From Bdellovibrionota bacterium (GTDB taxonomy: Bacteria > Bdellovibrionota_C > UBA2361 > OMII01), in NCBI GenBank assembly GCA_044345405.1, contig JBIJBE010000013.1, forward strand, positions 17,893 to 81,892: a stretch of 64,000 nt of DNA, in the 5' to 3' direction. The notes under the pieces are model-generated. The model did not search any database and was not told the DNA's origin. It saw nothing but the letters and a program-made list of their open reading frames with translations. This document shows, one piece after another, positions 1-64,000 of this stretch; the stretch's first letter is position 1, and each line of letters starts with the position of its first letter. The position numbers and the translations under genes are program-made.

Positions 1-427
1 CGCTGACGATGGACGTTTCAACGGATCCCGCGTAGAGCGCGTTCAAAAGGAGCGGCACGTTCGGATCGAGCGTAAAGAGACCTGTTTCGCGATGCGTGAT
101 TTGACGCGCAATTTTCAATACGAGCTCGGCGACCTTCGAAACCGCTACGGAACTAGCGCGCCGAGAACGTCCACGATACTTGGCTGATTTGCGAATCTCC
201 TCCTCAAGGGGGGCGATGAACGATTGGAGCGATTCCGATCGCTCGTTTATGACCTTGCGAACCTCAAACCCGCTCATCGGGCGAGGCTCTCGAACAGCTA
301 CCGCGCGGGTCAATTTAGTTTGAGGGGAAACACCGCCCGACTTGGCGACTTTGAGTGGAGATGTTCCATCCCCGTTAGCGTGTTCAGCTCCGTGCTGCTG
401 GGGGATCTCTTTCTCAACTACGCTCAT
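1..427 (-). CDS. Hypothetical protein, N-terminal part (runs off the left edge)
   Basis: Manual translation from ATG at 427 (MSVVEKEIPQQHGAEHANG...LLNALYAGSVETSIVS) is open to the window edge. Not in the ORF track because it has no stop. No family recognised. Confidence 0.55.
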   Translation of the reverse strand, partial: MSVVEKEIPQQHGAEHANGDGTSPLKVAKSGGVSPQTKLTRAVAVREPRPMSGFEVRKVINERSESLQSFIAPLEEEIRKSAKYRGRSRRASSVAVSKVAELVLKIARQITHRETGLFTLDPNVPLLLNALYAGSVETSIVS

Positions 428-836
428 GTCTTCCGGTAAACTACTAGGGTACATACGTTACCAAATTCCGGCGTCCTTCTGACCTTTCAGGACAACGCCG
501 AGAATGCTCGATCGACCACAAAACAACCAGCCTCCGCCTCCCCGAACCACCCTGGGGGCGCATAAGGTCACCTTCTTGAATATTTTCAGATAGTTCCCTA
601 TTGCTTTGGGTCGTTTTTTGGATCACTCTGCGGCCACTGGGGAGATGAAATCCCACCTGGAGCAGGCGGGATTTCTACCTCACTTTTGACGAAACTTTCA
701 ACCCATGTTGTGAAGTTCTCGACCGATTTCCGGTGGTTTGTACAAATCCCCCCACTTGGAATATAAAGCGGTGCTCTGGCAGAGGATTTGAGTCACTAAT
801 CTGTCAGCACGATTGTACATCAAAAAGAGGAAGTCC

Positions 837-2129
837 ATGGCAACCGAGATAAAGATGCCGCAACTGAGCGATACGATGAGTTCTGGTAAGATCCTTACCT
901 GGAAGAAGAAGGAAGGCGATCAGATAAGCCGTGGCGACATCCTTGCTGAAGTTGAGACCGACAAAGCGAACCTCGAGATCGAGTCGTTCTTCAACGGCGT
1001 TCTTTTGAAGATCCTCACCCCCGCAAACTCAACCGCTAAGGTTGGAGAGATCATCGCAGTCATCGGTGCCGCGGGAGAATCAGTTTCAGCCGGTTCGACT
1101 CCAGCGGCTTCCGCTCCAGCACCAACTCCAGCGCCAAAAGCGGCAGCTCCAGCGCCAACTCCATCGATACCAGCTCCCGCGGCTCCAACAGCTCCATTGA
1201 GCGTTGTGGCAGGCGGAGATCGTGTGAAGGCGAGCCCTCTCGCGAAGCGAGTGGCTGAGCAACTTCAGGTAAACCTCTCATCTGTCCAAGGCTCAGGACC
1301 AAACGGACGGATCATTCGACGCGATGTAGAGGCCGCGGCCGGTGGCTCCACCGCTCCAGAGTATCACCAAGCGCCGGCGCCTCAATACCACGCGGCGCCA
1401 GCTCCGACAGCGGCTCCAACCCCAGCAGCGGCGCCAACGCAACCTGGCGCGGGAACGTACACCGCCCTCTCCAAGATGCGCGAGACGATCGCTCGTCGTA
1501 TGCAGGAGAGCGTTAACACATCACCACACTTCTACTGCACGACCTCGATCAACATGGGAGAGGCGCTCCGACTTCGAGAGGTTCTTAAGGAACTTCCGGA
1601 GTACAAGGGCATCAGCGTCAATCACTTGGTAATAAAGGCGGCGGCATACGCCCTTAAGCGTGAGCCAAAGGTAAACGCCGCGATGAAGAATGAGCAGCTC
1701 TATCAGCCAGCTCAAATCAACATCGGTATCATCACCGCGATTCCAGATGGACTCCTTATTCCTGTCTTGAAGGAAGTTGATTCGATGAACCTTAAGGATG
1801 TTGTATTCGAGGCTCGCGCGGCGATTGAACGAGCTCGTGCTGGCCGCCCAAGCTCAACCGATCTCTCGGGTGGAACGTTCAGTATCTCCAACATGGGAAT
1901 GTTTGACGTTGAGAACTTCACGGCGATCATCAACCCTGGTCAGGGAGGTATTCTCGCCGTGAGCGCGGTTCAGAAGCAGCCGATCGTTCACAACGGGCAG
2001 ATCGTTGTTGGTTCCATCATGAAGGCTACCGTATCCGTTGATCACCGAATTATCGACGGCGTGATGTCGGCAACGTTCCTCAAGCACTTCAAGGAAGCGC
2101 TTGAGACCCCTGCCCTCCTCATGGCGTAG
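837..2129 (+). CDS. pdhC: Dihydrolipoamide acetyltransferase (pyruvate dehydrogenase E2)
   Basis: Lipoyl domain (MPQLSDTM...VETDKA), Ala/Pro linkers, E3-binding domain (ASPLAKRVA...GSGPNGRI), catalytic DHRIIDG. Start moved to ATG 837. Confidence 0.95.
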   Translation: MATEIKMPQLSDTMSSGKILTWKKKEGDQISRGDILAEVETDKANLEIESFFNGVLLKILTPANSTAKVGEIIAVIGAAGESVSAGSTPAASAPAPTPAPKAAAPAPTPSIPAPAAPTAPLSVVAGGDRVKASPLAKRVAEQLQVNLSSVQGSGPNGRIIRRDVEAAAGGSTAPEYHQAPAPQYHAAPAPTAAPTPAAAPTQPGAGTYTALSKMRETIARRMQESVNTSPHFYCTTSINMGEALRLREVLKELPEYKGISVNHLVIKAAAYALKREPKVNAAMKNEQLYQPAQINIGIITAIPDGLLIPVLKEVDSMNLKDVVFEARAAIERARAGRPSSTDLSGGTFSISNMGMFDVENFTAIINPGQGGILAVSAVQKQPIVHNGQIVVGSIMKATVSVDHRIIDGVMSATFLKHFKEALETPALLMA

Positions 2130-2157
2130 TTGAAAACCTAAAAAGCGGGTCTTTTGT

Positions 2158-3060
2158 ATGTCAGTTGAAGTTCCAAGAAATACAGAGAAGATCGTGAAAC
2201 CATCCTGGTTGAAGGTTCGAGCTCCTGGCTCACCTGAGTATCTTGAGACCCGCAAAATCGTGAAGACCCTCAATCTTCATACGGTGTGCGAGGAGGCTCA
2301 GTGCCCCAATATCGGAGAGTGCTGGTCTCATCACACCGCGACCTTCATGATCATGGGTGAGCTATGCACCCGGAAGTGCCACTTCTGCTCGGTAAAGAAG
2401 GGAAGCGCCGATACCCTCCAACCTCTCGATCCGTTCGAGCCAGAGCGTGTCGGTATCGCGGTGAAGGAGCTTGGTCTTAAGCACGCGGTTATTACCTCAG
2501 TAGACCGAGACGATGTGGCGGATAACGGCGCTCAACACTTCCTCAAAACCGTGAAGTCGGTTCGTACACACGCTCCAGGGTGCAAGATCGAATTGCTCAT
2601 TCCTGACCTGAAGGGGTCTCGCGCAGACCTCGAGACGATCCTCAGCGCTAAGATCGATGTGCTTAATCACAACGTAGAAACCGTGCCTCGTCTCTACAAG
2701 AAAGTTCGCCCAGGCGCAGGCTACATTCGGTCCCTTTCGATCCATCGTTGGGCTAAAGAGATCGATCCATCCGTAGTCACCAAGACCGGCATCATGGTCG
2801 GGCTCGGCGAAACGAAGGATGAGGTATTACGCTTGATGGACGATCTTCGCGCCATAGACATAGACGTTATGACGATCGGGCAATACCTTCGTCCAACGGA
2901 ACGACAACTTCCGGTCCGGGCCTTCATCACTCCTGATGAATTCAAGGAGTATGAAGAGGAGGGAATCAAGCGTGGCTTCAAGTTTGTCGAGTCAGGGCCC
3001 TTCGTTCGCAGCTCGTATCACGCTTGGAAGCACACCGCGGATATCGCGGTACGAGAGTAG
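2158..3060 (+). CDS. lipA: Lipoyl synthase
   Basis: CEEAQCPNIGEC auxiliary-cluster motif, CTRKCHFC radical-SAM motif, C-terminal RSSY. Confidence 0.97.
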   Translation: MSVEVPRNTEKIVKPSWLKVRAPGSPEYLETRKIVKTLNLHTVCEEAQCPNIGECWSHHTATFMIMGELCTRKCHFCSVKKGSADTLQPLDPFEPERVGIAVKELGLKHAVITSVDRDDVADNGAQHFLKTVKSVRTHAPGCKIELLIPDLKGSRADLETILSAKIDVLNHNVETVPRLYKKVRPGAGYIRSLSIHRWAKEIDPSVVTKTGIMVGLGETKDEVLRLMDDLRAIDIDVMTIGQYLRPTERQLPVRAFITPDEFKEYEEEGIKRGFKFVESGPFVRSSYHAWKHTADIAVRE

Positions 3061-3067
3061 CAACTAA

Positions 3068-3802
3068 ATGGCGGCCATGAGCGTTACTTCCAGCGACCAT
3101 CGCGGCGAACTGTACCTTATTCCCAACCTCCTCGGCGAAACGGCTCTCGACTCATCTCTTCCACCGGTCATAGCGACGATTACCGCCTCCATCTCTCACT
3201 TCGTGGTTGAAGAGGAGAAATCGGCGCGGCGCTTCATTAAACTTCTCTGTCCAGATCGTGTCATTCGGGAGCTCTCCCTCCAGGTACTCAACGAGCACAC
3301 GAAGCCTCACGAAATCGATGCGCTCACAGCCCCACTCCTTCAAGGCCATAACGTGGGGATTATCTCGGAGGCTGGATGCCCCGCTATCGCGGATCCTGGC
3401 GCCGAACTCGTCCGTCGCGCGCACGAACTTGGCATCGCTGTTCGTCCCCTCGTAGGCCCCTGCTCGATGACGCTTGCCCTGATGGCGTCCGGTTTTAACG
3501 GGCAACGGTGGCGGTTCGTAGGCTATCTCCCGATCGAAGGGGGCGCTCGTAAGGACACGATCCGCGCTCTGGAAAAAGATCTCTATGAACATCAGGAAAC
3601 TCAGATCGTGATGGACACTCCGTATCGCAATCAGAAGCTCTTTGAGGAGCTCCTCACGACATGCAGACCCGAGACCCGTATCTGCATAGCGTCTGCCCTC
3701 ACCACCGAACAGGAATCGATAGCGGTTCGCTCGGTACACGAGTGGCGTGCCATGGGATTCACAGTACCCAAATCCCCGGCGATCTTCCTCTTGGGTCGAT
3801 AG
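3068..3802 (+). CDS. Tetrapyrrole-methylase-family SAM-dependent methyltransferase (RsmI/YraL-like)
   Basis: LYLIPNLLG, ISEAGCPAIADPG, PLVGPCS..LALMASG, F.GYLP and TPYRN motifs. Confidence 0.85.
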   Translation: MAAMSVTSSDHRGELYLIPNLLGETALDSSLPPVIATITASISHFVVEEEKSARRFIKLLCPDRVIRELSLQVLNEHTKPHEIDALTAPLLQGHNVGIISEAGCPAIADPGAELVRRAHELGIAVRPLVGPCSMTLALMASGFNGQRWRFVGYLPIEGGARKDTIRALEKDLYEHQETQIVMDTPYRNQKLFEELLTTCRPETRICIASALTTEQESIAVRSVHEWRAMGFTVPKSPAIFLLGR

Positions 3803-4170
3803 CGGTCACGCGTCCTCAAGGACGAGGCACTTATCCCAGAAAAATAAGCATCTTACCCACCGTTTCTTACCCACGGCAGGGTTCCAACTTGGCTCCAGAG
3901 GTAGTAAAACACCTTGTACTTTGAGGTGGGCTCAGACGACGCATCGTTAGCGACGCGTTACCGCCCGGAACGAAGTGACGTAGCCGTAGGGTACCGATAC
4001 ATGTCGTCTATCGCGCCTTCTCAAACTCTGGCCATACTCTCACGGAGATCTCTTCGATCCCGCGCGCTCTCTTTCTCTTTCTCGCCTCGATTCCGGTCCC
4101 CCTCGTTCCCGCCTACTTCCTCGGATCTCATTCATTCCCGGTATCGCTGTACCCCTGAACGACGAACCGC

Positions 4171-7100
4171 ATGAAGCGTATCTCTGGAAACATCCTTGCT
4201 CTATTCGGACTCATCCTCGGTTTGGTGAGCGGGCTTGGGGTCGTTACGCTTAAACGATACATCATCGGAGAGATCGTCCAAGCCCTTAACGAGGAGGTGG
4301 CGACATCGTGCAAAACGTGTTCGCTCTCATATGACTCATTCTCGCTCTCGTTCTTAACTCTCTCGGGCAAAGTTACGGGCGTCAAACTCCTCGACAACGG
4401 GACCCCGAAGCTCACCTTTGACAAGATAACCGCGACCTTCAGCATCAACGAAATCCTCGATCAAAAGGTTTACCTTGAGACCCTCATTCTCTCGGATGGA
4501 CACGCTGATGGTGTGGGACCCGACTCCCCCACCTTCCGCTTCATCGAACAGATAACGTCACCCCTACCACCGGAGCTCGCCAACCAGCCGCGATGGCGCG
4601 CGATCCTCAACAACCTTGAGATCCGAACGACCTCGCTTCGAGAATCGTTCGGGATGAGCGAGCTGTATGGTCACAACCTCTCCCTCTTTGTTAAACGGAT
4701 CGGCGAGGAGTTCGTTATTCTTCCTGAGCTTAAAGACCTTCGCTACCGTTCGTTCCTCAATGAGGAAAAGACAGAGGTGCAGGAGCTCCCCCTGGGCCAA
4801 TTAACCGGATCCGTGGTCATCGAAGAGAATCAAGCCGTCTTCAACGGATTAAAACTTGGGCGAGATATCTCAACGGTCGATCTCAAAGGAGCCGCGGATA
4901 CCGCGCATGGGGACGCGCTATCAGGTAGCGCGGCGTACACTATCGACGCTCAATATGTTGGGATCCCCTCGTGGCTTCAAGGTCTCCTGACGGGAACCGG
5001 ATCGCTGAAAGGAACACTCGGAAGCCCCATCATTGAAGGCTCGCTGACCCACGCGGAATCAGCGCCACTCACCCTCGCGTTCCCTCACGCGTCACCAGTC
5101 AAGTTGTCATCCATCAAAGGAGACCTCTCGGTCGACGTCAATCACGGAGACCCTGTTGTAACCCTCCGAAACATCGCGGGAACCGGGGACAAATCAAAAT
5201 TGACCGGCACTCGACCACTCGTATTCTCTGATGAAGGGCTCTCCGCTGGATTTGACGTAGCACTCCCCTCGTTCACCTATGGTCCGTTCTCAGTACATGA
5301 CGCGTCCGCCACTATTTCGGTGCGACCCAGTGGAAAAGACACCATCACAACCTTTGTCGTTCAAGCCGCGGATCTTAAAGTTCAAGGAACCTCTCTTGGA
5401 CCGGTAAAGATTAACCTCGCCCTTGAGCCGCGTGGCATCTCGGTAAAGGTTGATTCTAGTGACCCTCGATACGGAACTCTTCGTTGGGACGGGTTCATCG
5501 ATACTGTTGGAGCGGAGCCCTTCCTCAAAGATGGAAAGCTACTCCTTGAGAACTATCGCTATCCCCAAACCAGCCCACCGGATCCCTCTCGCCTTAGTCC
5601 GATTCAACTCACAACCTCACTACCACTCTCTGGTCCTCTCGATCTCGCCAAGCTCGCGGGAGAAGGCCCCACAACAGTCGCGATTCCAGATTTTGGTCTT
5701 GGTCTCTCGATGAGCGGCAAAACAACGCTCAAGGATGGCAACCTCCTCGTGAACCTTCCAACATCCACGCAGCAGGCCTCGATGAATCTGAAGCTTGATG
5801 TGGCGCGAACGTTCAACGGCAAGCTACAGATGGCGCTACCCGCCTCTCCGCTCTCCAGCTTTGTTCAGGAGGCTGACTGTGGCGTCATCGACGCGTCTCT
5901 CGATTACAACTTCAGCATGTCCGCTCCACTCGGAGGCTCAGGCAACCTGATATTGGGAGACTTCTATGTAGGATGCGAGCCGTACGTTCTTCGCGTTCCT
6001 AAGAACACGACCTTGCCGATAACAGTTGGCGCGCTCCGATTTAAAAATACCCGTCTCTCGAGCGGAGACACGGCGCTCATTCTCGATGGGTCTCTTGGTT
6101 TCGAGCCGGGGTTCGATCTCTCTCTCACCGGAGATCTCCACCTTAGCTCCCTTCTCCCTCTTCTCCCCTCCGTCGATAACTTACGGGGACTCCTCTCCAC
6201 CAAGGTCTCTATCAAAGGACCTCTCGCCATGCCACGCTTCTTAGGAACGGCTGCCCTCTCTGATGGAGAGCTCGCGGTCGCGTCACCCGACATAGGGGCC
6301 CATGATGTTAAGGGACGTTTTGTTCTTTCCGAGGATACGATCAAGATAGACAGTTTGACGGGCTCGGCGAACTCCGGCTCCTTCGTGGTAAAGGGAAGTC
6401 TTGTCCCCTTTAACTGGCCGAACTCTCGCATGACCGCCGAACTAAAGGAGGTCACGATTGAGCCCGCGGCGGACGCCTCTATCACCTTCTCAGGCAACCT
6501 CGCTCTAGGCCCGAATAAAAATAAACACCAAACGCTCTCGGGAGACATCGGAATCGACTTCGCCGAGATCTCCAAGGATTTCGATCTCAACAAGATCCTC
6601 GTTCAAACTATCAAAGGGTACTTCATTCCCGCGCGCGTCCAGCCTCAGATCAGTAAGAAGCCGGTCTCGCTTGACCTCGACGTAAAATTCTCCGCGCCTC
6701 GAAATATATTCGTGCTCACCCCTTTCTTCAGCGCGGAACTCAACGCGAACATTTACGCGGGTGGCACCACAGCGGACCCCGCGCTCAATGGCTCGATGCA
6801 ACTTTTAAGTGGATGGGTTGGACTTAAAGGAAATCGATTCGACGTCACATCAGGAAGTCTCACCTTCAAGCCAGGCTCATTAACTCCTACCATTGAGATC
6901 GCGAGCGAGGGGAATCTTCGAGCGCCAACTGGTGAGAGCGTGCTCGTGATTCTTGAGGCGTCCGGTCCCCTCACCGCTCCTCGCATCGCGCTGTCATCTG
7001 ATCGCGGACTGTCGCAAGAAGATCTCTTGCTCTTAATCACCTCCTCGCGGTCACTCACAGGACGAACGATGGCGAATCGGGTGGGAAATCAGTTCGCGCA

Positions 7101-9897
7101 AGACCAGCGATACTTCCTTTCCGAGGACTCGTTCAGCAGCGTTGAGGCGTTCTTCCGAAACCTCACCAAGATCGACACCCTCTCCTTCGAACCAACCTAC
7201 AATCCCTATACCGGTCTGGTAGAGCCGGCCGTCGTGGCGAAAAAGACACTGACGCCACGATTCGCGTTCGTCGGAAACAGCCTCTTTAGTAGCGTCAGCA
7301 ATTCAAAGGTAGGCGCGGTGTACAACCTCACACCGAATCTCGACGTCAACGGATTTATCCAGTCTGTGAGCACACAGCAAAACCTTATCTTAAGTTCAGA
7401 TCTGACCTATACCATTCTCGCCGAACAAGCGGTTCTGGTGGATATAAAGGTTCAAGGCGCGGATCGAACGGATGAGCAGGATATTCTTAGCGCCGCTCGT
7501 ATCGGTTCGGATTCACGAATACAAAACAATCCGGAGAGCCTGGCGACCATCCAACGAAACATCACCAGCTACCTCCACGATCAGGGCCTTCTCGGGGCGA
7601 CGGTGGATGTCTCCTGTCGCCTAGCCGATCATTTCTGCAAGCAACTCCTGATTACGATTAACGAGGGGGCCCCCTTTACGATCGGAGAGACGCGCGTAGA
7701 GGGTAACACCCTCCCTGATACGATCACTTCTATCATGAGGTCTGTGGCCCCCCCCGGAACCGCGGCGCTTGGATCTGTAACCCAGCAGCTTGAGCGAAAA
7801 CTAGTACTGGCGTTACGAAATGAAGGGTACATAGCGGCTCGAATAACACCTCTCTACGTCCATACCGATACGCCTCATACAGTTGATCTCGTCGTAAAGA
7901 GCGACCTACGGGAACCGATATCGTTCAAGTTCTCGGGAAATACGGTTTTTACCGACGAACAGTTCCTCGACTCTATTGAGCTCTTTTCTCGAAAGCGTCC
8001 GTTCGGAAACAATACCGTCAAATTGCTAGTTCAAAATATCGAGCAGATGTATCAGGCCGCCGGATACCTTTTCGCCCAGGTCTCCTACACCGAGGATCGC
8101 ACTGATACACAACGACTCGTGTACACCATCACCATCTCTGAGGAAGCTCAAACTAAGGTGCGAGAGTTAAAGCTCGTTGGCAATGACTCACTCTCGGAGA
8201 AAAAGATTAAAAAGGAGATGCGAGACCTCGGCCTCACCGAGCAAATTGAGCTCCTGAAGCCCACCTACGCTATTCCAGCTCAACTTGAAACACTCAAGAC
8301 GATCATCGAGACGGTCTATCAACAGGAGGGGTTCCCCAACGTTCAAGTCTCCTACACAATAGAGCCCGTTGAAAACGGCACCGCTCTCGACATCAACTAC
8401 CACGTGGTGGAGGGAGAGCCTCTGCGAATTCAGAGCCTTTCCGTCAAAGGCTTTCCGGGCGACATCAAGATTCGAGAAGCGCCTCCGACGCCAGCCTCCT
8501 TGCCAGCAATCAACCAATACATCGAGCATCTTGTGGCTCAACTCGAAGAAGAGGGCTTCATGGCGCCGACTATCGATGTCGACCCCTCACCTGACACCGC
8601 GCACGTCGACTTCTTGATAGATCCAGGGCCTCGTTCAATCATCTCATCGGTGACCGTTGAGGGCCTCTCGCTCATCGATGAGTCAGTCGCCCGTAAATAC
8701 ATCCTTCTTGAGCCAGGCAAGCCCTTCCGCACCGAGGATGTGAACGCTTCCAAACGCGAGCTCCTTCGCTCCGGCCTCTTCTCCCGGGTGGAGGTAGTGC
8801 CAAGTGACGGCTCCTTCGACCATCCAAAAGAGGCGATAACAGTACGCCTCGCCGAGCGAGCGCTTGAGACGCTGGAGGTGGGAACGGGCGCCAATTCAGA
8901 GTTCGGGCTCCATGTGTTCGGGGAAGCGGTCGATAAGTCGTTCTTCGCTGATGGACGAACCCTTTCAACGCGAATCGACACCTACTTTGATCAAGCTCAG
9001 ATTAATCCGAATGGATCCAGCGCTATCAGTCAGGGATTCGCGAACGTACGGTACATGGACCCGTTCTTCCTCGGCTCGCAATACGCGCTCACCGAGGAAT
9101 TGCGTTTTCAACGCCAAGAGCTTTCTACGCAGGAATTCAATCTGGATCGTATGACCTTCGCGTCCTACCTCTTCAGACAGTTCGAGTCACGAGTCACCTT
9201 TACCGGAGGTCACTCCCTCACCCTCGACAACTTGAACGATGTAAATCCTGGCGCGGTTATCACTCCGCTCGACACGGGCCATGTTCGGTTAAGCTTTCTC
9301 TCCGGCTTGTTGAAGTTCGACACCCGCGACGATCCCCTCACTCCTCACAACGGGTACACATTCACGGTCGAGCCAAAGCTCTCATTCCAGCAGATAGGAT
9401 CAGAGGCTAACTTCGGCGGAATCCTCTCTAAAGCGACTGGGATCGTTCCGTTGGAGAGGATCCTCTCGCCTCGATTCTCTCTTGGATTGGGTCTATCAGG
9501 TGGGATCGCGCAACCGTGGGGCGACACGGTGGGAATCCCTATCACCCAGCGATTCTATCTCGGTGGTCGTACAACCGTTCGCGGATTCAAGGAGAACTCG
9601 CTTGGTCCTCTGGGCGATAACGGAGCGGTCATCGGTGGAGACACCCTCCTCATGGAGAAAAACCAGTTCCAATACCTGGTGACGGACTCCTTCAGTACAC
9701 ACACCTTTGTCGATATCGGCAACGTGTTCCTCCGCCACGAAAGCTTTGACCTTGCGGACCTCCGCTCAAGCACCGGCTTCGGATTCCAGTACATATCCCC
9801 TATCGGTCCTATCGGTTTTGACGTGGGGTACCCACTCGATAGAAAACCAAACGAGGATGTGTATCGGATTCACTTCTCCGTCGGTAGTACCTTCTAG
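4171..9897 (+). CDS. TamB (AsmA-like/DUF490) fused to POTRA repeats and an Omp85 (BamA/TamA-type) beta-barrel
   Basis: N-terminal TM anchor; long Gly-rich beta-repeat region; DUF490-like block (GGTTADPALNGSMQL...LSSDRGLSQEDLLLLI); about six POTRA-like repeats; barrel motifs RFYLGG.TTVRGF, SPIGPIGFDVG and C-terminal FSVGSTF. Confidence 0.85.
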   Translation: MKRISGNILALFGLILGLVSGLGVVTLKRYIIGEIVQALNEEVATSCKTCSLSYDSFSLSFLTLSGKVTGVKLLDNGTPKLTFDKITATFSINEILDQKVYLETLILSDGHADGVGPDSPTFRFIEQITSPLPPELANQPRWRAILNNLEIRTTSLRESFGMSELYGHNLSLFVKRIGEEFVILPELKDLRYRSFLNEEKTEVQELPLGQLTGSVVIEENQAVFNGLKLGRDISTVDLKGAADTAHGDALSGSAAYTIDAQYVGIPSWLQGLLTGTGSLKGTLGSPIIEGSLTHAESAPLTLAFPHASPVKLSSIKGDLSVDVNHGDPVVTLRNIAGTGDKSKLTGTRPLVFSDEGLSAGFDVALPSFTYGPFSVHDASATISVRPSGKDTITTFVVQAADLKVQGTSLGPVKINLALEPRGISVKVDSSDPRYGTLRWDGFIDTVGAEPFLKDGKLLLENYRYPQTSPPDPSRLSPIQLTTSLPLSGPLDLAKLAGEGPTTVAIPDFGLGLSMSGKTTLKDGNLLVNLPTSTQQASMNLKLDVARTFNGKLQMALPASPLSSFVQEADCGVIDASLDYNFSMSAPLGGSGNLILGDFYVGCEPYVLRVPKNTTLPITVGALRFKNTRLSSGDTALILDGSLGFEPGFDLSLTGDLHLSSLLPLLPSVDNLRGLLSTKVSIKGPLAMPRFLGTAALSDGELAVASPDIGAHDVKGRFVLSEDTIKIDSLTGSANSGSFVVKGSLVPFNWPNSRMTAELKEVTIEPAADASITFSGNLALGPNKNKHQTLSGDIGIDFAEISKDFDLNKILVQTIKGYFIPARVQPQISKKPVSLDLDVKFSAPRNIFVLTPFFSAELNANIYAGGTTADPALNGSMQLLSGWVGLKGNRFDVTSGSLTFKPGSLTPTIEIASEGNLRAPTGESVLVILEASGPLTAPRIALSSDRGLSQEDLLLLITSSRSLTGRTMANRVGNQFAQDQRYFLSEDSFSSVEAFFRNLTKIDTLSFEPTYNPYTGLVEPAVVAKKTLTPRFAFVGNSLFSSVSNSKVGAVYNLTPNLDVNGFIQSVSTQQNLILSSDLTYTILAEQAVLVDIKVQGADRTDEQDILSAARIGSDSRIQNNPESLATIQRNITSYLHDQGLLGATVDVSCRLADHFCKQLLITINEGAPFTIGETRVEGNTLPDTITSIMRSVAPPGTAALGSVTQQLERKLVLALRNEGYIAARITPLYVHTDTPHTVDLVVKSDLREPISFKFSGNTVFTDEQFLDSIELFSRKRPFGNNTVKLLVQNIEQMYQAAGYLFAQVSYTEDRTDTQRLVYTITISEEAQTKVRELKLVGNDSLSEKKIKKEMRDLGLTEQIELLKPTYAIPAQLETLKTIIETVYQQEGFPNVQVSYTIEPVENGTALDINYHVVEGEPLRIQSLSVKGFPGDIKIREAPPTPASLPAINQYIEHLVAQLEEEGFMAPTIDVDPSPDTAHVDFLIDPGPRSIISSVTVEGLSLIDESVARKYILLEPGKPFRTEDVNASKRELLRSGLFSRVEVVPSDGSFDHPKEAITVRLAERALETLEVGTGANSEFGLHVFGEAVDKSFFADGRTLSTRIDTYFDQAQINPNGSSAISQGFANVRYMDPFFLGSQYALTEELRFQRQELSTQEFNLDRMTFASYLFRQFESRVTFTGGHSLTLDNLNDVNPGAVITPLDTGHVRLSFLSGLLKFDTRDDPLTPHNGYTFTVEPKLSFQQIGSEANFGGILSKATGIVPLERILSPRFSLGLGLSGGIAQPWGDTVGIPITQRFYLGGRTTVRGFKENSLGPLGDNGAVIGGDTLLMEKNQFQYLVTDSFSTHTFVDIGNVFLRHESFDLADLRSSTGFGFQYISPIGPIGFDVGYPLDRKPNEDVYRIHFSVGSTF

Positions 9898-9991
9898 AGG
9901 CTATTTGCGCCCTATCCCAATTGGACGTATGGTTATCGGAACGTTTGCCGATGTGTCGGCATCTTTTCTATGAGTCTTCGAGTACCGTACC

Positions 9992-11011
9992 ATGCCTAAC
10001 GAGAACCTCATCTCACAACAAACTTTGAATCGAGCGTCGTTTCTCGCGTTCTTCTCCATTTTAACCGGTTTGTTCGTATTCGGCCTCGGGACGCCGTTTA
10101 TAACCATCCTCTTCGGATATCTGATTCTCCACTACATCGGCACACGGATGCCCAAGCGCCTCGCCGTTTTTACCTTCTCAATTCTCGCCCTCATTCTATT
10201 CTATCTCTTTGTCCACTTCGTGCAGGAGGCGATACGAGCGCTTCCGCTCGCGGCGAGCAAGGCAATTCCAACCATCGTTTCCCTCGCTAGGAGTTACGGC
10301 ATCGAGGCTCCATTTGAGGACCCCGAGGGACTTAAGTCATTTGTTCGTGATGGACTGGAATCTCAACTCCACTTCTTAGCCCGATTCGCACAGGTGTTCA
10401 CCAAGGAGTTCGTCTACGTAATTATCGCCTTAGTGGCGACGACAGGAATATTTATGACCCGACGGATCGATCTCGCTCGGGAGACCTACGCGATTCGTCA
10501 CAACTTCTACTCAGATTTTACGGAAAAGCTGGAGCTTAGGTTCGGAAATTTCTTCAGAAGCTTCCACACCGTTATGGGAGCACAGGTTGTTATCTCTCTG
10601 GTAAACACCTTTTTCACCGGGTTGTTTATCCTCAGCCTCTCTCTTTTTGACTCGCCGATGCCTTATCCCTTTGTCCTTATCACGGTCACCTTTCTCTGTG
10701 GGCTCTTACCGATCATCGGCAACCTCATCAGCAACACCGTAATATTCTGCGTCGGACTCACTCAATCGATTCAGCTTGGTATCATCGCCCTCTCATATCT
10801 CATTATCCTCCACAAATTTGAGTACTTCCTTAACAGCAGGATTATCGGCGGGCGGATTAAGAACCCAATGTGGCTCACCCTCCTGAGCCTCCTCATTGGA
10901 GAGCGTCTGGCGGGCATCCCGGGGATGATTTTAGCCCCCGTTATTCTCAATTATTGTAAACTTGAGGGGTCCAACGTCCCGGTTAAGCCCCCACTCGAAA
11001 GAGTCAGCTAA
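9992..11011 (+). CDS. AI-2E (PerM/UPF0118) family membrane protein
   Basis: Multi-TM; LLPIIG, EY.LNSRIIG and GIPGMILAPVI motifs. Confidence 0.85.
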   Translation: MPNENLISQQTLNRASFLAFFSILTGLFVFGLGTPFITILFGYLILHYIGTRMPKRLAVFTFSILALILFYLFVHFVQEAIRALPLAASKAIPTIVSLARSYGIEAPFEDPEGLKSFVRDGLESQLHFLARFAQVFTKEFVYVIIALVATTGIFMTRRIDLARETYAIRHNFYSDFTEKLELRFGNFFRSFHTVMGAQVVISLVNTFFTGLFILSLSLFDSPMPYPFVLITVTFLCGLLPIIGNLISNTVIFCVGLTQSIQLGIIALSYLIILHKFEYFLNSRIIGGRIKNPMWLTLLSLLIGERLAGIPGMILAPVILNYCKLEGSNVPVKPPLERVS

Positions 11012-11083
11012 GGCACTGAAATAGCTGAGCGAATTCCCTTTTCCCACACCGCAAAAATGGGAGAGGCCGCGTCTTTTTAAAAA

Positions 11084-11101
11084 TAGTGAAAACCTTCACA
11101 G
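11084..11101. promoter_or_regulatory. Palindromic site resembling a CRP or Rex operator
   Basis: TAGTGAAAACCTTCACAG contains AGTGA-N6-TCACA, about 130 bp upstream of the 11231 ORF. Confidence 0.3.
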
Positions 11102-11230
11102 GGCCCCCGCATCATACCAAGTACGTTTCGAGGCAGCGCATTCGTTAGCGATGGCCCTTTGGGTCTTGAACTATCAAGTGAACTTACTCGGGCTGGTTTT
11201 AGAGATAATTGAAAATTCTCTGGGGTATTT

Positions 11231-12316
11231 ATGTTTAGTACAATCGTAACAGATGATACTGGATCAAAGTTAGCGGTCCTGGAAAAGGTTAAATGTCTAA
11301 ATGACATTAACGCAACGACCGACATCATCGTCGTGAGCGCCGACGCCCAGCCTGCCGAGTGGACAACTGGCATCTGGATTCAAGCTCCAACGATCGTTGC
11401 CGGCATGGCTAAGGCCGCTCAATTAGCGGCAAGCAAGCGCATCATCGTGATGAGCTCAGCAGTCGCCTTCGAGCCAGCTGATCTTGCGCGACTTGTCGCG
11501 GAGCTCGACACTCGACAGATTCGTGAGCATACCATCGTAACCGCTCGTACCGAGTCTGGCTTTGTTCAGATCCCTGACCTTAGCGCTGAGCAAGTTCTTA
11601 ACTCTATCAGCAAAACAGATATGTGGCCTCTCGTCGTCGTCGCTACGAGCCGCTTCGCTCTTAGCATGATCGGAGAGGAAGACGCTTCGTCCGCTACCGA
11701 GTACCTCGCGCAAGCGTTGGTTCGCTCAATCGCGGATGGAGATACCATTCGGCACTCAACCTTGATTGACACGGCGATCTCGGGGGCAGACCTCTCCGCC
11801 ACCAGCAAACTTTCGGATGGCGCTCGCGCTCGTATCTTGAAAGCTGCCGTTGACGCTTTCAATATCGAGGAGCTCTTCCCGAGCCACAACTGGATCTCGT
11901 ATAGCCAAGAGAGCGCCGCCGCTTCGTATCACTCCATCGCGGCTCTGTTCCTCCGATTCGGAGACCCAGAGTCAGCTGCTGAGTGCCTCGATTGCAGCGA
12001 GCGTCTTGAGGAAAGCCCACGGTACTTCGCGCTTCAGGGCCTTATCCACAAGCAAAAGGGTGAGACACTCGGAGCGGTAGCGAGTTTCGTATCAAGCCTT
12101 CAGTGCTACGAGGCTCGTAAGGTTGATAACGGTAAGCACTATATCACCTTCAAGCCAAGTAATCTTGAGGTCATCAACTCGCGATTAGTTGACGGTTTGA
12201 ACGCTCTCAACAAGCGGGACAATGACAGCGCCCTGAACTACTTCTCAGAGGCGGTGTTCAATTTCGACCCGTTCTACGCGGAGCACGGAGTCCTTCCTTC
12301 TGGAAAGACCCGCTAA
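11231..12316 (+). CDS. Hypothetical protein: degenerate GT-A-like N-terminus plus TPR-like C-terminus
   Basis: 361-aa ORF. The N-terminal pattern resembles a GT2 fold without DxD; the C-terminal helical repeats (YHSIAALFLRFGDPESAAECL; YFALQGLIHKQKG) are TPR-like. Confidence 0.55.
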   Translation: MFSTIVTDDTGSKLAVLEKVKCLNDINATTDIIVVSADAQPAEWTTGIWIQAPTIVAGMAKAAQLAASKRIIVMSSAVAFEPADLARLVAELDTRQIREHTIVTARTESGFVQIPDLSAEQVLNSISKTDMWPLVVVATSRFALSMIGEEDASSATEYLAQALVRSIADGDTIRHSTLIDTAISGADLSATSKLSDGARARILKAAVDAFNIEELFPSHNWISYSQESAAASYHSIAALFLRFGDPESAAECLDCSERLEESPRYFALQGLIHKQKGETLGAVASFVSSLQCYEARKVDNGKHYITFKPSNLEVINSRLVDGLNALNKRDNDSALNYFSEAVFNFDPFYAEHGVLPSGKTR

Positions 12317-12357
12317 TCTGAGGGAACTCAGAGGTAGCAGACCGTATCTCTAAAACA

Positions 12358-12403
12358 GCGAAAGCCCGATGTTTGCCCCCAGCGAACATCGGGCTTTCGC
12401 TTT
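12358..12403 (+). terminator. Intrinsic terminator hairpin
   Basis: GCGAAAGCCCGATGTTTGC-CCCCA-GCGAACATCGGGCTTTCGC followed by TTT, downstream of the 12316 stop. Confidence 0.7.
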
Positions 12404-12529
12404 GACCTCTCCCCTCTCGGCCCTCCGGCGACCCGCTCAAGCGAAGCTAGAAATGAGCCCAATTTTCTTCTTTTGAGACCATCTTCATGTGGTGTACAAC
12501 CGGGGACGTAGCGTTACAGAATAGATTTA

Positions 12530-14467
12530 ATGGTCTCTCTTGTTGCTGATACCGACGTAGCGACGATATCTTCACTCTTAAGCCTCTCCGTCGCGCTCAT
12601 GGGTCTGTTCGCCGCCCTTATCTGCCGACGCGGCGATACCTCAATTTCGCTCAACATTTGGTTCTCCCTCGCTTTTAGTTCCCTCTCGCTCATCACAACC
12701 GATTATCTTCGTTGGGTATGCGTATCCGTAGGAGCGGTCTGCGCCATCGCCCATCAGCGGTGGCGACGACATCAGTATGAGGTTGTCGCCCTTAATTTCC
12801 AATCCGCGCCACTGTTTATCCGCGCCATGGGCGTGATCTTGATATCGTGGATCCTTCTTTATCGCCTTGACTCAAATTTCCTTCCGCCTCTTGTCTGGGA
12901 AGCAACCACAATCAACAACTTTTTCGCCGAGCTTTCGAGCGTTACGGTATGGAATGCCCTTCGGACACGCCTTCTATGGGCTCAAGGATTACTCAGCGAG
13001 GGAGATCGCTCCCTTCTCTATGGATATCCGACCCTTTATCTACTGAAGTTTAAAAGCTCACTCATCAGCCTCCGAGTAATGTCCGCGCTCTACTTTCTGG
13101 GGACAGCTCTCCTTCTCGCCGCCTTTTGCAAGCGCTTCTTTCATCCGACTATCGGATTGGTTGTGCTCTTCACCTTTGGTCTTAATGAGGCAGGCCTACT
13201 ATTTGGCCGTTACGCCAGCTCTATCGCCGCCACACTCTTCAGTGTCGCTGCGGCACTGTACGTGTGCGCCGCGCTGATTGCGAGACCCTCGGTCAGTAAA
13301 TCACTGGGAGCCGTCCTGCTCCTTTACATCGCGACCCTCGGGTACGCGCCCGGTCGGATCACGGTGCTTATTCTTCTCGGCATGACCGCTTTTGGAATTA
13401 TGTGGAACGAGGCTCAGAAGAGATCCTCTCGCCTTCATAGCTCGCTTGTGATCTGCGCTGGCGTATTGCTTGTGTGCACGGCGCAGTATCGGGCCGGACG
13501 TGTTCACTCGTTCGCGTTCGCCCGAGGCGAGCAACTCTCGATGATGATGAACAACGGCTTCTGGCCAGCGCCTGTATTGGACAAATGGAGGTCTTTTAAA
13601 TCGGAGGATAGACCACCTCACGTCCTCGACTACATCTCCTTCGCAAAAGAACTTGTCACAACAACCACGATTCCCGAGCTGCAACAGCTACTCTCTCCAT
13701 TTGACCAGGCTCCTTCCCGAGCACGTCGATTCTCCTACGACCCCTTGAGGCTTGAACTCTACACCAAGCCACTCTATCCCTTTATGCTTTTGGGATTGCT
13801 GATGGCCTCGCGCTACACGACCCGATGGATTCATGCCACCTTGCTCCTTTGGCTCGTTGTAGGGGTCGTACCTGTGCTCCTTACAAATCGAGTCGACTCC
13901 TACCGAACAAGCATGTTCATTATTCCCCTCTCGATCTGGCTAGCGGTGGGAATCGCGGAGGCTATCAATGAGGCGCGACGCGCTCGTATCCCTCGCGTTC
14001 TTGTCACCTGCGTTCCACTCGCGGCAGCGCTCGCAATCACGCTCCATCGCACCGAATCTCTTCATTTCGCCGGTGTTTCACCTTCAGCGACGGATCTCGT
14101 CATTAGCGAAGTTTCGCCGCGAATCCTTCACAACGCCACCGTAGGTGTCGAGGCCATAGAATTCAGAACACGAGCTCTCACGAATGTACTCCTCTTACAG
14201 AGAGAGCAGCGCGGTTGGATTAATCCCCGAATCGTCATGCCCGAAGACACGTACCAAGAACTGGTGAGTACCGAATCCTCAGAGGAGCACGAGAAAGCAT
14301 TCGAAAAACTTGTTGAGGACCTCACCAATCATAGACCACTCATCGTAGGGCCCTACCACGTCATGACGCCCACCCTAGAGGCGTTGTCACGTCGGGGCTT
14401 CAAAGTCTGGCCCCTTCGAGTGCGTCATCTGGAATTGGCGTATGTTGAGAACGGGGCCCCGCGCTAG
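12530..14467 (+). CDS. Multi-pass membrane protein, GT-C (ArnT/PMT-like) glycosyltransferase candidate
   Basis: Many TM segments; LRVMSALYF...AAFCKRFF and late DSYRT...IIPL.IW patterns typical of family-39/ArnT-like proteins. Confidence 0.55.
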   Translation: MVSLVADTDVATISSLLSLSVALMGLFAALICRRGDTSISLNIWFSLAFSSLSLITTDYLRWVCVSVGAVCAIAHQRWRRHQYEVVALNFQSAPLFIRAMGVILISWILLYRLDSNFLPPLVWEATTINNFFAELSSVTVWNALRTRLLWAQGLLSEGDRSLLYGYPTLYLLKFKSSLISLRVMSALYFLGTALLLAAFCKRFFHPTIGLVVLFTFGLNEAGLLFGRYASSIAATLFSVAAALYVCAALIARPSVSKSLGAVLLLYIATLGYAPGRITVLILLGMTAFGIMWNEAQKRSSRLHSSLVICAGVLLVCTAQYRAGRVHSFAFARGEQLSMMMNNGFWPAPVLDKWRSFKSEDRPPHVLDYISFAKELVTTTTIPELQQLLSPFDQAPSRARRFSYDPLRLELYTKPLYPFMLLGLLMASRYTTRWIHATLLLWLVVGVVPVLLTNRVDSYRTSMFIIPLSIWLAVGIAEAINEARRARIPRVLVTCVPLAAALAITLHRTESLHFAGVSPSATDLVISEVSPRILHNATVGVEAIEFRTRALTNVLLLQREQRGWINPRIVMPEDTYQELVSTESSEEHEKAFEKLVEDLTNHRPLIVGPYHVMTPTLEALSRRGFKVWPLRVRHLELAYVENGAPR

Positions 14468-14579
14468 AGAGCCCCAGGGAGGCCCCTCTGACCCTTTTGA
14501 CGGCCGTGCCGAACAATTCTACTATACGAACGCGGCCCGGGCCGGAGAGAAACACCACCCGAAAAACACACATAATATC

Positions 14580-16748
14580 ATGAACTTAGCTCTTTCATTG
14601 GCTGCGCTCCTCGCCCTCCTCGGCCTCTCTGGGGGATCGTGGTATCTGTGGTCGCTGACCCCTCCCGCTCTCATTCCCTCGGGTAAGTACATCGGCGCCT
14701 GCGCGGTGGGGCTTCTGGTCGTAGGACTCGTGTATTCCCTCTTCATTCGACGCCAACGCCCGCGCCTCGCGGATTTTGCCTCCCCTTTGGTTTGGAGCTT
14801 TGGGCTGGTCCTCATCTTTCTCTCGGCCTGGCTCTGTCGGCCATATAGCTTCTTTCAGGCCCCTTGGTTCAGAAAGGAGATCGCCCTCGCCGCCGTGGTG
14901 GCGTACGCGATGACGTACACCTCGTGGAGACGATTCCTCGTGGCGCTTCCTCTTATAACCTCTCTTTTGAGCGTAGTGACCTTCTTCACCGAGTCAGCGG
15001 GACGACTCCTCTTCAGCGATGATCACGCCATGTTCATCTTTCGCCTTAAGCTCCTCAAGGAGAACTTCCCCTTCATTCCATTCTGGTCTCCACTATGGAA
15101 CGGAGGGTTCGACGCTCGGGATTTCTTCGCTACTGGGGCCCTCAACGCGTTCCTCATCTCAAGCCCGCTCGTGTATCTCTTTCCTATCGAGTCGGTGTAC
15201 AACCTCATCATCGCTGGCATCCTCTTCGCTCTAGTTCCGGGCGCGACCTACGCCGCCGCGCGCCTCATGAACGCGGAACGGGTCGTAGCGGCCGTGAGCG
15301 CTGTTATCGCGATGAGCTCGAGCCTCTTCTGGTATCGGTGGGCTCTTAAGTACGGCACGATCGGATTCGTCGTGAGCACCGCTCTCATGCCGCTCACGAT
15401 CGCCTACCTCCTTCGATTCCTGACGGGTAAAACCCTTTCCCTCCGCGATATCACGCTTTTCGCTCTCATCGCGACGCTTACCATGCTGTGGTCTCCCTCG
15501 GGCATCGCGCTTCTTCCACTCGGACTGCTCGTACTCCCGAAACTTCGAATGATAGTAAGCTCTCGACGACATCTGCTCACCGCCGTTATTATCTTGGCGC
15601 TTAACCTTCCGTGGATGTCGATGATGTGGAAGGTTTCAGGGGTTCAACGCTTCCTCAACTCCGAATCGACCAATCAGGTATCGCGCACAACGCAGACCGA
15701 GGAGACATCAGAAGCGAAAAGTCCCTCAACCTATCGACACAAGTCTGAAGGAATCAACCTCAAGAAGAGCTTAAAGAACTGGCAGGAATCAGCCTGCTCA
15801 GCGAACCCTCTCGTAGTTGTACTCGCGATTCCCGCTATCCTCTCACTAGCGCGCCCCTACCGCCTCATCTTCGGCATGGTCAGCCTGTGGCTTGTGGGAT
15901 TGGGAACCGTCGGGGTCTCTCTCAAACCACAACTTGAGCTCGATCGAATGCTCGTGGTCGCCGGCGTTCTCGCCTCATTCCCACTCGCCACCTACATCGT
16001 CACGATGTTCGAGCGAAGCTCGCGGGACCAATTCCACAGACTCTCCGCGAGTGTTGTGGGTGGATTTCTTCTCGCCTCTCCATTCGCTATTCACGCCATG
16101 CTCACCAATCAGCTGTATGACAAGTACAACTTCGCGGAACCTGAGGTGGAAAAAATTAGTATGACCTTGGCGAACACCGCGAAGGATGGACGAGGGCTCT
16201 TCACAGGCTGCGTGCTCCACGAACTCAGCAACGGACACCTCGCGCCCCTTCCCTTGTGGTCAAACACACCCCTCATCGCCTCAAGCTATGCGCACAATAT
16301 TTGGCGGTATGAGCAACCTATTCCCGCGCCATTTTTGGAACAGGGAGATATCGGCATCGAACGTTTCTTCGATCTGATGAACGTCACCGTAGTGATGGCT
16401 CACGAGCCACAGTGGAGAAAATATCTCCAAGACCGGCCTGATCGCTACGCGCTCAAAGAGCACCACAAGAACTTCATGATATTCGAACGCCTTGGATACA
16501 CACCTTCGTATGTTCTTGAGGGTGAAGCTCGGGACCTCTCTCAGACCTCAAACTCCGTGACCCTCACGCCACTCTCAGAGCGAATCGTCCTTAAGTTTAA
16601 ATATTTCCCCTTCCTCACGGCCTCACACTGCACCGTGTCGCCATTTCAGGTTTCGCCAGACCTTCAACTCGTGGAGCTTTCGAAATGTCGTATAGGCGAA
16701 TCAACCCGCGTTGAAAGCGTCTCTCCGCTCAAGCGGTTATTTTCCTAG
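14580..16748 (+). CDS. Multi-pass membrane protein, YfhO/GT-C-like
   Basis: SDDH motif in the first loop followed by PFWSPLWNGG, many TM helices and a soluble C-terminal domain. Start moved to ATG 14580. Confidence 0.55.
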   Translation: MNLALSLAALLALLGLSGGSWYLWSLTPPALIPSGKYIGACAVGLLVVGLVYSLFIRRQRPRLADFASPLVWSFGLVLIFLSAWLCRPYSFFQAPWFRKEIALAAVVAYAMTYTSWRRFLVALPLITSLLSVVTFFTESAGRLLFSDDHAMFIFRLKLLKENFPFIPFWSPLWNGGFDARDFFATGALNAFLISSPLVYLFPIESVYNLIIAGILFALVPGATYAAARLMNAERVVAAVSAVIAMSSSLFWYRWALKYGTIGFVVSTALMPLTIAYLLRFLTGKTLSLRDITLFALIATLTMLWSPSGIALLPLGLLVLPKLRMIVSSRRHLLTAVIILALNLPWMSMMWKVSGVQRFLNSESTNQVSRTTQTEETSEAKSPSTYRHKSEGINLKKSLKNWQESACSANPLVVVLAIPAILSLARPYRLIFGMVSLWLVGLGTVGVSLKPQLELDRMLVVAGVLASFPLATYIVTMFERSSRDQFHRLSASVVGGFLLASPFAIHAMLTNQLYDKYNFAEPEVEKISMTLANTAKDGRGLFTGCVLHELSNGHLAPLPLWSNTPLIASSYAHNIWRYEQPIPAPFLEQGDIGIERFFDLMNVTVVMAHEPQWRKYLQDRPDRYALKEHHKNFMIFERLGYTPSYVLEGEARDLSQTSNSVTLTPLSERIVLKFKYFPFLTASHCTVSPFQVSPDLQLVELSKCRIGESTRVESVSPLKRLFS

Positions 16749-16772
16749 TACGAAAAAATCACCTGAGCAGGT

Positions 16773-17234
16773 TTAGCCTTGAGATGCCTGCGCTTGAAGG
16801 TGCTTCTGGTGCGCTACTTTATCAAGCACACCGTTGATGAAGGTGGGCCCCTCCGGCGACGCGAATTCCTTGGCTATCTCAATCGCCTCATTGATAGCGC
16901 ATTTAACCGGCACATCTGAACGATACAGTATCTCGTATGCCGCGACCCGTATGATATTCCGCTCGACAAGCGCCATGCGAGCGACGCTCCAATTCATAGA
17001 CGCGAGTCCGATCGCGGTATCGATCGCTTCAAGGTTCGTGAACACGCCCTCAAGCATCTCTCGATAAAAGGGATGGCTCTCTCGAGGAGTATCGTTGTCT
17101 CCTTCGTCATTTAAGCCACACTGTAGAAAATGAGAGGAGAAGACGTCAGCGGTCTCAAGCGAAAGCGTTCCCTGCGCGTCACAAAGATAGAGCGTCTGCA
17201 TGGCCGCCTCGCGGCACGTTCGACGAGACTTCAT
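16773..17234 (-). CDS. nusB: Transcription antitermination factor NusB
   Basis: RR..RE.AMQ.LY, NWSVARMALVERNIIR, AINEAIEIAKEF, FINGVLD. Confidence 0.95.
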   Translation of the reverse strand: MKSRRTCREAAMQTLYLCDAQGTLSLETADVFSSHFLQCGLNDEGDNDTPRESHPFYREMLEGVFTNLEAIDTAIGLASMNWSVARMALVERNIIRVAAYEILYRSDVPVKCAINEAIEIAKEFASPEGPTFINGVLDKVAHQKHLQAQASQG

Positions 17235-17407
17235 CAAGGTTCCTTATAAAACGGTAGCGTAAAGGGTTATGTGGGAGGGAGAAGCCCATGATACCTGCTT
17301 AAACACCTGTAAAGAACACTCCCCAGAAGTTAATTTCCTAATCATCTCGAAAGATTACCAAATACTACTGAGGGCGCGGCGGATGCAACCTGGGAGAAAT
17401 GGGGTCT

Positions 17408-18658
17408 TTATAAAAGGTGGCCGAGCTTATCTCGCTTAGTCCTGAGATACGACTCACTGTACCGGTCCGCCTCGACTACCATGGGAATACGCTCAACCAC
17501 GGAGATTCCAAAGCGAGATAACGCGGCGGCTTTGGCCGGATTATTGGTAATAAGACGGATGGCGCGAATTCCCATGGCGAGAAGCATGTGCGCTCCTACC
17601 GCGAAGTCACGCTCATCCGGATCAAACCCTAGATGGACGTTCGCCTCCACGGTATCGAGACCTTGGTCCTGCAGCGCGTACGCGCGAACTTTGTTCTCAA
17701 GTCCGATACCCCGTCCTTCTTGTCGAAGATAGAGAACTAAACCCGCGCCCTCCTCCGTGACAAGCTTCATCGCCCCATCCAATTGACGACCACAATCACA
17801 TCGTCTACTTCCGAAAACATCGCCGGTCAAACACTCCGAGTGCAATCGCACCAGGGGGGCGTAGGACGCTGGCATCTTTGAGAGATCACCACGAATCATG
17901 GCGACATGCTCTTTCTTTCCAGCGTCATCGGCGTACACCACTGCACGAAAAGTACCGTAGTCGGTCTGAGCTTCCCCCTCACTGATTTGACGCACCGCTA
18001 TCTCATGAAAAGCGCGGTGCTCACGAATGGCTTGAATGCTCGTAATACGGAGACCGTGCTTCGAGGCGAACGCCTGAAGTTCCGCTCCTCGGGCCATCGT
18101 GCCATCGGGATTAAGAACCTCACACAAAATCCCTGATGGAGCGAGCCCTGCCAGGCGCGCAAGATCGAATGCCCCCTCGGTATGTCCAGGTCTTCCCAAC
18201 ACTCCCGCGCTATTCGCGATCAGAGGAAATACGTGGCCAGGACTCACAAAGTGGTGTGGCTGCGCCTCTGGCTCTATCAGCGCCCGCATCGTTCGCGCCC
18301 GTCCCTCCGCCGTAACACCACGAGCGCCGACATCCTTATGATCGACGTTGATAGCGAATGGGGTCTGAAAGGGCGAGTTGTTATTGAGAACCTGAAGGGG
18401 GAGTCGCAATCGCTCGGCGACCTCCGCTGGAACGCTGACGCAGATAAGCCCACGCGCCTCTCTCGTGAGAAACGCCACTAGCTCAGGGGTCACCTTCTCT
18501 GTCGCGAGAATAAGATCTCCCTCATTCTCACGATCCGCGTTATCGACAACGATAACCGCTTTTCCGGCGCGAATGTCCGCGAGAATATCTGAGAATGAAT
18601 CAAGCGCGAGAGGGTCTCCTCCCGAAGTTTTTTTAACCCCCGAAGCTTTTTTAGCCAT
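17408..18658 (-). CDS. ribBA: Bifunctional DHBP synthase / GTP cyclohydrolase II
   Basis: RENEGD, PGHVFPL and GHTE in the RibB part; RLHSECLTGDVFGSRRCDCG, QEGRGIGL and TNNP in the RibA part. Confidence 0.96.
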   Translation of the reverse strand: MAKKASGVKKTSGGDPLALDSFSDILADIRAGKAVIVVDNADRENEGDLILATEKVTPELVAFLTREARGLICVSVPAEVAERLRLPLQVLNNNSPFQTPFAINVDHKDVGARGVTAEGRARTMRALIEPEAQPHHFVSPGHVFPLIANSAGVLGRPGHTEGAFDLARLAGLAPSGILCEVLNPDGTMARGAELQAFASKHGLRITSIQAIREHRAFHEIAVRQISEGEAQTDYGTFRAVVYADDAGKKEHVAMIRGDLSKMPASYAPLVRLHSECLTGDVFGSRRCDCGRQLDGAMKLVTEEGAGLVLYLRQEGRGIGLENKVRAYALQDQGLDTVEANVHLGFDPDERDFAVGAHMLLAMGIRAIRLITNNPAKAAALSRFGISVVERIPMVVEADRYSESYLRTKRDKLGHLL

Positions 18659-18667
18659 GAACGGAAC

Positions 18668-19150
18668 TCAGGAGGGCTCTACCTTCTTAAGGTGAGCGGT
18701 CTTTGCCGCGCTCCCTAAGCTCTCAAGCGCGTCTACAAATTGACTGACGTCGGAAAACTCACGATAGACCGAGGCGAATCGCACATACGCGATCTTGTCC
18801 ATTTTGCGAAGCTCTTCAATAACGGCCTCACCCACAACGCGGCTATCAACCTCTCGAACGCACATCTCTTGAAGCTTACGCTCGATCGTCTCCACAGCGG
18901 CGTCGATTGCCTCTGTGCTCACGGGACGCTTTTCACACGCGCGCCGAAGCCCCCCTCGGATTTTTTCACGATCGAAGACCTCGCGCCGGCCATCCTTTTT
19001 GATAACCGCTGGAAGTGACAACTCAACCCGCTCATAGGTAGTGAAACGGTACCCGCAATCCTGACACTCACGACGACGACGAATAGCTCCGCCGTCACCG
19101 CGAGAGTCAGTTACTGAGCTTTTGTCCGAGTTGCACTTTGGGCAAAACAT
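18668..19150 (-). CDS. nrdR: Transcriptional repressor NrdR
   Basis: CPKC...RRRRECQDCGYRFTTYE zinc ribbon, ATP cone, AYVRFASVY. Confidence 0.97.
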   Translation of the reverse strand: MFCPKCNSDKSSVTDSRGDGGAIRRRRECQDCGYRFTTYERVELSLPAVIKKDGRREVFDREKIRGGLRRACEKRPVSTEAIDAAVETIERKLQEMCVREVDSRVVGEAVIEELRKMDKIAYVRFASVYREFSDVSQFVDALESLGSAAKTAHLKKVEPS

Positions 19151-19171
19151 GGTCGTACCGTTATCTCCTCG

Positions 19172-20455
19172 TTAGCGCGTCAAACGATGGCGATACAACG
19201 GAAACTTCTTGCTAAGCTCACGCACGCTATCCGCGACCGCCTTGAGCTTCGCTTCACTCTGGGCGTTTGAAAGCGCGTCGTAGATAAACTCAGCGACCTG
19301 AGCCATCTCGGCGACTCCCATTCCGCGGGTCGTGAGAGCTGGCGTTCCAAGACGGACACCGCTGCATACAGATGGCGGCTGTGGGTCAAACGGCACGGTG
19401 TTCTTGTTAACGGTAATTCCTACCTTATCAAGAACCTCCTCTCCTATTTTGCCAGAGACGCCGATCGGCCGAAGATCAACGAGTAGAAGGTGAGAATCCG
19501 TTCCACCAGACACGATCGTAAGGCCCTTCTTAGTAAGCCCTTCCGCCAACGCTTGCGCGTTAGCCACAACCTGCGCCGCGTACGTCTTAAAGTCTGGAGC
19601 GAGCGCCTCTTTAGCCATAACAGCCTTAGCGGCGATCGTGTGCATGTGAGGACCACCTTGAAGACCAGGAAACACCGCCTTGTTGATCGCTTTACGGTGA
19701 GCCTCCTTTCCCATCACCATCCCTGAACGTGGCCCACGGAGGGTTTTGTGAGTCGTCGTCGTGACGATATCAGCGAACGGAACTGGGGATTGGTATGAAC
19801 CACCTGCGACGAGACCGGCATAGTGCGCGATATCCGCCAGAAATATAGCGCCAACTTCATCAGCGGCCTCACGGAAAGGCTTCCAGTCTATTTGACGGGA
19901 ATAGGCGCTTCCGCCCGCGATGATCAATTTCGGCTTGTGTTCACGAGCGAGAGTGCGAACCTGATCGTAATCGATCAATCCATCGCTCTCTTTTACTCCG
20001 TACCCAACTACCTTGTAGTGCATACCGGAGAAGTTAACCGGGCTTCCGTGAGAAAGATGTCCACCTTGATCCAACCGAAGTCCCATGAAGGTGTCCCCGG
20101 GCTTTAAGAACGCCTCGAACACCGCTTGGTTCGCCTGCACACCGGAGTGCGGCTGCACGTTCGTGAAATCCGAGCCAAAGAGCTCACACACACGAGCGCT
20201 CGCGAGGTTCTCCACATCATCAACAACATGACATCCACCGTAGTATCGCTTGCCAGGTTGTCCCTCAGCGTACTTGTTCGTCAACGTCGAGCCCATCGCC
20301 TCGAGAATCGCTTCACTCACGAAGTTCTCTGACGGAATCATCTCCAAGCCGTACTCTTGTCGCTCCGTTTCACGCTGGATGAGCGCGAACACCTCAGGGT
20401 CAGATTGCTTTAGCGACTTACTACGAGCTTCGTACGATGGCGTGGTGGAAGACAT
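19172..20455 (-). CDS. glyA: Serine hydroxymethyltransferase
   Basis: SENF, NKYAEG, NVQPHSG, GGHLSHG and [11 protein letters not shown] (PLP lysine). Confidence 0.98.
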
Positions 20456-20478
20456 GAATTGCTCCGAAAAATTAGGAC

Positions 20479-20504
20479 AAAAAAGGGCCCTCGAAGGGGC
20501 CCTT
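20479..20504 (-). terminator. Intrinsic terminator after acpP
   Basis: Minus strand AAGGGCCCC-TTCG-AGGGCCC-TTTTTT. Confidence 0.75.
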
Positions 20505-20558
20505 GTAGCGTACCAAATTATCTCCCGTCAGGGATAGGATTTCGTACGCTTGACGCTA

Positions 20559-20804
20559 TTACGACTGCTTTCCTTGGATGTACTTTGTTACATCGTCAAC
20601 AGTCTGGATCTTCTCAGCGTCCTCGTCTGGAATCTCAAGGTCGTACTCTTCCTCAAGAGCCATGATGAGCTCAACGATGTCGAGGGAATCCGCACCGAGG
20701 TCCTCGATGAACGAAGCCTGAGGAGTAACTTCCTCCAAGCTGACACCAAGCTGCTCTACGATAATCGATTTAACTCGCTCTGATATCTCCTCAGGTGTTG
20801 CCAT
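20559..20804 (-). CDS. acpP: Acyl carrier protein
   Basis: [19 protein letters not shown] phosphopantetheine site. Confidence 0.98.
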
Positions 20805-21030
20805 GTAACACTTCTCCTAAATGGTCCAATAATAAAAATACAGTCGGTTGCGTCCTGCTTGAGCGAAGATGATTGTCGCTCACACAGCCAATCTTTCAAG
20901 TAACTGGCAGGATCCCAACGTATCTCTCCTCTGAGGCAGGCGCGATGTTTTTCACAAAGAAAAACCCCTCGTCGACCTCACAAGAGCCTCTTACATCGAG
21001 TCTCTGGCTTTCGACTTTTTACACCGGGGG

Positions 21031-21060
21031 AATCTAAGTAGACCCTGCCCTAATAGTCAA
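21031..21060 (-). promoter_or_regulatory. Putative sigma70 promoter for acpP
   Basis: Minus strand TTGACT-18 nt-TAGATT, about 230 bp upstream of the acpP start. Confidence 0.45.
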
Positions 21061-21460
21061 GAGGTGGACCCCTAACTCCTCCACCTTCCACCTGATTCTG
21101 AGTAGTTAGGCTGTTCTTTTTGGTAGCTCTTGGAAACAAAGTGACACTTTGAGGGTATAACAACTATTTTTTGGCTCGTCCCCTGTGCCAGGCCAATCGT
21201 CAATCCCTTGGGTTCCGTGATTGCGTTCGAGTCACAACGCTTCGTTTCGGCGTCCCTCTCCCACCTCATGCAGACAAAATCCGCGCGAAGGCAGCATGAA
21301 CTTCATTCAGTCCATCGTCCCCTATTCATACGTAGATGAGAGCGCCCCCAACTTACCGCGCCCTTCCTCACGATGCCCTCAAGATTTTTTCATCCTCCTC
21401 TTTTGAGCCCGATCTGATCCTCACGGAGTCTGTCGTAGGAGAAAAAACGCTGGAGCACCC

Positions 21461-21733
21461 ATGAAAATCCTGTGCGCATGCCAAGGGAATGGAAACGGAC
21501 ACGCTTCACGCGCCCGGGCTATCCTACGGGAACTCGCTCGCCACGCTGAGGTCGACGTAGCGACCAGCGGTAGCAACTTTCAACTCTACATCGGACATCC
21601 CGTTACATTCTCCTTTTCCTGCTTTAGCTTTCGCCTGATAGAAATGGCAAGTTCTCCAGATGGGCAACGGTCAAGTCGTCGCGTGTTGGAATTGAGGCGA
21701 TCGAGCGAGTCCTCCTCTTGTGCCCATACCTAA
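21461..21733 (+). pseudogene. Truncated, probably frameshifted glycosyltransferase (MJ1255/VC2487-like GT-B N-terminus)
   Basis: MKILCACQGNGNGHASRA matches the MKILY..QG.G.GH..RA family N-terminus. Plausible similarity continues in another frame near 21637 (DRNGKFSRWATVK). The locus is far shorter than a full GT-B enzyme and meets a convergent gene. Confidence 0.65.
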
Positions 21734-21771
21734 GTACCGCCGATGGCGGGAAGGCATACGCCACCGGCGTG

Positions 21772-22929
21772 TCACCGCGGGACAAGGGTATGTATCGCGA
21801 CTCCCGGAGGATGGCGAAGACCTCTATATGGAACGTAATACCGAGCGAGTCCGGGATGCACATAGGAGCGCGTCCGGTCGGTGAGCATCTCCCAATGTTT
21901 CGTGTGTCGATTCAGGTTGTCTGAGTATCCCCACCAATTCATGACCCGTGCGCCATCGAATAGCTTGAGCTCTCCCCAATGAGTGTGGCCCGACAGGACC
22001 AGATCGATATCCTTCGGAAAATCACCCCGAATGGAATCAAGATTGTGAGTAAGGACTATGTTCGTTTCCTCACCTGATACCGCGCTGGGAGGGCTTGGAG
22101 TGCCAAAGTAGGCATCATCAATTCCATAAATATTAAGAGGAGCGCCTCCAATCCTAAGACGGACATGATGATTATTGATATCATGAAATCCCACCTGTTC
22201 GAGTTGTTTACTGATAATAGCTGGAAGATGTCCGTGATAATCATGATTGCCATGCACCATAAACGCTTGTGGGCATATCGCGCTCAAGCGTTTCAGTTGC
22301 CTCAAGCTTTGTGAACACAGGTCCTCTGGCCCCTTCGTAATTACATCGCCCGAGAGGAGAATGAGATCGATTCGCCGCTCCCCTCTCTCCAAGAATTCCG
22401 CCACCCGACTCATCTCTCTCCAGGGACGATCCGATGATTTTAAGAAATGAATATCGGAGAGATGCAGGATCGTTACACCGTGTAAGGGCGCGGGCAATCG
22501 GTCGAGAGGAACCTCATATTCATAGACGGATGTCCACCGAGTGAGAGGCCACACCTTTTCACTACGGCCAATGGCGTGTTTGACCGTTTTGCGATCCAAG
22601 GCGGCCGCTACATCGCGAGGTTCCTCTCGAAACGAAACCTTCGCCATGGGGTGAAGCGATTCTTGGCGAACGGGCAAGTCATGCGCCTCAGGTGCCCAAG
22701 GCCCCTCAAGTACCGCGGCTATTCGCTTTCTCCACGTAGGAGAATCCACATATCGACGCTTGAGCTCTTGCGCGGCTTCCACCTGCTCGGCCAGCAACGC
22801 GGCGAAATCGACTCGAGGTAGAGAGAGCTCCTTTAACGCGTCAGAAACCACAGGGGGAGCTCGAAAAAGCTCTCCTGAAGATTGAGAGACAGGAACGTTA
22901 AACAGCCTCATCGATTCAGCACTTCGCAT
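21772..22929 (-). CDS. Calcineurin-like metallophosphoesterase (YkuE/YaeI-like) with long N-terminal extension
   Basis: HLSDIH, SGD, GNHD, LTHN and SGHTH motifs. Confidence 0.85.
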   Translation of the reverse strand: MRSAESMRLFNVPVSQSSGELFRAPPVVSDALKELSLPRVDFAALLAEQVEAAQELKRRYVDSPTWRKRIAAVLEGPWAPEAHDLPVRQESLHPMAKVSFREEPRDVAAALDRKTVKHAIGRSEKVWPLTRWTSVYEYEVPLDRLPAPLHGVTILHLSDIHFLKSSDRPWREMSRVAEFLERGERRIDLILLSGDVITKGPEDLCSQSLRQLKRLSAICPQAFMVHGNHDYHGHLPAIISKQLEQVGFHDINNHHVRLRIGGAPLNIYGIDDAYFGTPSPPSAVSGEETNIVLTHNLDSIRGDFPKDIDLVLSGHTHWGELKLFDGARVMNWWGYSDNLNRHTKHWEMLTDRTRSYVHPGLARYYVPYRGLRHPPGVAIHTLVPR

Positions 22930-23081
22930 ACCCGCACCGTATGCGCATTCAAGAAGGATCTACAGTTAGATTTGGTTAAGGACCGATGAGAAAATTGTGA
23001 GGGCTGTAGTTCCGTCCTGATTCTCGCCGCAACATCCCTTCCGCGGAATATTCATAGGCCCAGCCGCACCGTCCGTACAAC

Positions 23082-23114
23082 AAAAAAGGCGACCTCCCTC
23101 ATCAGGAGACCGCC
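23082..23114 (-). terminator. Intrinsic terminator after fabG
   Basis: Minus strand GGCGGTCTCC-TGATGAG-GGAGGTCGCC-TTTTTT. Confidence 0.75.
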
Positions 23115-23142
23115 CCTTCAAAGCCCGCGCATCGGGCGAAGA

Positions 23143-23889
23143 CTACATGTACATTCCACCGTTGATGCTGATGGTCTGCCCAGTGATGTAGCCGGCACTA
23201 TCGGACGCGAGGAAGGCAACGAGCTTCGCGACCTCCTCTCCCTGACCGTAACGACCAAGAGGGATCGACTTCATATGCTCAGCGCGAAGCTTCTCATCAA
23301 GAGCAGCTGTCATATCGGTCTCGATGAAACCAGGCGCGACCGCGTTAACGGTTACATTGCGGGAAGCGAGCTCTCGAGCGAGCGCCTTGGTCATGCCGAT
23401 AATTCCAGCCTTCGAGGATACGTAGGGAACCTGCCCCGCGTTCCCCATCTCTCCAACAACGGAACTGATGTTAACGATACGTCCCCACTTCGACTTCAGC
23501 ATGAGTCGAGCGGCGGCACGCGCGCAGAAGAATGAACCGTTGAGGTTAACGCCGAGGGTCGTGAGCCACTCCTCATCCTTCATTCTCAACACGAGACCAT
23601 CCTTTGATATACCCGCGTTGTTCACGAGGATATCGAGCTGACCGTGACGTGACTTGATACCATCAAAGGCGTTTTCAACAGCCTGGCTGTCTTGTACCGA
23701 GAACTTCAAAAGCTCTCCATCACTGCCCGCCTCTCGAATCGCGTTCAAGGTCTCCTGAGCCGCTTCTGGTGACGATGAATAGTTCACGATTACGTACGCG
23801 CCAGTCTTCGCGAGTTCAATAGCGATGGATCTTCCGATTCCGCGCGAAGCGCCCGTTACAAGCGCGATCTTTCTCTTAGCGTCTGTCAT
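23143..23889 (-). CDS. fabG: 3-oxoacyl-ACP reductase
   Basis: TGASRGIG, NNAGI, YVSSK, GNAGQ and APGFIETDMT motifs; fab-operon context. Confidence 0.96.
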   Translation of the reverse strand: MTDAKRKIALVTGASRGIGRSIAIELAKTGAYVIVNYSSSPEAAQETLNAIREAGSDGELLKFSVQDSQAVENAFDGIKSRHGQLDILVNNAGISKDGLVLRMKDEEWLTTLGVNLNGSFFCARAAARLMLKSKWGRIVNISSVVGEMGNAGQVPYVSSKAGIIGMTKALARELASRNVTVNAVAPGFIETDMTAALDEKLRAEHMKSIPLGRYGQGEEVAKLVAFLASDSAGYITGQTISINGGMYM

Positions 23890-25049
23890 TTTTTTCCTCC
23901 ATTAATCTCGTCAGCGCCTTTGCTATCTTTTCGTCCGCGAGTCGTTCGTTTTTCGAACACCCGCGACCATCCGTTTCCCCCGTCATGATCCACAGGGCCT
24001 ATCTTTGAATCGAGGTGCCCCAGCGCGGTGTGAAGCTGCCGCATAACGTCCTCATCCACGAACTTACGAGCGACACGGATGCCGTTCATAATAGCGCGGC
24101 TCTTCGATGAACCGTGGCATTTGATAGCGATCTGACCCAATCCAAGAAGGGGCGCTCCGCCGTACGCTGATGGATCGAGTTTATCTTTGAAGACACTTCG
24201 AAGGACGGGTTTAGCCAACCACAATCCGAACTTGGCTCGGATGCTGTGCTCCATCGCCTTTTTTATAGAGTCGATAACGAGACCGACACTGCCCTCCATC
24301 GCCTTGAGGACGATATTTCCGACGAATCCATCGCACACGACAACATCAACGACGTCACGAGCGATATCCCGCCCCTCGATGTATCCGATGAAATTGAGCC
24401 CCTCTATTTCGGAGAGCATCATCGCCGCGGAGCGGATGATATCGTTCCCCTTAGAGACCTCTGTACCGTTTGAAAGTAGCGCGATGCGCGGGCTCTCAAT
24501 ACCAAGAGCGGAGCGAGCGTACTGATGTCCCATCAACGCGAACTGAACGAGCTGAAAAGCCTGACATCCGGTGTTAGCGCCTGAATCAAGAAGAACCGTT
24601 GGCGTAGCGCCTACCCCTTTTGGGATCAGGGACGCTATCGCTGGACGGGCTATACCGGGAAGGGTCCCTCCGACAAACACTCCAGCGGCCATAATAGCGC
24701 CGGTATTGCCCGGACTGACTACCGCCGAGGCTTTCCCCGCGCTGACAAGTTCGAAGGCTACACGAATGGATGAGTCGGGCTTGCCACGAATAGCAAGACC
24801 GGGGGACTCATCCATTTGAATGAATTGGGAAGCGTGATGAACTGATATGAGCGAGCGATCGCTCTCAGGGTATTGCTTGAGGAGCTTATCGAGCTCCTCT
24901 TGGTTACCCACGACGATAGACGAAATCCCGTCACGTCGGGCAGCCATGACAGCTCCCTCGACCACCACTTTGGGACCGTGATCGCCCCCCATAGCGTCAA
25001 CTGCGATGGGAAGCACACCTGTTCCTGGCGTCTCGGTATGGGAGCTCAC
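23886..25049 (-). CDS. plsX: Phosphate acyltransferase PlsX
   Basis: IAVDAMGGDHGP, SPGNTGA, RPAI, DGFVGN, YGGAPLLG, HGSS. Confidence 0.96.
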   Translation of the reverse strand: MSSHTETPGTGVLPIAVDAMGGDHGPKVVVEGAVMAARRDGISSIVVGNQEELDKLLKQYPESDRSLISVHHASQFIQMDESPGLAIRGKPDSSIRVAFELVSAGKASAVVSPGNTGAIMAAGVFVGGTLPGIARPAIASLIPKGVGATPTVLLDSGANTGCQAFQLVQFALMGHQYARSALGIESPRIALLSNGTEVSKGNDIIRSAAMMLSEIEGLNFIGYIEGRDIARDVVDVVVCDGFVGNIVLKAMEGSVGLVIDSIKKAMEHSIRAKFGLWLAKPVLRSVFKDKLDPSAYGGAPLLGLGQIAIKCHGSSKSRAIMNGIRVARKFVDEDVMRQLHTALGHLDSKIGPVDHDGGNGWSRVFEKRTTRGRKDSKGADEINGGKK

Positions 25050-25069
25050 TGGTTACTCAGGTACCCTTG

Positions 25070-25255
25070 TTACGCAGCCACTTTGCCTGCAGCGACTTCC
25101 TTACCACGGTACGAACCGCACGATGCGCATGCACGGTGAGGAAGTACTGGCTCAGCGCACTTAGGACATACGATAGCGTATGTTCGGGAGAGCGCATGGT
25201 GAGAACGTCTCATGTTTCGCTTCGAGCGGGAGGTTCGTTTCTTAGGAACTGCCAT
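25070..25255 (-). CDS. rpmF: 50S ribosomal protein L32
   Basis: [19 protein letters not shown] with CPKC...CASC; directly upstream of plsX. Confidence 0.97.
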
Positions 25256-25278
25256 AAATCACAACCAATTAACTAATA

Positions 25279-25319
25279 TACCCTAGGGAGGTGAGGTTTT
25301 ATCACGTCTCCCTAGGGTA
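25279..25319. terminator. Hairpin between the actF stop and the rpmF start
   Basis: Perfect 12-bp outer stem TACCCTAGGGAG / CTCCCTAGGGTA with an inner GTGA/TCAC pair; no clean poly-U tail. Confidence 0.5.
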
Positions 25320-25327
25320 ACTCAACA

Positions 25328-26608
25328 CTACCAGTCCCTACTTCCGTGCGTTAACGGATGAGAAACTTGGATAAATGGATACTTGCTCAGGAAGGTTCTT
25401 ACACAAAGGAGGTAAGCACCTAGAAACCCTACAAAAATACCAACCTCAGTTATTCCGAATGGAATGTGGTGAGGGCTAATTTCCGGCATAATAATAAGGT
25501 AACGGTCCAACCAAACACCTGTCATGAGGGTCAAACACACCACGGCGTAGGTCTTTGGAGTCTTCTTGAGGTCACGGCTCAACAAGGTGATGAACGGGAT
25601 GATGAACGCCATCGGGAACACAATCCACGCCAGACCCTTCCATGGGAACTCACGGGTCCTCAAGATAAGCCACTGAGTCTCCTCAGGAAGGTTTCCGTAC
25701 CACTGAGGCAAGAACTGCGACCAGAACATGTAGCCCCATAACATACAGAAACCGAAGTTGAGCTTACCGAGATCCCAGAACTGTTGGCTGTGAATCTGAG
25801 CGCCGAACGCTGGGTTCTTCTTAGCGAAGAACATGGTCATGAGGGCGAGTCCTGCCCATGCGATGTAGATCTGGCTCACGAACACAAACGCTCCGAAGAG
25901 GTTTGAGAACCACACCGGGTTCTGACCCATGATCATTTCGAACGCGAAGAGCGATACAACGAACATGTAGCAGATAACAACAACAGGCGCGTTCACCGAC
26001 ATCTTACGCTGAAGAGGGATAACCTCACGCTCAGCGCCCTTCCATCCAGAGAGAAGGTAGCGATGAATTGGAAGCTCCCACTGCGACTTGTCCTTAGCCC
26101 GGTCATGGGCAAGTCCAACATCACTTCTAAGCGACATGAACACAAAGCGGGTCATGAGAAGGAAGAGCACGAAGAACAACACAGCGAACCGAATGTAGAC
26201 GAAGGTTGGCTCCATCCACCACTCGCGCCCTGGCATCGGATGACGTCCCCAATAGAAGATGTACTCGCGACCGAAGTACGTCGTGAGGAACACAACGAAC
26301 GCCACCGGGAGGTAAGCCACGTTCGCCTCCGCGAGACGTCGCACCGGCGCGCCCCACTTTGCTCGAACGATCTGCATGATCACGGTGGTCATAACACCAC
26401 CAAGAGCGAGCCCCTGGAAGTATACCGCGTTGACGTAGAAAGCTCCCCACGTCTGACCGGCGTCTCCGAACAGGAGCCCCACGGAGAACACGACGATCCC
26501 CACGAGCACCATAAGCCACAACTTCCCGATGGTGCTGCCAGAGACCTTTATAGGTCCAGCTTCGATCACCTTATCGATGTTCACAGGAACAACGTCTACG
26601 TGCGACAT
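25328..26608 (-). CDS. actF: Alternative complex III subunit F
   Basis: Multi-TM NrfD paralogue; WFSNLFG, DLGKL.FGF..LW.Y..WSQFL..WYGNLPEE; operon position. Confidence 0.9.
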   Translation of the reverse strand: MSHVDVVPVNIDKVIEAGPIKVSGSTIGKLWLMVLVGIVVFSVGLLFGDAGQTWGAFYVNAVYFQGLALGGVMTTVIMQIVRAKWGAPVRRLAEANVAYLPVAFVVFLTTYFGREYIFYWGRHPMPGREWWMEPTFVYIRFAVLFFVLFLLMTRFVFMSLRSDVGLAHDRAKDKSQWELPIHRYLLSGWKGAEREVIPLQRKMSVNAPVVVICYMFVVSLFAFEMIMGQNPVWFSNLFGAFVFVSQIYIAWAGLALMTMFFAKKNPAFGAQIHSQQFWDLGKLNFGFCMLWGYMFWSQFLPQWYGNLPEETQWLILRTREFPWKGLAWIVFPMAFIIPFITLLSRDLKKTPKTYAVVCLTLMTGVWLDRYLIIMPEISPHHIPFGITEVGIFVGFLGAYLLCVRTFLSKYPFIQVSHPLTHGSRDW

Positions 26609-26622
26609 CTTCTATCCCCTTC

Positions 26623-27141
26623 TTACTTAATACCTTGCTGATTACGAATATAGTTCACGATATCCCAGTGGTCCGTCGGAGAAAGCTTCCAACCGTGTCC
26701 TGGCATCAAACGAATTCCGAAGTGGATGGTCGCGAAGATGCTTCCATCGGTGCGGGTTTTGTATGTGTCGAGCGTGAGATCTGGTGGGGTTTGCAGGGTC
26801 TTCTTGCCCACCGCGCCAGGAGCGTATGGCTTCTTGCTGATATCTCCGTGACACGGCAAACAATTCACCGCAAACAAACGTTTTCCGTTCGCTAATGAAG
26901 CGGTGTCGGCCTTTACCGGATTCGTCATCTTCTCAGCCTCTTCGCGCGAAGGGACGTAATACTCCGACATACCGATAGCGACGGTACCTGGCGCCTTTTG
27001 ACGCATAATCGTACCGGTGCGCTTCTGCACGTTCACCATGTCATCGTTGAATGGAAGCGCCATCGCCTCTGACACCGCTACTAAACTAGCGAGTGAGAGA
27101 ACGAGAGCGACTTTCAACTTTCCTACTTGAGCTAACTTCAT
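26623..27141 (-). CDS. actE: Alternative complex III subunit E, monoheme cytochrome c
   Basis: Signal peptide, one CLPCH, distal Met (RLMPG), W.IV.YIR; operon position. Confidence 0.85.
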   Translation of the reverse strand: MKLAQVGKLKVALVLSLASLVAVSEAMALPFNDDMVNVQKRTGTIMRQKAPGTVAIGMSEYYVPSREEAEKMTNPVKADTASLANGKRLFAVNCLPCHGDISKKPYAPGAVGKKTLQTPPDLTLDTYKTRTDGSIFATIHFGIRLMPGHGWKLSPTDHWDIVNYIRNQQGIK

Positions 27142-27158
27142 GAGCCCCTCTTCTCCGT

Positions 27159-27677
27159 TTACAAACTCTCTCTAACGTCAACTTCGTCCGCGCCCGAATC
27201 CATCATGCGCTTCTTCACGTCATCGACCTGGTTGCCGGCGCATGCCACTACAACGCCGAACTTGTCGTGAGAGAAACGAGGATCGTATCCAGCTGTGCGC
27301 AAAACATTCGGGATCTTACAGAACACGAAGATCGCCGCGAGGGTTCCAAGACCTCCGAAGAGAATCGTCCACTCGTATCCTGGAACGAAGAACGCCGGAA
27401 TCGAGGCGATGTTCTTCGCGCTCGTTCGCATCGGCCAGTCGAGAGAACAGAGAATCGCGAGGGCGAAGCCCGCGCAACAACCTGTGAAGGCACACGCGAG
27501 GGAAACGATCCGCACTGGACTCTTCTCCGGGTATGTTACCTCCTCGATCTCGTGACGAGGAACTGGCGAGTACATGCGGTACTCATGATTCGCGGCCTTC
27601 ACCTTCTTAACGGCCTCAAGGGCATCGTCCATGTAGGTGAAGATACCAACTACTGCTCGGGTTGATGAATCTACCAT
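27159..27677 (-). CDS. actD: Alternative complex III subunit D (DUF3341)
   Basis: YSPVP.H, two TM helices, DWP, YEWTILF, YDPRFS.DKF. Confidence 0.9.
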   Translation of the reverse strand: MVDSSTRAVVGIFTYMDDALEAVKKVKAANHEYRMYSPVPRHEIEEVTYPEKSPVRIVSLACAFTGCCAGFALAILCSLDWPMRTSAKNIASIPAFFVPGYEWTILFGGLGTLAAIFVFCKIPNVLRTAGYDPRFSHDKFGVVVACAGNQVDDVKKRMMDSGADEVDVRESL

Positions 27678-27688
27678 CTGACTACCTC

Positions 27689-29062
27689 CTAGTGACCTGA
27701 ACCGTGTGAGGACGCGCGACGCATCGGCGGTGGAATGACCTCCTTGATCTCAGTGATAGCCACTGATGGGAAGTACTTGATGAACAATGTCATCCACATA
27801 CCGAACCAACCGAACGCTCCAATCGTAATACCAACCTCGGTCCACGAGAAGTTGTAACCACCCCACGCCGCGGGGATGAACTCTCGGGAGAGCGATTGGA
27901 AGATGATATTGAACCGCTCCAACCACATTCCGATGTTGATGAAGATCGAGAGTACGAAGAGGAACGGAATGTTCGTTCTCAACGACTTGATCCAGAGAAG
28001 CTGTGGGAAGATACAGTTACAGAACGTCATGCCCCAGAACGCGAGCCAGAATTCACCGAACGGACGGAACCAAAACTGGAATCGCTCGAATGGGTTGTTG
28101 CTGAACCACGCTGTGTAGAACTCGGTAACGTACGAGTACGTAACCACTCCTGACGTAACGAGGATGAGCTTGCTCATCGCGTCGAAGTGGAAAAGGGTTA
28201 CGAGTCGCTCAAGGTGGAACGCCTTACGAAGTGGGATGATCAAGGTAACTACCATCGCCACGCCGGAGAAGATCGCTCCCGCTACGAAGTACGGTGGGAA
28301 GATAGTCGCGTGCCATCCTGGAACGATCGACATCGCGAAGTCCCACGATACCACTGAGTGCACGGATACCACGAGCGGAGTCGCGAAGGCGGCGAAGATA
28401 AGATACGCGGCGCTGTAGTGCTTCCACTGAATGTGGTTTCCACGCCATCCGAGCGAGGTAACTCCGTAGAGAACCTTGCGGAACTTCGTGGTAGCTCGGT
28501 CGCGAGCGGCCGCGATGTCCGGGATCAATCCAACGAAGAAGAACGTCGCCGAGATGGTGAAGTATGTCGATACCGCGAACACGTCCCAGAGAAGTGGCGA
28601 ACGAAAGTTCGGCCACAACGCACGCTCGTTCGGATACGGCATAAGCCAGAGGGCGTACCATGGTCGTCCCAAGTGGATGATCGGGAAGAGACCGGCGGTC
28701 ATTACCGCGAATACGGTCATCGCCTCGGCCAATCGATAAATCGGTTGACGGAAGTGAGCTCTGAAAAGATAGAGCACCGCGGAGATGAGGGTTCCAGAGT
28801 GCGCGATACCTACCCAGAATACGAAGTTGGTGATGTAGGTACCCCATCCAATCGGATGGCTCTTACCTGACTCTCCGAAGCCGCTCCACATCTGGTAGAA
28901 CCAGGAGGACGCTCCGATAGCCAAAAGGAAGAGACAGGAGAAAAGAAGAAGGAACCAGCCCGTACCCGGAGGCTCCATCATCTTAAGAACCGTGTCATTA
29001 ACCTCAGCGTAGGTTACTGGAGGCTCATGCTTTGAATCGTGTTCAGAGTGTGTGTGTTCCAT
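27689..29062 (-). CDS. actC: Alternative complex III subunit C (NrfD/PsrC-type quinol site)
   Basis: ITNFVFWVGIAHSGTLISA, AEAMT.FA, HLGRPW, NFRSPLLWD, SVHSVVSWDF, GMWLERF. Confidence 0.95.
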   Translation of the reverse strand: MEHTHSEHDSKHEPPVTYAEVNDTVLKMMEPPGTGWFLLLFSCLFLLAIGASSWFYQMWSGFGESGKSHPIGWGTYITNFVFWVGIAHSGTLISAVLYLFRAHFRQPIYRLAEAMTVFAVMTAGLFPIIHLGRPWYALWLMPYPNERALWPNFRSPLLWDVFAVSTYFTISATFFFVGLIPDIAAARDRATTKFRKVLYGVTSLGWRGNHIQWKHYSAAYLIFAAFATPLVVSVHSVVSWDFAMSIVPGWHATIFPPYFVAGAIFSGVAMVVTLIIPLRKAFHLERLVTLFHFDAMSKLILVTSGVVTYSYVTEFYTAWFSNNPFERFQFWFRPFGEFWLAFWGMTFCNCIFPQLLWIKSLRTNIPFLFVLSIFINIGMWLERFNIIFQSLSREFIPAAWGGYNFSWTEVGITIGAFGWFGMWMTLFIKYFPSVAITEIKEVIPPPMRRASSHGSGH

Positions 29063-29084
29063 ATAGCCGCAAAGATCTCAAATA

Positions 29085-32000
29085 CTAGGCCTTGTAACGA
29101 ATATCATTGAGGTAGCTAACCGATGGCTGCGTGTTGAGGTGGTGATCGAGCACCTTGTACGCACGCTCATGCTTCGCGACCTTGCTAACCTTACTGTTCG
29201 CATCCTTAAGGTTTCCGAAGGTGAGAGCTTGAGTCGGACATGTCTGTACGCACGCCGGTGTAACCTCACCATCCTCCACCAATCGACCAAGGTCCTTGGC
29301 GACATCCTTCGCCTCAGCGATACGCTGAACACAGAAGGTACACTTCTCCATCACTCCGACCGTTCTCTTCGTAACGTCCGGGTTAACCTGCCAGTCGAGA
29401 AGCTCAGGCCACTCATACTGGAACCAGTTGAAGCGTCGAACTTTGTAGGAACAGTTGTTCGAGCAGTAACGAGTACCCACGCAACGGTTGTAGACCATCG
29501 CGTTCATACCCTCTTCGTTGTGGTAGGTAGCGTACACTGGACATACTGGCTCACATGGAGCGTTCTGACAGTGCTGACACATCATCGGAAGGAAGCTGAC
29601 CTTCAACTCCTCTCCACCATCCTCGGTCTTGATTGAATCGTAGTAACGCTCGATACGGATCCACGCCATCTCTCGGCCTTGGTTCACGATCTTCTTTCCT
29701 ACAACTGGAATGTTGTTCTCCGCCTGACAAGCGACAACGCACGCCGAACATCCGGTACACGCCGCGAGATCGATAGCGAGACCCCACTCATAGAGCGGAT
29801 GCTCACGCTGTTCGTACATCTGCTTTGGTTCGTGGTGCCCACTGTGGCCTTCGCCGTGCCCATCGCCGTGTCCAGCGGCGTGCGCGTCACCAACCGCATG
29901 GCTGGCCGCTACAGCTCCCGCGCCGATAATGCTGGTTCGCGCAAGCTCACGGTCCAACTGATCGGAGAAGTCTTGAACGGTAACGAGGTCACCCTTTCCA
30001 AGTCCACGAATGACTTTGACTGGGCTGCCCGTAAGCGGCAAGGCGGCGGCGCCGGTCGCGAGCGTCTTCGGAAGAAGGCCGTACACACTTCCGTTACCAC
30101 CAGCCTTCGCGTACCGACCGTACGCGGTGTGGCCTTGTCCGAGTGGGATAGCCACGATGCCAGGATGTACGTGCTCAGTCACATACGCTGGAACGTGCGC
30201 CTCTCCGTCGTCGGTACGAACGATAACGGCATCGCCTTGCTTCAGACCGAATCTCTTGGCGGTGTCTGGATGAATCTCAGCCCACGCGCCCCATACGGCT
30301 TGCGTGATAGGATCCGCCAACTCCTGCATCCAGGGCTTATTGGCGGCGCGACCATCGAAGGTCTTCACTGATGGGTATGGATAGAGAATCAACTCATCGT
30401 CGTGAAGATGAGGACTCGAGATGCCATACGACAACTGGAAGATCGAAGGGTTGATCGCGACCTTAGACGGAGCGCTGTTTGTTGAGGTAGGGAAGTATCC
30501 ACCCTTCTCAAGGCTCGCCATCCAGAACTTCTCGGTATCAGCTCCAGCCTGAGCCGCGGTAGCGGTCAGGAAACTAGCCTTCACGAACTTGTCGAATGAG
30601 GTGACCTCAGCCGGAACGATCGTCTTGTTAGCGTTCGACGCGATTGTGAGAAGAACATCCCCCACGCTCTGCGTATCGAAGATAGGACGCATCGATGGCT
30701 GAATAAGGCTGATAGCGTCCTTGGACGGACGTGTGTATCCCCAATCCTCAAGTCCAGTGTGCATTGGAAGGATGAAGTCAGCGAGCTGCGCTGTTTCATC
30801 CAAGAAGCTTGAGAAAGCGACCACAAGCCCCGCCTTCTTGGCACCATCCTTGATGCTAACCTGATTTACGGCGAAGTCGTATCCGTGAGCGGCTGGGAAT
30901 GTGAACGCTGGGTTCGACCCGTAGGTGAAAAGAACATCCACCTTGCCCTGCTGCATCTCGTTGATAGCGTCGGCGAGATCCGAAGCTGAGGAACGAGGCG
31001 TAGACATCTGGGCGATGTTTACGGTTTCTCCTACGTTACCAAGCATCACGTTCAAGATGTTCACAGCCACCTGAAGCGGAAGTGGGTTCGCGGTACTCGA
31101 CGCGGTACCACCAGCTAACACGAGTGACGTGTCAGCGTCGCTGAGGTATTGCGAAACAAGAAGGAGCTTCTCCTTCGAGATCCCTGTCTCCTCCTCAACC
31201 GCCTCAGCGGTAATCCCCTTGGTGAGCTCCTTGAGGCTCGAGAGCGTGTCACCGGAGAGTCCCTGGGTACGTCCACGTTGAATGAGTTGTCCGATAATGA
31301 AGAGAGCCGCGCGAACCTCTGAACCTGGGTTCGACTTCAACCAGAGATCAGCGTTTGCGCCGGTCAACGAGAGCCGTGGCTCGATGTGAACGAAGCGAAG
31401 TGGATGCTCCGAACGACGGGAATCAGCCCACTGACGCGCGTACCCCACCGGGTTAACGAACGTCTCAAGGAAGTCCGCGCCGAAGTTCACAACAACATCA
31501 GCCTTGTCGATCGAGAAAGTTGGAACACCGAAGGTGCCGTACACAAGCTCCGAAGCCTTCGCTACGGCGACCGGCTGCATCGGATCCCATACAACCTGAT
31601 TGAACCCAAGCTGCGAGACCCAAGGAGTAAGCAAATCTGTGTGAGCTGCTTGCGTTTCGCCTGTGATCAGCAACTTCTTATTCGTGGCGTTGGTAAGAGC
31701 CTCGTTAATCTTGCCGTACACCTCATCCCAGGTAGTCGCTTCGAAAACTGGGCCCTTGGCGGTCATCCCCTTCTTCTTAAGTGGTTGACGAATACGGTCC
31801 GAGTCGTAGAGCGATTGAAGCGTTGACTGTCCAAGAGCGCAAAGGCTTCCTCGGTTTACCGGGCTGTTTGGATTACCCTCAACCTTAACGGCGCGTCCCT
31901 CGCGAGTACGAACTCGGAGACCGCATCCCGCGGAGCACTCCGTACATGTGGAGCTGTACCATACCGATACACCGGGGATCTGCTCAGGATCCGCCTTTAC

Positions 32001-32171
32001 ATACGGAAGGATCTCCTGCTTCGCCGGCGACGCGCACGCCGCGGCTCCAACCGCCGATGTAGCTCCAAGAACCTGGAGGAACCGACGGCGAGTGATGTTT
32101 ACGAGCCCCTCTCCGTTCTGAGTCTCCGCCTGCTTGCGGTTCTCATTAAGCTGAACCAATTCGCCTTTCAT
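29085..32171 (-). CDS. actB: Alternative complex III subunit B (molybdopterin-oxidoreductase fold plus Fe-S domain), Tat lipoprotein
   Basis: Tat motif TRRRFLQ, lipobox-like GAAAC, molybdopterin-enzyme-like body, C-terminal Fe-S motifs CTGCSACVVAC, CQHCQNAPC..VCP, CVGTRYCSNNC and KCTFC. Start moved to ATG 32171. Confidence 0.93.
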   Translation of the reverse strand: MKGELVQLNENRKQAETQNGEGLVNITRRRFLQVLGATSAVGAAACASPAKQEILPYVKADPEQIPGVSVWYSSTCTECSAGCGLRVRTREGRAVKVEGNPNSPVNRGSLCALGQSTLQSLYDSDRIRQPLKKKGMTAKGPVFEATTWDEVYGKINEALTNATNKKLLITGETQAAHTDLLTPWVSQLGFNQVVWDPMQPVAVAKASELVYGTFGVPTFSIDKADVVVNFGADFLETFVNPVGYARQWADSRRSEHPLRFVHIEPRLSLTGANADLWLKSNPGSEVRAALFIIGQLIQRGRTQGLSGDTLSSLKELTKGITAEAVEEETGISKEKLLLVSQYLSDADTSLVLAGGTASSTANPLPLQVAVNILNVMLGNVGETVNIAQMSTPRSSASDLADAINEMQQGKVDVLFTYGSNPAFTFPAAHGYDFAVNQVSIKDGAKKAGLVVAFSSFLDETAQLADFILPMHTGLEDWGYTRPSKDAISLIQPSMRPIFDTQSVGDVLLTIASNANKTIVPAEVTSFDKFVKASFLTATAAQAGADTEKFWMASLEKGGYFPTSTNSAPSKVAINPSIFQLSYGISSPHLHDDELILYPYPSVKTFDGRAANKPWMQELADPITQAVWGAWAEIHPDTAKRFGLKQGDAVIVRTDDGEAHVPAYVTEHVHPGIVAIPLGQGHTAYGRYAKAGGNGSVYGLLPKTLATGAAALPLTGSPVKVIRGLGKGDLVTVQDFSDQLDRELARTSIIGAGAVAASHAVGDAHAAGHGDGHGEGHSGHHEPKQMYEQREHPLYEWGLAIDLAACTGCSACVVACQAENNIPVVGKKIVNQGREMAWIRIERYYDSIKTEDGGEELKVSFLPMMCQHCQNAPCEPVCPVYATYHNEEGMNAMVYNRCVGTRYCSNNCSYKVRRFNWFQYEWPELLDWQVNPDVTKRTVGVMEKCTFCVQRIAEAKDVAKDLGRLVEDGEVTPACVQTCPTQALTFGNLKDANSKVSKVAKHERAYKVLDHHLNTQPSVSYLNDIRYKA

Positions 32172-32210
32172 TTTCGACCTCAAATAAAATCTTGATCCGT
32201 TGCGTCTGCT

Positions 32211-32909
32211 CTATCTGTGACCGTGACACACTAAGCAATCGATGCTCGCTCCTCGCTGACGGTGACAGTCGATACACCATCCCATCTTCATCGAGGAAAC
32301 ACGCTCAACCTTCTCCATCTCTGGAATCTGGCCGTGACACTCTTGACAGGAGACTCCCGCCTTAACGTGACGCTTGTGATTGAACTTTAGGTAGTCAGGC
32401 ATGACGTGGACCTTGACCCACGGAATAGGCTGACCGTTCTTGTAGTATTCCTTGAGCTTCTCGATGTCCTTTTTGCCCTGCTCCGACTTACCGGCAACAA
32501 GCGCTCCGTGACATCCCATACAGGTCTCAACTTCTGGAATCGCCGCGTAGGAAGCCTTAGCCACAGACCAGTGGCAGTACTGACACTCCATCTTGTTCTG
32601 CTGAACGTGGATGACGTGGCTGAAGTTGATTGGCTGCTCTGGCTTGTAACCGCGAGCGCGTTGGGGAGGACCGAAGTAATGGAAATGGTCCCAGATGTTA
32701 AGATCCCAGAGAGCCGCTTGGCCATCGTTGAACACGCCGGTTCGAACACCAACCTTCGGATAGTCTGAGGCCGGAGAGCCAGAGGACTCGGTGCTAGCGT
32801 CCTGCGCGATAGCCGCAGTCGTCACACTTCCCCCTTTGAATCCAATGAAGAGAGCCGCAACTGTCAGAACACAGGCTCCCGCGAATGCTAATCTGATTTT
32901 GTTTATCAT
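32211..32909 (-). CDS. actA: Alternative complex III subunit A, pentaheme cytochrome c
   Basis: Five CxxCH motifs (CQYCH, CMGCH, CQECH, CIDCH, CLVCH), QPINFSH, FNHKRH, MGWC. Start uncertain (32909, 32966 or 33014). Confidence 0.9.
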   Translation of the reverse strand: MINKIRLAFAGACVLTVAALFIGFKGGSVTTAAIAQDASTESSGSPASDYPKVGVRTGVFNDGQAALWDLNIWDHFHYFGPPQRARGYKPEQPINFSHVIHVQQNKMECQYCHWSVAKASYAAIPEVETCMGCHGALVAGKSEQGKKDIEKLKEYYKNGQPIPWVKVHVMPDYLKFNHKRHVKAGVSCQECHGQIPEMEKVERVSSMKMGWCIDCHRQRGASIDCLVCHGHR

Positions 32910-33068
32910 GGATGAAGCAGATACCAGGAAGGGCCGACTTTCGGTGGCCGGTGATCCCCGAGCCATCGTGTACTGCCCACCTGTGATACAAAAAAGGTGA
33001 AGCCATCTCCCCACGATCTAAGGTACTACTAACGAGACGGGGGAACCGGGCCTAAGGACCTAGAACCT

Positions 33069-33096
33069 TTGACAAATCACGTCTCGGTTGTATCTT
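33069..33096 (+). promoter_or_regulatory. Putative sigma70 promoter for gabD
   Basis: TTGACA-16 nt-TATCTT in the divergent actA/gabD intergenic region. Confidence 0.35.
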
Positions 33097-33223
33097 CTGG
33101 TAAACCGTGGGCAAATCTTCGCGCTAAGATTTAGATCGAAATGAGAAATATTGAAATATCCCATCGCAACTTAACGACGTTCTAAAATCAATCGGTTACC
33201 AACTTCCAAACGAGAGAGCGTGT

Positions 33224-34660
33224 ATGACACTCACCCCTTCTAAAAATTTCATTAACGGCGCATGGCAAGACTCCTCGTCAGGGGAGACGTTCGCGGTGAC
33301 AAATCCAGCGAACGACGAGGTACTTGCACAGGTGCCAGCGCTTGCGCCCAAGGACGTTGAGGAGGCAATCACCACCGCCCACCAAGCTTTTTACGCATGG
33401 CGAGAGGTTACCGCGCGAAAACGCTCCGATATCTTGCTCGCTATCGCGCAAGGGCTCGTGGCTCGAGCGGAGGAATTCGCAAACATAATAACCGCGGAAC
33501 AGGGCAAGCCTCTCGCCGAATCTCGCGGCGAGGTTATGTACTCGGCGAACTATTTTAGGTGGTTTTCAGAGGAGGCGGTTCGCGTCAACGGCGATATCAT
33601 CCCAGCCGACGCCCCGAACAAACGGATATTTGTTCTCAAACAGCCAGTAGGAGTTGTCGCCGCGATAACTCCGTGGAACTTTCCGATCGCGATGCTCGCT
33701 CGAAAACTCGGGGCGGCTCTCGCCGCCGGATGCGCGTTTATCGCCAAGCCAGCTCCGGAAACTCCCCTCTCCGCGCTCGCCCTTGCGGAGCTGTGCGCCC
33801 TCGCTGGAGTTCCCGCAGGTGTGTTCAACGTCATTACAGGTGACGCTGAAATGATCGGCTCTCAGCTCATGAAATCTCCACTTGTTCGCAAGGTCACCTT
33901 CACGGGCTCCACCGAGGTCGGTAAGATCCTCATCAGACAATCCGCTGAAACCGTGAAGAAATTAACCCTTGAATTGGGTGGGAACGCGCCATTCGTGGTG
34001 TTTGACGACGCGAACATCGAACAAGCAGTCGAAGGCGCCATCTACGGTAAGTATCGAAACGCCGGCCAAACGTGCATCTGCGTTAATCGGTTCCTTGTGC
34101 ACGAGAAGGTGCAGCAGGCGTTTACCGAGCGTTTAATTGCTCGCTCAAAGGAGCTCGTGGTTGGAGACGGATCAACTCCAACCACAACGGTGGGGCCACT
34201 CATCACCGATGAGGCGGCGGCTAAAGTAACTCGTTTGATCGAGTCAGCTCGTCGTGAAGGAGCGTCCATTCCACTCGCTCCGGTAGAGAGCTCCCGTGGA
34301 AAACGATTTATCTCACCTACCGTCATCACAGGTGTGAAACCATCAATGTCGATCTGGAGCGAAGAGATCTTTGGACCAGTCAGCGCCATAACGACCTTTA
34401 CGACAGATGACGAAGCTATCACTCTCGCGAACAGCACCCCCCACGGACTCGCCGCGTACGTCTACTCGAACAACCTCTCGCGCGCGATGAAGGTCAGCGA
34501 GCGGCTTGAGTACGGGATGGTTGGCATCAACGATACGGCCATTTCATCGGTTCAAGCTCCATTCGGCGGGATCAAGGAATCCGGATTCGGTCGAGAGGGA
34601 AGCAAGTACGGGATCGAGGATTATCTCGTGCTCAAGTATCTCTCAGTCGCCATGCCGTAA
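33224..34660 (+). CDS. gabD: NAD(P)-dependent succinate-semialdehyde dehydrogenase
   Basis: ITPWNFP, FTGSTEVG, LELGGNAPF, RNAGQTC, EEIFGP, GREGSKYG. Confidence 0.88.
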   Translation: MTLTPSKNFINGAWQDSSSGETFAVTNPANDEVLAQVPALAPKDVEEAITTAHQAFYAWREVTARKRSDILLAIAQGLVARAEEFANIITAEQGKPLAESRGEVMYSANYFRWFSEEAVRVNGDIIPADAPNKRIFVLKQPVGVVAAITPWNFPIAMLARKLGAALAAGCAFIAKPAPETPLSALALAELCALAGVPAGVFNVITGDAEMIGSQLMKSPLVRKVTFTGSTEVGKILIRQSAETVKKLTLELGGNAPFVVFDDANIEQAVEGAIYGKYRNAGQTCICVNRFLVHEKVQQAFTERLIARSKELVVGDGSTPTTTVGPLITDEAAAKVTRLIESARREGASIPLAPVESSRGKRFISPTVITGVKPSMSIWSEEIFGPVSAITTFTTDDEAITLANSTPHGLAAYVYSNNLSRAMKVSERLEYGMVGINDTAISSVQAPFGGIKESGFGREGSKYGIEDYLVLKYLSVAMP

Positions 34661-34661
34661 T

Positions 34662-36359
34662 TCACTGCCTTCGGGAAGGAGATACACTGGCGAGAGCGGG
34701 AGCTTCCCGAAGTTGCTTGGCGACCAAGAGCGCGTCGAGTACCCGCATCTCGTTTGGTCCCCATCCAGAACTCCGCGGTAGGTTGTAGTGCTCTTGAAAG
34801 AAGCTCACCACCTTCTGCATCTCAGGACCAAACTTTGAGTCAGCGGCTACGGTATAGCCAACCGAGGTGAGTCGCTGCTGCAACATTCGAATTAATGCGC
34901 CTTCGTTTGAGTGAGGTTTGAGCGTTATCGTCCCCGCTCGAACCGGATCCATGAGATCACATCCGCGCGGAGCCGTGCGCTCAAAGACCGCGGTCAACTG
35001 TTCAAACTGTTTCGAATGGGCATACTCGTTGACGGCGCGAGCCCGGCGAATCCACCCCTCAAGGTGGCCGGATTGATCGATCGGGCGCTTAAAGCCCGGC
35101 GCTTTCCCCTGCGAAACCGCCTCGTCGTATTCCTGAATTTTAGCGCTCACTCGCGCGACTTTGTCCCGATGTCGCGCGATACGAACCTCTGTGATCTTGT
35201 CACATACCGCGTCGGCTCCAAGCGCATTCATCGCCTTTACCGTCGCGGAGTCGATCTTAGCGGTCTGAGACACTCCAAGAGCGCTCTGCAAAGCACTCAA
35301 CGTTGAATCCCGGCCACCCAACACTCCCCAATCAAAGAGGAGAAACGCGACCTGCTTGTCCAGAGATTTGAAATCCTGCTTCCAATAGTTTCGAGCGTAG
35401 ATGTCGAGAGCCTCATCGTAGGTGAGCGCCTTAATTCGAGCGGTCAGCTCCTCCCCCGAAGGCTTGCGGTCAGCCCCCTCGGTGGCTTTGATGTATTCAG
35501 TCATCGCCATGCCCGTTATTCCAAAGTTGGTAATCTTCACACTGCCCTGATGCGCCAGATCCTTGGAGTTCTGTGACAATCCACCCTCATGAGTTAGGGA
35601 GCGCATGACACTTACGAAAAAACTAGGCGCGGGCTGGCTCGGAAGAGGTGACACAAATCGGGAGTTGAGCAGGGCCGGATCAACCGGAACTGGCTTCCAC
35701 TGCCCGGGGGTCGTAGCGACATCCGGGCGTTGGGGCGCCGCGGGGATGGTTCGCGGTAAAAACTCGGGAGACTTGCTCGAAACTGTGGACGGCGGAGTCG
35801 GCGTGACCGCGCGTTCGGTTCGTTGCGCGGGTGGCGGCTCCGGAGCGTGAGCAGCACGAGGCTCACGAGCTCCTTGAACGGGAAGAAAGATCGGCTGACC
35901 GATCTGTAAATTCGTTGGAGCGACCTTTGGATTAGCCGCAAGAAGATCGTTAACCGGGATCTTCATCTCAGAGGCGATCTTTCCAATCGTGTCTCCCGCC
36001 TTTACGATCCTAAAATTCTGTTGCACACCTGGGATACGAAGCGTATGCCCCGGCATCAATTTCGTCGGTTCAAGCTCAGGGTTCTCGGCGAAAAGCGCGC
36101 GTACCGGCACCTTGAAGCGCGCGGCTATCGTCGATGGATTATCACCAGGCTGTATTCGATACACCGCGATTGGAACAGCGGAGGCATCGGGAGCGGAGGA
36201 AGAGGCAACCGTGTGAGCTCTGGTTGTCTGAGCCGATGTCATAATCCGCTGAGCCGTCGCGCCACGCTCCGGCATCGAGAGAGCCTCAGAGTGCTTCTCA
36301 ACCTGCGGAGCGCCAATCTGCGAAGACGTTCGCGGAGTGGATACTGGATTAGGACTCAT
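34662..36359 (-). CDS. Peptidoglycan hydrolase: two LysM domains, GH108 muramidase and PG-binding domains
   Basis: LysM repeats (YRIQPGDNPSTIA; IVKAGDTIGKIA); GH108 motifs HEGG...D...TNFGIT, IY..NYW, FD.GV, GWIRR; C-terminal PG_binding_1-like LQQRL..VGY...DSKFG......V..FQ. Confidence 0.8.
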   Translation of the reverse strand: MSPNPVSTPRTSSQIGAPQVEKHSEALSMPERGATAQRIMTSAQTTRAHTVASSSAPDASAVPIAVYRIQPGDNPSTIAARFKVPVRALFAENPELEPTKLMPGHTLRIPGVQQNFRIVKAGDTIGKIASEMKIPVNDLLAANPKVAPTNLQIGQPIFLPVQGAREPRAAHAPEPPPAQRTERAVTPTPPSTVSSKSPEFLPRTIPAAPQRPDVATTPGQWKPVPVDPALLNSRFVSPLPSQPAPSFFVSVMRSLTHEGGLSQNSKDLAHQGSVKITNFGITGMAMTEYIKATEGADRKPSGEELTARIKALTYDEALDIYARNYWKQDFKSLDKQVAFLLFDWGVLGGRDSTLSALQSALGVSQTAKIDSATVKAMNALGADAVCDKITEVRIARHRDKVARVSAKIQEYDEAVSQGKAPGFKRPIDQSGHLEGWIRRARAVNEYAHSKQFEQLTAVFERTAPRGCDLMDPVRAGTITLKPHSNEGALIRMLQQRLTSVGYTVAADSKFGPEMQKVVSFFQEHYNLPRSSGWGPNEMRVLDALLVAKQLREAPALASVSPSRRQ

Positions 36360-36481
36360 ACAACCTCATAACAACCGCTGAGGTTATGAGGTGATACTAA
36401 GGAGCGGTTGCACACTTCACGCGAGAGGAAGGAACATATCCTGATTTCTCGCACGATGAGCTACGAAAAGCCCTCATGGAG

Positions 36482-37288
36482 TCATTTCCAAATCGCCTTT
36501 GAAACAGCCTCAGCAATCTCTCGAATGAGCGAACGGACCTGCTCGAAGCCCTTACCACGGACCGTTTTCTCTTCATCCATATAGGTCGCTCGATTAATCT
36601 CGAGCATAAACGAGGTTACTCGCCTATCGCCGTACATTGAGAGTGGAACTACCGTTCCCGCGAAGGGTCGATTAACGCCGAACGTGTAACCGGCCGCGGT
36701 AACAATCCGCCGCACCTCTTCCCTCACCCACTCCGGCGTGTGAATTGGATCGTCACCAAACACGACATCAGCGCGAGGAGCGTCGCCGTATAACTCATAT
36801 GGCAAAGCCTTCTCCGGATAGGAATGACAATCGATCAAGACGCATCGTCCGAAGGTCGCGACGACATGCTCAATCCGCTCCGTAAGCGCTTTGTGGTACG
36901 GACGATAAAACTCCTTAAGAAGCGCCTCCCGCTCACGGCTCGTGATATCACGGCGAATGCGCTGCCTTGCGGTGCCGTGTGTGTATACGACTCCCATGCC
37001 CTGTTGAGCCATACACTCCTGGGCATCTTCCTCGAAACGCTCCGGGTCACACACGAATCGACTCACCATGTAGCGCATCAGCGTACCGCCAAGTTCAGCG
37101 ACCGGCCCGTAGAGATCATCCGTGAACCAATCAACGAGTTTCCGATTCTCCTCGTGAAGCTCATCCTCGGAGACCATGAACTGATACAGTACGTGCTCAG
37201 GAATAAAACTCGAACTGTGTGGAATGTGCGCGACAACTGGAACGGTAGGCGAGCTATTCACAATAATTGGATCGGTGCTCGGTTTCAT
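36482..37288 (-). CDS. N-formylglutamate amidohydrolase family protein
   Basis: HIPHSS, DWFTD.LY, SRFVCDPER, YRPYH, IDCHSYP, NRPFAG, MLEINRATYM. Confidence 0.9.
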   Translation of the reverse strand: MKPSTDPIIVNSSPTVPVVAHIPHSSSFIPEHVLYQFMVSEDELHEENRKLVDWFTDDLYGPVAELGGTLMRYMVSRFVCDPERFEEDAQECMAQQGMGVVYTHGTARQRIRRDITSREREALLKEFYRPYHKALTERIEHVVATFGRCVLIDCHSYPEKALPYELYGDAPRADVVFGDDPIHTPEWVREEVRRIVTAAGYTFGVNRPFAGTVVPLSMYGDRRVTSFMLEINRATYMDEEKTVRGKGFEQVRSLIREIAEAVSKAIWK

Positions 37289-37815
37289 CGTGACATCTCC
37301 ACATAATCAGGTCGGCCCCACGCCGCGTAGTCCCACGTTTTCGGGGCGTATTCATCATTCCAGGGAGCTCGAAGGCTCTCCTTGAATCCGTGTCGACCGT
37401 ACAGCGAGGGAAGCTTGCCTCGTGTATCGTAACAACTCAGTTTCCACGCTCCCAGTTCAACCGCGAAGGCTACTAACGCGTCGCCGTAGTGCGCCCCTGG
37501 AAGACTGAAAAGCGAGCCGAGCTCGCCGTCAATTAAGGCCACACCACCTCGCCCATCTAAGGTCAGAAAGAGTCGCGCTCCCTTAGAGGCGTACTCCTCT
37601 TGGGAATAGGGAACGATGAATCCTCGCAGATGAGAGGGAAGAGAATCCCTTGAGACGATAAACTTCTCCATCTCGTGGACAGTGTGACACTCCACTATCG
37701 CGCGGGCACGAAAGGGCGACGGGCCTCCGTCCATCGGGAATGAGGCAGTGGAGAGGGAGAACACCTCATCCGAAGGAATTTCAGGAACGGGAACGCGATC
37801 GAGGTCTGGCGTCAT
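37285..37815 (-). CDS. Hypothetical protein, phage-type GNAT-like domain
   Basis: LFLT.DG..G.AL..GELGSLFS...G...L.CYD...L..LY..HGF and WNDEYAP..WDY...GRPD.V.M, recalled from phage GNAT-like domains. Confidence 0.55.
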   Translation of the reverse strand: MTPDLDRVPVPEIPSDEVFSLSTASFPMDGGPSPFRARAIVECHTVHEMEKFIVSRDSLPSHLRGFIVPYSQEEYASKGARLFLTLDGRGGVALIDGELGSLFSLPGAHYGDALVAFAVELGAWKLSCYDTRGKLPSLYGRHGFKESLRAPWNDEYAPKTWDYAAWGRPDYVEMSR

Positions 37816-37950
37816 TGGCCACCGAACAAAAACAGATTGTCGTAATCGTCAGAAGGTTTTTCCCTGTCGGCGAACCAACGAGAGACTAATCCTCGCCCGG
37901 TAGTGATACCGAGCTAAAAGCCCCACCGAATTGTGAGACCTTTTGTCTGG

Positions 37951-38063
37951 GAAGCACCGTGTGTTCGTTGGGAACGAACATCGGCTGCTGTGCGCTTAAC
38001 CGGGCCAGAACCCTAGGCGCACTCTTGATTTCGTGAGGACACTACCACGAGACGGTGTGCTTC
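37951..38063. other. Predicted four-way-junction structured element in the tdk-GNAT intergenic region
   Basis: Closing stem GAAGC-ACCGT / ACGGT-GT-GCTTC encloses three hairpins: TGTTCGTT/AACGAACA, GTGCGC/GCGCAC and TCGTG/CACGA. Confidence 0.4.
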
Positions 38064-38077
38064 TTCAATCCGCTGTA

Positions 38078-38665
38078 TCAGGCCGCTCGTTGGACACGCG
38101 CCAACGCGTGCTGCTCTTTGTAACAGGCATAACACGCTGGGAAATATTTCTCCTCGGCACCGAGATCGACCGCGGGACCGGCGAGAGTGGCGACACCATC
38201 GATATGCTTAAGGTTCGTGATCGCTTTACGATTGCAGAACGCGCAGGTCGTTTTGATCTCCTCTATAGAGTCGGCTAACTCGAAGAGTCTGCGAGACCCC
38301 TCAAAAAGTTGAGTGCGGAAATCCGCTCGCAATCCGTAACAGATAACAGGGATATTAAGATCGATTGAGATCTCTCGAAGCTGGTCTATCACCGCGGCGC
38401 TACAAAACTGCGCCTCATCGACGAGAATGCAACTGACGCCCTCGAAGTTTTTGCGATCCATCTGGGTATCCGCAAGGACCCTGATGTCGGCGTTTTGCTC
38501 GATGCCGACTCGTGAGCGAATCACCTCAGCGCCAAAACGATCATCGAGCGCGGGCTTGATGAGCACTACCTGCTTTCCCTGACTACGATAGTTATGGGCC
38601 ACCGCGAGGAGGTTGAGGGTTTTGGCGCTACTTACAGTGCCGTGTCGGAAATAGAGCTTTGCCAC
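38078..38665 (-). CDS. tdk: Thymidine kinase
   Basis: AKLYFRHG...AKT, ILVDEAQF, VICYGLR.DF, LFEGS, CAFC...CYAC zinc site. True start is probably GTG 38665 with GGAG upstream. Confidence 0.93.
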   Translation of the reverse strand: MAKLYFRHGTVSSAKTLNLLAVAHNYRSQGKQVVLIKPALDDRFGAEVIRSRVGIEQNADIRVLADTQMDRKNFEGVSCILVDEAQFCSAAVIDQLREISIDLNIPVICYGLRADFRTQLFEGSRRLFELADSIEEIKTTCAFCNRKAITNLKHIDGVATLAGPAVDLGAEEKYFPACYACYKEQHALARVQRAA

Positions 38666-38785
38666 GCGTGAACTCCGGGAAAATGTCGTCAGGGAGGTAT
38701 AGATTGAAGGGGCGGGGGATTCAATGGTTTTTTGAGATGGGGGGATGGGGATGTCGGGAGGGCGAGGCACAACCCACCATCTTAC

Positions 38786-38832
38786 CACGTGAACGTTCAC
38801 GTTTACGCGCACGAGCACGTTTACGTGTTAAC
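38786..38832. repeat. Degenerate 6-bp tandem repeat (NACGTK-like units)
   Basis: CACGTG AACGTT CACGTT TACGCG CACGAG CACGTT TACGTG TTAAC downstream of nadB. Confidence 0.7.
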
Positions 38833-38888
38833 TCAAATGGAGAGACACTCATCCGCTTTGCCGCGCTTACCTACGTCGGCACAATCCC

Positions 38889-40466
38889 CTACCGACTCAA
38901 AATCGTATCGGTCGTAATCGACTGCGCGTATGGATAATCCAAGGTGTAGTGAAGCCCCCTGCTCTCTTTCCGCGCGAGGGCTGAGCGAATCACCAATTCC
39001 GCGACGAGACTCAAGTTGCGAAGCTCTAAGAGGTCCGACGTTACGGTACACTGCCGGTAGTACTCCTGAATCTCACGTCGCATCAGTTCAATTCTGTGAA
39101 GCGCTCGCTCCAAGCGTTTAGTCGTGCGGACGATTCCGACGTAGTTCCACATCGTGCGACGGATCTCATCCCAGTTTTGAGTAATTACAACTTGTTCGTC
39201 GCTATCAACCGCGCTTCCTGGATCCCATGCCGGGGGTTGAAGGTCACACTTCCGGTCACTCTTGTGCTCAATAGAATGAACCGCGGCTCGATGCCCGAAC
39301 ACGACACCTTCTAAAAGGGAATTGGAGGCAAGTCTATTCGCGCCATGCAATCCGGTACACGCGCACTCACCTGCCACGTAGAGATCTTGAATATCGGTGC
39401 GTCCGAACTCATCGCTCATTACGCCACCACAAAGGTAGTGCGCCGCTGGCACTACCGGGATCGGTTCCTTGGTGATATCGAAACCGAACTGAAGACACTT
39501 CTGATAGATCGTTGGAAAGTGTTCCTTGATAAAATCGGCGGGGCGGTGCGTGATATCGAGAAGCACGTAGTCATCCCCCCGACTCTTCATCTCATAGTCG
39601 ATCGCCCGGGCAACCACATCACGAGGAGCTAGCTCAAGCTGAGGATGGTATTTCTGCATGAACGGCTCACCGTTCATCCGAAGAAGCTTCGCACCCTCCC
39701 CTCGCATCGCCTCCGTAATAAGGAAGCTTTTCGCTTGCGGATGGTAGAGACAAGTCGGATGAAATTGGAAGAACTCCATGTTGGCGACCCGAGCTCCCGC
39801 TCGGTAGCACATCGCGATGCCGTCACCGGTAGCCACATCGGGATTAGAGGTATAGAGGTAGATCTTTCCGGCGCCGCCGGTCGCGACAAGGACCTTGTCC
39901 GCAAGGAACGGCTCGATAACGCCGTCCTCTTTGAGGACGTACGCTCCGATTACCTTGTTGGGTTGATGGAGATCCCGTTTAAGCTTGTGGGTTGTGAGAA
40001 GATCAATCGCGTTGGTCCCGGTGAAACACTTGATGGACGGATGCTCCTTCACCGCGGCGAGCAGGGTATGTTGAATCTCTGAACCGGTGGCGTCCCCCGC
40101 ATGAAAGATCCTACGTCGAGAGTGTCCGCCCTCACGATGCAGATGGAACTCGCCGTGCTCACCCTTATCAAATTTTGCTCCGAGGGCGACGAGTTCGGCG
40201 ACCCGTTCTGGCCCCTCGGTCACCACGATCTCAACGACCTCCCGTTTACACAAACCACCACCACAGACGAGGGTGTCTTGAATGTGGAGGTCGAAGGTGT
40301 CGTCAGGCTCATTAACGGCGGCGATCCCCCCTTGCGCCCATAAGGTCGATGAGAGATTCGGATCCTTCTTGAAGAGCACGGCAACGCTTCCGTGCTCAGC
40401 TACCTTGAGTGCGTAGCTTAAGCCGGCGATGCCGCCACCGATAACGAGGAAATCGAACCGCTCCAT
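38889..40466 (-). CDS. nadB: L-aspartate oxidase
   Basis: GGGIAGL, AQGGIAAV, REGGHS.RRI.H, QFHPT, TEAMRGEG, ELAPRD, HGANRLASNSLLE, ESRGLHY. Confidence 0.96.
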   Translation of the reverse strand: MERFDFLVIGGGIAGLSYALKVAEHGSVAVLFKKDPNLSSTLWAQGGIAAVNEPDDTFDLHIQDTLVCGGGLCKREVVEIVVTEGPERVAELVALGAKFDKGEHGEFHLHREGGHSRRRIFHAGDATGSEIQHTLLAAVKEHPSIKCFTGTNAIDLLTTHKLKRDLHQPNKVIGAYVLKEDGVIEPFLADKVLVATGGAGKIYLYTSNPDVATGDGIAMCYRAGARVANMEFFQFHPTCLYHPQAKSFLITEAMRGEGAKLLRMNGEPFMQKYHPQLELAPRDVVARAIDYEMKSRGDDYVLLDITHRPADFIKEHFPTIYQKCLQFGFDITKEPIPVVPAAHYLCGGVMSDEFGRTDIQDLYVAGECACTGLHGANRLASNSLLEGVVFGHRAAVHSIEHKSDRKCDLQPPAWDPGSAVDSDEQVVITQNWDEIRRTMWNYVGIVRTTKRLERALHRIELMRREIQEYYRQCTVTSDLLELRNLSLVAELVIRSALARKESRGLHYTLDYPYAQSITTDTILSR

Positions 40467-40650
40467 CCCTTTACGATACCCCCCTTACGGCACCGTGTTC
40501 AACTACTGGGGAGATGAGAGATGAGCTTTCTTTCGGTTTCAAACAAAAAGGAGCCAGAATAAACCTTTATTTTGACGGTTTTCGCCCCAGTCAGTACACT
40601 CTCTTTGTTAGCTCACAACCAAGCCACAAAGCCAAAACCGATAACTCGAT

Positions 40651-42687
40651 ATGCCAACATCCCCCCTCCTCAACCGTACTTCCGAGATACCTTTCGACTC
40701 CTTCACAGCGAGCGAGATTCAGCCGAGCATCGATCGTGCTCTCGCCCTCGCAAACTCTGAACTTGAGGCGATTAAATCTATTCAGGGCCCTCGCACCTTC
40801 GAGAACACGATTCGCGCGCTAGACAATCTGGGGCTCACCTTGAATTACGCGATGGGGATCGTCTCTCACTTGGAATCGGTTGCGACCACAGCTGAGTGGA
40901 GAACCGAATACAACGCGGTACTCCCACGCGTAAGTGAGTTCGGATCAAAGCTCCTCCTCGATGAGGGATTATGGAAGGCTCTTAAGGAATACGCGGCGAC
41001 CCCTGAGGCGAGCCAACTTACCGGCGAGCAGAAAAGGTTTCTCGACAAGACGATCGCTGACTTCCGTCGCAGTGGAGCGGACCTCCCCCCCGAAAAAAAA
41101 CAGGAGCTCGCGGCGATCAACACTGAACTAGCGCAGATCACGAACAAGTTCTCGCAGAACGTTCTCGACGCCACCAACGCCTTCGAATACGTAACAACCG
41201 ATGAGAAGGATCTCGCCGGTCTCCCTGAGAGTGCTCGCCAGATGGCTCGCCAGTCAGCTGCCTCAAAGGATCGAGAGGGGTGGCGCTTTACCTTACAGGG
41301 GCCAAGCTTTATGGCGGTGATGACCTACGCCGATTCGCGGGAGCTTCGCGAAAAGGTATACCGCGCGTATAACACCCGGTGCACCTCCGGAGATCTCAAT
41401 AACGTGGATATCCTCCATCGGATCCTTGAACTTCGAGCCGCAAAAGCGAAGCTTCTCGGATTTAAAGACTTCGCCGACCTCGTACTCGAGGACCGCATGG
41501 CGAAGACCGGGGACCGAGCGTTTACGTTCGTAAACGACATGCGAGGGCGGATAACCTCACACTTCCGCAATGACCAAGAGGACCTCACCACCTTCGTCAA
41601 AAACGAGCTCAAGGTAGATCCGAGTGAGATGCAACCGTGGGATGTCGCCTACTACGCGGAGAAGATGCGACTCGCGCACTACGACTTCGACGAGGAGGAG
41701 CTTCGTCCCTACTTCCCGCTTCCCAAAGTCATGCAAGGACTCTTCTCAGTTGTGGAGAAAACCTTCGGTCTTACCGTGCGCGAAAATACGGGATTAAAGG
41801 CGTGGGACAAGCAGGTGACGACCTACTCCGTGTACGACTCGAAGAGCAACGAGCTGCTCGGTCACTTCTACTCCGATCTCTTCCCTCGCGAGAACAAGCG
41901 TGGAGGAGCGTGGATGAACGGGTTCGTTACCCACGTGAAGCACAACGATCCACTCCCTCACGTTGGCTTGATCGCGGGCAACTTCACCCCACCGACTGAT
42001 TCAACTCCGTCACTCCTCACACACGATGAGGTAACGACCCTCTTCCACGAGTTCGGTCACCTTATGCACCAGCTCTGCTCTCGCACTGAGATGCGAGGCT
42101 TAAGCATGGATGGCGTGGCGTGGGATTTCATCGAGCTTCCATCTCAGATACTTGAGAACTGGTGCTGGGAGCGTGAAGCGCTCGATCTCTTCGCGGCGCA
42201 CCACGAGACGGGAGAGAACCTTCCGAACGATCTCTTTGAAAAAATGACGAAGGCGAAAAACTTCCGTAGCGCCTCGCACATGATGCGACAGCTCGGATTC
42301 TCGACGATCGACTTTAAGCTCCACCGTGAGTACTCGAAAGAGAAGGACGGCCCGATCCTCGACTACTGTCGTGAACAGATGAACACCTTCGCGGCGCTTC
42401 CGCTGCCGAAGGACTACGGCATGATCGTTGGCTTCACGCACCTCTTTAGCTCCCCGGTGGGATACGCCTCAGGGTACTACTCGTACCAGTGGGCAGAGGT
42501 ACTCGACGCGGACGCCTTCTCTCGATTCAAGCGAGAAGGATTCATGAATCCGAAAACGGGCGCTGAATTTCGAGATAAGATCTTGAGCCGGGGAGATACT
42601 CAAGATCCCGGAGATCTCTTTAAGAGCTTCATGGGGCGGGAGCCGGACGCTTCGGCGTTGTTAGAGCGGTCGGGATTGCTCGCCTAA
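40651..42687 (+). CDS. prlC: M3A oligopeptidase A
   Basis: TLFHEFGH zincin motif, KRGGAWM, WDFIELPSQILENW, YASGYYSYQWAEVLDAD. Confidence 0.92.
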   Translation: MPTSPLLNRTSEIPFDSFTASEIQPSIDRALALANSELEAIKSIQGPRTFENTIRALDNLGLTLNYAMGIVSHLESVATTAEWRTEYNAVLPRVSEFGSKLLLDEGLWKALKEYAATPEASQLTGEQKRFLDKTIADFRRSGADLPPEKKQELAAINTELAQITNKFSQNVLDATNAFEYVTTDEKDLAGLPESARQMARQSAASKDREGWRFTLQGPSFMAVMTYADSRELREKVYRAYNTRCTSGDLNNVDILHRILELRAAKAKLLGFKDFADLVLEDRMAKTGDRAFTFVNDMRGRITSHFRNDQEDLTTFVKNELKVDPSEMQPWDVAYYAEKMRLAHYDFDEEELRPYFPLPKVMQGLFSVVEKTFGLTVRENTGLKAWDKQVTTYSVYDSKSNELLGHFYSDLFPRENKRGGAWMNGFVTHVKHNDPLPHVGLIAGNFTPPTDSTPSLLTHDEVTTLFHEFGHLMHQLCSRTEMRGLSMDGVAWDFIELPSQILENWCWEREALDLFAAHHETGENLPNDLFEKMTKAKNFRSASHMMRQLGFSTIDFKLHREYSKEKDGPILDYCREQMNTFAALPLPKDYGMIVGFTHLFSSPVGYASGYYSYQWAEVLDADAFSRFKREGFMNPKTGAEFRDKILSRGDTQDPGDLFKSFMGREPDASALLERSGLLA

Positions 42688-42731
42688 TCATCTCATTCGA
42701 AGCTGTCCCGTGATGTGACTCGACATCGACA

Positions 42732-42756
42732 GTAGGGCCCAACGCCAGGCGGGCCG
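42732..42756 (+). repeat. Degenerate GTAG-footed REP-like hairpin
   Basis: GTAG-GGC-CCAAC-GCCA-GGCGG-GCC-G has the same 25-nt frame as the intact copies at 55.7 and 58.3 kb. A possible decayed inverted partner lies at 42804-42828. Confidence 0.5.
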
Positions 42757-43028
42757 TACGGCAACGTGCCTTCACATGCATTCGCATCGGACGACGAACG
42801 ACACGAGCCGCTAGGAGTGGGTCACAACGTTCTACTAGTCAGGTCTTCCGACGTGAGCCAATCCACCCACGCCCTCGTACGCACACAGATTCTCCATAGT
42901 TTCCAACCGCTTAAACGACCGATGTGACGCCTCACAAAACGCTCCGCCGCATGCGTCATCAGCTCCGCCGAGCGCCATAACGATCTTAAGAGGTTAGGAG
43001 TTTCGCTTCTCAGATGCTCTGGAATCAC

Positions 43029-44042
43029 ATGGCGATCAAAAAGCAACACACAGCACCGCGCTTAATCAGACACCTACCCTTGATCACGGTCGCAATCCTT
43101 CTGAGTGGAGTGTATGTCGCGGCTACCGAGCGCTCCGCGACTTCGCCCTTCACCACACCTTCAAAGCTCAACTCATCCACCATACGTTCTCACCAACGCC
43201 AGGTCTCACGAATGCATGCGCGGATTCGCGCGATGAGACCTCACCTCAACGGAAACTCAGGAGAGGGATGCTTCGCGACAACAGAGGGAGAGGCCCGAGG
43301 AAAGTTGATACAATCTTTGCGTGAGGCCGAGCCGGGCCTATGGGATCCCACGACCGACTTCTCAAGCTGGCTTCCCTCCGCGAGCTCCTTTGTGTGTACC
43401 GATGGGTTGCGTCAGGAGGAGGTAGCCGGAATAACGGCTGCCTTGAATGCGCACACTCACGTTAGGCCGCGACTGTCCATCAACGTTGAGGTTGAGAACG
43501 CGCCTGAACCCGACGAAGCGCATTCCATTATCCAGGCTTACCTCGGTCAAGATCGATATCGTGAGCATGTAGCCGCATGTCTCGGAAAAAACCAATCGAA
43601 CAATCGTGAATCTAACGCGAAACTTAATCAGACGATGGCCGAACTCCTCCACCTATCTCGTGAACAAGAAGAGGCGTTAAGACTGTTGCAGGCGAGATTG
43701 ACAACGCTTGCTCCCGGCCCATTCATGCAAGCCCTTGATGAACAGGGTGAGTTGGTCGTCCTCAATGAACAGCCCGAAAGAGATATGGGCGAGGAACTAC
43801 GGGAGCTTCTCTCAATTTCTGAGCGTGGATTTTCTATCCTTAGCGAGGAGCAAGCGCGCGCGTATAGAGAGTTCGCCACCGGGAGCGCGTATAGTGAGGT
43901 GCTGTCTCAATATAAGCTGACACAGGTCTTCCTCCCCATCCCCGAAGAGATCCGCGAGATGATCAAGAGCAACGAAGAACTGATAAGGCTCAATCAGGCG
44001 GAGGAGGAACAACGACAGCAGACTCCAACGATTGGCAACTAA
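43029..44042 (+). CDS. Hypothetical exported or membrane-anchored helical protein
   Basis: Long ORF with a hydrophobic N-terminal segment (LPLITVAILLSGVYVAA); no family recognised. Confidence 0.6.
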   Translation: MAIKKQHTAPRLIRHLPLITVAILLSGVYVAATERSATSPFTTPSKLNSSTIRSHQRQVSRMHARIRAMRPHLNGNSGEGCFATTEGEARGKLIQSLREAEPGLWDPTTDFSSWLPSASSFVCTDGLRQEEVAGITAALNAHTHVRPRLSINVEVENAPEPDEAHSIIQAYLGQDRYREHVAACLGKNQSNNRESNAKLNQTMAELLHLSREQEEALRLLQARLTTLAPGPFMQALDEQGELVVLNEQPERDMGEELRELLSISERGFSILSEEQARAYREFATGSAYSEVLSQYKLTQVFLPIPEEIREMIKSNEELIRLNQAEEEQRQQTPTIGN

Positions 44043-44143
44043 GCCCCGGAATACTCTGAGGCACATCAATGTTTCAGAAAAGCTTCCTACAGGCTTCCTT
44101 TCGGGATGACGGCACCTCCTTAGGAATCCCCTACAGCGCGAGG

Positions 44144-44575
44144 CTATGGGACCCTCTTTCCTCGACCTAGAAATGTAAGGTCGGCTTTAGCGTCGGCCTT
44201 TTCCTTCGACCCACTCAATGTGGTCGTTGTAATTCCCTGAGTACCCCGGTCGGCATACACGAGATACGCTTTCCCTTTCACAAAGAAGTTGCTTCCGAGG
44301 CCGCAGGTAGCATCATCAAGCGATGTCATTACGGTGCGAACGCTCTTGCGAGAACCTTTCCACACCCGGCTCACTTGAAACGTAATCGTTGCGCGGGACC
44401 TCGATTCATCGATCGAGACACTTCGGACGCGACCGAGAAAGATGTGATCGGCATGGCCCTGGAGATACTCCGGATCGGAGGAGTAGTCCGGAAGTGGCAT
44501 GCACGCAACCGCGCTACGAAGCGTTGCACATGAAAGGAGAGCTACCAGATAGATGAAGCCCCTGCGAACGACCAT
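44144..44575 (-). CDS. Secreted TIMP/NTR-fold-like protein
   Basis: Signal peptide ending AVA-C; AD.IF.GRV, F.V.RVWKG, TCG..F..G..YLVYA pattern. Start ATG 44575 with GGAGG upstream. Confidence 0.65.
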   Translation of the reverse strand: MVVRRGFIYLVALLSCATLRSAVACMPLPDYSSDPEYLQGHADHIFLGRVRSVSIDESRSRATITFQVSRVWKGSRKSVRTVMTSLDDATCGLGSNFFVKGKAYLVYADRGTQGITTTTLSGSKEKADAKADLTFLGRGKRVP

Positions 44576-44891
44576 ACGAATCCCCTCCAGAAAAGCGACA
44601 CCACCCGACGGTGCGCATGAATGATGCTCCTTGGAACCGCGACGGTGTAACGCCGCCATTGTCGGCCCCTTCTTCACTTAATTGTACCGAACGGTCGATG
44701 TTCACGTCGATCTATATCTTGGTGACCCTGTAACCTAGTCCCTGCTCAAGCGTTAGGCGGCTTGACAGTTGCAACCGACAGTCATTTTGCTGTCTTAGCC
44801 GAGCTACTTTTTCTCGCGCTAGCCCGAACAGAGGGAAAAGACTCACCCCGGGCCCTGAGAAACGTATCAAAGCTCCTAGGACAGCACATCC

Positions 44892-45527
44892 TCAATCAGC
44901 AAGAATCGCATACCGTTTGTACATTCCGTGTTCATCAAACCAAATCAGGAGCCACTCCGAATCGACCCCAAAAAACGACGCACGCTCGGGCCCGGTAACA
45001 TACAACAGATCGCACCCTACGGATTTGAAATACTGGGTATCGTCCCCCTTCCCTAACATGTACTCAACTTCAGCTCGGCTTTTACCCGGCAGATTTTTGA
45101 CGACATCACCAAGCATCTTTTGTCGGGGAGTGATGAACTGCCCTTGACCGAAATCCGAGCCAGGCTCTGACCAAACCTCACGAGAGAACAGAGCCTCGTA
45201 CGACCCGCGCGGCAACTGATAGGGGAGAATACGATTAAGGGCCAAAAATGCCACCAGCATAGAGAGTCCGGCGATCGCGGTATTCCCCGGGATCCTCGTC
45301 CATGCTCCGATCGGGCGCTTACGCCCTTTCGCGACAAGCAATTCAATCCCACCCCACATCGCAAGCAGGAGGAGCAACGGTACCGTCAGAAGAATGGAGA
45401 GCTGTACCGCACAAACATACCAGGTCGCGTCAAAAGCCGGAAAAACTAGGGCGGGAGTGAATATGAAACCGAAATAAAGAGCGAATGCGATAGTCACGAA
45501 CCACCACGCTTTCGACCATACCCTCAT
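44892..45527 (-). CDS. Membrane protein with a C-terminal BamE/SmpA-like domain
   Basis: Three N-terminal TM segments; GKSRAEVEYMLG...Y..G...DSEWLLIWFDEHG pattern. Confidence 0.55.
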   Translation of the reverse strand: MRVWSKAWWFVTIAFALYFGFIFTPALVFPAFDATWYVCAVQLSILLTVPLLLLLAMWGGIELLVAKGRKRPIGAWTRIPGNTAIAGLSMLVAFLALNRILPYQLPRGSYEALFSREVWSEPGSDFGQGQFITPRQKMLGDVVKNLPGKSRAEVEYMLGKGDDTQYFKSVGCDLLYVTGPERASFFGVDSEWLLIWFDEHGMYKRYAILAD

Positions 45528-45712
45528 GATGATCTCCCACTTTTCAGCCGTAGACGACGGATCGGGCCCTCCCCTGTGGTGGTCCTGACCGTCTTGAGGA
45601 GTACCACACCAAAGAGGTCACCAAAACACTGGAATAGGGTCGTGACGCTCGACGAGGATACGCTACCACCCTGCTAGCAGGAACCCAACGCTTCCGATAT
45701 CGTCGGTATACG

Positions 45713-46765
45713 GTGAAAGCAATGCGCTCATATACTCAAGCAACGGTGTCGACACTACCGAGCAGAATAAACAACTTCCATAAGCGCTTACCTCGAGCCC
45801 TCTGCGCGTTGATCTTAATCGGCTTCGCCGTTTCTTCGGCAGGGTGCGGCGGCAGGGGTCTTCAAACAACGGGCGAGCCTCTCGTCGCAACGCTTTCAAA
45901 CGCGAAACTATGGTCAATCGGAATCGCGCAGGGACCAGATCTTGTCACACTCTCTGAGCGAAGTGTCCCCACGAACCCGGTGCTCTCATGGCGAGACATT
46001 CGTCATCCCGATGTCGCGTTTGTCGCCGATCCATTTCTTATACGGCAAAACTCCACGTGGCACCTCTTCTTTGAGCTCTTCAATACGAAGAGCGGCCGGG
46101 GTGAGCTCGGAGTCGCCTCAAGCGCGGATCTCTCCTCCTGGCGATTCGAAAAGGTTGTGCTCGCGGAGCCATTTCACCTCTCGTACCCATTCGTGTTTGA
46201 GCACGAGGATACCTATTTTATGATCCCCGAATCCCGACAGGCTCACGGCATCCGCCTCTATCGAGCCACCAACTTTCCCTTGAGTTGGACATTTGAACGG
46301 GAGCTTATCTCGGGGGATTACTCAGATCCCTCACCGGTATTCTTTCAAGGACGTTGGTGGATATTCGCGTGCAAATCCCCCTACTCCCTCGCCATCTTTT
46401 ACGCGAATGACCTACGAGGCCCGTGGCATGAACACGCGAAGAGCCCATTCTATGTAGATGATAAAGGTCTCGCTCGACCGGGTGGACGGCCCGTCGTCGT
46501 TAACGACCAGCTCGTACGATTCGTTCAGGATAACCGGGAGGGCTACGGCAAGAAGGTCAGGGCGATGGTTGTTGATACCCTCTCACCAACAGAGTTCGCT
46601 GAGCATCCGGCCGATCGGGACCCGTTCTTCGCTCCTCACGGTGATCATTGGGCGAGGAACGGAATGCATCATATCTCACCCGTTCAACGTGAAGATAAAA
46701 CGTGGGTGGCTGCCATCGATGGAAATGGTGATGGGCTTCCAGAGCTCCCGACGCCTCATCAATAA
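45713..46765 (+). CDS. Beta-propeller glycoside-hydrolase-like lipoprotein (GINT1 N-terminal-like)
   Basis: Lipobox-like SSAGC; FVADPFL, LFFE, HLSYPFVF, MIPES, IRLYRA..FP..W, ARPGG, YG. Start uncertain. Confidence 0.7.
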   Translation: MKAMRSYTQATVSTLPSRINNFHKRLPRALCALILIGFAVSSAGCGGRGLQTTGEPLVATLSNAKLWSIGIAQGPDLVTLSERSVPTNPVLSWRDIRHPDVAFVADPFLIRQNSTWHLFFELFNTKSGRGELGVASSADLSSWRFEKVVLAEPFHLSYPFVFEHEDTYFMIPESRQAHGIRLYRATNFPLSWTFERELISGDYSDPSPVFFQGRWWIFACKSPYSLAIFYANDLRGPWHEHAKSPFYVDDKGLARPGGRPVVVNDQLVRFVQDNREGYGKKVRAMVVDTLSPTEFAEHPADRDPFFAPHGDHWARNGMHHISPVQREDKTWVAAIDGNGDGLPELPTPHQ

Positions 46766-46813
46766 CGCCTCGTCTCATCTCGATCCCACAATTACTACCA
46801 GGAGATCGAGCTG

Positions 46814-47830
46814 TTAAGGTGTGGAGGGAGATAACCCCACCAAACTATTCTGACGAAGACATTGAACGATAAGGTTCGCGAGGACCTCGTCCCCCGCGGG
46901 AGTAAAATGGATACCATCGCTCAGCATATATTCTGTCTCTCTCTGCGGCGCGGGAAGCTCATCAAATCGCGCCGCGAGATCGCACAGGGGCGATCCTGTC
47001 GCCGCAGCGACCTCTCGAACGATGCTCACGTAGTGTTGATGGAGCGGTACAACATCTCGTAGATCGCGAACCCATCGCTGAGCGAGACGCTCAGGCTCCC
47101 GCCCCATCACGAGGGAGGAAGGAGCGGTTATCAAGACAGGGATTATACCCTTATGTCGGGATGTGGTGACGATATCTCGCAAAATAGCTTCGAAGTTTGA
47201 TGCGGGCACCCGAAGACCCTTAGGATCGGAGCGAAAAATCACGTAGGCTCGCTTGAACAGCTCGACTATTTTAAGATGGAACGGCAAAAACGGTAACGGA
47301 GCGCTAACCCATGCGATGTCTTGATCGCTCGCCCCAAAGTGCCTCCAGTGATCGTTCCACCCGAAAAAAACGGTGACCACGTTGGGGTGAAGAGGAGCGA
47401 TATCGCGCTCAAGCTGTCGCAATCCTTGCGCTGAACTCCAGCCACCAACACCAACCGAGAGCCCCTGAAGAGCTCCGTTTCCTGTTTGACTCCGGATCTT
47501 TTCAACCACTCGCGCTGGATAGGTACCGAACTGAGTACACGAGTCGCCGAGAAATACGATCTCCGGAGGGACTCGCTGAGCATCGGCAAGCGAGGCCTTG
47601 TATGTTTTGGGCACCCAAAAGAGATCCGGGTCGCGAACGTATTCGTCCCGCAACGTCTGAGGATCCGGCCAGCCAAACTGAACCTCCTCAAGAAAAGGCT
47701 GCGCGGGAATACCGGAGAGCCGCAAGACGAGCTCGCTCAACACAACTGAGAAAAACACACCTGCTAAGGCGAGGATGACACCTGGGTTGACACCTGGGTA
47801 CAGGCCTCTCTTCGCTCTTTCTCGAGCCAT
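46814..47830 (-). CDS. Membrane-anchored SGNH/GDSL hydrolase
   Basis: N-terminal TM ending E..LR; FLGDS, GVGGWSS, FGWND, DGIH. Confidence 0.88.
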   Translation of the reverse strand: MARERAKRGLYPGVNPGVILALAGVFFSVVLSELVLRLSGIPAQPFLEEVQFGWPDPQTLRDEYVRDPDLFWVPKTYKASLADAQRVPPEIVFLGDSCTQFGTYPARVVEKIRSQTGNGALQGLSVGVGGWSSAQGLRQLERDIAPLHPNVVTVFFGWNDHWRHFGASDQDIAWVSAPLPFLPFHLKIVELFKRAYVIFRSDPKGLRVPASNFEAILRDIVTTSRHKGIIPVLITAPSSLVMGREPERLAQRWVRDLRDVVPLHQHYVSIVREVAAATGSPLCDLAARFDELPAPQRETEYMLSDGIHFTPAGDEVLANLIVQCLRQNSLVGLSPSTP

Positions 47831-48160
47831 CACAACCGCCTAGTTCCTGTTAAGAAATCGAACGAAGCCATCATCATCAATAGCGAAGCTAAGCACCACT
47901 CCCTATCGGATAGGGTCCCGTCCGATTCCCATCATATGACACCCCTTGCCCTTTACCTTTTTGTCTAACGTCTCAGCTTGTTAGACGGAGCAGACGAGCT
48001 AAGGCGTCCGTAGAGCCCCCATAGAAGAGAGCTTGGAGACAGAGCATTTGGGGGATACAATAAAAGAGCCGCCGTTCATTAAGGCGCTCGCGCTGCGTGA
48101 CGACGTCTACCGGGGCAGGGGATCGTGTACGGTCCTCGTCGAAGTTTGGGGAGCACAGCC

Positions 48161-49126
48161 ATGGCACAACACACAGAGATGAAGTCCATAGACAGCGAAG
48201 CCCGGCTTGGGTGGCAAGCAGCTGAGGAGTTACTTCGTCCGTTCGGCGCGGTTGCGGCGAATTTCTCTGAGGCGATACGTCTCCTCGTCCACCACTACGA
48301 GGTTGGTTCCAGCCGCCTCCCTCTTGCGGCAGAGAACCACATTATTCGTCTCCTTAAAAATAGTACGATCAAAGCGACCTACTACTTCCTAACTAAAGAA
48401 CACCGACCACAGGTGTTAAGTCCGGGGAAGTTGATCGACGCGAAGGAGTTCTTCGAGGCCTACTCGCCGATCGAACACGCCGTCATATTGGCGTACTGCT
48501 ACCTCTCTCGAAACTTAAGTCGTAAAACGGATAAGGATGATTGGGCGTACGTCGAGAACCCACTCTATGAGGCGCTGACCACCGGAGGAATCATCGGCCA
48601 AGGAATCCCCGAGGTTGGGCTTGCCTTCGGTCTCTTAAGTAGAGGATTGCGCTATCTCGCCTTCGCGCCCTTTCTGCGCGAGAACCGTCGCGGTTTCAAG
48701 GATTACCGTATTCACCTCAAGAGCAAGGATCTCGCATTCGACATATCGTACGAGGAGAGCGCCTTCCAAACCAATAACATTCAGATAGCGGCCATCGTTC
48801 TTGAGCGCATGGGGTTCAATCACTCAATGGCGCTTGACTACGTTGCCGCCGCGACCGGCAATAAGGACCACACGCCGAGCCAGCTCTACGGTATTCCGTT
48901 CAGCATGGCGGAAGCGCTAATCGATTCCTACATGGAGACCGGAGAGATCCTGGAACGTACTCCCGCATGGACCGGCAAAGAGATGGTCATCTCAGTTGAA
49001 GCCCGCGGCGCCATCATGACGAAGCTCAATAAAGCGATGTCCACGAAAGATCGAAACGAATGGCTCAGCAAAGGGAGCTCGAGCATAAATCCGGAGCAAA
49101 CACCGGAGCTCTTCGTTGAAGCCTAA
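48161..49126 (+). CDS. Hypothetical protein, divergent HDOD-like
   Basis: Helical; AFGLLSRGLRYLAF...E..F.TN...IAA.VLERMGF resembles the HDOD C-terminal pattern without the HD residues. Confidence 0.45.
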   Translation: MAQHTEMKSIDSEARLGWQAAEELLRPFGAVAANFSEAIRLLVHHYEVGSSRLPLAAENHIIRLLKNSTIKATYYFLTKEHRPQVLSPGKLIDAKEFFEAYSPIEHAVILAYCYLSRNLSRKTDKDDWAYVENPLYEALTTGGIIGQGIPEVGLAFGLLSRGLRYLAFAPFLRENRRGFKDYRIHLKSKDLAFDISYEESAFQTNNIQIAAIVLERMGFNHSMALDYVAAATGNKDHTPSQLYGIPFSMAEALIDSYMETGEILERTPAWTGKEMVISVEARGAIMTKLNKAMSTKDRNEWLSKGSSSINPEQTPELFVEA

Positions 49127-51120
49127 CCTAGAGCGGCCTTCACTTTCTGAAGGCCCTCTTCCATAAAGAAATTAAGGGAGTTCGGATTCGCCAACGCCGA
49201 GGCGTTTCCAGCGTCCTCTCCTTTTAGAATTCTCTTCACCGAGAGCTCCGAGAGCTTGCTATTCGATGTCCGTGGCACCTCGGGCGCCTGCACGATAACG
49301 GCGGGAACGTAGAACGCGTTTGAACGACGGAGCGTTTCCCGAATTTCGCTGGTGAGCGCCTCTGTCAGAGATTCCCCACTATTAAGCACAACAAAAAGAA
49401 CAACTTTCTCCGAGGTCGCCCCCTGGGGAACGTATCCAACAGCCAGCGCCTCACGTACCGCGGGAACCTTGTGGAGCGCGGCGTAGATATCCGCGGTGGC
49501 GACCCGCACACCAGCGGGCTTAAGGGTCGCGTCGGAGCGCCCTAAAAAGAGTAATCCACCATCCTTTGTTTCTTCAAGAAAATCTCCGTGCCTCCAGACG
49601 CCGGGATACTCAGAAAAATAGGCGCCCCGATACGCTTCTCCGTTCGGATCATCAAGGAAATAGATCGGCATCGAGGGCGCTGGATTAACGCACATGAGCT
49701 CTCCCTCCTCGCCCACCACTGACTCGCCTGACGAGTTGAAGACACGTACATCGTATCCAAGGCTCTTGCACTGCACCTCTCCTCGAACAACCGGTTTAAG
49801 GGGTGTGCCAAGACCGAAGCAGCCAATAATATCCGTACCTCCTGAGATACTTTGGATCCAGAGGGGCTTAATGGCATCAACGATGTAATCGAACTGAGAG
49901 GGATAGAGCGTTGAACCGGTTGAAAGGAGCGCTCTCAACGATTCAAGAGAAAAGGCCTCTCCAGGCCGCACTCCCATCTTCTCACTAGCGCCCAGAAACG
50001 CCGCGCTCGTCCCGAAATGAGTGAACTTCTCATCCTCCGCCATCCGCCATAGGATGTTCCCCTTCTCAATCAAAGGGTCACCATCATAGAGCGCTATCGT
50101 GGCGTCAGCGGCTAACCCCGAGACGAGCCAATTCCACATCATCCAACTCGTCGATGTTTGATAAAAGAGAACATCCCCTGGCCGAACATCTGAGTGCAGT
50201 ATCTGCTCTTTCTTGTGTTCAAGCAGGGTTCCTCCCGCGCCATGCACTATTCCCTTCGGTTTGCCGGTCGTGCCCGAGGAGAACATGATGTAAACGGGAT
50301 GCGAAAAGGAGAAGGTTGGAAGGTCCACGGTGCCAGCCGATGTCGCGAGGATAGCGCTAAGGCTTTCACGAGAAGGTATCTTCGTCATGGTAGAGCTATC
50401 TCGCCCCGTGCCGAGATAATCCACTAAGATAACGTGTTCAACGGACGGAGTGTTTCGCACCACCTCTTCAAGTATCGGGGTTACGTCAACCTCTTTACCA
50501 CGCCAGAGATAGGCGAGCGGCGCGATGAATACCTTTGGCTTTACCCTCCCAACACGCGCGAGGAGACCGTCCACTTGATAATCAGTACCACAGCTCGCCC
50601 ACGTCGCGCCTATGGCGGTCGCCCCGAGCATGCAGATAATCGCTTCTGGAATATTGGGGAGAAATGCAAATACACGCTCTTCGGGCTGTATGCCTTGGGC
50701 GCGCAGGTGATCAGCTACCGAGAGCGCCATCTGACGGAGCTCTCGTCGAGTAATCGTTCGTCGGAGACGATCCTCGGACCATGCCGTAATCGCGATCGCG
50801 TCGGAGGGCTCTCGGAGTAGGTTCTCCGCGAAATTGATCTGAACATCGGGAAACCATCTCTTCGCGAGCGGTGTCGGTCCCTCCTCCGTCCCCCACACGC
50901 TGTGTAAGTCGCCGTGTCCCTTCACATCAACGAACGAGAACACCTCTCTCCAGAAGAGCTCCGGTTCACGTACCGACCACTGATGAAGATCCTCAAATCG
51001 TGGGAAGGGCCCGATACCTTTGCGTTGAAGCCCCTCGAGAAAACGACGGAGCGAACACCCCGCCATCAGCGCCGGGCTGGGCTTCCATACGATCGATTCT
51101 TCGGAACGTTCGTCACTCAT
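49123..51120 (-). CDS. Acetoacetate-CoA ligase
   Basis: INFAENLL, MFSSGTTGKPKGIVH, WMMWNWLVSGL, SISGGTDI, WRHGD, GRSDATL.P.GVR. Confidence 0.92.
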   Translation of the reverse strand: MSDERSEESIVWKPSPALMAGCSLRRFLEGLQRKGIGPFPRFEDLHQWSVREPELFWREVFSFVDVKGHGDLHSVWGTEEGPTPLAKRWFPDVQINFAENLLREPSDAIAITAWSEDRLRRTITRRELRQMALSVADHLRAQGIQPEERVFAFLPNIPEAIICMLGATAIGATWASCGTDYQVDGLLARVGRVKPKVFIAPLAYLWRGKEVDVTPILEEVVRNTPSVEHVILVDYLGTGRDSSTMTKIPSRESLSAILATSAGTVDLPTFSFSHPVYIMFSSGTTGKPKGIVHGAGGTLLEHKKEQILHSDVRPGDVLFYQTSTSWMMWNWLVSGLAADATIALYDGDPLIEKGNILWRMAEDEKFTHFGTSAAFLGASEKMGVRPGEAFSLESLRALLSTGSTLYPSQFDYIVDAIKPLWIQSISGGTDIIGCFGLGTPLKPVVRGEVQCKSLGYDVRVFNSSGESVVGEEGELMCVNPAPSMPIYFLDDPNGEAYRGAYFSEYPGVWRHGDFLEETKDGGLLFLGRSDATLKPAGVRVATADIYAALHKVPAVREALAVGYVPQGATSEKVVLFVVLNSGESLTEALTSEIRETLRRSNAFYVPAVIVQAPEVPRTSNSKLSELSVKRILKGEDAGNASALANPNSLNFFMEEGLQKVKAALG

Positions 51121-51257
51121 CTTCTTGAAAACGGTCAGGAATCACGTGGGCTCATCCGTTGTCATCAACTCTACACGACACCTCGCGGGGCGTCATTGGA
51201 TTTATCTCACCACCCTGCGGGATATCCGCAGGTGTCTATACATGGTATGGATATTTC

Positions 51258-52346
51258 ATGATTGATCCTCGCTATATGGACCGCGCTCTCGACCTCGCCG
51301 CTCGTGGTGGTCGCTCGGTTATGCCTAATCCGATGGTTGGAGCCGTGATCGTGCACAGCGATACGATCATCGGCGAGGGCTACCACCAAGCGTATGGAGG
51401 TCCCCACGCTGAGGTATTCGCGATTCAATCCGTACGTGATAGGTCGCTTCTCAAGGACTCCACGATCTACGTCTCACTTGAGCCATGCTCTCATTTCGGC
51501 AAAACCCCTCCATGCGCCGACCTCGTTATTGAGTCCGGAATTAAAACCGTTGTCGTGGGATGCAAGGACCCTAATCCAAAGGTGGCGGGTCAAGGGATAC
51601 AGAAGCTACGCGACGCGGGGATAACCGTTTACGAGGGGGTTCGTGAACGTGAGTGCGTCATGCTCAATCGTCGCTTCATCCTCTTCCAACGAATGAAGCG
51701 TCCGTATGTGATCTTAAAGTGGGCGGAGACCGCCGATAGATTCATCGCGCGCGAGGACGGCTCTTCGAAATGGATCAGCTCCGAATTCTCTCGGCGTACC
51801 ACCCATCGGTGGCGCTCTCAGGAGATGAGCATCCTCGTCGGAACAAAAACAGCTCTCATTGATGATCCGCATCTAACCGTTCGGCACGTGGAGGGCGTGA
51901 ATCCACTTCGACTCGTTATCGATACCAACCTCGCCCTTCCCTCATCGCTCGCGCTCTTTAACAACGAGGTGGAGACCTGGATATTCAACGCCTCCCTCGA
52001 GAAGCGCGAAAACCTTACCGAATGGAAGCGTATCGATCCCACTCGCTCAATACCGGAGCAGGTCCTCGAGGAGCTTTTCGCCGCGAAAAAATTGTCGGTC
52101 ATTATCGAGGGCGGATCCCAGACGCTGCAACGTTTCATCGACGCTGGTCTCTGGGATGAAGCTCGTGTGTTCCAAAGCAAGAAGACATTTGGAGGCGGCA
52201 TACCGGCTCCCTCACTGGGTGTCGAGGGGCACACCACGATGCCCTCCGGCAAAGATAGGATCGAAGTATTTCAACACCCAGATTTAGCGTCCCGCTTGGG
52301 CATTGGCGATAGTTCTATCCTTCGGGTCGAGACCGATCTGGTTTAA
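51258..52346 (+). CDS. ribD: Bifunctional diaminohydroxyphosphoribosylaminopyrimidine deaminase / reductase
   Basis: PNPMVGAVIV, HAE, LEPCSHFGKTPPC, IEGG. Start moved to ATG 51258. Confidence 0.96.
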   Translation: MIDPRYMDRALDLAARGGRSVMPNPMVGAVIVHSDTIIGEGYHQAYGGPHAEVFAIQSVRDRSLLKDSTIYVSLEPCSHFGKTPPCADLVIESGIKTVVVGCKDPNPKVAGQGIQKLRDAGITVYEGVRERECVMLNRRFILFQRMKRPYVILKWAETADRFIAREDGSSKWISSEFSRRTTHRWRSQEMSILVGTKTALIDDPHLTVRHVEGVNPLRLVIDTNLALPSSLALFNNEVETWIFNASLEKRENLTEWKRIDPTRSIPEQVLEELFAAKKLSVIIEGGSQTLQRFIDAGLWDEARVFQSKKTFGGGIPAPSLGVEGHTTMPSGKDRIEVFQHPDLASRLGIGDSSILRVETDLV

Positions 52347-52364
52347 GGAGCCCCGGTTTTCATC

Positions 52365-52448
52365 GTGAACGTGCACGCAACTAGAACTCCGCTACCTGCA
52401 ACCTGCTATCTCGAGCACTCCTCAGTTCACGTTTATGTGAGCGTTCAC
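52365..52448. repeat. Imperfect inverted repeat built from ACGT-type hexamers between convergent genes
   Basis: CGTGAACGTGCACGCAAC ... GTTCACGTTTATGTGAGCGTTCAC. Confidence 0.5.
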
Positions 52449-52470
52449 TTCGCGCCAAATCTCTGAAAAC

Positions 52471-53727
52471 CTAATCCCACAAAGAGTCACGTGGCCAGGT
52501 GAGCTTCATCTCGATGTACGAAAGAAGGAGAAGCATGTAGTGATCAACCGGCATATCTTCACACATCTCCGGCACCGTGAGCTGGGCGGCCGCTGAGCCG
52601 ACACGACCTCCCCCATTCACGGAGATCAATTCAGCTATGTATTCGGCGTCAATCGGCGCTTCCGTTCGCACGGAGATGTGAACGCGTTCACCTGTATGTA
52701 CACTCGCCCGTCCCGGACCTCCAGCGGGTTGCATGACACCGCATACTACCATCGCTATCGGTAAATCGTCGCTCTGGTGTTGTCGCTTCTCCGCGGCATG
52801 GAGGAGATCCGCGCAGGCACCAATACAATGCGCGCTCTCAGCGACCCCCGCGTAGGATACAAGCACACGGGCGATAACGTCTTTAACGGTCACTTTTGGA
52901 TATACCTTGGTATGCGCCTGGGCGTAACGAACCAGTCCCTCATGATGGCCCGCGAGCACATCGAACGACTTACACGCTGACATATCGAAGTGACCTTCGG
53001 TAGCGCCGACTGCCCACCGAACGTGCGGTGACACATCATCAGATAGGGGGCCCGCGATCTGCTGGCTGGCGTCTGTGCGCGCTCCCATGTTTACAAGAAG
53101 CGCGAGTCGGGCGTCATCCTCGGAGGACCAAGTCATATGACGAAACCGTTCGTGATTCTTCGCCAACTCGAGTACCCGATACACAAGGGCGGCGGTGCAT
53201 CCGGCCTCTGGAGCGGAGATAACCCCCGGCTCGTGGCGAGCATCACCGTGGTGATCCAGGACAACATCCGCTTCACATCCTTTCAGACGGATGTCGCTCT
53301 CAAGGCTCGGCGGCAAAACAGCGGTGCTGTGCAGTCCCGTTTGATCGACAACCACAATTGCGACAGAGCCATGAGGCGCGGCGTCAAAAACTCCCGGCAA
53401 GACCGAGAGAGGCTCCGTCCTCGCGCCACACACCTGACGGAGAGACTCACACAACACACCGTCATGCATCCAGCGAACGGTGATGTCTCCGGGTAAGAGC
53501 CCCCGAATCAAGCGGTCCATACCAAGACATCCCGCCATCGCGTCGGCGTCGGGGTCTCGATGAGCGACGATCACAAAGGTTCGCTTACCTGAATGGTAGA
53601 GTTGTTCAAGTTTGAGGATGATCGATACGAGGTCCGCGTCGAGCTGCGGAGAAAAAGGGCCCGACGTGGTCGACAGATCACGATCGTTTAACTGCGGGTT
53701 TGCGGATGTCGATCTCGTCGCATCCAT
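52471..53727 (-). CDS. DHH-family phosphoesterase (divergent NrnA-like)
   Basis: HRDPDADA, VVVD, VLDHH, TD, and DHHA1-like ISVR...GGGR..AAA. Confidence 0.82.
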   Translation of the reverse strand: MDATRSTSANPQLNDRDLSTTSGPFSPQLDADLVSIILKLEQLYHSGKRTFVIVAHRDPDADAMAGCLGMDRLIRGLLPGDITVRWMHDGVLCESLRQVCGARTEPLSVLPGVFDAAPHGSVAIVVVDQTGLHSTAVLPPSLESDIRLKGCEADVVLDHHGDARHEPGVISAPEAGCTAALVYRVLELAKNHERFRHMTWSSEDDARLALLVNMGARTDASQQIAGPLSDDVSPHVRWAVGATEGHFDMSACKSFDVLAGHHEGLVRYAQAHTKVYPKVTVKDVIARVLVSYAGVAESAHCIGACADLLHAAEKRQHQSDDLPIAMVVCGVMQPAGGPGRASVHTGERVHISVRTEAPIDAEYIAELISVNGGGRVGSAAAQLTVPEMCEDMPVDHYMLLLLSYIEMKLTWPRDSLWD

Positions 53728-53877
53728 ATCGGTACACGTCCATTCCTAACGTGGGGGGAAGCCGAGCGGGGATGTTGCTCCCGACACAGGCCGTTTGTAA
53801 AGCCCCCTCAGTTTGAAATGAGATATGGAACGGTCGTTTTACGTCCGATTACGTCGAAAAGAGACGCCACCTCTGGC

Positions 53878-54573
53878 CTATCTCTTGGGACCAGGCAGCA
53901 CCGCGTCGAGGAACCATCCCACCTTCTCGGACCGCTCTCGGTGGAACTGTCTCAACCGCTGCTCCTCCATCCGCTGTTGTCGCTCAGCCTCTCGCTGAGC
54001 ACGAATGGCCATTTGGTCGTTGTACCGTTGTTGGCGCTCGGCGATCTGCGCCTCGACCATGCGTTGTCGTATAGGATCGACTGGCACCCCACCCTGTTGT
54101 CCGGGCTGCGCGACAGGCGAAGGGGGTTGATATGTCGCGGTCGCGCCCGGCACCACGATGTTGGGAAGGATCCCAGTGGCAGGGGGTACGGGTATAGGTT
54201 GAGCCACGTTCGTTGGGGGCGCGACCTGCGGCGCCACGGTAGGTGCCGCTGATACCACGCCACCGTTCACCGGCGAAGAAACAGGAGCGCCCTGAGCAGG
54301 AGCCACATTCACGACAGGATACGCCCGGTCCACCCCATCAGGTCCGCGGAGAATCACATAGGTAGGCTGAGGACTTGTCGGAGCGGGCGCTGCCCCCTCC
54401 TGCGCCTTCGCTGGCTCACTATTCGTAAGGGCGAGCGACATCGCCGCGATGCTCGCTAAACGGCGCAATCCACCGGTCTGCGAGACCCCTTCCTGAGAGA
54501 TGTCGGTCTTAGTTGATGATGCGGTAGTCACACCCACGACAGAGGTGTTCGTTGCTGGGGATAGGGATGCCAT
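53878..54573 (-). CDS. Pro/Gln-rich hypothetical protein with a coiled-coil C-terminus
   Basis: ATG 54573 with GGAGAA upstream; internal signal-like segment LRRLASIAAMSLALTNSEPAKA; low-complexity core. Confidence 0.6.
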   Translation of the reverse strand: MASLSPATNTSVVGVTTASSTKTDISQEGVSQTGGLRRLASIAAMSLALTNSEPAKAQEGAAPAPTSPQPTYVILRGPDGVDRAYPVVNVAPAQGAPVSSPVNGGVVSAAPTVAPQVAPPTNVAQPIPVPPATGILPNIVVPGATATYQPPSPVAQPGQQGGVPVDPIRQRMVEAQIAERQQRYNDQMAIRAQREAERQQRMEEQRLRQFHRERSEKVGWFLDAVLPGPKR

Positions 54574-54749
54574 ACATTCTCCTTGTGCCTGGGGGGGGGG
54601 ATTCCCTGCCAATTCGCGAGGCCTATAGAGATCATTATCACGATTGGGTGGCAAAGGTAGAAGGTATGAGGTCTTAGCCTACGAAAGCGCCTTAAAGGAG
54701 CTATTTCGAACTATTGAAAGCAAACCCAAGGCTGACTCTAGGGTCCACC

Positions 54750-55529
54750 CTATATCGCTAAACCGAGGAGGTGATAGCAGGTCTTACTTGATGGCCGCTC
54801 CTTTGGATCTGGATGGAGCATACTGAAGAGCACCGCTTGCATGTCCTTCGGAACGATCTCTCCTGACGCTGCCTTGAGTGAACGATGTAGCTCGACCCTC
54901 TCCTGCGCCACTTTGATCTGACGCTCGGGATTACCAAAAGCGAGAGGAAATGCATCGGGAGCATCCTCGATAATCTGCAGCACCGTGGCCGCGGCGCAAA
55001 ACACATCCGCTGCCTGTCCGTACTGCGGGAGCCCATTGATATGCTCCGGACTACGACAGACTGGAGTGCCTAGGGTTTTATTGCCGACGTAGTGCTGGGG
55101 AATATCATCGATTTTAAAACTCAATCCGAAATCGATGAGTTTCACTTTAAAATCTTGATCGAGGTCAAGCGACCCATCGTTTCGAATGCTTCCCTGGACG
55201 CAAATGTTGTCCTCCTTGACGTCATAGTGGCAGAAGTTCTCAGCATGCAACTCAGAAAGACATCGAAATAGTTGACTCGCGAAACTGCGGAGTTGAGTCA
55301 TGGAGAAGCGGCTCTCTTGGTCTACACGTAATGAACGAAGAGTGATACCGGCATCCGCTATATGAAGCGTTCGAGTGTTATTATCATGCTTGAGAATTTC
55401 AGGAGTAATTCCCTTTCCACTTAACCCTCTCAGCGCGTTAAGCTCGGCCATATACGATGGTTTATCAGCGAACTTTTTTACGAACGCGCCATTCTCTTGA
55501 GACGTGCTTGTTTGATCGAACTTACTCAT
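54750..55529 (-). CDS. Hanks-type Ser/Thr protein kinase (non-RD)
   Basis: HYDVKEDN catalytic loop, LIDFG, GTPVCRSPE, DVF, DPKERPS. Start probably ATG 55529. Confidence 0.85.
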   Translation of the reverse strand: MSKFDQTSTSQENGAFVKKFADKPSYMAELNALRGLSGKGITPEILKHDNNTRTLHIADAGITLRSLRVDQESRFSMTQLRSFASQLFRCLSELHAENFCHYDVKEDNICVQGSIRNDGSLDLDQDFKVKLIDFGLSFKIDDIPQHYVGNKTLGTPVCRSPEHINGLPQYGQAADVFCAAATVLQIIEDAPDAFPLAFGNPERQIKVAQERVELHRSLKAASGEIVPKDMQAVLFSMLHPDPKERPSSKTCYHLLGLAI

Positions 55530-55681
55530 ACAAGAGAGATCCGATTGGCGCTCTATCGTGCTTCTGAAATTTCGGGGAGAGACGAGGCTATTTGCTGTGG
55601 GAATTTCGTAGGGTGCGGGGATTGCGTAGGCGGGCGGTAGCAACTCAAGAGGAGGAGGTCGTTCGAAAGGGGAGCAATTTC

Positions 55682-55753
55682 CGGCGACCAGGAATGGTCG
55701 CCCTCCCGTCGTACCGACCCGTGACCTGGGAGGGCGGTCATTCCTGACCGCCG
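55682..55753. repeat. Inverted pair of GGAG-footed REP-like hairpins
   Basis: GGAG-GGC-GACCA-TTCC-TGGTC-GCC-G (minus, 55682-55706) and GGAG-GGC-GGTCA-TTCC-TGACC-GCC-G (plus, 55729-55753). Confidence 0.8.
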
Positions 55754-55966
55754 TGTTGCAGGGGGCCAAGGTCAATCGCGATACCAAGTATTTTCGGCTA
55801 GCGGCCTGTCGCGAGCTGCGTTGAGGGAAAATGGTCGCTGCGTTACCACGGACAGGACCCTAACCTCCCCTTTCACCGTGGATTTCTCCTAACCCCGCTT
55901 ACTGGCTCCCTCTCCCGTGCTGTGGTACCTTTCCCCCATAATCCTTCCTCTCTATTTTCGGTGTGT

Positions 55967-57178
55967 ATGGCCACTTCTCTCTTTTCAGATATTCAAATGG
56001 CGGTTCCCGACGCGATCCTCGGGATCACTGAGGCGTTCCGTAACGACCCAACCCCATCAAAGGTAAACCTCGGGGTCGGCGTGTATCAGGACGCGAATGG
56101 AAAGATCCCCGTGCTCAACGCCGTGCTTCAGGCGGCTAAACTGTGGGCTTCCCAAGAGGACACCAAGACCTACCTTCCCATCGACGGTGTGCCCGCCTTT
56201 GTTCAGGCGAATCAAGAGCTCCTCTTCGGCAAGGATTCCTCCCTGCTCAAAGAGAAGCGAGTCGCGACCGTTCAGTCAGTCGGCGGTAGTGGCGGTTTGA
56301 AGCTCGGTATCGAGTTCATCAAACGCTTCATGGGACAGGACACGATCTACATCAGCGACCCAAGCTGGGAAAATCACCGCGTGATCTTCGAAGCCGCGGG
56401 GATGAAAGTAGAGACCTACCCGTACTACGACTCGAAGACCTTCGGACTCCGAGCGGATGACATGCTCGCGACACTGAGAACCTTAAAGCCTCGCACTCCC
56501 GTCCTTCTCCACGCGTGCTGCCACAATCCAACCGGTGTGGATCTCGACGACAAAACCTGGAAGGAGGTCGTCGATATCTGCGCGGAGCGCGAGCTTATTC
56601 CGTTCGTCGACTTCGCCTACCAGGGCTTTGCTGAGGGGATCGTTCCCGACTCTCGACCGATTCAGCTCCTCGTTGAGAAGGGCCTTACGTTCTTCGTGGC
56701 GAACTCATTCGCGAAGTCATTTTCGATCTACCGTGAACGCGTGGGCGCCATTTCGGTTGTAACAGGCTCACAAAAAGAAGCGGCCGCCGTCACGAGCCAA
56801 CTCAAACGAATCGTGCGGATGATCTACTCCTCGCCCCCGTCTTACGGCGCCCAATTGGTGGCTATCGTCCTCACCCATCCGGAGCTTCGCCCAATGTGGG
56901 AGAATGAGCTCGGCGAGATGCGCGAGCGCATTCATGAAATGCGTCACCTCTTCGCCAAGAAGCTGAAAGAGGTCCTTCCCGATCTCGACTTCTCGTTTAT
57001 CCTCAATCAAAGAGGGATGTTCTCGTACTCGGGACTCTCCGTTGACGTGATGAAGGCGCTTCGCGAGAAGTACCATGTCTACGGCCTCGACAGTGGGCGT
57101 ATCTGCGTTGCCGCGCTCAATCACAACAACATCGACTACGTGTGTGAATCTGTAGCGTCACTCGTTAAGGGTGCCTAA
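55967..57178 (+). CDS. Aspartate / aromatic amino acid aminotransferase (AspC/TyrB family)
   Basis: KVNLGVGVY, SDPSWENH, LHACCHNPTGVD, DFAYQGF, SFAKSFSIYRERVG, SGRI. Confidence 0.95.
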   Translation: MATSLFSDIQMAVPDAILGITEAFRNDPTPSKVNLGVGVYQDANGKIPVLNAVLQAAKLWASQEDTKTYLPIDGVPAFVQANQELLFGKDSSLLKEKRVATVQSVGGSGGLKLGIEFIKRFMGQDTIYISDPSWENHRVIFEAAGMKVETYPYYDSKTFGLRADDMLATLRTLKPRTPVLLHACCHNPTGVDLDDKTWKEVVDICAERELIPFVDFAYQGFAEGIVPDSRPIQLLVEKGLTFFVANSFAKSFSIYRERVGAISVVTGSQKEAAAVTSQLKRIVRMIYSSPPSYGAQLVAIVLTHPELRPMWENELGEMRERIHEMRHLFAKKLKEVLPDLDFSFILNQRGMFSYSGLSVDVMKALREKYHVYGLDSGRICVAALNHNNIDYVCESVASLVKGA

Positions 57179-57181
57179 CAC

Positions 57182-58270
57182 ATGAAGCTCCAAGCTCTCC
57201 TGCTCTCACTCCTTTCGTGTATCACCACGGCGGCCGCGCAGGAGAGCTTTAATCTCAAACCGATAGCCCAAGGGTTCGCGGATCCGGTCGCCATTACATC
57301 CATCGCAAGCGATCCTTCTAAGATATTTGTCTTAGAGAGAACCGGCACTGTCGCGATTGTTGAGAACGGCAAACGGGCTAAGCGCGACCTCCTCGACATC
57401 GAGGATATTCTCTCCCCTCAAGAGAACGCCGGGCTCTCAAGCATCGCGTTCCCACCCAACTACGCGCAGAGCAAGGAGCTCTACGTCACCTATACGGACA
57501 AGCAAGGCGACACGATCGTTGGGCGCTTCCCCACAAAAACGGGAGAAACGGCCGATGAGGATTCCCTAATCGTGGTGCTGAAGGTAGTTCAGCCTCATCC
57601 TCACGCGCATCGAAGCACAATCACGTTTGCTGGCGAGCATTCGCTGCTCATAGGGCTTGGGGACGCTCCCCGCAAACCAGGCGCCGCATCGCTCGCGCAG
57701 AACCCTCGTTCGCTCTTCGGAAAGATCTTACGGATAGGCGTCGCGGATCCAACACGCTACACGATCCCTTCAGACAACCCCTTCGCGAAGAGAAACAACG
57801 CCGCTGGAGAAGTGTGGGCCCTAGGGGTTCAAAATCCCCTCTCCATCTCATTCGATCCAACAACCAAAAAGGTCATGCTTGTCGATTCTGGTCGAGAGAT
57901 TCAAGAGCTCGACCTCGTTGAGGGTGGAAAGAACTATGGGTGGAATATAGCAGAGGGCGGGAAGTGCGTGGCCGCTGCGTGCGACTTATCGCACGTTACG
58001 CCTCCGGTTTATTCCTACCCCGCCGAGGCTCGAAGTACCGCGGTAGGAGGATTTTTTTATTCCGGAGCGCGAATACCGAGCCTCCAAGGAGCGTTCATAT
58101 ACGCGGATTCTCACACAAAGACCCTCTTCAAGCTAACTCCAAGCGGTGCCACGTGGACTGCGACTCCAATCGCTCACGCAAGCTTTCCTATCGTAGCGGT
58201 GGGTCAGGGAGCGCAGGGTGAGATATATGTCGCGACGGGGGATGGGAGTGTGTCGGTGGTGACCCCCTGA
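57182..58270 (+). CDS. PQQ-dependent sugar dehydrogenase-family (GSDH) beta-propeller, exported
   Basis: Signal peptide; GLGD, GKILRI, IPSDNPF, EVWALGVQNP, GKNYGW. Confidence 0.85.
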   Translation: MKLQALLLSLLSCITTAAAQESFNLKPIAQGFADPVAITSIASDPSKIFVLERTGTVAIVENGKRAKRDLLDIEDILSPQENAGLSSIAFPPNYAQSKELYVTYTDKQGDTIVGRFPTKTGETADEDSLIVVLKVVQPHPHAHRSTITFAGEHSLLIGLGDAPRKPGAASLAQNPRSLFGKILRIGVADPTRYTIPSDNPFAKRNNAAGEVWALGVQNPLSISFDPTTKKVMLVDSGREIQELDLVEGGKNYGWNIAEGGKCVAAACDLSHVTPPVYSYPAEARSTAVGGFFYSGARIPSLQGAFIYADSHTKTLFKLTPSGATWTATPIAHASFPIVAVGQGAQGEIYVATGDGSVSVVTP

Positions 58271-58277
58271 CATAACA

Positions 58278-58369
58278 CCATCCGGAGGGCCCATGTCCTC
58301 ATGGGCCGGAAGATGCACGAAAGGCCAAGAGCGAGTTCCGGCCCGCCAGGAGACGGGCCCTCCGGATGG
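58278..58369. repeat. REPIN-like long hairpin containing two inverted GGAG REP-like units
   Basis: 15-bp perfect outer stem CCATCCGGAGGGCCC / GGGCCCTCCGGATGG. Units: GGAG-GGC-CCATG-TCCT-CATGG-GCC-G (58284-58308) and GGAG-GGC-CCGTC-TCCT-GGCGG-GCC-G (minus, 58339-58363). Confidence 0.8.
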
Positions 58370-58406
58370 ACCATGCAAGATAGCGACGATGTCGTTACAA
58401 ACCCGG

Positions 58407-58430
58407 CGGACAGACGAACCCCGTCCCTAC
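58407..58430 (-). repeat. GTAG-footed REP-like hairpin overlapping the CDGSH gene stop codon
   Basis: Minus strand GTAG-GGACGGG-GTTCG-TCTGTCC-G. Confidence 0.5.
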
Positions 58431-58657
58431 TTCGGTGGCAACTCAAACGCCTGGCACTCAGATTGAAACTTGCACTCTCCGTGCGAACCGTCACAGAACG
58501 GTTGTTTCTTCGAGGCGCCACATCGGCACAGCGAGATAGCGGTGCGTCCGTTCAGGTTGAACACGTTACCGGCGGCGTCACAGATCTCAAAGTCCGTCCC
58601 CTCTACACGAAAAGGGCCATTGTTTTTAACCGTAATCTTTATCTTTGCATCGCTCAT
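58427..58657 (-). CDS. CDGSH iron-sulfur domain protein
   Basis: NGP..V and LCRCGASKKQPFCDGSH. Confidence 0.95.
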   Translation of the reverse strand: MSDAKIKITVKNNGPFRVEGTDFEICDAAGNVFNLNGRTAISLCRCGASKKQPFCDGSHGECKFQSECQAFELPPK

Positions 58658-58668
58658 GTTAGTACCCC

Positions 58669-61362
58669 TTATTGAAGTGATTTACGGAAGTCATCGAGCT
58701 TCGCGATCGACTCTTTTGTCTCGTTTGCCTTACCCTTCGTCTCCTCGACGAGCTCGGCAGGCGCGTTCGCTACAAAATCCTGGTTCGACAGGTTCCGCTC
58801 GATACCCGCAAGCGTCTTCTGCAACTTCTCAATACGGGCTGAGAGCTTGCTCGTGATATCCTTCGCATCGATGTCAGATGGCAACGCAAGATATCCGATA
58901 CCTCCATCGAACTTAAAAGGAACGTGTCCTGCAGGTGTTGATTGTTGCGCGTGTTCAGAGAACTCACTTATCACACCTATCGTTTGTGCCACGCCCCGAA
59001 CTGGCTCGAAGTTGCTCTTAGCATTCCCTGATAAGAAGAGGAGCTTTGATGAGAGCGAGATCTTAGGCGAGATATTGAGAGTCTGCTTCACATCTCGAAC
59101 TCCACGCACGATCGATGCCATAAGCCCGATCTGCGCCTCGGCTGACTCATCTTTTCGGTAGAGGTCTGCGTTTGGCCACGATGAGAGCGCGATAGAGCGG
59201 GAATCCCCGGTTTCGGCGGCATCGGTGATCCCCTGCTTCTGCAACGTCTGCCATAACTCTTCAGTTACGAACGGCATGTACGGATGAAGGAGCTTCAAGA
59301 TCGTGCGCTGACACACAAGGGCAACTTCGAGCGCCTTACGCTTCGACTCACCTCCCGCCCACAACCGGGTCTTGATGATCTCAAGGTACCAATCGCAGTA
59401 ATCATCCCAGAAGAAGCTCCGGATAGCGCCAACGGCGTGAACGATATCGCTCTTGTTGAGGTAATCATCATGGACACGGATCACCTCACCCAAGCGAGAT
59501 ATAATCCACGTATCCTCAAGCGCAGAGAGATCGAGGCGAGTTGAGTCGCTCGAAATCTTCTCGTCGCCAAGGTTTCCGAGAAGGAGTCGAGTTGCATTCC
59601 ACAACTTAATGACGAGTCCTTGCCCGTTCCTGAAAATATCGTCGTGGAGCTTCGTATCTTGTCGCCCCATCGGATAGTTCATCGCGATAGAGACGCGCAC
59701 GGCGTCCGTTCCGAACTGATCAAAGAGGTCAAGCGGGTCGGGAGAGTTCCCGAGCGACTTCGAGAGCTTTCGCCCCTGAGAGTCACGAACGAGTCCGTGG
59801 AGGGCGAGCGTGTGGAACGGAATCTCCCCAAGCAACTCAAGACCGGCGATAATCATTCGAGCGTCCCAGAAGGGCAAGATGTCACGTCCAGACATGAGCC
59901 AGTTGTTCGGATACCAGAACTCGAGTTCCGGAGTTTTGTCTGGCCAACCCAGGGTCGAGAAAGGCCACAGCTGCGACGAGAACCACGTATCAAGTACATC
60001 CTCATCCTGACGCAGATTAGTGTTCCCACACTTCTCGCACGAATGAGGAGCCTCAACCTTAGCGGTTACGTGGTCGCACGAATCACAGTAGTACACAGGG
60101 ATTCGGTGCCCCCACCACAACTGCCGCGAGATACACCAATCCTGAATAGTATCCATCCAGTGGAAGTAGTCGTGCTTCTCAGATTCAGGAATAATCGTGA
60201 GCGAACCGTTAACAACGACCTCCTTGGCCCTCTCGGCCAATGATCGCATCTTTACAAACCATTGGTCCGAAACCTTCGGCTCAAGAACGCTCTTACACCG
60301 ATAGCATTCACCAACGGCGTGAGAATGCTTCTCGATCTTCTCCATAAAGCCGAGCGCTTCAAGATCCGCAACAACTTTTTTGCGAGCTTGGTAGCGATCG
60401 AGTCCCGCGTAGGCAGCGCCAGCAGCATCGGTCATCTTGCCGTCATCACCGATAACGGTCTCAAGGGGAAGATTATGCTTCAACGCGGCCTGATAATCGT
60501 TCGGATCGTGAGCCGGGGTGAGCTTAACGACACCGGTTCCAAATTTTCGATCCACGAAATCATCGGCGATAACAGGGATAGTCCTATTTTGAATCGGAAG
60601 GAGTACCTTTCGGCCAACGATCGAGGTGTATCGTGGGTCCTCTGGATGAACCGCTACGCCGGTATCACCAAGCATCGTTTCAGGACGGGTCGTGGCGACG
60701 ATAAGGAACTCGTTCGTCGCGTTTCCTTTGTCGTCAACAAGTGGATACTTGAGGTGCCAGAGATGGCTGCCGTGCGTACCATGCTCAACCTCATCATCGG
60801 CGAGCGCCGTCATACAGACGGTACACCAATTCACCATTCGCTTACCGCGATAGATGAGTCCCTTGTCAAAGAGCTGTACGAACGCCGTAAGAACGGCCTT
60901 CATCATCCCTTCATCCATCGTAAATCGCTCACGCTCCCAATCACACGAGCATCCGAGACGCTTGAGCTGCTCGATGATGATGCTTCCGTGCTTCTCTTTA
61001 AACTCCCAAACGCGCTTTAAGAACTCCTCGCGTCCGAGGTCGCGCATCTTGATCCCTTCCTTCTCAAGGGCGCGCTTAACCACGTTCTGCGTGGCGATAC
61101 CGGCGTGGTCGGTTCCGGGAATCCAAACCGCCGCGTAGCCACGCATACGGTGCCATCGGGTCATGACATCTTGAGGGACATTGTCGAGGACGTGTCCCAT
61201 ATGAAGAATGCCCGTCACGTTCGGTGGCGGGATAACGACGCAGAACGGCTTCTTGGATGTATCAACGGTGCCCCGCGATACCTTGAGGCTATCCCACATC
61301 TGAGAAATTCTCTTTTCTGCCTCTCCGTGAACGAACTGTTTGGGCATCTCCTCGGCGGACAT
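58669..61362 (-). CDS. valS: Valyl-tRNA synthetase
   Basis: PPPNVTGILHMGH, GTDHAGIATQ, TTRPET, WCISRQLWWGH, DVLDTWFSS, KLSKS, C-terminal coiled coil. Confidence 0.98.
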   Translation of the reverse strand: MSAEEMPKQFVHGEAEKRISQMWDSLKVSRGTVDTSKKPFCVVIPPPNVTGILHMGHVLDNVPQDVMTRWHRMRGYAAVWIPGTDHAGIATQNVVKRALEKEGIKMRDLGREEFLKRVWEFKEKHGSIIIEQLKRLGCSCDWERERFTMDEGMMKAVLTAFVQLFDKGLIYRGKRMVNWCTVCMTALADDEVEHGTHGSHLWHLKYPLVDDKGNATNEFLIVATTRPETMLGDTGVAVHPEDPRYTSIVGRKVLLPIQNRTIPVIADDFVDRKFGTGVVKLTPAHDPNDYQAALKHNLPLETVIGDDGKMTDAAGAAYAGLDRYQARKKVVADLEALGFMEKIEKHSHAVGECYRCKSVLEPKVSDQWFVKMRSLAERAKEVVVNGSLTIIPESEKHDYFHWMDTIQDWCISRQLWWGHRIPVYYCDSCDHVTAKVEAPHSCEKCGNTNLRQDEDVLDTWFSSQLWPFSTLGWPDKTPELEFWYPNNWLMSGRDILPFWDARMIIAGLELLGEIPFHTLALHGLVRDSQGRKLSKSLGNSPDPLDLFDQFGTDAVRVSIAMNYPMGRQDTKLHDDIFRNGQGLVIKLWNATRLLLGNLGDEKISSDSTRLDLSALEDTWIISRLGEVIRVHDDYLNKSDIVHAVGAIRSFFWDDYCDWYLEIIKTRLWAGGESKRKALEVALVCQRTILKLLHPYMPFVTEELWQTLQKQGITDAAETGDSRSIALSSWPNADLYRKDESAEAQIGLMASIVRGVRDVKQTLNISPKISLSSKLLFLSGNAKSNFEPVRGVAQTIGVISEFSEHAQQSTPAGHVPFKFDGGIGYLALPSDIDAKDITSKLSARIEKLQKTLAGIERNLSNQDFVANAPAELVEETKGKANETKESIAKLDDFRKSLQ

Positions 61363-61592
61363 GAGCACTCCGTAACGATTAAAACTCTATAAAAGTAGTG
61401 GCTTTGAGACCTTAGGGGGTCTGAACAAGCCTCGTTAGCCTACCACCGGAAGGCGAGCGTGTCACGGTCGAGGTCCCCGCCTATTCCAACCTCCCTAAAC
61501 CCCTTTCATGCCTACTTTTGCCCTCCGCCCCACCTCAGGGTGTTTTGCCTTCTAGCGGCGAGCGTAGGTCCCGTATACCTTATCACCACACT

Positions 61593-62729
61593 ATGAAAAA
61601 TCAGAAAATCCTCATCGCCGCTCTGCTCGCACTAACCCTTCCAGCCACGATACCCAGCGCCGAAGAGGTACAGAGCTCCATGCAAAAGCTCCTCACCCCC
61701 CTTCGTACCCTTCAGCCGTTTTTGACCGATGAGGATAAGTTCACCGACAGCGACAACTCAGACGAGATCCATAAGCAATTGCTGGAGCTTCGACGCGACT
61801 TCCACTCCCTTGAAAGGATCCCGACCAAGTACCGTTCGCAGCCGGGGTTCGAAGAGAGCGTGAAGAACGTCGCCGAGCTTTTGGATGACGCCAGCCGTCG
61901 TTTCGACGAGGGAAAAAAGGAGTACGCGTGGTGGAGACTTCAACGCCTTCCAACCGATTGCTTCTCCTGTCACGCGACCTACAAGGTGACGAGCCAGTAC
62001 TCGAACACCGCGATGGTGGAGGAATCGTTGAATCCCCTTGAGCGCGCTCGATTCCTCTTGGCGACCCGCCAATTCGCGGAAGCAAAAAAGACCCTCACCA
62101 TGGCGCTCGAAGATCCCACCTATCGCCTCTATGACGACCAGATACTCCGCAGCCTTCTTCTGATTGAGACACGGGTCTCAAGGGACCCGAAGGAGAGCCT
62201 AACCATGTTTAAGGGGATTCTCAAATCAGGCGACCTTCCGCTCGACGACGCTCATACCGTTGAACGATGGCTCAAGGGTTTGGAGAACTGGTCGAAAGCA
62301 CCTGCCGTTAGTGGAGCTAACAAACTCGCGACCGGAGAGAAGTTAGTTCGCGCCGGGGCGACTCGAGGGATCGATTACGCGCAAGATGATGTCGCCCTCC
62401 TGCGAGGCACCGCCTTGATTCACGAGAGCCTTGAAGCAGGGAATCTCAGCGAACCGCAACGTCGAAAGGCTATCTACCTCCTTGGGTATGCCTATAACCA
62501 AATTCCTCAATTCTTCACCGAGGGATGGGACGAGCTCTACCTTGAGAAGTGTATTGAAGAGTTTCCAAAATCCCAAGAAGCCAAGTGGGCATACAACATC
62601 TACAGCGATAGAGTCATGAATGACTTCACAGGAAGTGGCGGCAGCAACATTCCCGCGGAGGTAAAGCTCCACCTCGAAGATCTTCGTAAGAAGGCGTACG
62701 GGGAGGCGGAGTTCGCTCCTAAGGCCTAA
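61593..62729 (+). CDS. Exported monoheme c-type cytochrome with a TPR-like C-terminus
   Basis: Signal peptide from ATG 61593; one CFSCH after a helical-bundle-like segment; later helical repeats (AIYLLGYAY, CIEEFPKS.EAK.AY). Confidence 0.65.
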   Translation: MKNQKILIAALLALTLPATIPSAEEVQSSMQKLLTPLRTLQPFLTDEDKFTDSDNSDEIHKQLLELRRDFHSLERIPTKYRSQPGFEESVKNVAELLDDASRRFDEGKKEYAWWRLQRLPTDCFSCHATYKVTSQYSNTAMVEESLNPLERARFLLATRQFAEAKKTLTMALEDPTYRLYDDQILRSLLLIETRVSRDPKESLTMFKGILKSGDLPLDDAHTVERWLKGLENWSKAPAVSGANKLATGEKLVRAGATRGIDYAQDDVALLRGTALIHESLEAGNLSEPQRRKAIYLLGYAYNQIPQFFTEGWDELYLEKCIEEFPKSQEAKWAYNIYSDRVMNDFTGSGGSNIPAEVKLHLEDLRKKAYGEAEFAPKA

Positions 62730-62950
62730 CAGAAGCGGTTTCAGCGACTACCGTCCTACGGCCTAATCCTCCGTGAAATTACTTTGCGTGTTAGCCCGAG
62801 CGCGGTGCTCATCCATCGCGACTCTTTTTGCGATCATATCGTCTCGTCCATAAAGCCCCCTACTCTAGACGTGCATGGCTCGTAAGGCGGTTATACATGG
62901 CTCTTCGTTGAGCATGTGTGATCGTCTCGCACAAAACAGGAGGACAGCAC

Positions 62951-63217
62951 ATGGCACAAGAGGAGAAAGGCACGAAGCGCTTACGAGGATTCGCCGCTAT
63001 GGATGCTGATAAGCAGCGTCAGATAGCCAGCAAAGGTGGAAAGATCGCGCACCAGCGCGGCAACGCGCATGAGTTTACCCCAGAAGAAGCTCGTGAAGCT
63101 GGACGGAAAGGTGGTGTAGCCGTAAGCAGAGATAGGAAGCACATGGCTGAGATCGGGCGCCTCGGAGGAGAGGCCCGGAGTCAGAGTCGAGGCCAACAAC
63201 AGCAACCCCCACAATAG
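62951..63217 (+). CDS. KGG-repeat general stress protein (YciG/GsiB-like)
   Basis: RGFAAMD..KQRQIASKGG, AHEFT.EEAREAGRKGG, HMAEIGR.GG; GGAGG RBS. Confidence 0.92.
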   Translation: MAQEEKGTKRLRGFAAMDADKQRQIASKGGKIAHQRGNAHEFTPEEAREAGRKGGVAVSRDRKHMAEIGRLGGEARSQSRGQQQQPPQ

Positions 63218-63265
63218 GTGGAGGTTCTCGCGAACCAGGACAAAGGGGTGGTGAGGTCCCTTGCC

Positions 63266-64000
63266 CTACTTCCAAACGTTCTCAGAAACCTTCGCTCCAA
63301 GACTCTCAAGAGCCGCGCGCGCGCGCGGGCTGATACGTCCTCGTATACGAATCTCAACCGAGGAGAACGCCTCCTCTTTCGTTACTCGATTTTTAAAGTC
63401 ATCGAATATCCCTGATACCTCCTGGGTCCAGAAAAGGTAATCGACCGCAAGAGGCACGATGAGTACTCCTTTCTTCGTCACACCGGCGGGGATATAGAGA
63501 GAGCTTACGATCTTTTTAAGGGGAGTATCCTTCTGCACCTTCTCAAGATATTCAGCGACAGACACAAAATACAGAGTCGATGGCTCATTCTTCGCTTGAA
63601 GCGCGGCCTTAATATAGAGCGATCGTCCCGCCACGGTTGGCCCAAGCGCGGTCATCGAAGCCGTTACAAAGCGACGCGTCCATGGATTGTACGCTTTGCT
63701 ACTCTGGAACTGCTCGATCATGTCATCCGGAACTTCGAGAGCTCGAAGCTCAGCTTTGTTCTTCGCTTTAATAACATCGGGATCTTCATAGAGAGAGAGC
63801 TGCTCAGCGCGACCGTACCAACGGTTGAAGGTCGTAAGTTGACCAAGCAGTCCCAGTCCCGGCACGAATCGGAAGGCGAATCCTACCGCGGTTCCCAGCC
63901 CAGCGACCCGCACGACCTCGTCCTGAAGCATCTTATTCGAGCTATAGGGATTCACCTGAAGCTTTTGAAACAGCTCTCGCTCGCGGCCGGTATAGCCGAT
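63266..64000 (-). CDS. Hypothetical protein, C-terminal part (starts beyond the window)
   Basis: The frame stays open from 63955 to the right edge (IGYTGRERELFQKLQVNPYSSN...); function not recognised. Confidence 0.7.
   Translation of the reverse strand: MGYTGRERELFQKLQVNPYSSNKMLQDEVVRVAGLGTAVGFAFRFVPGLGLLGQLTTFNRWYGRAEQLSLYEDPDVIKAKNKAELRALEVPDDMIEQFQSSKAYNPWTRRFVTASMTALGPTVAGRSLYIKAALQAKNEPSTLYFVSVAEYLEKVQKDTPLKKIVSSLYIPAGVTKKGVLIVPLAVDYLFWTQEVSGIFDDFKNRVTKEEAFSSVEIRIRGRISPRARAALESLGAKVSENVWK

Follow-up and report, generated by a model that had tools for sequence, protein, structure and literature searches.

Current models have TamB-type bridges delivering phospholipid to the outer membrane, and it is actively debated whether the hybrid barrel of TamB and TamA at the outer membrane is stable or transient. 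The partnership of the two proteins is already known; what sets the locus described here apart is its single-chain form. For the E. coli TamA-TamB complex, the available excerpts of the cryo-EM reports (9xdc/9xdd; PMC12800296; bioRxiv 10.64898/2026.03.22.713439) describe an inner-membrane helix and a β-taco rod, and a C-terminal TamB domain of helices and six strands that partners a 16-strand Omp85 barrel with POTRAs (PMC12800296). All of these elements recur in our fusion. However, the E. coli TAM consists of two polypeptides and has three POTRAs, whereas the fusion is one polypeptide with six; unlike E. coli TamA, its Omp85 part has no signal peptide and is nearer to BamA by score.

In Bdellovibrio bacteriovorus (Bd2494, a DUF490 protein, and Bd2495, an essential seven-POTRA Omp85) and Myxococcus xanthus (MXAN_5764/5763), a TamB-like gene stands directly before a many-POTRA Omp85 gene and a TPR gene precedes the pair, according to the excerpt available of PMC3983030; the fusion, in contrast, is one gene with no TPR gene upstream. 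Spirochetes (Borrelia BB0794/BB0795 and Treponema TP0325/TP0326) likewise encode TamB adjacent to a BamA-like many-POTRA Omp85, but there the genes are separate and the partner is the only BamA, whereas here the pair is fused and a second, canonical BamA is present. In the TamL-TamB system of Bacteroidota (PMC12045153), as in the fusion, the Omp85 partner of TamB has been remodeled N-terminally in a lineage-specific manner, although TamL gains a lipid anchor and is a separate protein. The chloroplast pair TIC236-TOC75 resembles the fusion in that an inner-envelope TamB homologue bridges to an outer-envelope Omp85 homologue, but these are separate proteins of a eukaryotic organelle. PlpD-type Omp85 proteins provide a precedent for an extra domain joined N-terminally to an Omp85 barrel; in the excerpt available of PMC4104836, that domain is a secreted patatin lipase, whereas in the fusion it would be an inner-membrane-anchored bridge. 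One PlpD-type Omp85 (L003) is also encoded in the genome studied here.

A TamB-like rod and an Omp85 barrel in one reading frame

The window, i.e., the whole stretch of DNA analyzed, comprises 64,000 nt from a Bdellovibrionota bacterium (GCA_044345405.1, contig JBIJBE010000013.1, positions 17,893 to 81,892 of the forward strand), an uncultured lake bacterium known from metagenome-derived sequence. A previous sequence-only reading had described in it an uninterrupted ORF running from an N-terminal transmembrane anchor through a TamB/AsmA-like rod and a DUF490-like domain into about six POTRA-like repeats and a barrel with a VRGF motif and a terminal Phe. Hydropathy, profile searches and structure prediction recovered this entire layout (Table 1).

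Table 1. Features of the fused tamB-omp85 gene (window positions)
Feature	Position	Strand	Basis and remarks
Whole fused tamB-omp85 ORF	4171..9897	+	1908 aa plus stop; ATG start; no internal stops; full length kept in relatives
N-terminal signal-anchor helix, residues 8-26	4192..4248	+	Predicted inner-membrane; hydropathy; AF2 helix 6-46
TamB/AsmA-like β-groove ("taco") rod, residues 50-943, ~55 strands	4318..6999	+	AF2 model of N half, pLDDT 80.6; Foldseek
Pfam TamB (DUF490) PF04357, residues 729-1081	6355..7413	+	93.2 bits versus cut-off of 22.4; profile positions 3-378 of 381
TamB C-terminal domain	7015..7422	+	AF2: three helices (949-999), six β strands (1003-1084)
Fusion junction	7384..7458	+	Last TamB strand, 5-6 linker residues (AEQAV), strand 1 of POTRA 1
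Six POTRA domains, residues 1091-1164, 1170-1245, 1250-1323, 1329-1413, 1422-1484, 1490-1562	7441..8856	+	AF2, Pfam, Foldseek
16-strand Omp85 barrel, residues ~1566-1908	8866..9894	+	Pfam, AF2, Foldseek, conservation

The proposed anchor is the sole stretch of transmembrane-strength hydropathy in the fused protein (Kyte-Doolittle score, 2.42; runner-up, 1.33), and hydropathy revealed no internal signal-peptide-like or second transmembrane segment. As the Omp85 part lacks a hydrophobic start of its own, its export must depend on the signal anchor of TamB, which lies 1,080 residues upstream. The motif LSSDLTYTI, which had been taken for a TamB-type terminal strand, indeed sits in the last TamB strand of the AF2 secondary structure (residues 1072 to 1084), and the POTRA units number exactly six, with a β-α-α-β-β arrangement. 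In the barrel, the loop-6 VRGF motif occupies residues 1803 to 1806 (nt 9577 to 9588); R1804 and G1805 are invariant across 49 sequences, and the terminal residue, F1908, is conserved in at least 90% of them.

Family assignment of the two halves

The Pfam scan that had been proposed as a check gave all three expected families above cut-off: TamB (Table 1), POTRA (PF07244; 121.1 bits over four stretches) and Omp85 (PF01103; residues 1624 to 1908, 142.7 bits). The best Foldseek matches of the AF2 model of the N-terminal half were the E. coli TamB chains 9xdc_B and 9xdd_B (probability, 1.00), with LPD-3, TamB 5vtg and Vps13 among the other top matches. When the C-terminal 401 aa of TamB alone were searched with phmmer against PDB sequences, no match was found, and TamB was recovered by the fold search instead. 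The model of the C-terminal half matched BamA chains (E = 1e-39) and also TamA structures.

The fused protein falls short of the NCBIfam equivalogs. It scores 30.2 bits against TamB (NF047952; cut-off, 825), 129.6 to 133.2 bits against TamA (NF047950; cut-off, 625; three POTRAs versus six here) and, for its Omp85 half, 270 to 272 bits against BamA (TIGR03303; cut-off, 297.15; five POTRAs versus six here). Judged by its profile scores, the N-terminal part is a distant member of the TamB family and no equivalog of proteobacterial TamB. Because both the TamB and TamA cut-offs are missed, functional equivalence to the proteobacterial TAM is an extrapolation.

The higher scores of the Omp85 half against BamA models (272 bits versus 133 against TamA models), together with BamA chains being its best sequence matches among solved structures, would fit a fusion of TamB with the housekeeping BamA itself, comparable to the spirochetes, where TamB works with BamA. 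We consider this very improbable: the separate bamA that the sequence-only reading had asked about is present in the same genome and encodes a canonical BamA of 770 aa, which at 614.5 bits lies above the TIGR03303 cut-off while the fused half lies below it, and most of 41 relatives searched likewise have another frame, of ~750 to 860 aa, with an Omp85 match. Given this separate BamA, the fused barrel is a TamA-like paralogue. The genome also encodes at least one further AsmA-like protein (profiles PF05170 and PF13116), so the main lipid bridge could be a protein other than the fused one.

The single frame is conserved throughout one order

Two separate genes could look like one such ORF if a sequencing or assembly error had erased a stop codon or caused a frameshift between them, and the earlier reading had named the junction (positions 7380 to 7450) as the place to look for such an error. 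Contigs from four other lake metagenome runs (X8, X9, X10 and X12) cross this region without a gap, and none carries a stop or indel there; the only change is A>G at position 7444 (X12). Moreover, a single frame runs across the junction in 85 of the 91 genomes from this order, and none of the other six has it split. With four independent runs and with the single frame present both in these genomes and in more than 120 divergent protein clusters, we rejected an artefact, the probability of which we regard as negligible. In genome G040 the gene at first appeared split, but this was rejected as two contig ends rather than two genes.

Homologues spanning the junction, both close and distant, are likewise fused across the order. 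The fused protein has a match in all 41 relatives searched. Of the top 150 representatives of clusters formed at 50% identity, 124 have a length of 1,700 aa or more; in 121 of these, a single match extends from the TamB domain through the end of the barrel, i.e., at least 121 clusters share the arrangement. The junction itself is fixed in length, with two insert columns, both due to one sequence, within residues 1060 to 1110 among 49 sequences reaching down to 27% identity; D1077 (98%), T1081 (92%) and G1096 (98%) are strongly conserved among them. From these genomes, the fusion is a fixed trait of one order of uncultured, Bdellovibrionota-like bacteria from lakes, while sister orders have two genes. 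Every family member is known from metagenome-assembled genomes.

The fusion also occurs in another lineage within the phylum (G065/G066) and in a distant family of 2,000 to 2,500 aa. The tree places G065/G066 apart from the main fused clade, but an AU test does not reject a single clade (P = 0.375); their fusion is likely of independent origin. Clusters of shorter fused proteins (1,345 and 1,440 aa) have a few Acidobacteriota as their sole recorded taxa.

Judged by genome comparison, the fused gene is a genuine and conserved version of the TAM machine with its parts joined covalently. We found no published TamB-Omp85 fusion in a literature search that covered the main text of openly accessible articles. 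A word search of the text of PMC4494059, PMC12800296, PMC12045153, PMC4525385 and PMC6791001 returned no mention of one; the sole "fusion" passage in the excerpt available of PMC4104836 concerns BamA and BamB, and the lone "fused" in bioRxiv 10.64898/2026.03.22.713439 refers to colonies.

Origin from adjacent tamB and omp85 genes

In 18 of 33 genomes from other orders, the end of TamB and the beginning of the POTRAs lie in two neighboring frames on one contig (six of the 18 loci were inspected, two of which were confirmed by Pfam); TamB and Omp85 are genetically linked in these genomes, and the pair is fused here. Split TamBs align to the fused protein as far as residues 1029 to 1069, and split Omp85s align from fused residues 1083 to 1159, starting at their own residues 75 to 177. 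The split Omp85 has a signal peptide and one extra N-terminal POTRA, and as the alignments begin only at its residues 75 to 177, the fusion lacks both. Alignment to the split loci shows that the fused gene came from an in-frame joining of adjacent tamB and omp85, with loss of the Omp85 signal peptide and first POTRA. These split relatives in the phylum match the Bd2494/Bd2495 layout, with one POTRA more than the fusion, the likeness to Bdellovibrio being drawn from the excerpted description in PMC3983030.

Upstream genes offer a further comparison. lipA lies upstream of the fused gene in the window and also upstream of the split genes in G049, while the frame upstream of the fused gene in G065 has a lipoyl-ligase domain and a weak radical-SAM match. 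An upstream TPR gene of the Bdellovibrio kind was found neither in the window nor in the loci of six relatives.

In the excerpt available of PMC4525385, E. coli TamA without POTRA1 fails to bind TamB. As the deleted POTRA corresponds to this TamB-docking domain, we infer that the peptide bond replaces the noncovalent docking.

The TamB end covaries with the first barrel strand

We scored covariation with mean-field DCA and MI-APC in an alignment of 200 fused sequences (Meff, 137); 59,684 ladder windows between domains were covered. The four best-scoring windows in mean-field DCA and the five best-scoring in MI-APC share one antiparallel register, which pairs residues 1080 to 1084 with residues 1566 to 1570 (z up to 5.6 and 5.9). 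This register would set the final TamB strand next to the first strand of the barrel, an arrangement seen in the solved E. coli TamAB (excerpt of PMC12800296). The docking geometry rests on covariation in a small alignment that both scorings use, and the ladder windows overlap. Furthermore, high conservation leaves no room for covariation in the upper half of the proposed strand pair, and the signal comes from only about six residue pairs.

Complex prediction for residues 940 to 1090 against residues 1490 to 1908 weakly supported the docking, at a score of 0.33, with a best score of 0.00 among three controls and a poorly folded partner (pLDDT of at least 43). At least 34% of contacts are shared between runs; a like complex has been solved, so the pass may reflect memorization by the predictor. 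The mark applied is reached by 58 of 80 solved complexes and by 2 of 110 mismatched pairs, and passes at a score of 0.60 or lower come from just 7 of those 80 complexes plus both passing mismatches.

This low score would also agree with a linear chain in which no hybrid barrel forms and the inner-membrane helix, rod, POTRA arm and barrel simply follow one another, with the POTRAs acting as a spacer or substrate-binding arm. The fused TamB part measures 1084 aa, compared to 1202 to 1387 aa (stop to stop) for the split TamB frames, and a POTRA arm could add length. We nevertheless consider a linear chain unlikely, as the strongest inter-domain covariation of all windows links the end of TamB with the beginning of the first barrel strand, and as the six-strand C-terminal domain, which is housed in the TamA barrel in E. 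coli (excerpt of PMC12800296), is fully kept.

Alternatively, the chain could be a precursor that is cut near the junction after export to yield an ordinary two-subunit TAM, the fusion then serving only cotranslation and stoichiometry. Other envelope proteins, e.g., autotransporters, undergo processing after export and set a precedent. Against this stand the fixed length of the junction, its place among the best-conserved stretches of the protein, its predicted structure of strand, short turn and strand instead of a flexible linker, and the lack of an internal signal-peptide-like segment. A six-POTRA Omp85 released without the docking POTRA would also lose the holdfast that TamB has in E. coli, as far as described in the excerpt available of PMC4525385. 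Taken together, a cleaved precursor seems quite unlikely.

A proposed single-chain envelope bridge

The overall explanation that we favor as probable is a single-chain TamB-Omp85 envelope bridge with its TamB end docked on its own barrel. The N-terminal helix would serve as a signal anchor that is not cleaved and stays in the inner membrane, and the β-groove rod of ~900 residues would span the periplasm as a TamB/AsmA-type lipid bridge. In the outer membrane, the six-strand TamB domain would dock on the Omp85 barrel of the same chain, its last strand running antiparallel to strand 1 of the barrel and forming a hybrid barrel like that of E. coli TamAB. With these two strands paired, the six connecting POTRAs would close into a periplasmic loop. 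Phospholipid would move from the inner to the outer membrane, and the assembly of some outer membrane proteins may be aided as well. As the sequence-only reading inferred, one chain may therefore bridge the envelope between both membranes.

Such a bridge poses a biogenesis puzzle, with a chain of ~200 kDa anchored in the inner membrane while BAM folds a barrel ~1,500 residues downstream. Insertion of the fused barrel presumably falls to the separate BAM complex of this genome, which would fold it into the outer membrane; given the separate canonical bamA, BAM would be able to insert a tethered barrel.

The order-wide natural fusion is genetic evidence for an obligate 1:1 partnership of TamB and Omp85. 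It shows that a free end is not required at the C-terminus of TamB, suggests that joining TamB to Omp85 makes the docking POTRA dispensable, and offers a ready-made single-chain TAM for structural work. Tentatively, and with somewhat less than even confidence, we propose that one chain is integral to both membranes, through an α-helical anchor in the inner and a complete β-barrel in the outer one, with the TamB end zipped to its own barrel strand 1 and the six POTRAs as a topologically closed ring beside the lipid groove, and that this form evolved repeatedly, each time by loss of the Omp85 signal peptide together with the docking POTRA. If so, a covalent bond can wholly replace a docking domain, and the TAM would be a permanent 1:1 hybrid barrel rather than a cycling complex.

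Domain architecture and predicted fold

The sequence-only reading had described an uninterrupted ORF running from a membrane-anchored TamB rod through about six POTRA repeats into an Omp85 barrel, and this description was borne out. The ORF is intact, and Pfam orders its domains TamB, POTRA, and Omp85, with nearly the entire TamB profile covered; the GC content is uniform along the gene. Since only residues 8 to 26 reach transmembrane-helix hydropathy (2.42; next-best segment, 1.33), the protein has a single N-terminal anchor and, by hydropathy, no internal signal peptide across its 1908 residues. The proposed terminal strand, LSSDLTYTI, falls in the last predicted TamB strand, and both the VRGF motif and the terminal Phe of the barrel are present and conserved.

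Features of the fused protein (nucleotide positions in the window; residues of the 1908-aa protein)
Feature	Nucleotides	Strand	Residues	Evidence
Fused tamB-omp85 ORF	4171-9897	+		ATG start, 1908 codons, 0 internal stops
Predicted helix			6-46	AlphaFold2 secondary structure
About 55 consecutive beta strands			50-943	AlphaFold2 secondary structure
TamB (PF04357)			729-1081	Pfam, 93.2 bits (cut-off, 22.4)
Three helices			949-999	AlphaFold2 secondary structure
Six beta strands			1003-1084	AlphaFold2 secondary structure
LSSDLTYTI	7390-7416		1074-1082	Motif
POTRA (PF07244)			Between TamB and Omp85 domains	Pfam, 121.1 bits
Six beta-alpha-alpha-beta-beta POTRA units			1091-1562	AlphaFold2 secondary structure
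Sixteen barrel strands			After POTRA units	AlphaFold2 secondary structure
Omp85 (PF01103)			1624-1908	Pfam, 142.7 bits
VRGF			1803-1806	Conserved motif

Two AlphaFold2 models from a 49-sequence alignment covered residues 1 to 1120 (pLDDT, 80.6) and 720 to 1908 (pLDDT, 77.9; pTM, 0.61). The top Foldseek matches of the N-terminal half were TamB chains from cryo-electron microscopy structures of E. coli TamAB (9xdc_B and 9xdd_B; probability, 1.00), followed by the lipid-bridge protein LPD-3, a crystal structure of TamB 963-1138, and a Vps13 fragment. For the C-terminal half, the matches were to BamA chains, at E = 1e-39, and to TamA, with a TM-score of up to 0.78 on the target. The helices and six strands predicted at the end of the TamB part correspond to the E. 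coli TamB C-terminal domain, which PMC12800296 describes in these terms. Of the only six cysteines in the fused protein, two (C570 and C602) never vary, and the other four (C47, C50, C1149, and C1156) show conservation of at least 90%. Judging from how they are spaced, they may form three periplasmic disulfides, one each beside the membrane anchor, within the rod, and in the first POTRA.

Conservation of the fusion

The fusion is not an artefact. The stretch was present in 24 lake-water metagenome runs, and contigs from each of four runs examined, none flagged as a possible source, span the junction between TamB and the first POTRA (nt 7380 to 7450) without a gap, stop, or indel; their sole difference there is an A-to-G change at 7444 (run X12). 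A whole-genome search gave a match in 41 of 41 relatives. Among the matches listed, 118 of 120 homologues combine TamB, POTRA, and Omp85 in a precomputed Pfam column, and 90 of the 120 are 1877 to 1950 aa long, at 28 to 95% identity. Some members are annotated in databases as "TamB domain-containing protein."

We ran a junction-spanning query (residues 900 to 1400) over 124 genomes of the class. Within the window's order, 85 of 91 genomes had a single stop-free frame running through the junction. Of the remaining six, two gave no match (completeness, 62% and 87%), three matched only weakly, and one was truncated at a contig start; none had a two-gene arrangement. An apparent split gene in one genome (G040) was rejected, as it consisted of two contig ends. 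Only one fairly complete genome of the order had no more than a weak junction match (G081; 1.8 Mb, 92% complete; E = 2.7e-4). The barrel query did not match it at 1e-30, so the gene may be absent from this small genome or present as a very divergent copy. Residues 720 to 1908 were also searched against 1.84 billion cluster representatives: among the best 150, 124 were at least 1700 aa long, and in 121 of these 124 one unbroken match extended from TamB through to the end of the barrel. As a phylum-scope search returned only genomes of the same class, the lineage appears to be a small phylum-level group, with about 124 species in the searched collection.

The junction and the TamB end

Only five to six residues separate the last TamB strand from the first POTRA strand. 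The junction is near-invariant in length, with two insert columns from one sequence among 49 (identity down to 27%), and includes some of the best-conserved positions in these sequences (D1077, 98%; T1081, 92%; G1096, 98%). It looks like a structured joint rather than a flexible linker or processing site.

Covariation was analyzed in 200 fused sequences (Meff, 137) over residues 1000 to 1091 and 1556 to 1908, scoring 59,684 inter-domain ladder windows of seven residues each. The top four windows by mean-field DCA (z = 5.6, 5.1, 4.8, and 4.7) and the five best by MI-APC (z between 5.9 and 4.9) fall on one antiparallel register, with the limits that the alignment is small, the windows overlap, and both scores come from one alignment. 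This register sets residues 1080 to 1084, at the close of the last TamB strand, against residues 1566 to 1570, at the beginning of barrel strand 1; where they are embedded in the membrane, the two strands vary too little for covariation. In E. coli TamAB, TamA beta1 is the partner of the final TamB strand (PMC12800296). A complex prediction (residues 940 to 1090 against 1490 to 1908) scored 0.33, against 0.00 for the best of three controls, which the method rates as weak support, with contact agreement between runs of at least 34% and partner pLDDT of at least 43; a similar complex has already been solved, so the pass may reflect memorization by the predictor. In calibration, 58 of 80 solved complexes attained this mark, as did 2 of 110 mismatched pairs; with scores of 0.60 or under, just 7 of the 80 did so, along with both passing mismatches. 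Should this pairing hold, the six-POTRA arm would begin and end at the rim of the barrel and would be a closed loop.

Origin from neighbouring genes

In other orders of the class, 18 of 33 genomes carry the end of TamB and the beginning of the POTRAs in two frames, next to each other on a single contig. At six inspected loci, two of them confirmed by Pfam, a TamB frame of 1202 to 1387 aa is followed by an overlapping or adjacent Omp85 frame of 869 to 1010 aa. The split TamBs align up to residues 1029 to 1069 of the fused protein, and the alignments of the split Omp85s begin at residue 1083 of the fused protein or later (1083 to 1159) and at their own residues 75 to 177, with a signal peptide and one extra POTRA-like unit at their N termini. 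By these alignment limits and N termini, the fusion removed the short TamB tail, the Omp85 signal peptide, and the first POTRA. Split forms should therefore have seven POTRAs versus six in the fusion; seven is also the number reported for Bdellovibrio Bd2495 (PMC3983030).

The gene lies downstream of lipA in the window (2158 to 3060), as does the split pair in one relative (G049), and the frame upstream of the fused gene in a genome of another order (G065; L035:9987-11801, 605 aa) has a lipoyl-ligase domain and a weak radical-SAM match (E = 0.0017). This pattern fits fusion in place. The upstream frame in G049 (L029:8138-9757, 540 aa) combines an LplA-B catalytic domain with a radical SAM domain, and both upstream frames look like LipB-LipA fusions. 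In the window, the 368-nt gap before the fused ORF (3803 to 4170) holds no convincing gene, and the short ORFs at 3661 to 3924 and 3914 to 4174 had no Pfam matches; the gap may hold a promoter or leader.

Fusions outside the order

The genomes G065 and G066, which belong to another order (GC, 33 to 35%), encode a fused protein of 1881 aa with a full TamB, including the tail, joined to the same second POTRA. A further genome, G051, has a split pair (L031, contig C2) plus a fused copy (L032, G051:C3:4262-9910). This copy, on a 21-kb contig of similar GC (0.549 against 0.566), nests within the window's order in the tree and could represent horizontal transfer or a mis-binned contig. A distant family of 23 proteins (P0099 to P0121) has the same domain order; 22 are 2037 to 2476 aa long, and P0107 is short (1190 aa). 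All three Pfam families also occur in Atlas clusters of 1345 and 1440 aa, for which the few taxa on record are Acidobacteriota.

In a quick IQ-TREE analysis of the C-terminal 430 residues with a BamA outgroup, the fused proteins of the window's order and the G051 copy formed one clade (SH-aLRT, 100), G065 and G066 were placed among split Omp85s (94), and the distant family formed a separate clade (97). Because the junction sequences differ, fusion likely arose repeatedly, although a single clade for all in-phylum fusions is not rejected by an AU test (P = 0.375).

Other Omp85 and bridge-like proteins

The genome has three Omp85 genes, encoding a 770-aa BamA (TIGR03303, 614.5 bits; cut-off, 297.15), a patatin-Omp85 protein, and the fusion, the Omp85 half of which reaches 272 bits in the same model, short of that cut-off. 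The fusion is thus not the housekeeping BamA, a separate copy of which the sequence-only reading had left to be sought. The 753-aa ORF at L003:1261-3522 (minus strand; contig C85, outside the window) joins a patatin-like phospholipase (RssA model, 127 bits) to a weak Omp85 barrel and is a PlpD-type fused Omp85.

A TamB domain occurs only in the fusion. Still, the fused protein is not the sole bridge-like protein, as at least one further AsmA/YhdP-like ORF is present; two such frames (664 and 748 aa) lie less than 20 kb apart at C40:21605-23167 and C40:40970-41596 of the same genome. Downstream in the window, consecutive ORFs of 361, 645, and 768 aa (11231 to 12316, 12530 to 14467, and 14442 to 16748) had no Pfam match at E = 0.001; the latter two look rich in hydrophobic segments and may encode large polytopic membrane proteins.

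Implications

The sequences establish the order of the domains, how well it is conserved, that the Omp85 signal peptide and first POTRA are gone, and that BamA is encoded separately. For the mode of action, we propose that the N-terminal helix would stay in the inner membrane, the rod would cross the periplasm as a lipid groove, BAM would fold the barrel, and the fused machine would operate as TAM does. As TamB binding is lost in E. coli when TamA has no POTRA1 (PMC4525385), the covalent bond may replace the docking domain, which would explain the loss of the first POTRA.

The fused protein belongs to the TamB and Omp85 Pfam families; for TamB, TamA, and BamA alike, its scores stay under the NCBIfam equivalog cut-offs. 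Whereas E. coli TamAB, the TamAB-like operons of Bdellovibrio and Myxococcus, spirochaete TamB-BamA pairs, Bacteroidota TamL and TamB, and chloroplast TIC236-TOC75 are all separate proteins or genes, here the partners are one polypeptide, a form that is solid and conserved. We found no description of a TamB-Omp85 fusion in the main texts of the open full-text literature; in the searched papers on TAM, Omp85, and lipid transfer, "fusion" or "fused" occurred only in a BamA-BamB remark and in "fused colonies." As read from gene sequences, the fusion builds on the known pairing of TamB with Omp85 and does not amount to a new system; it is relevant to the ongoing debate over what holds TamB at the outer membrane.
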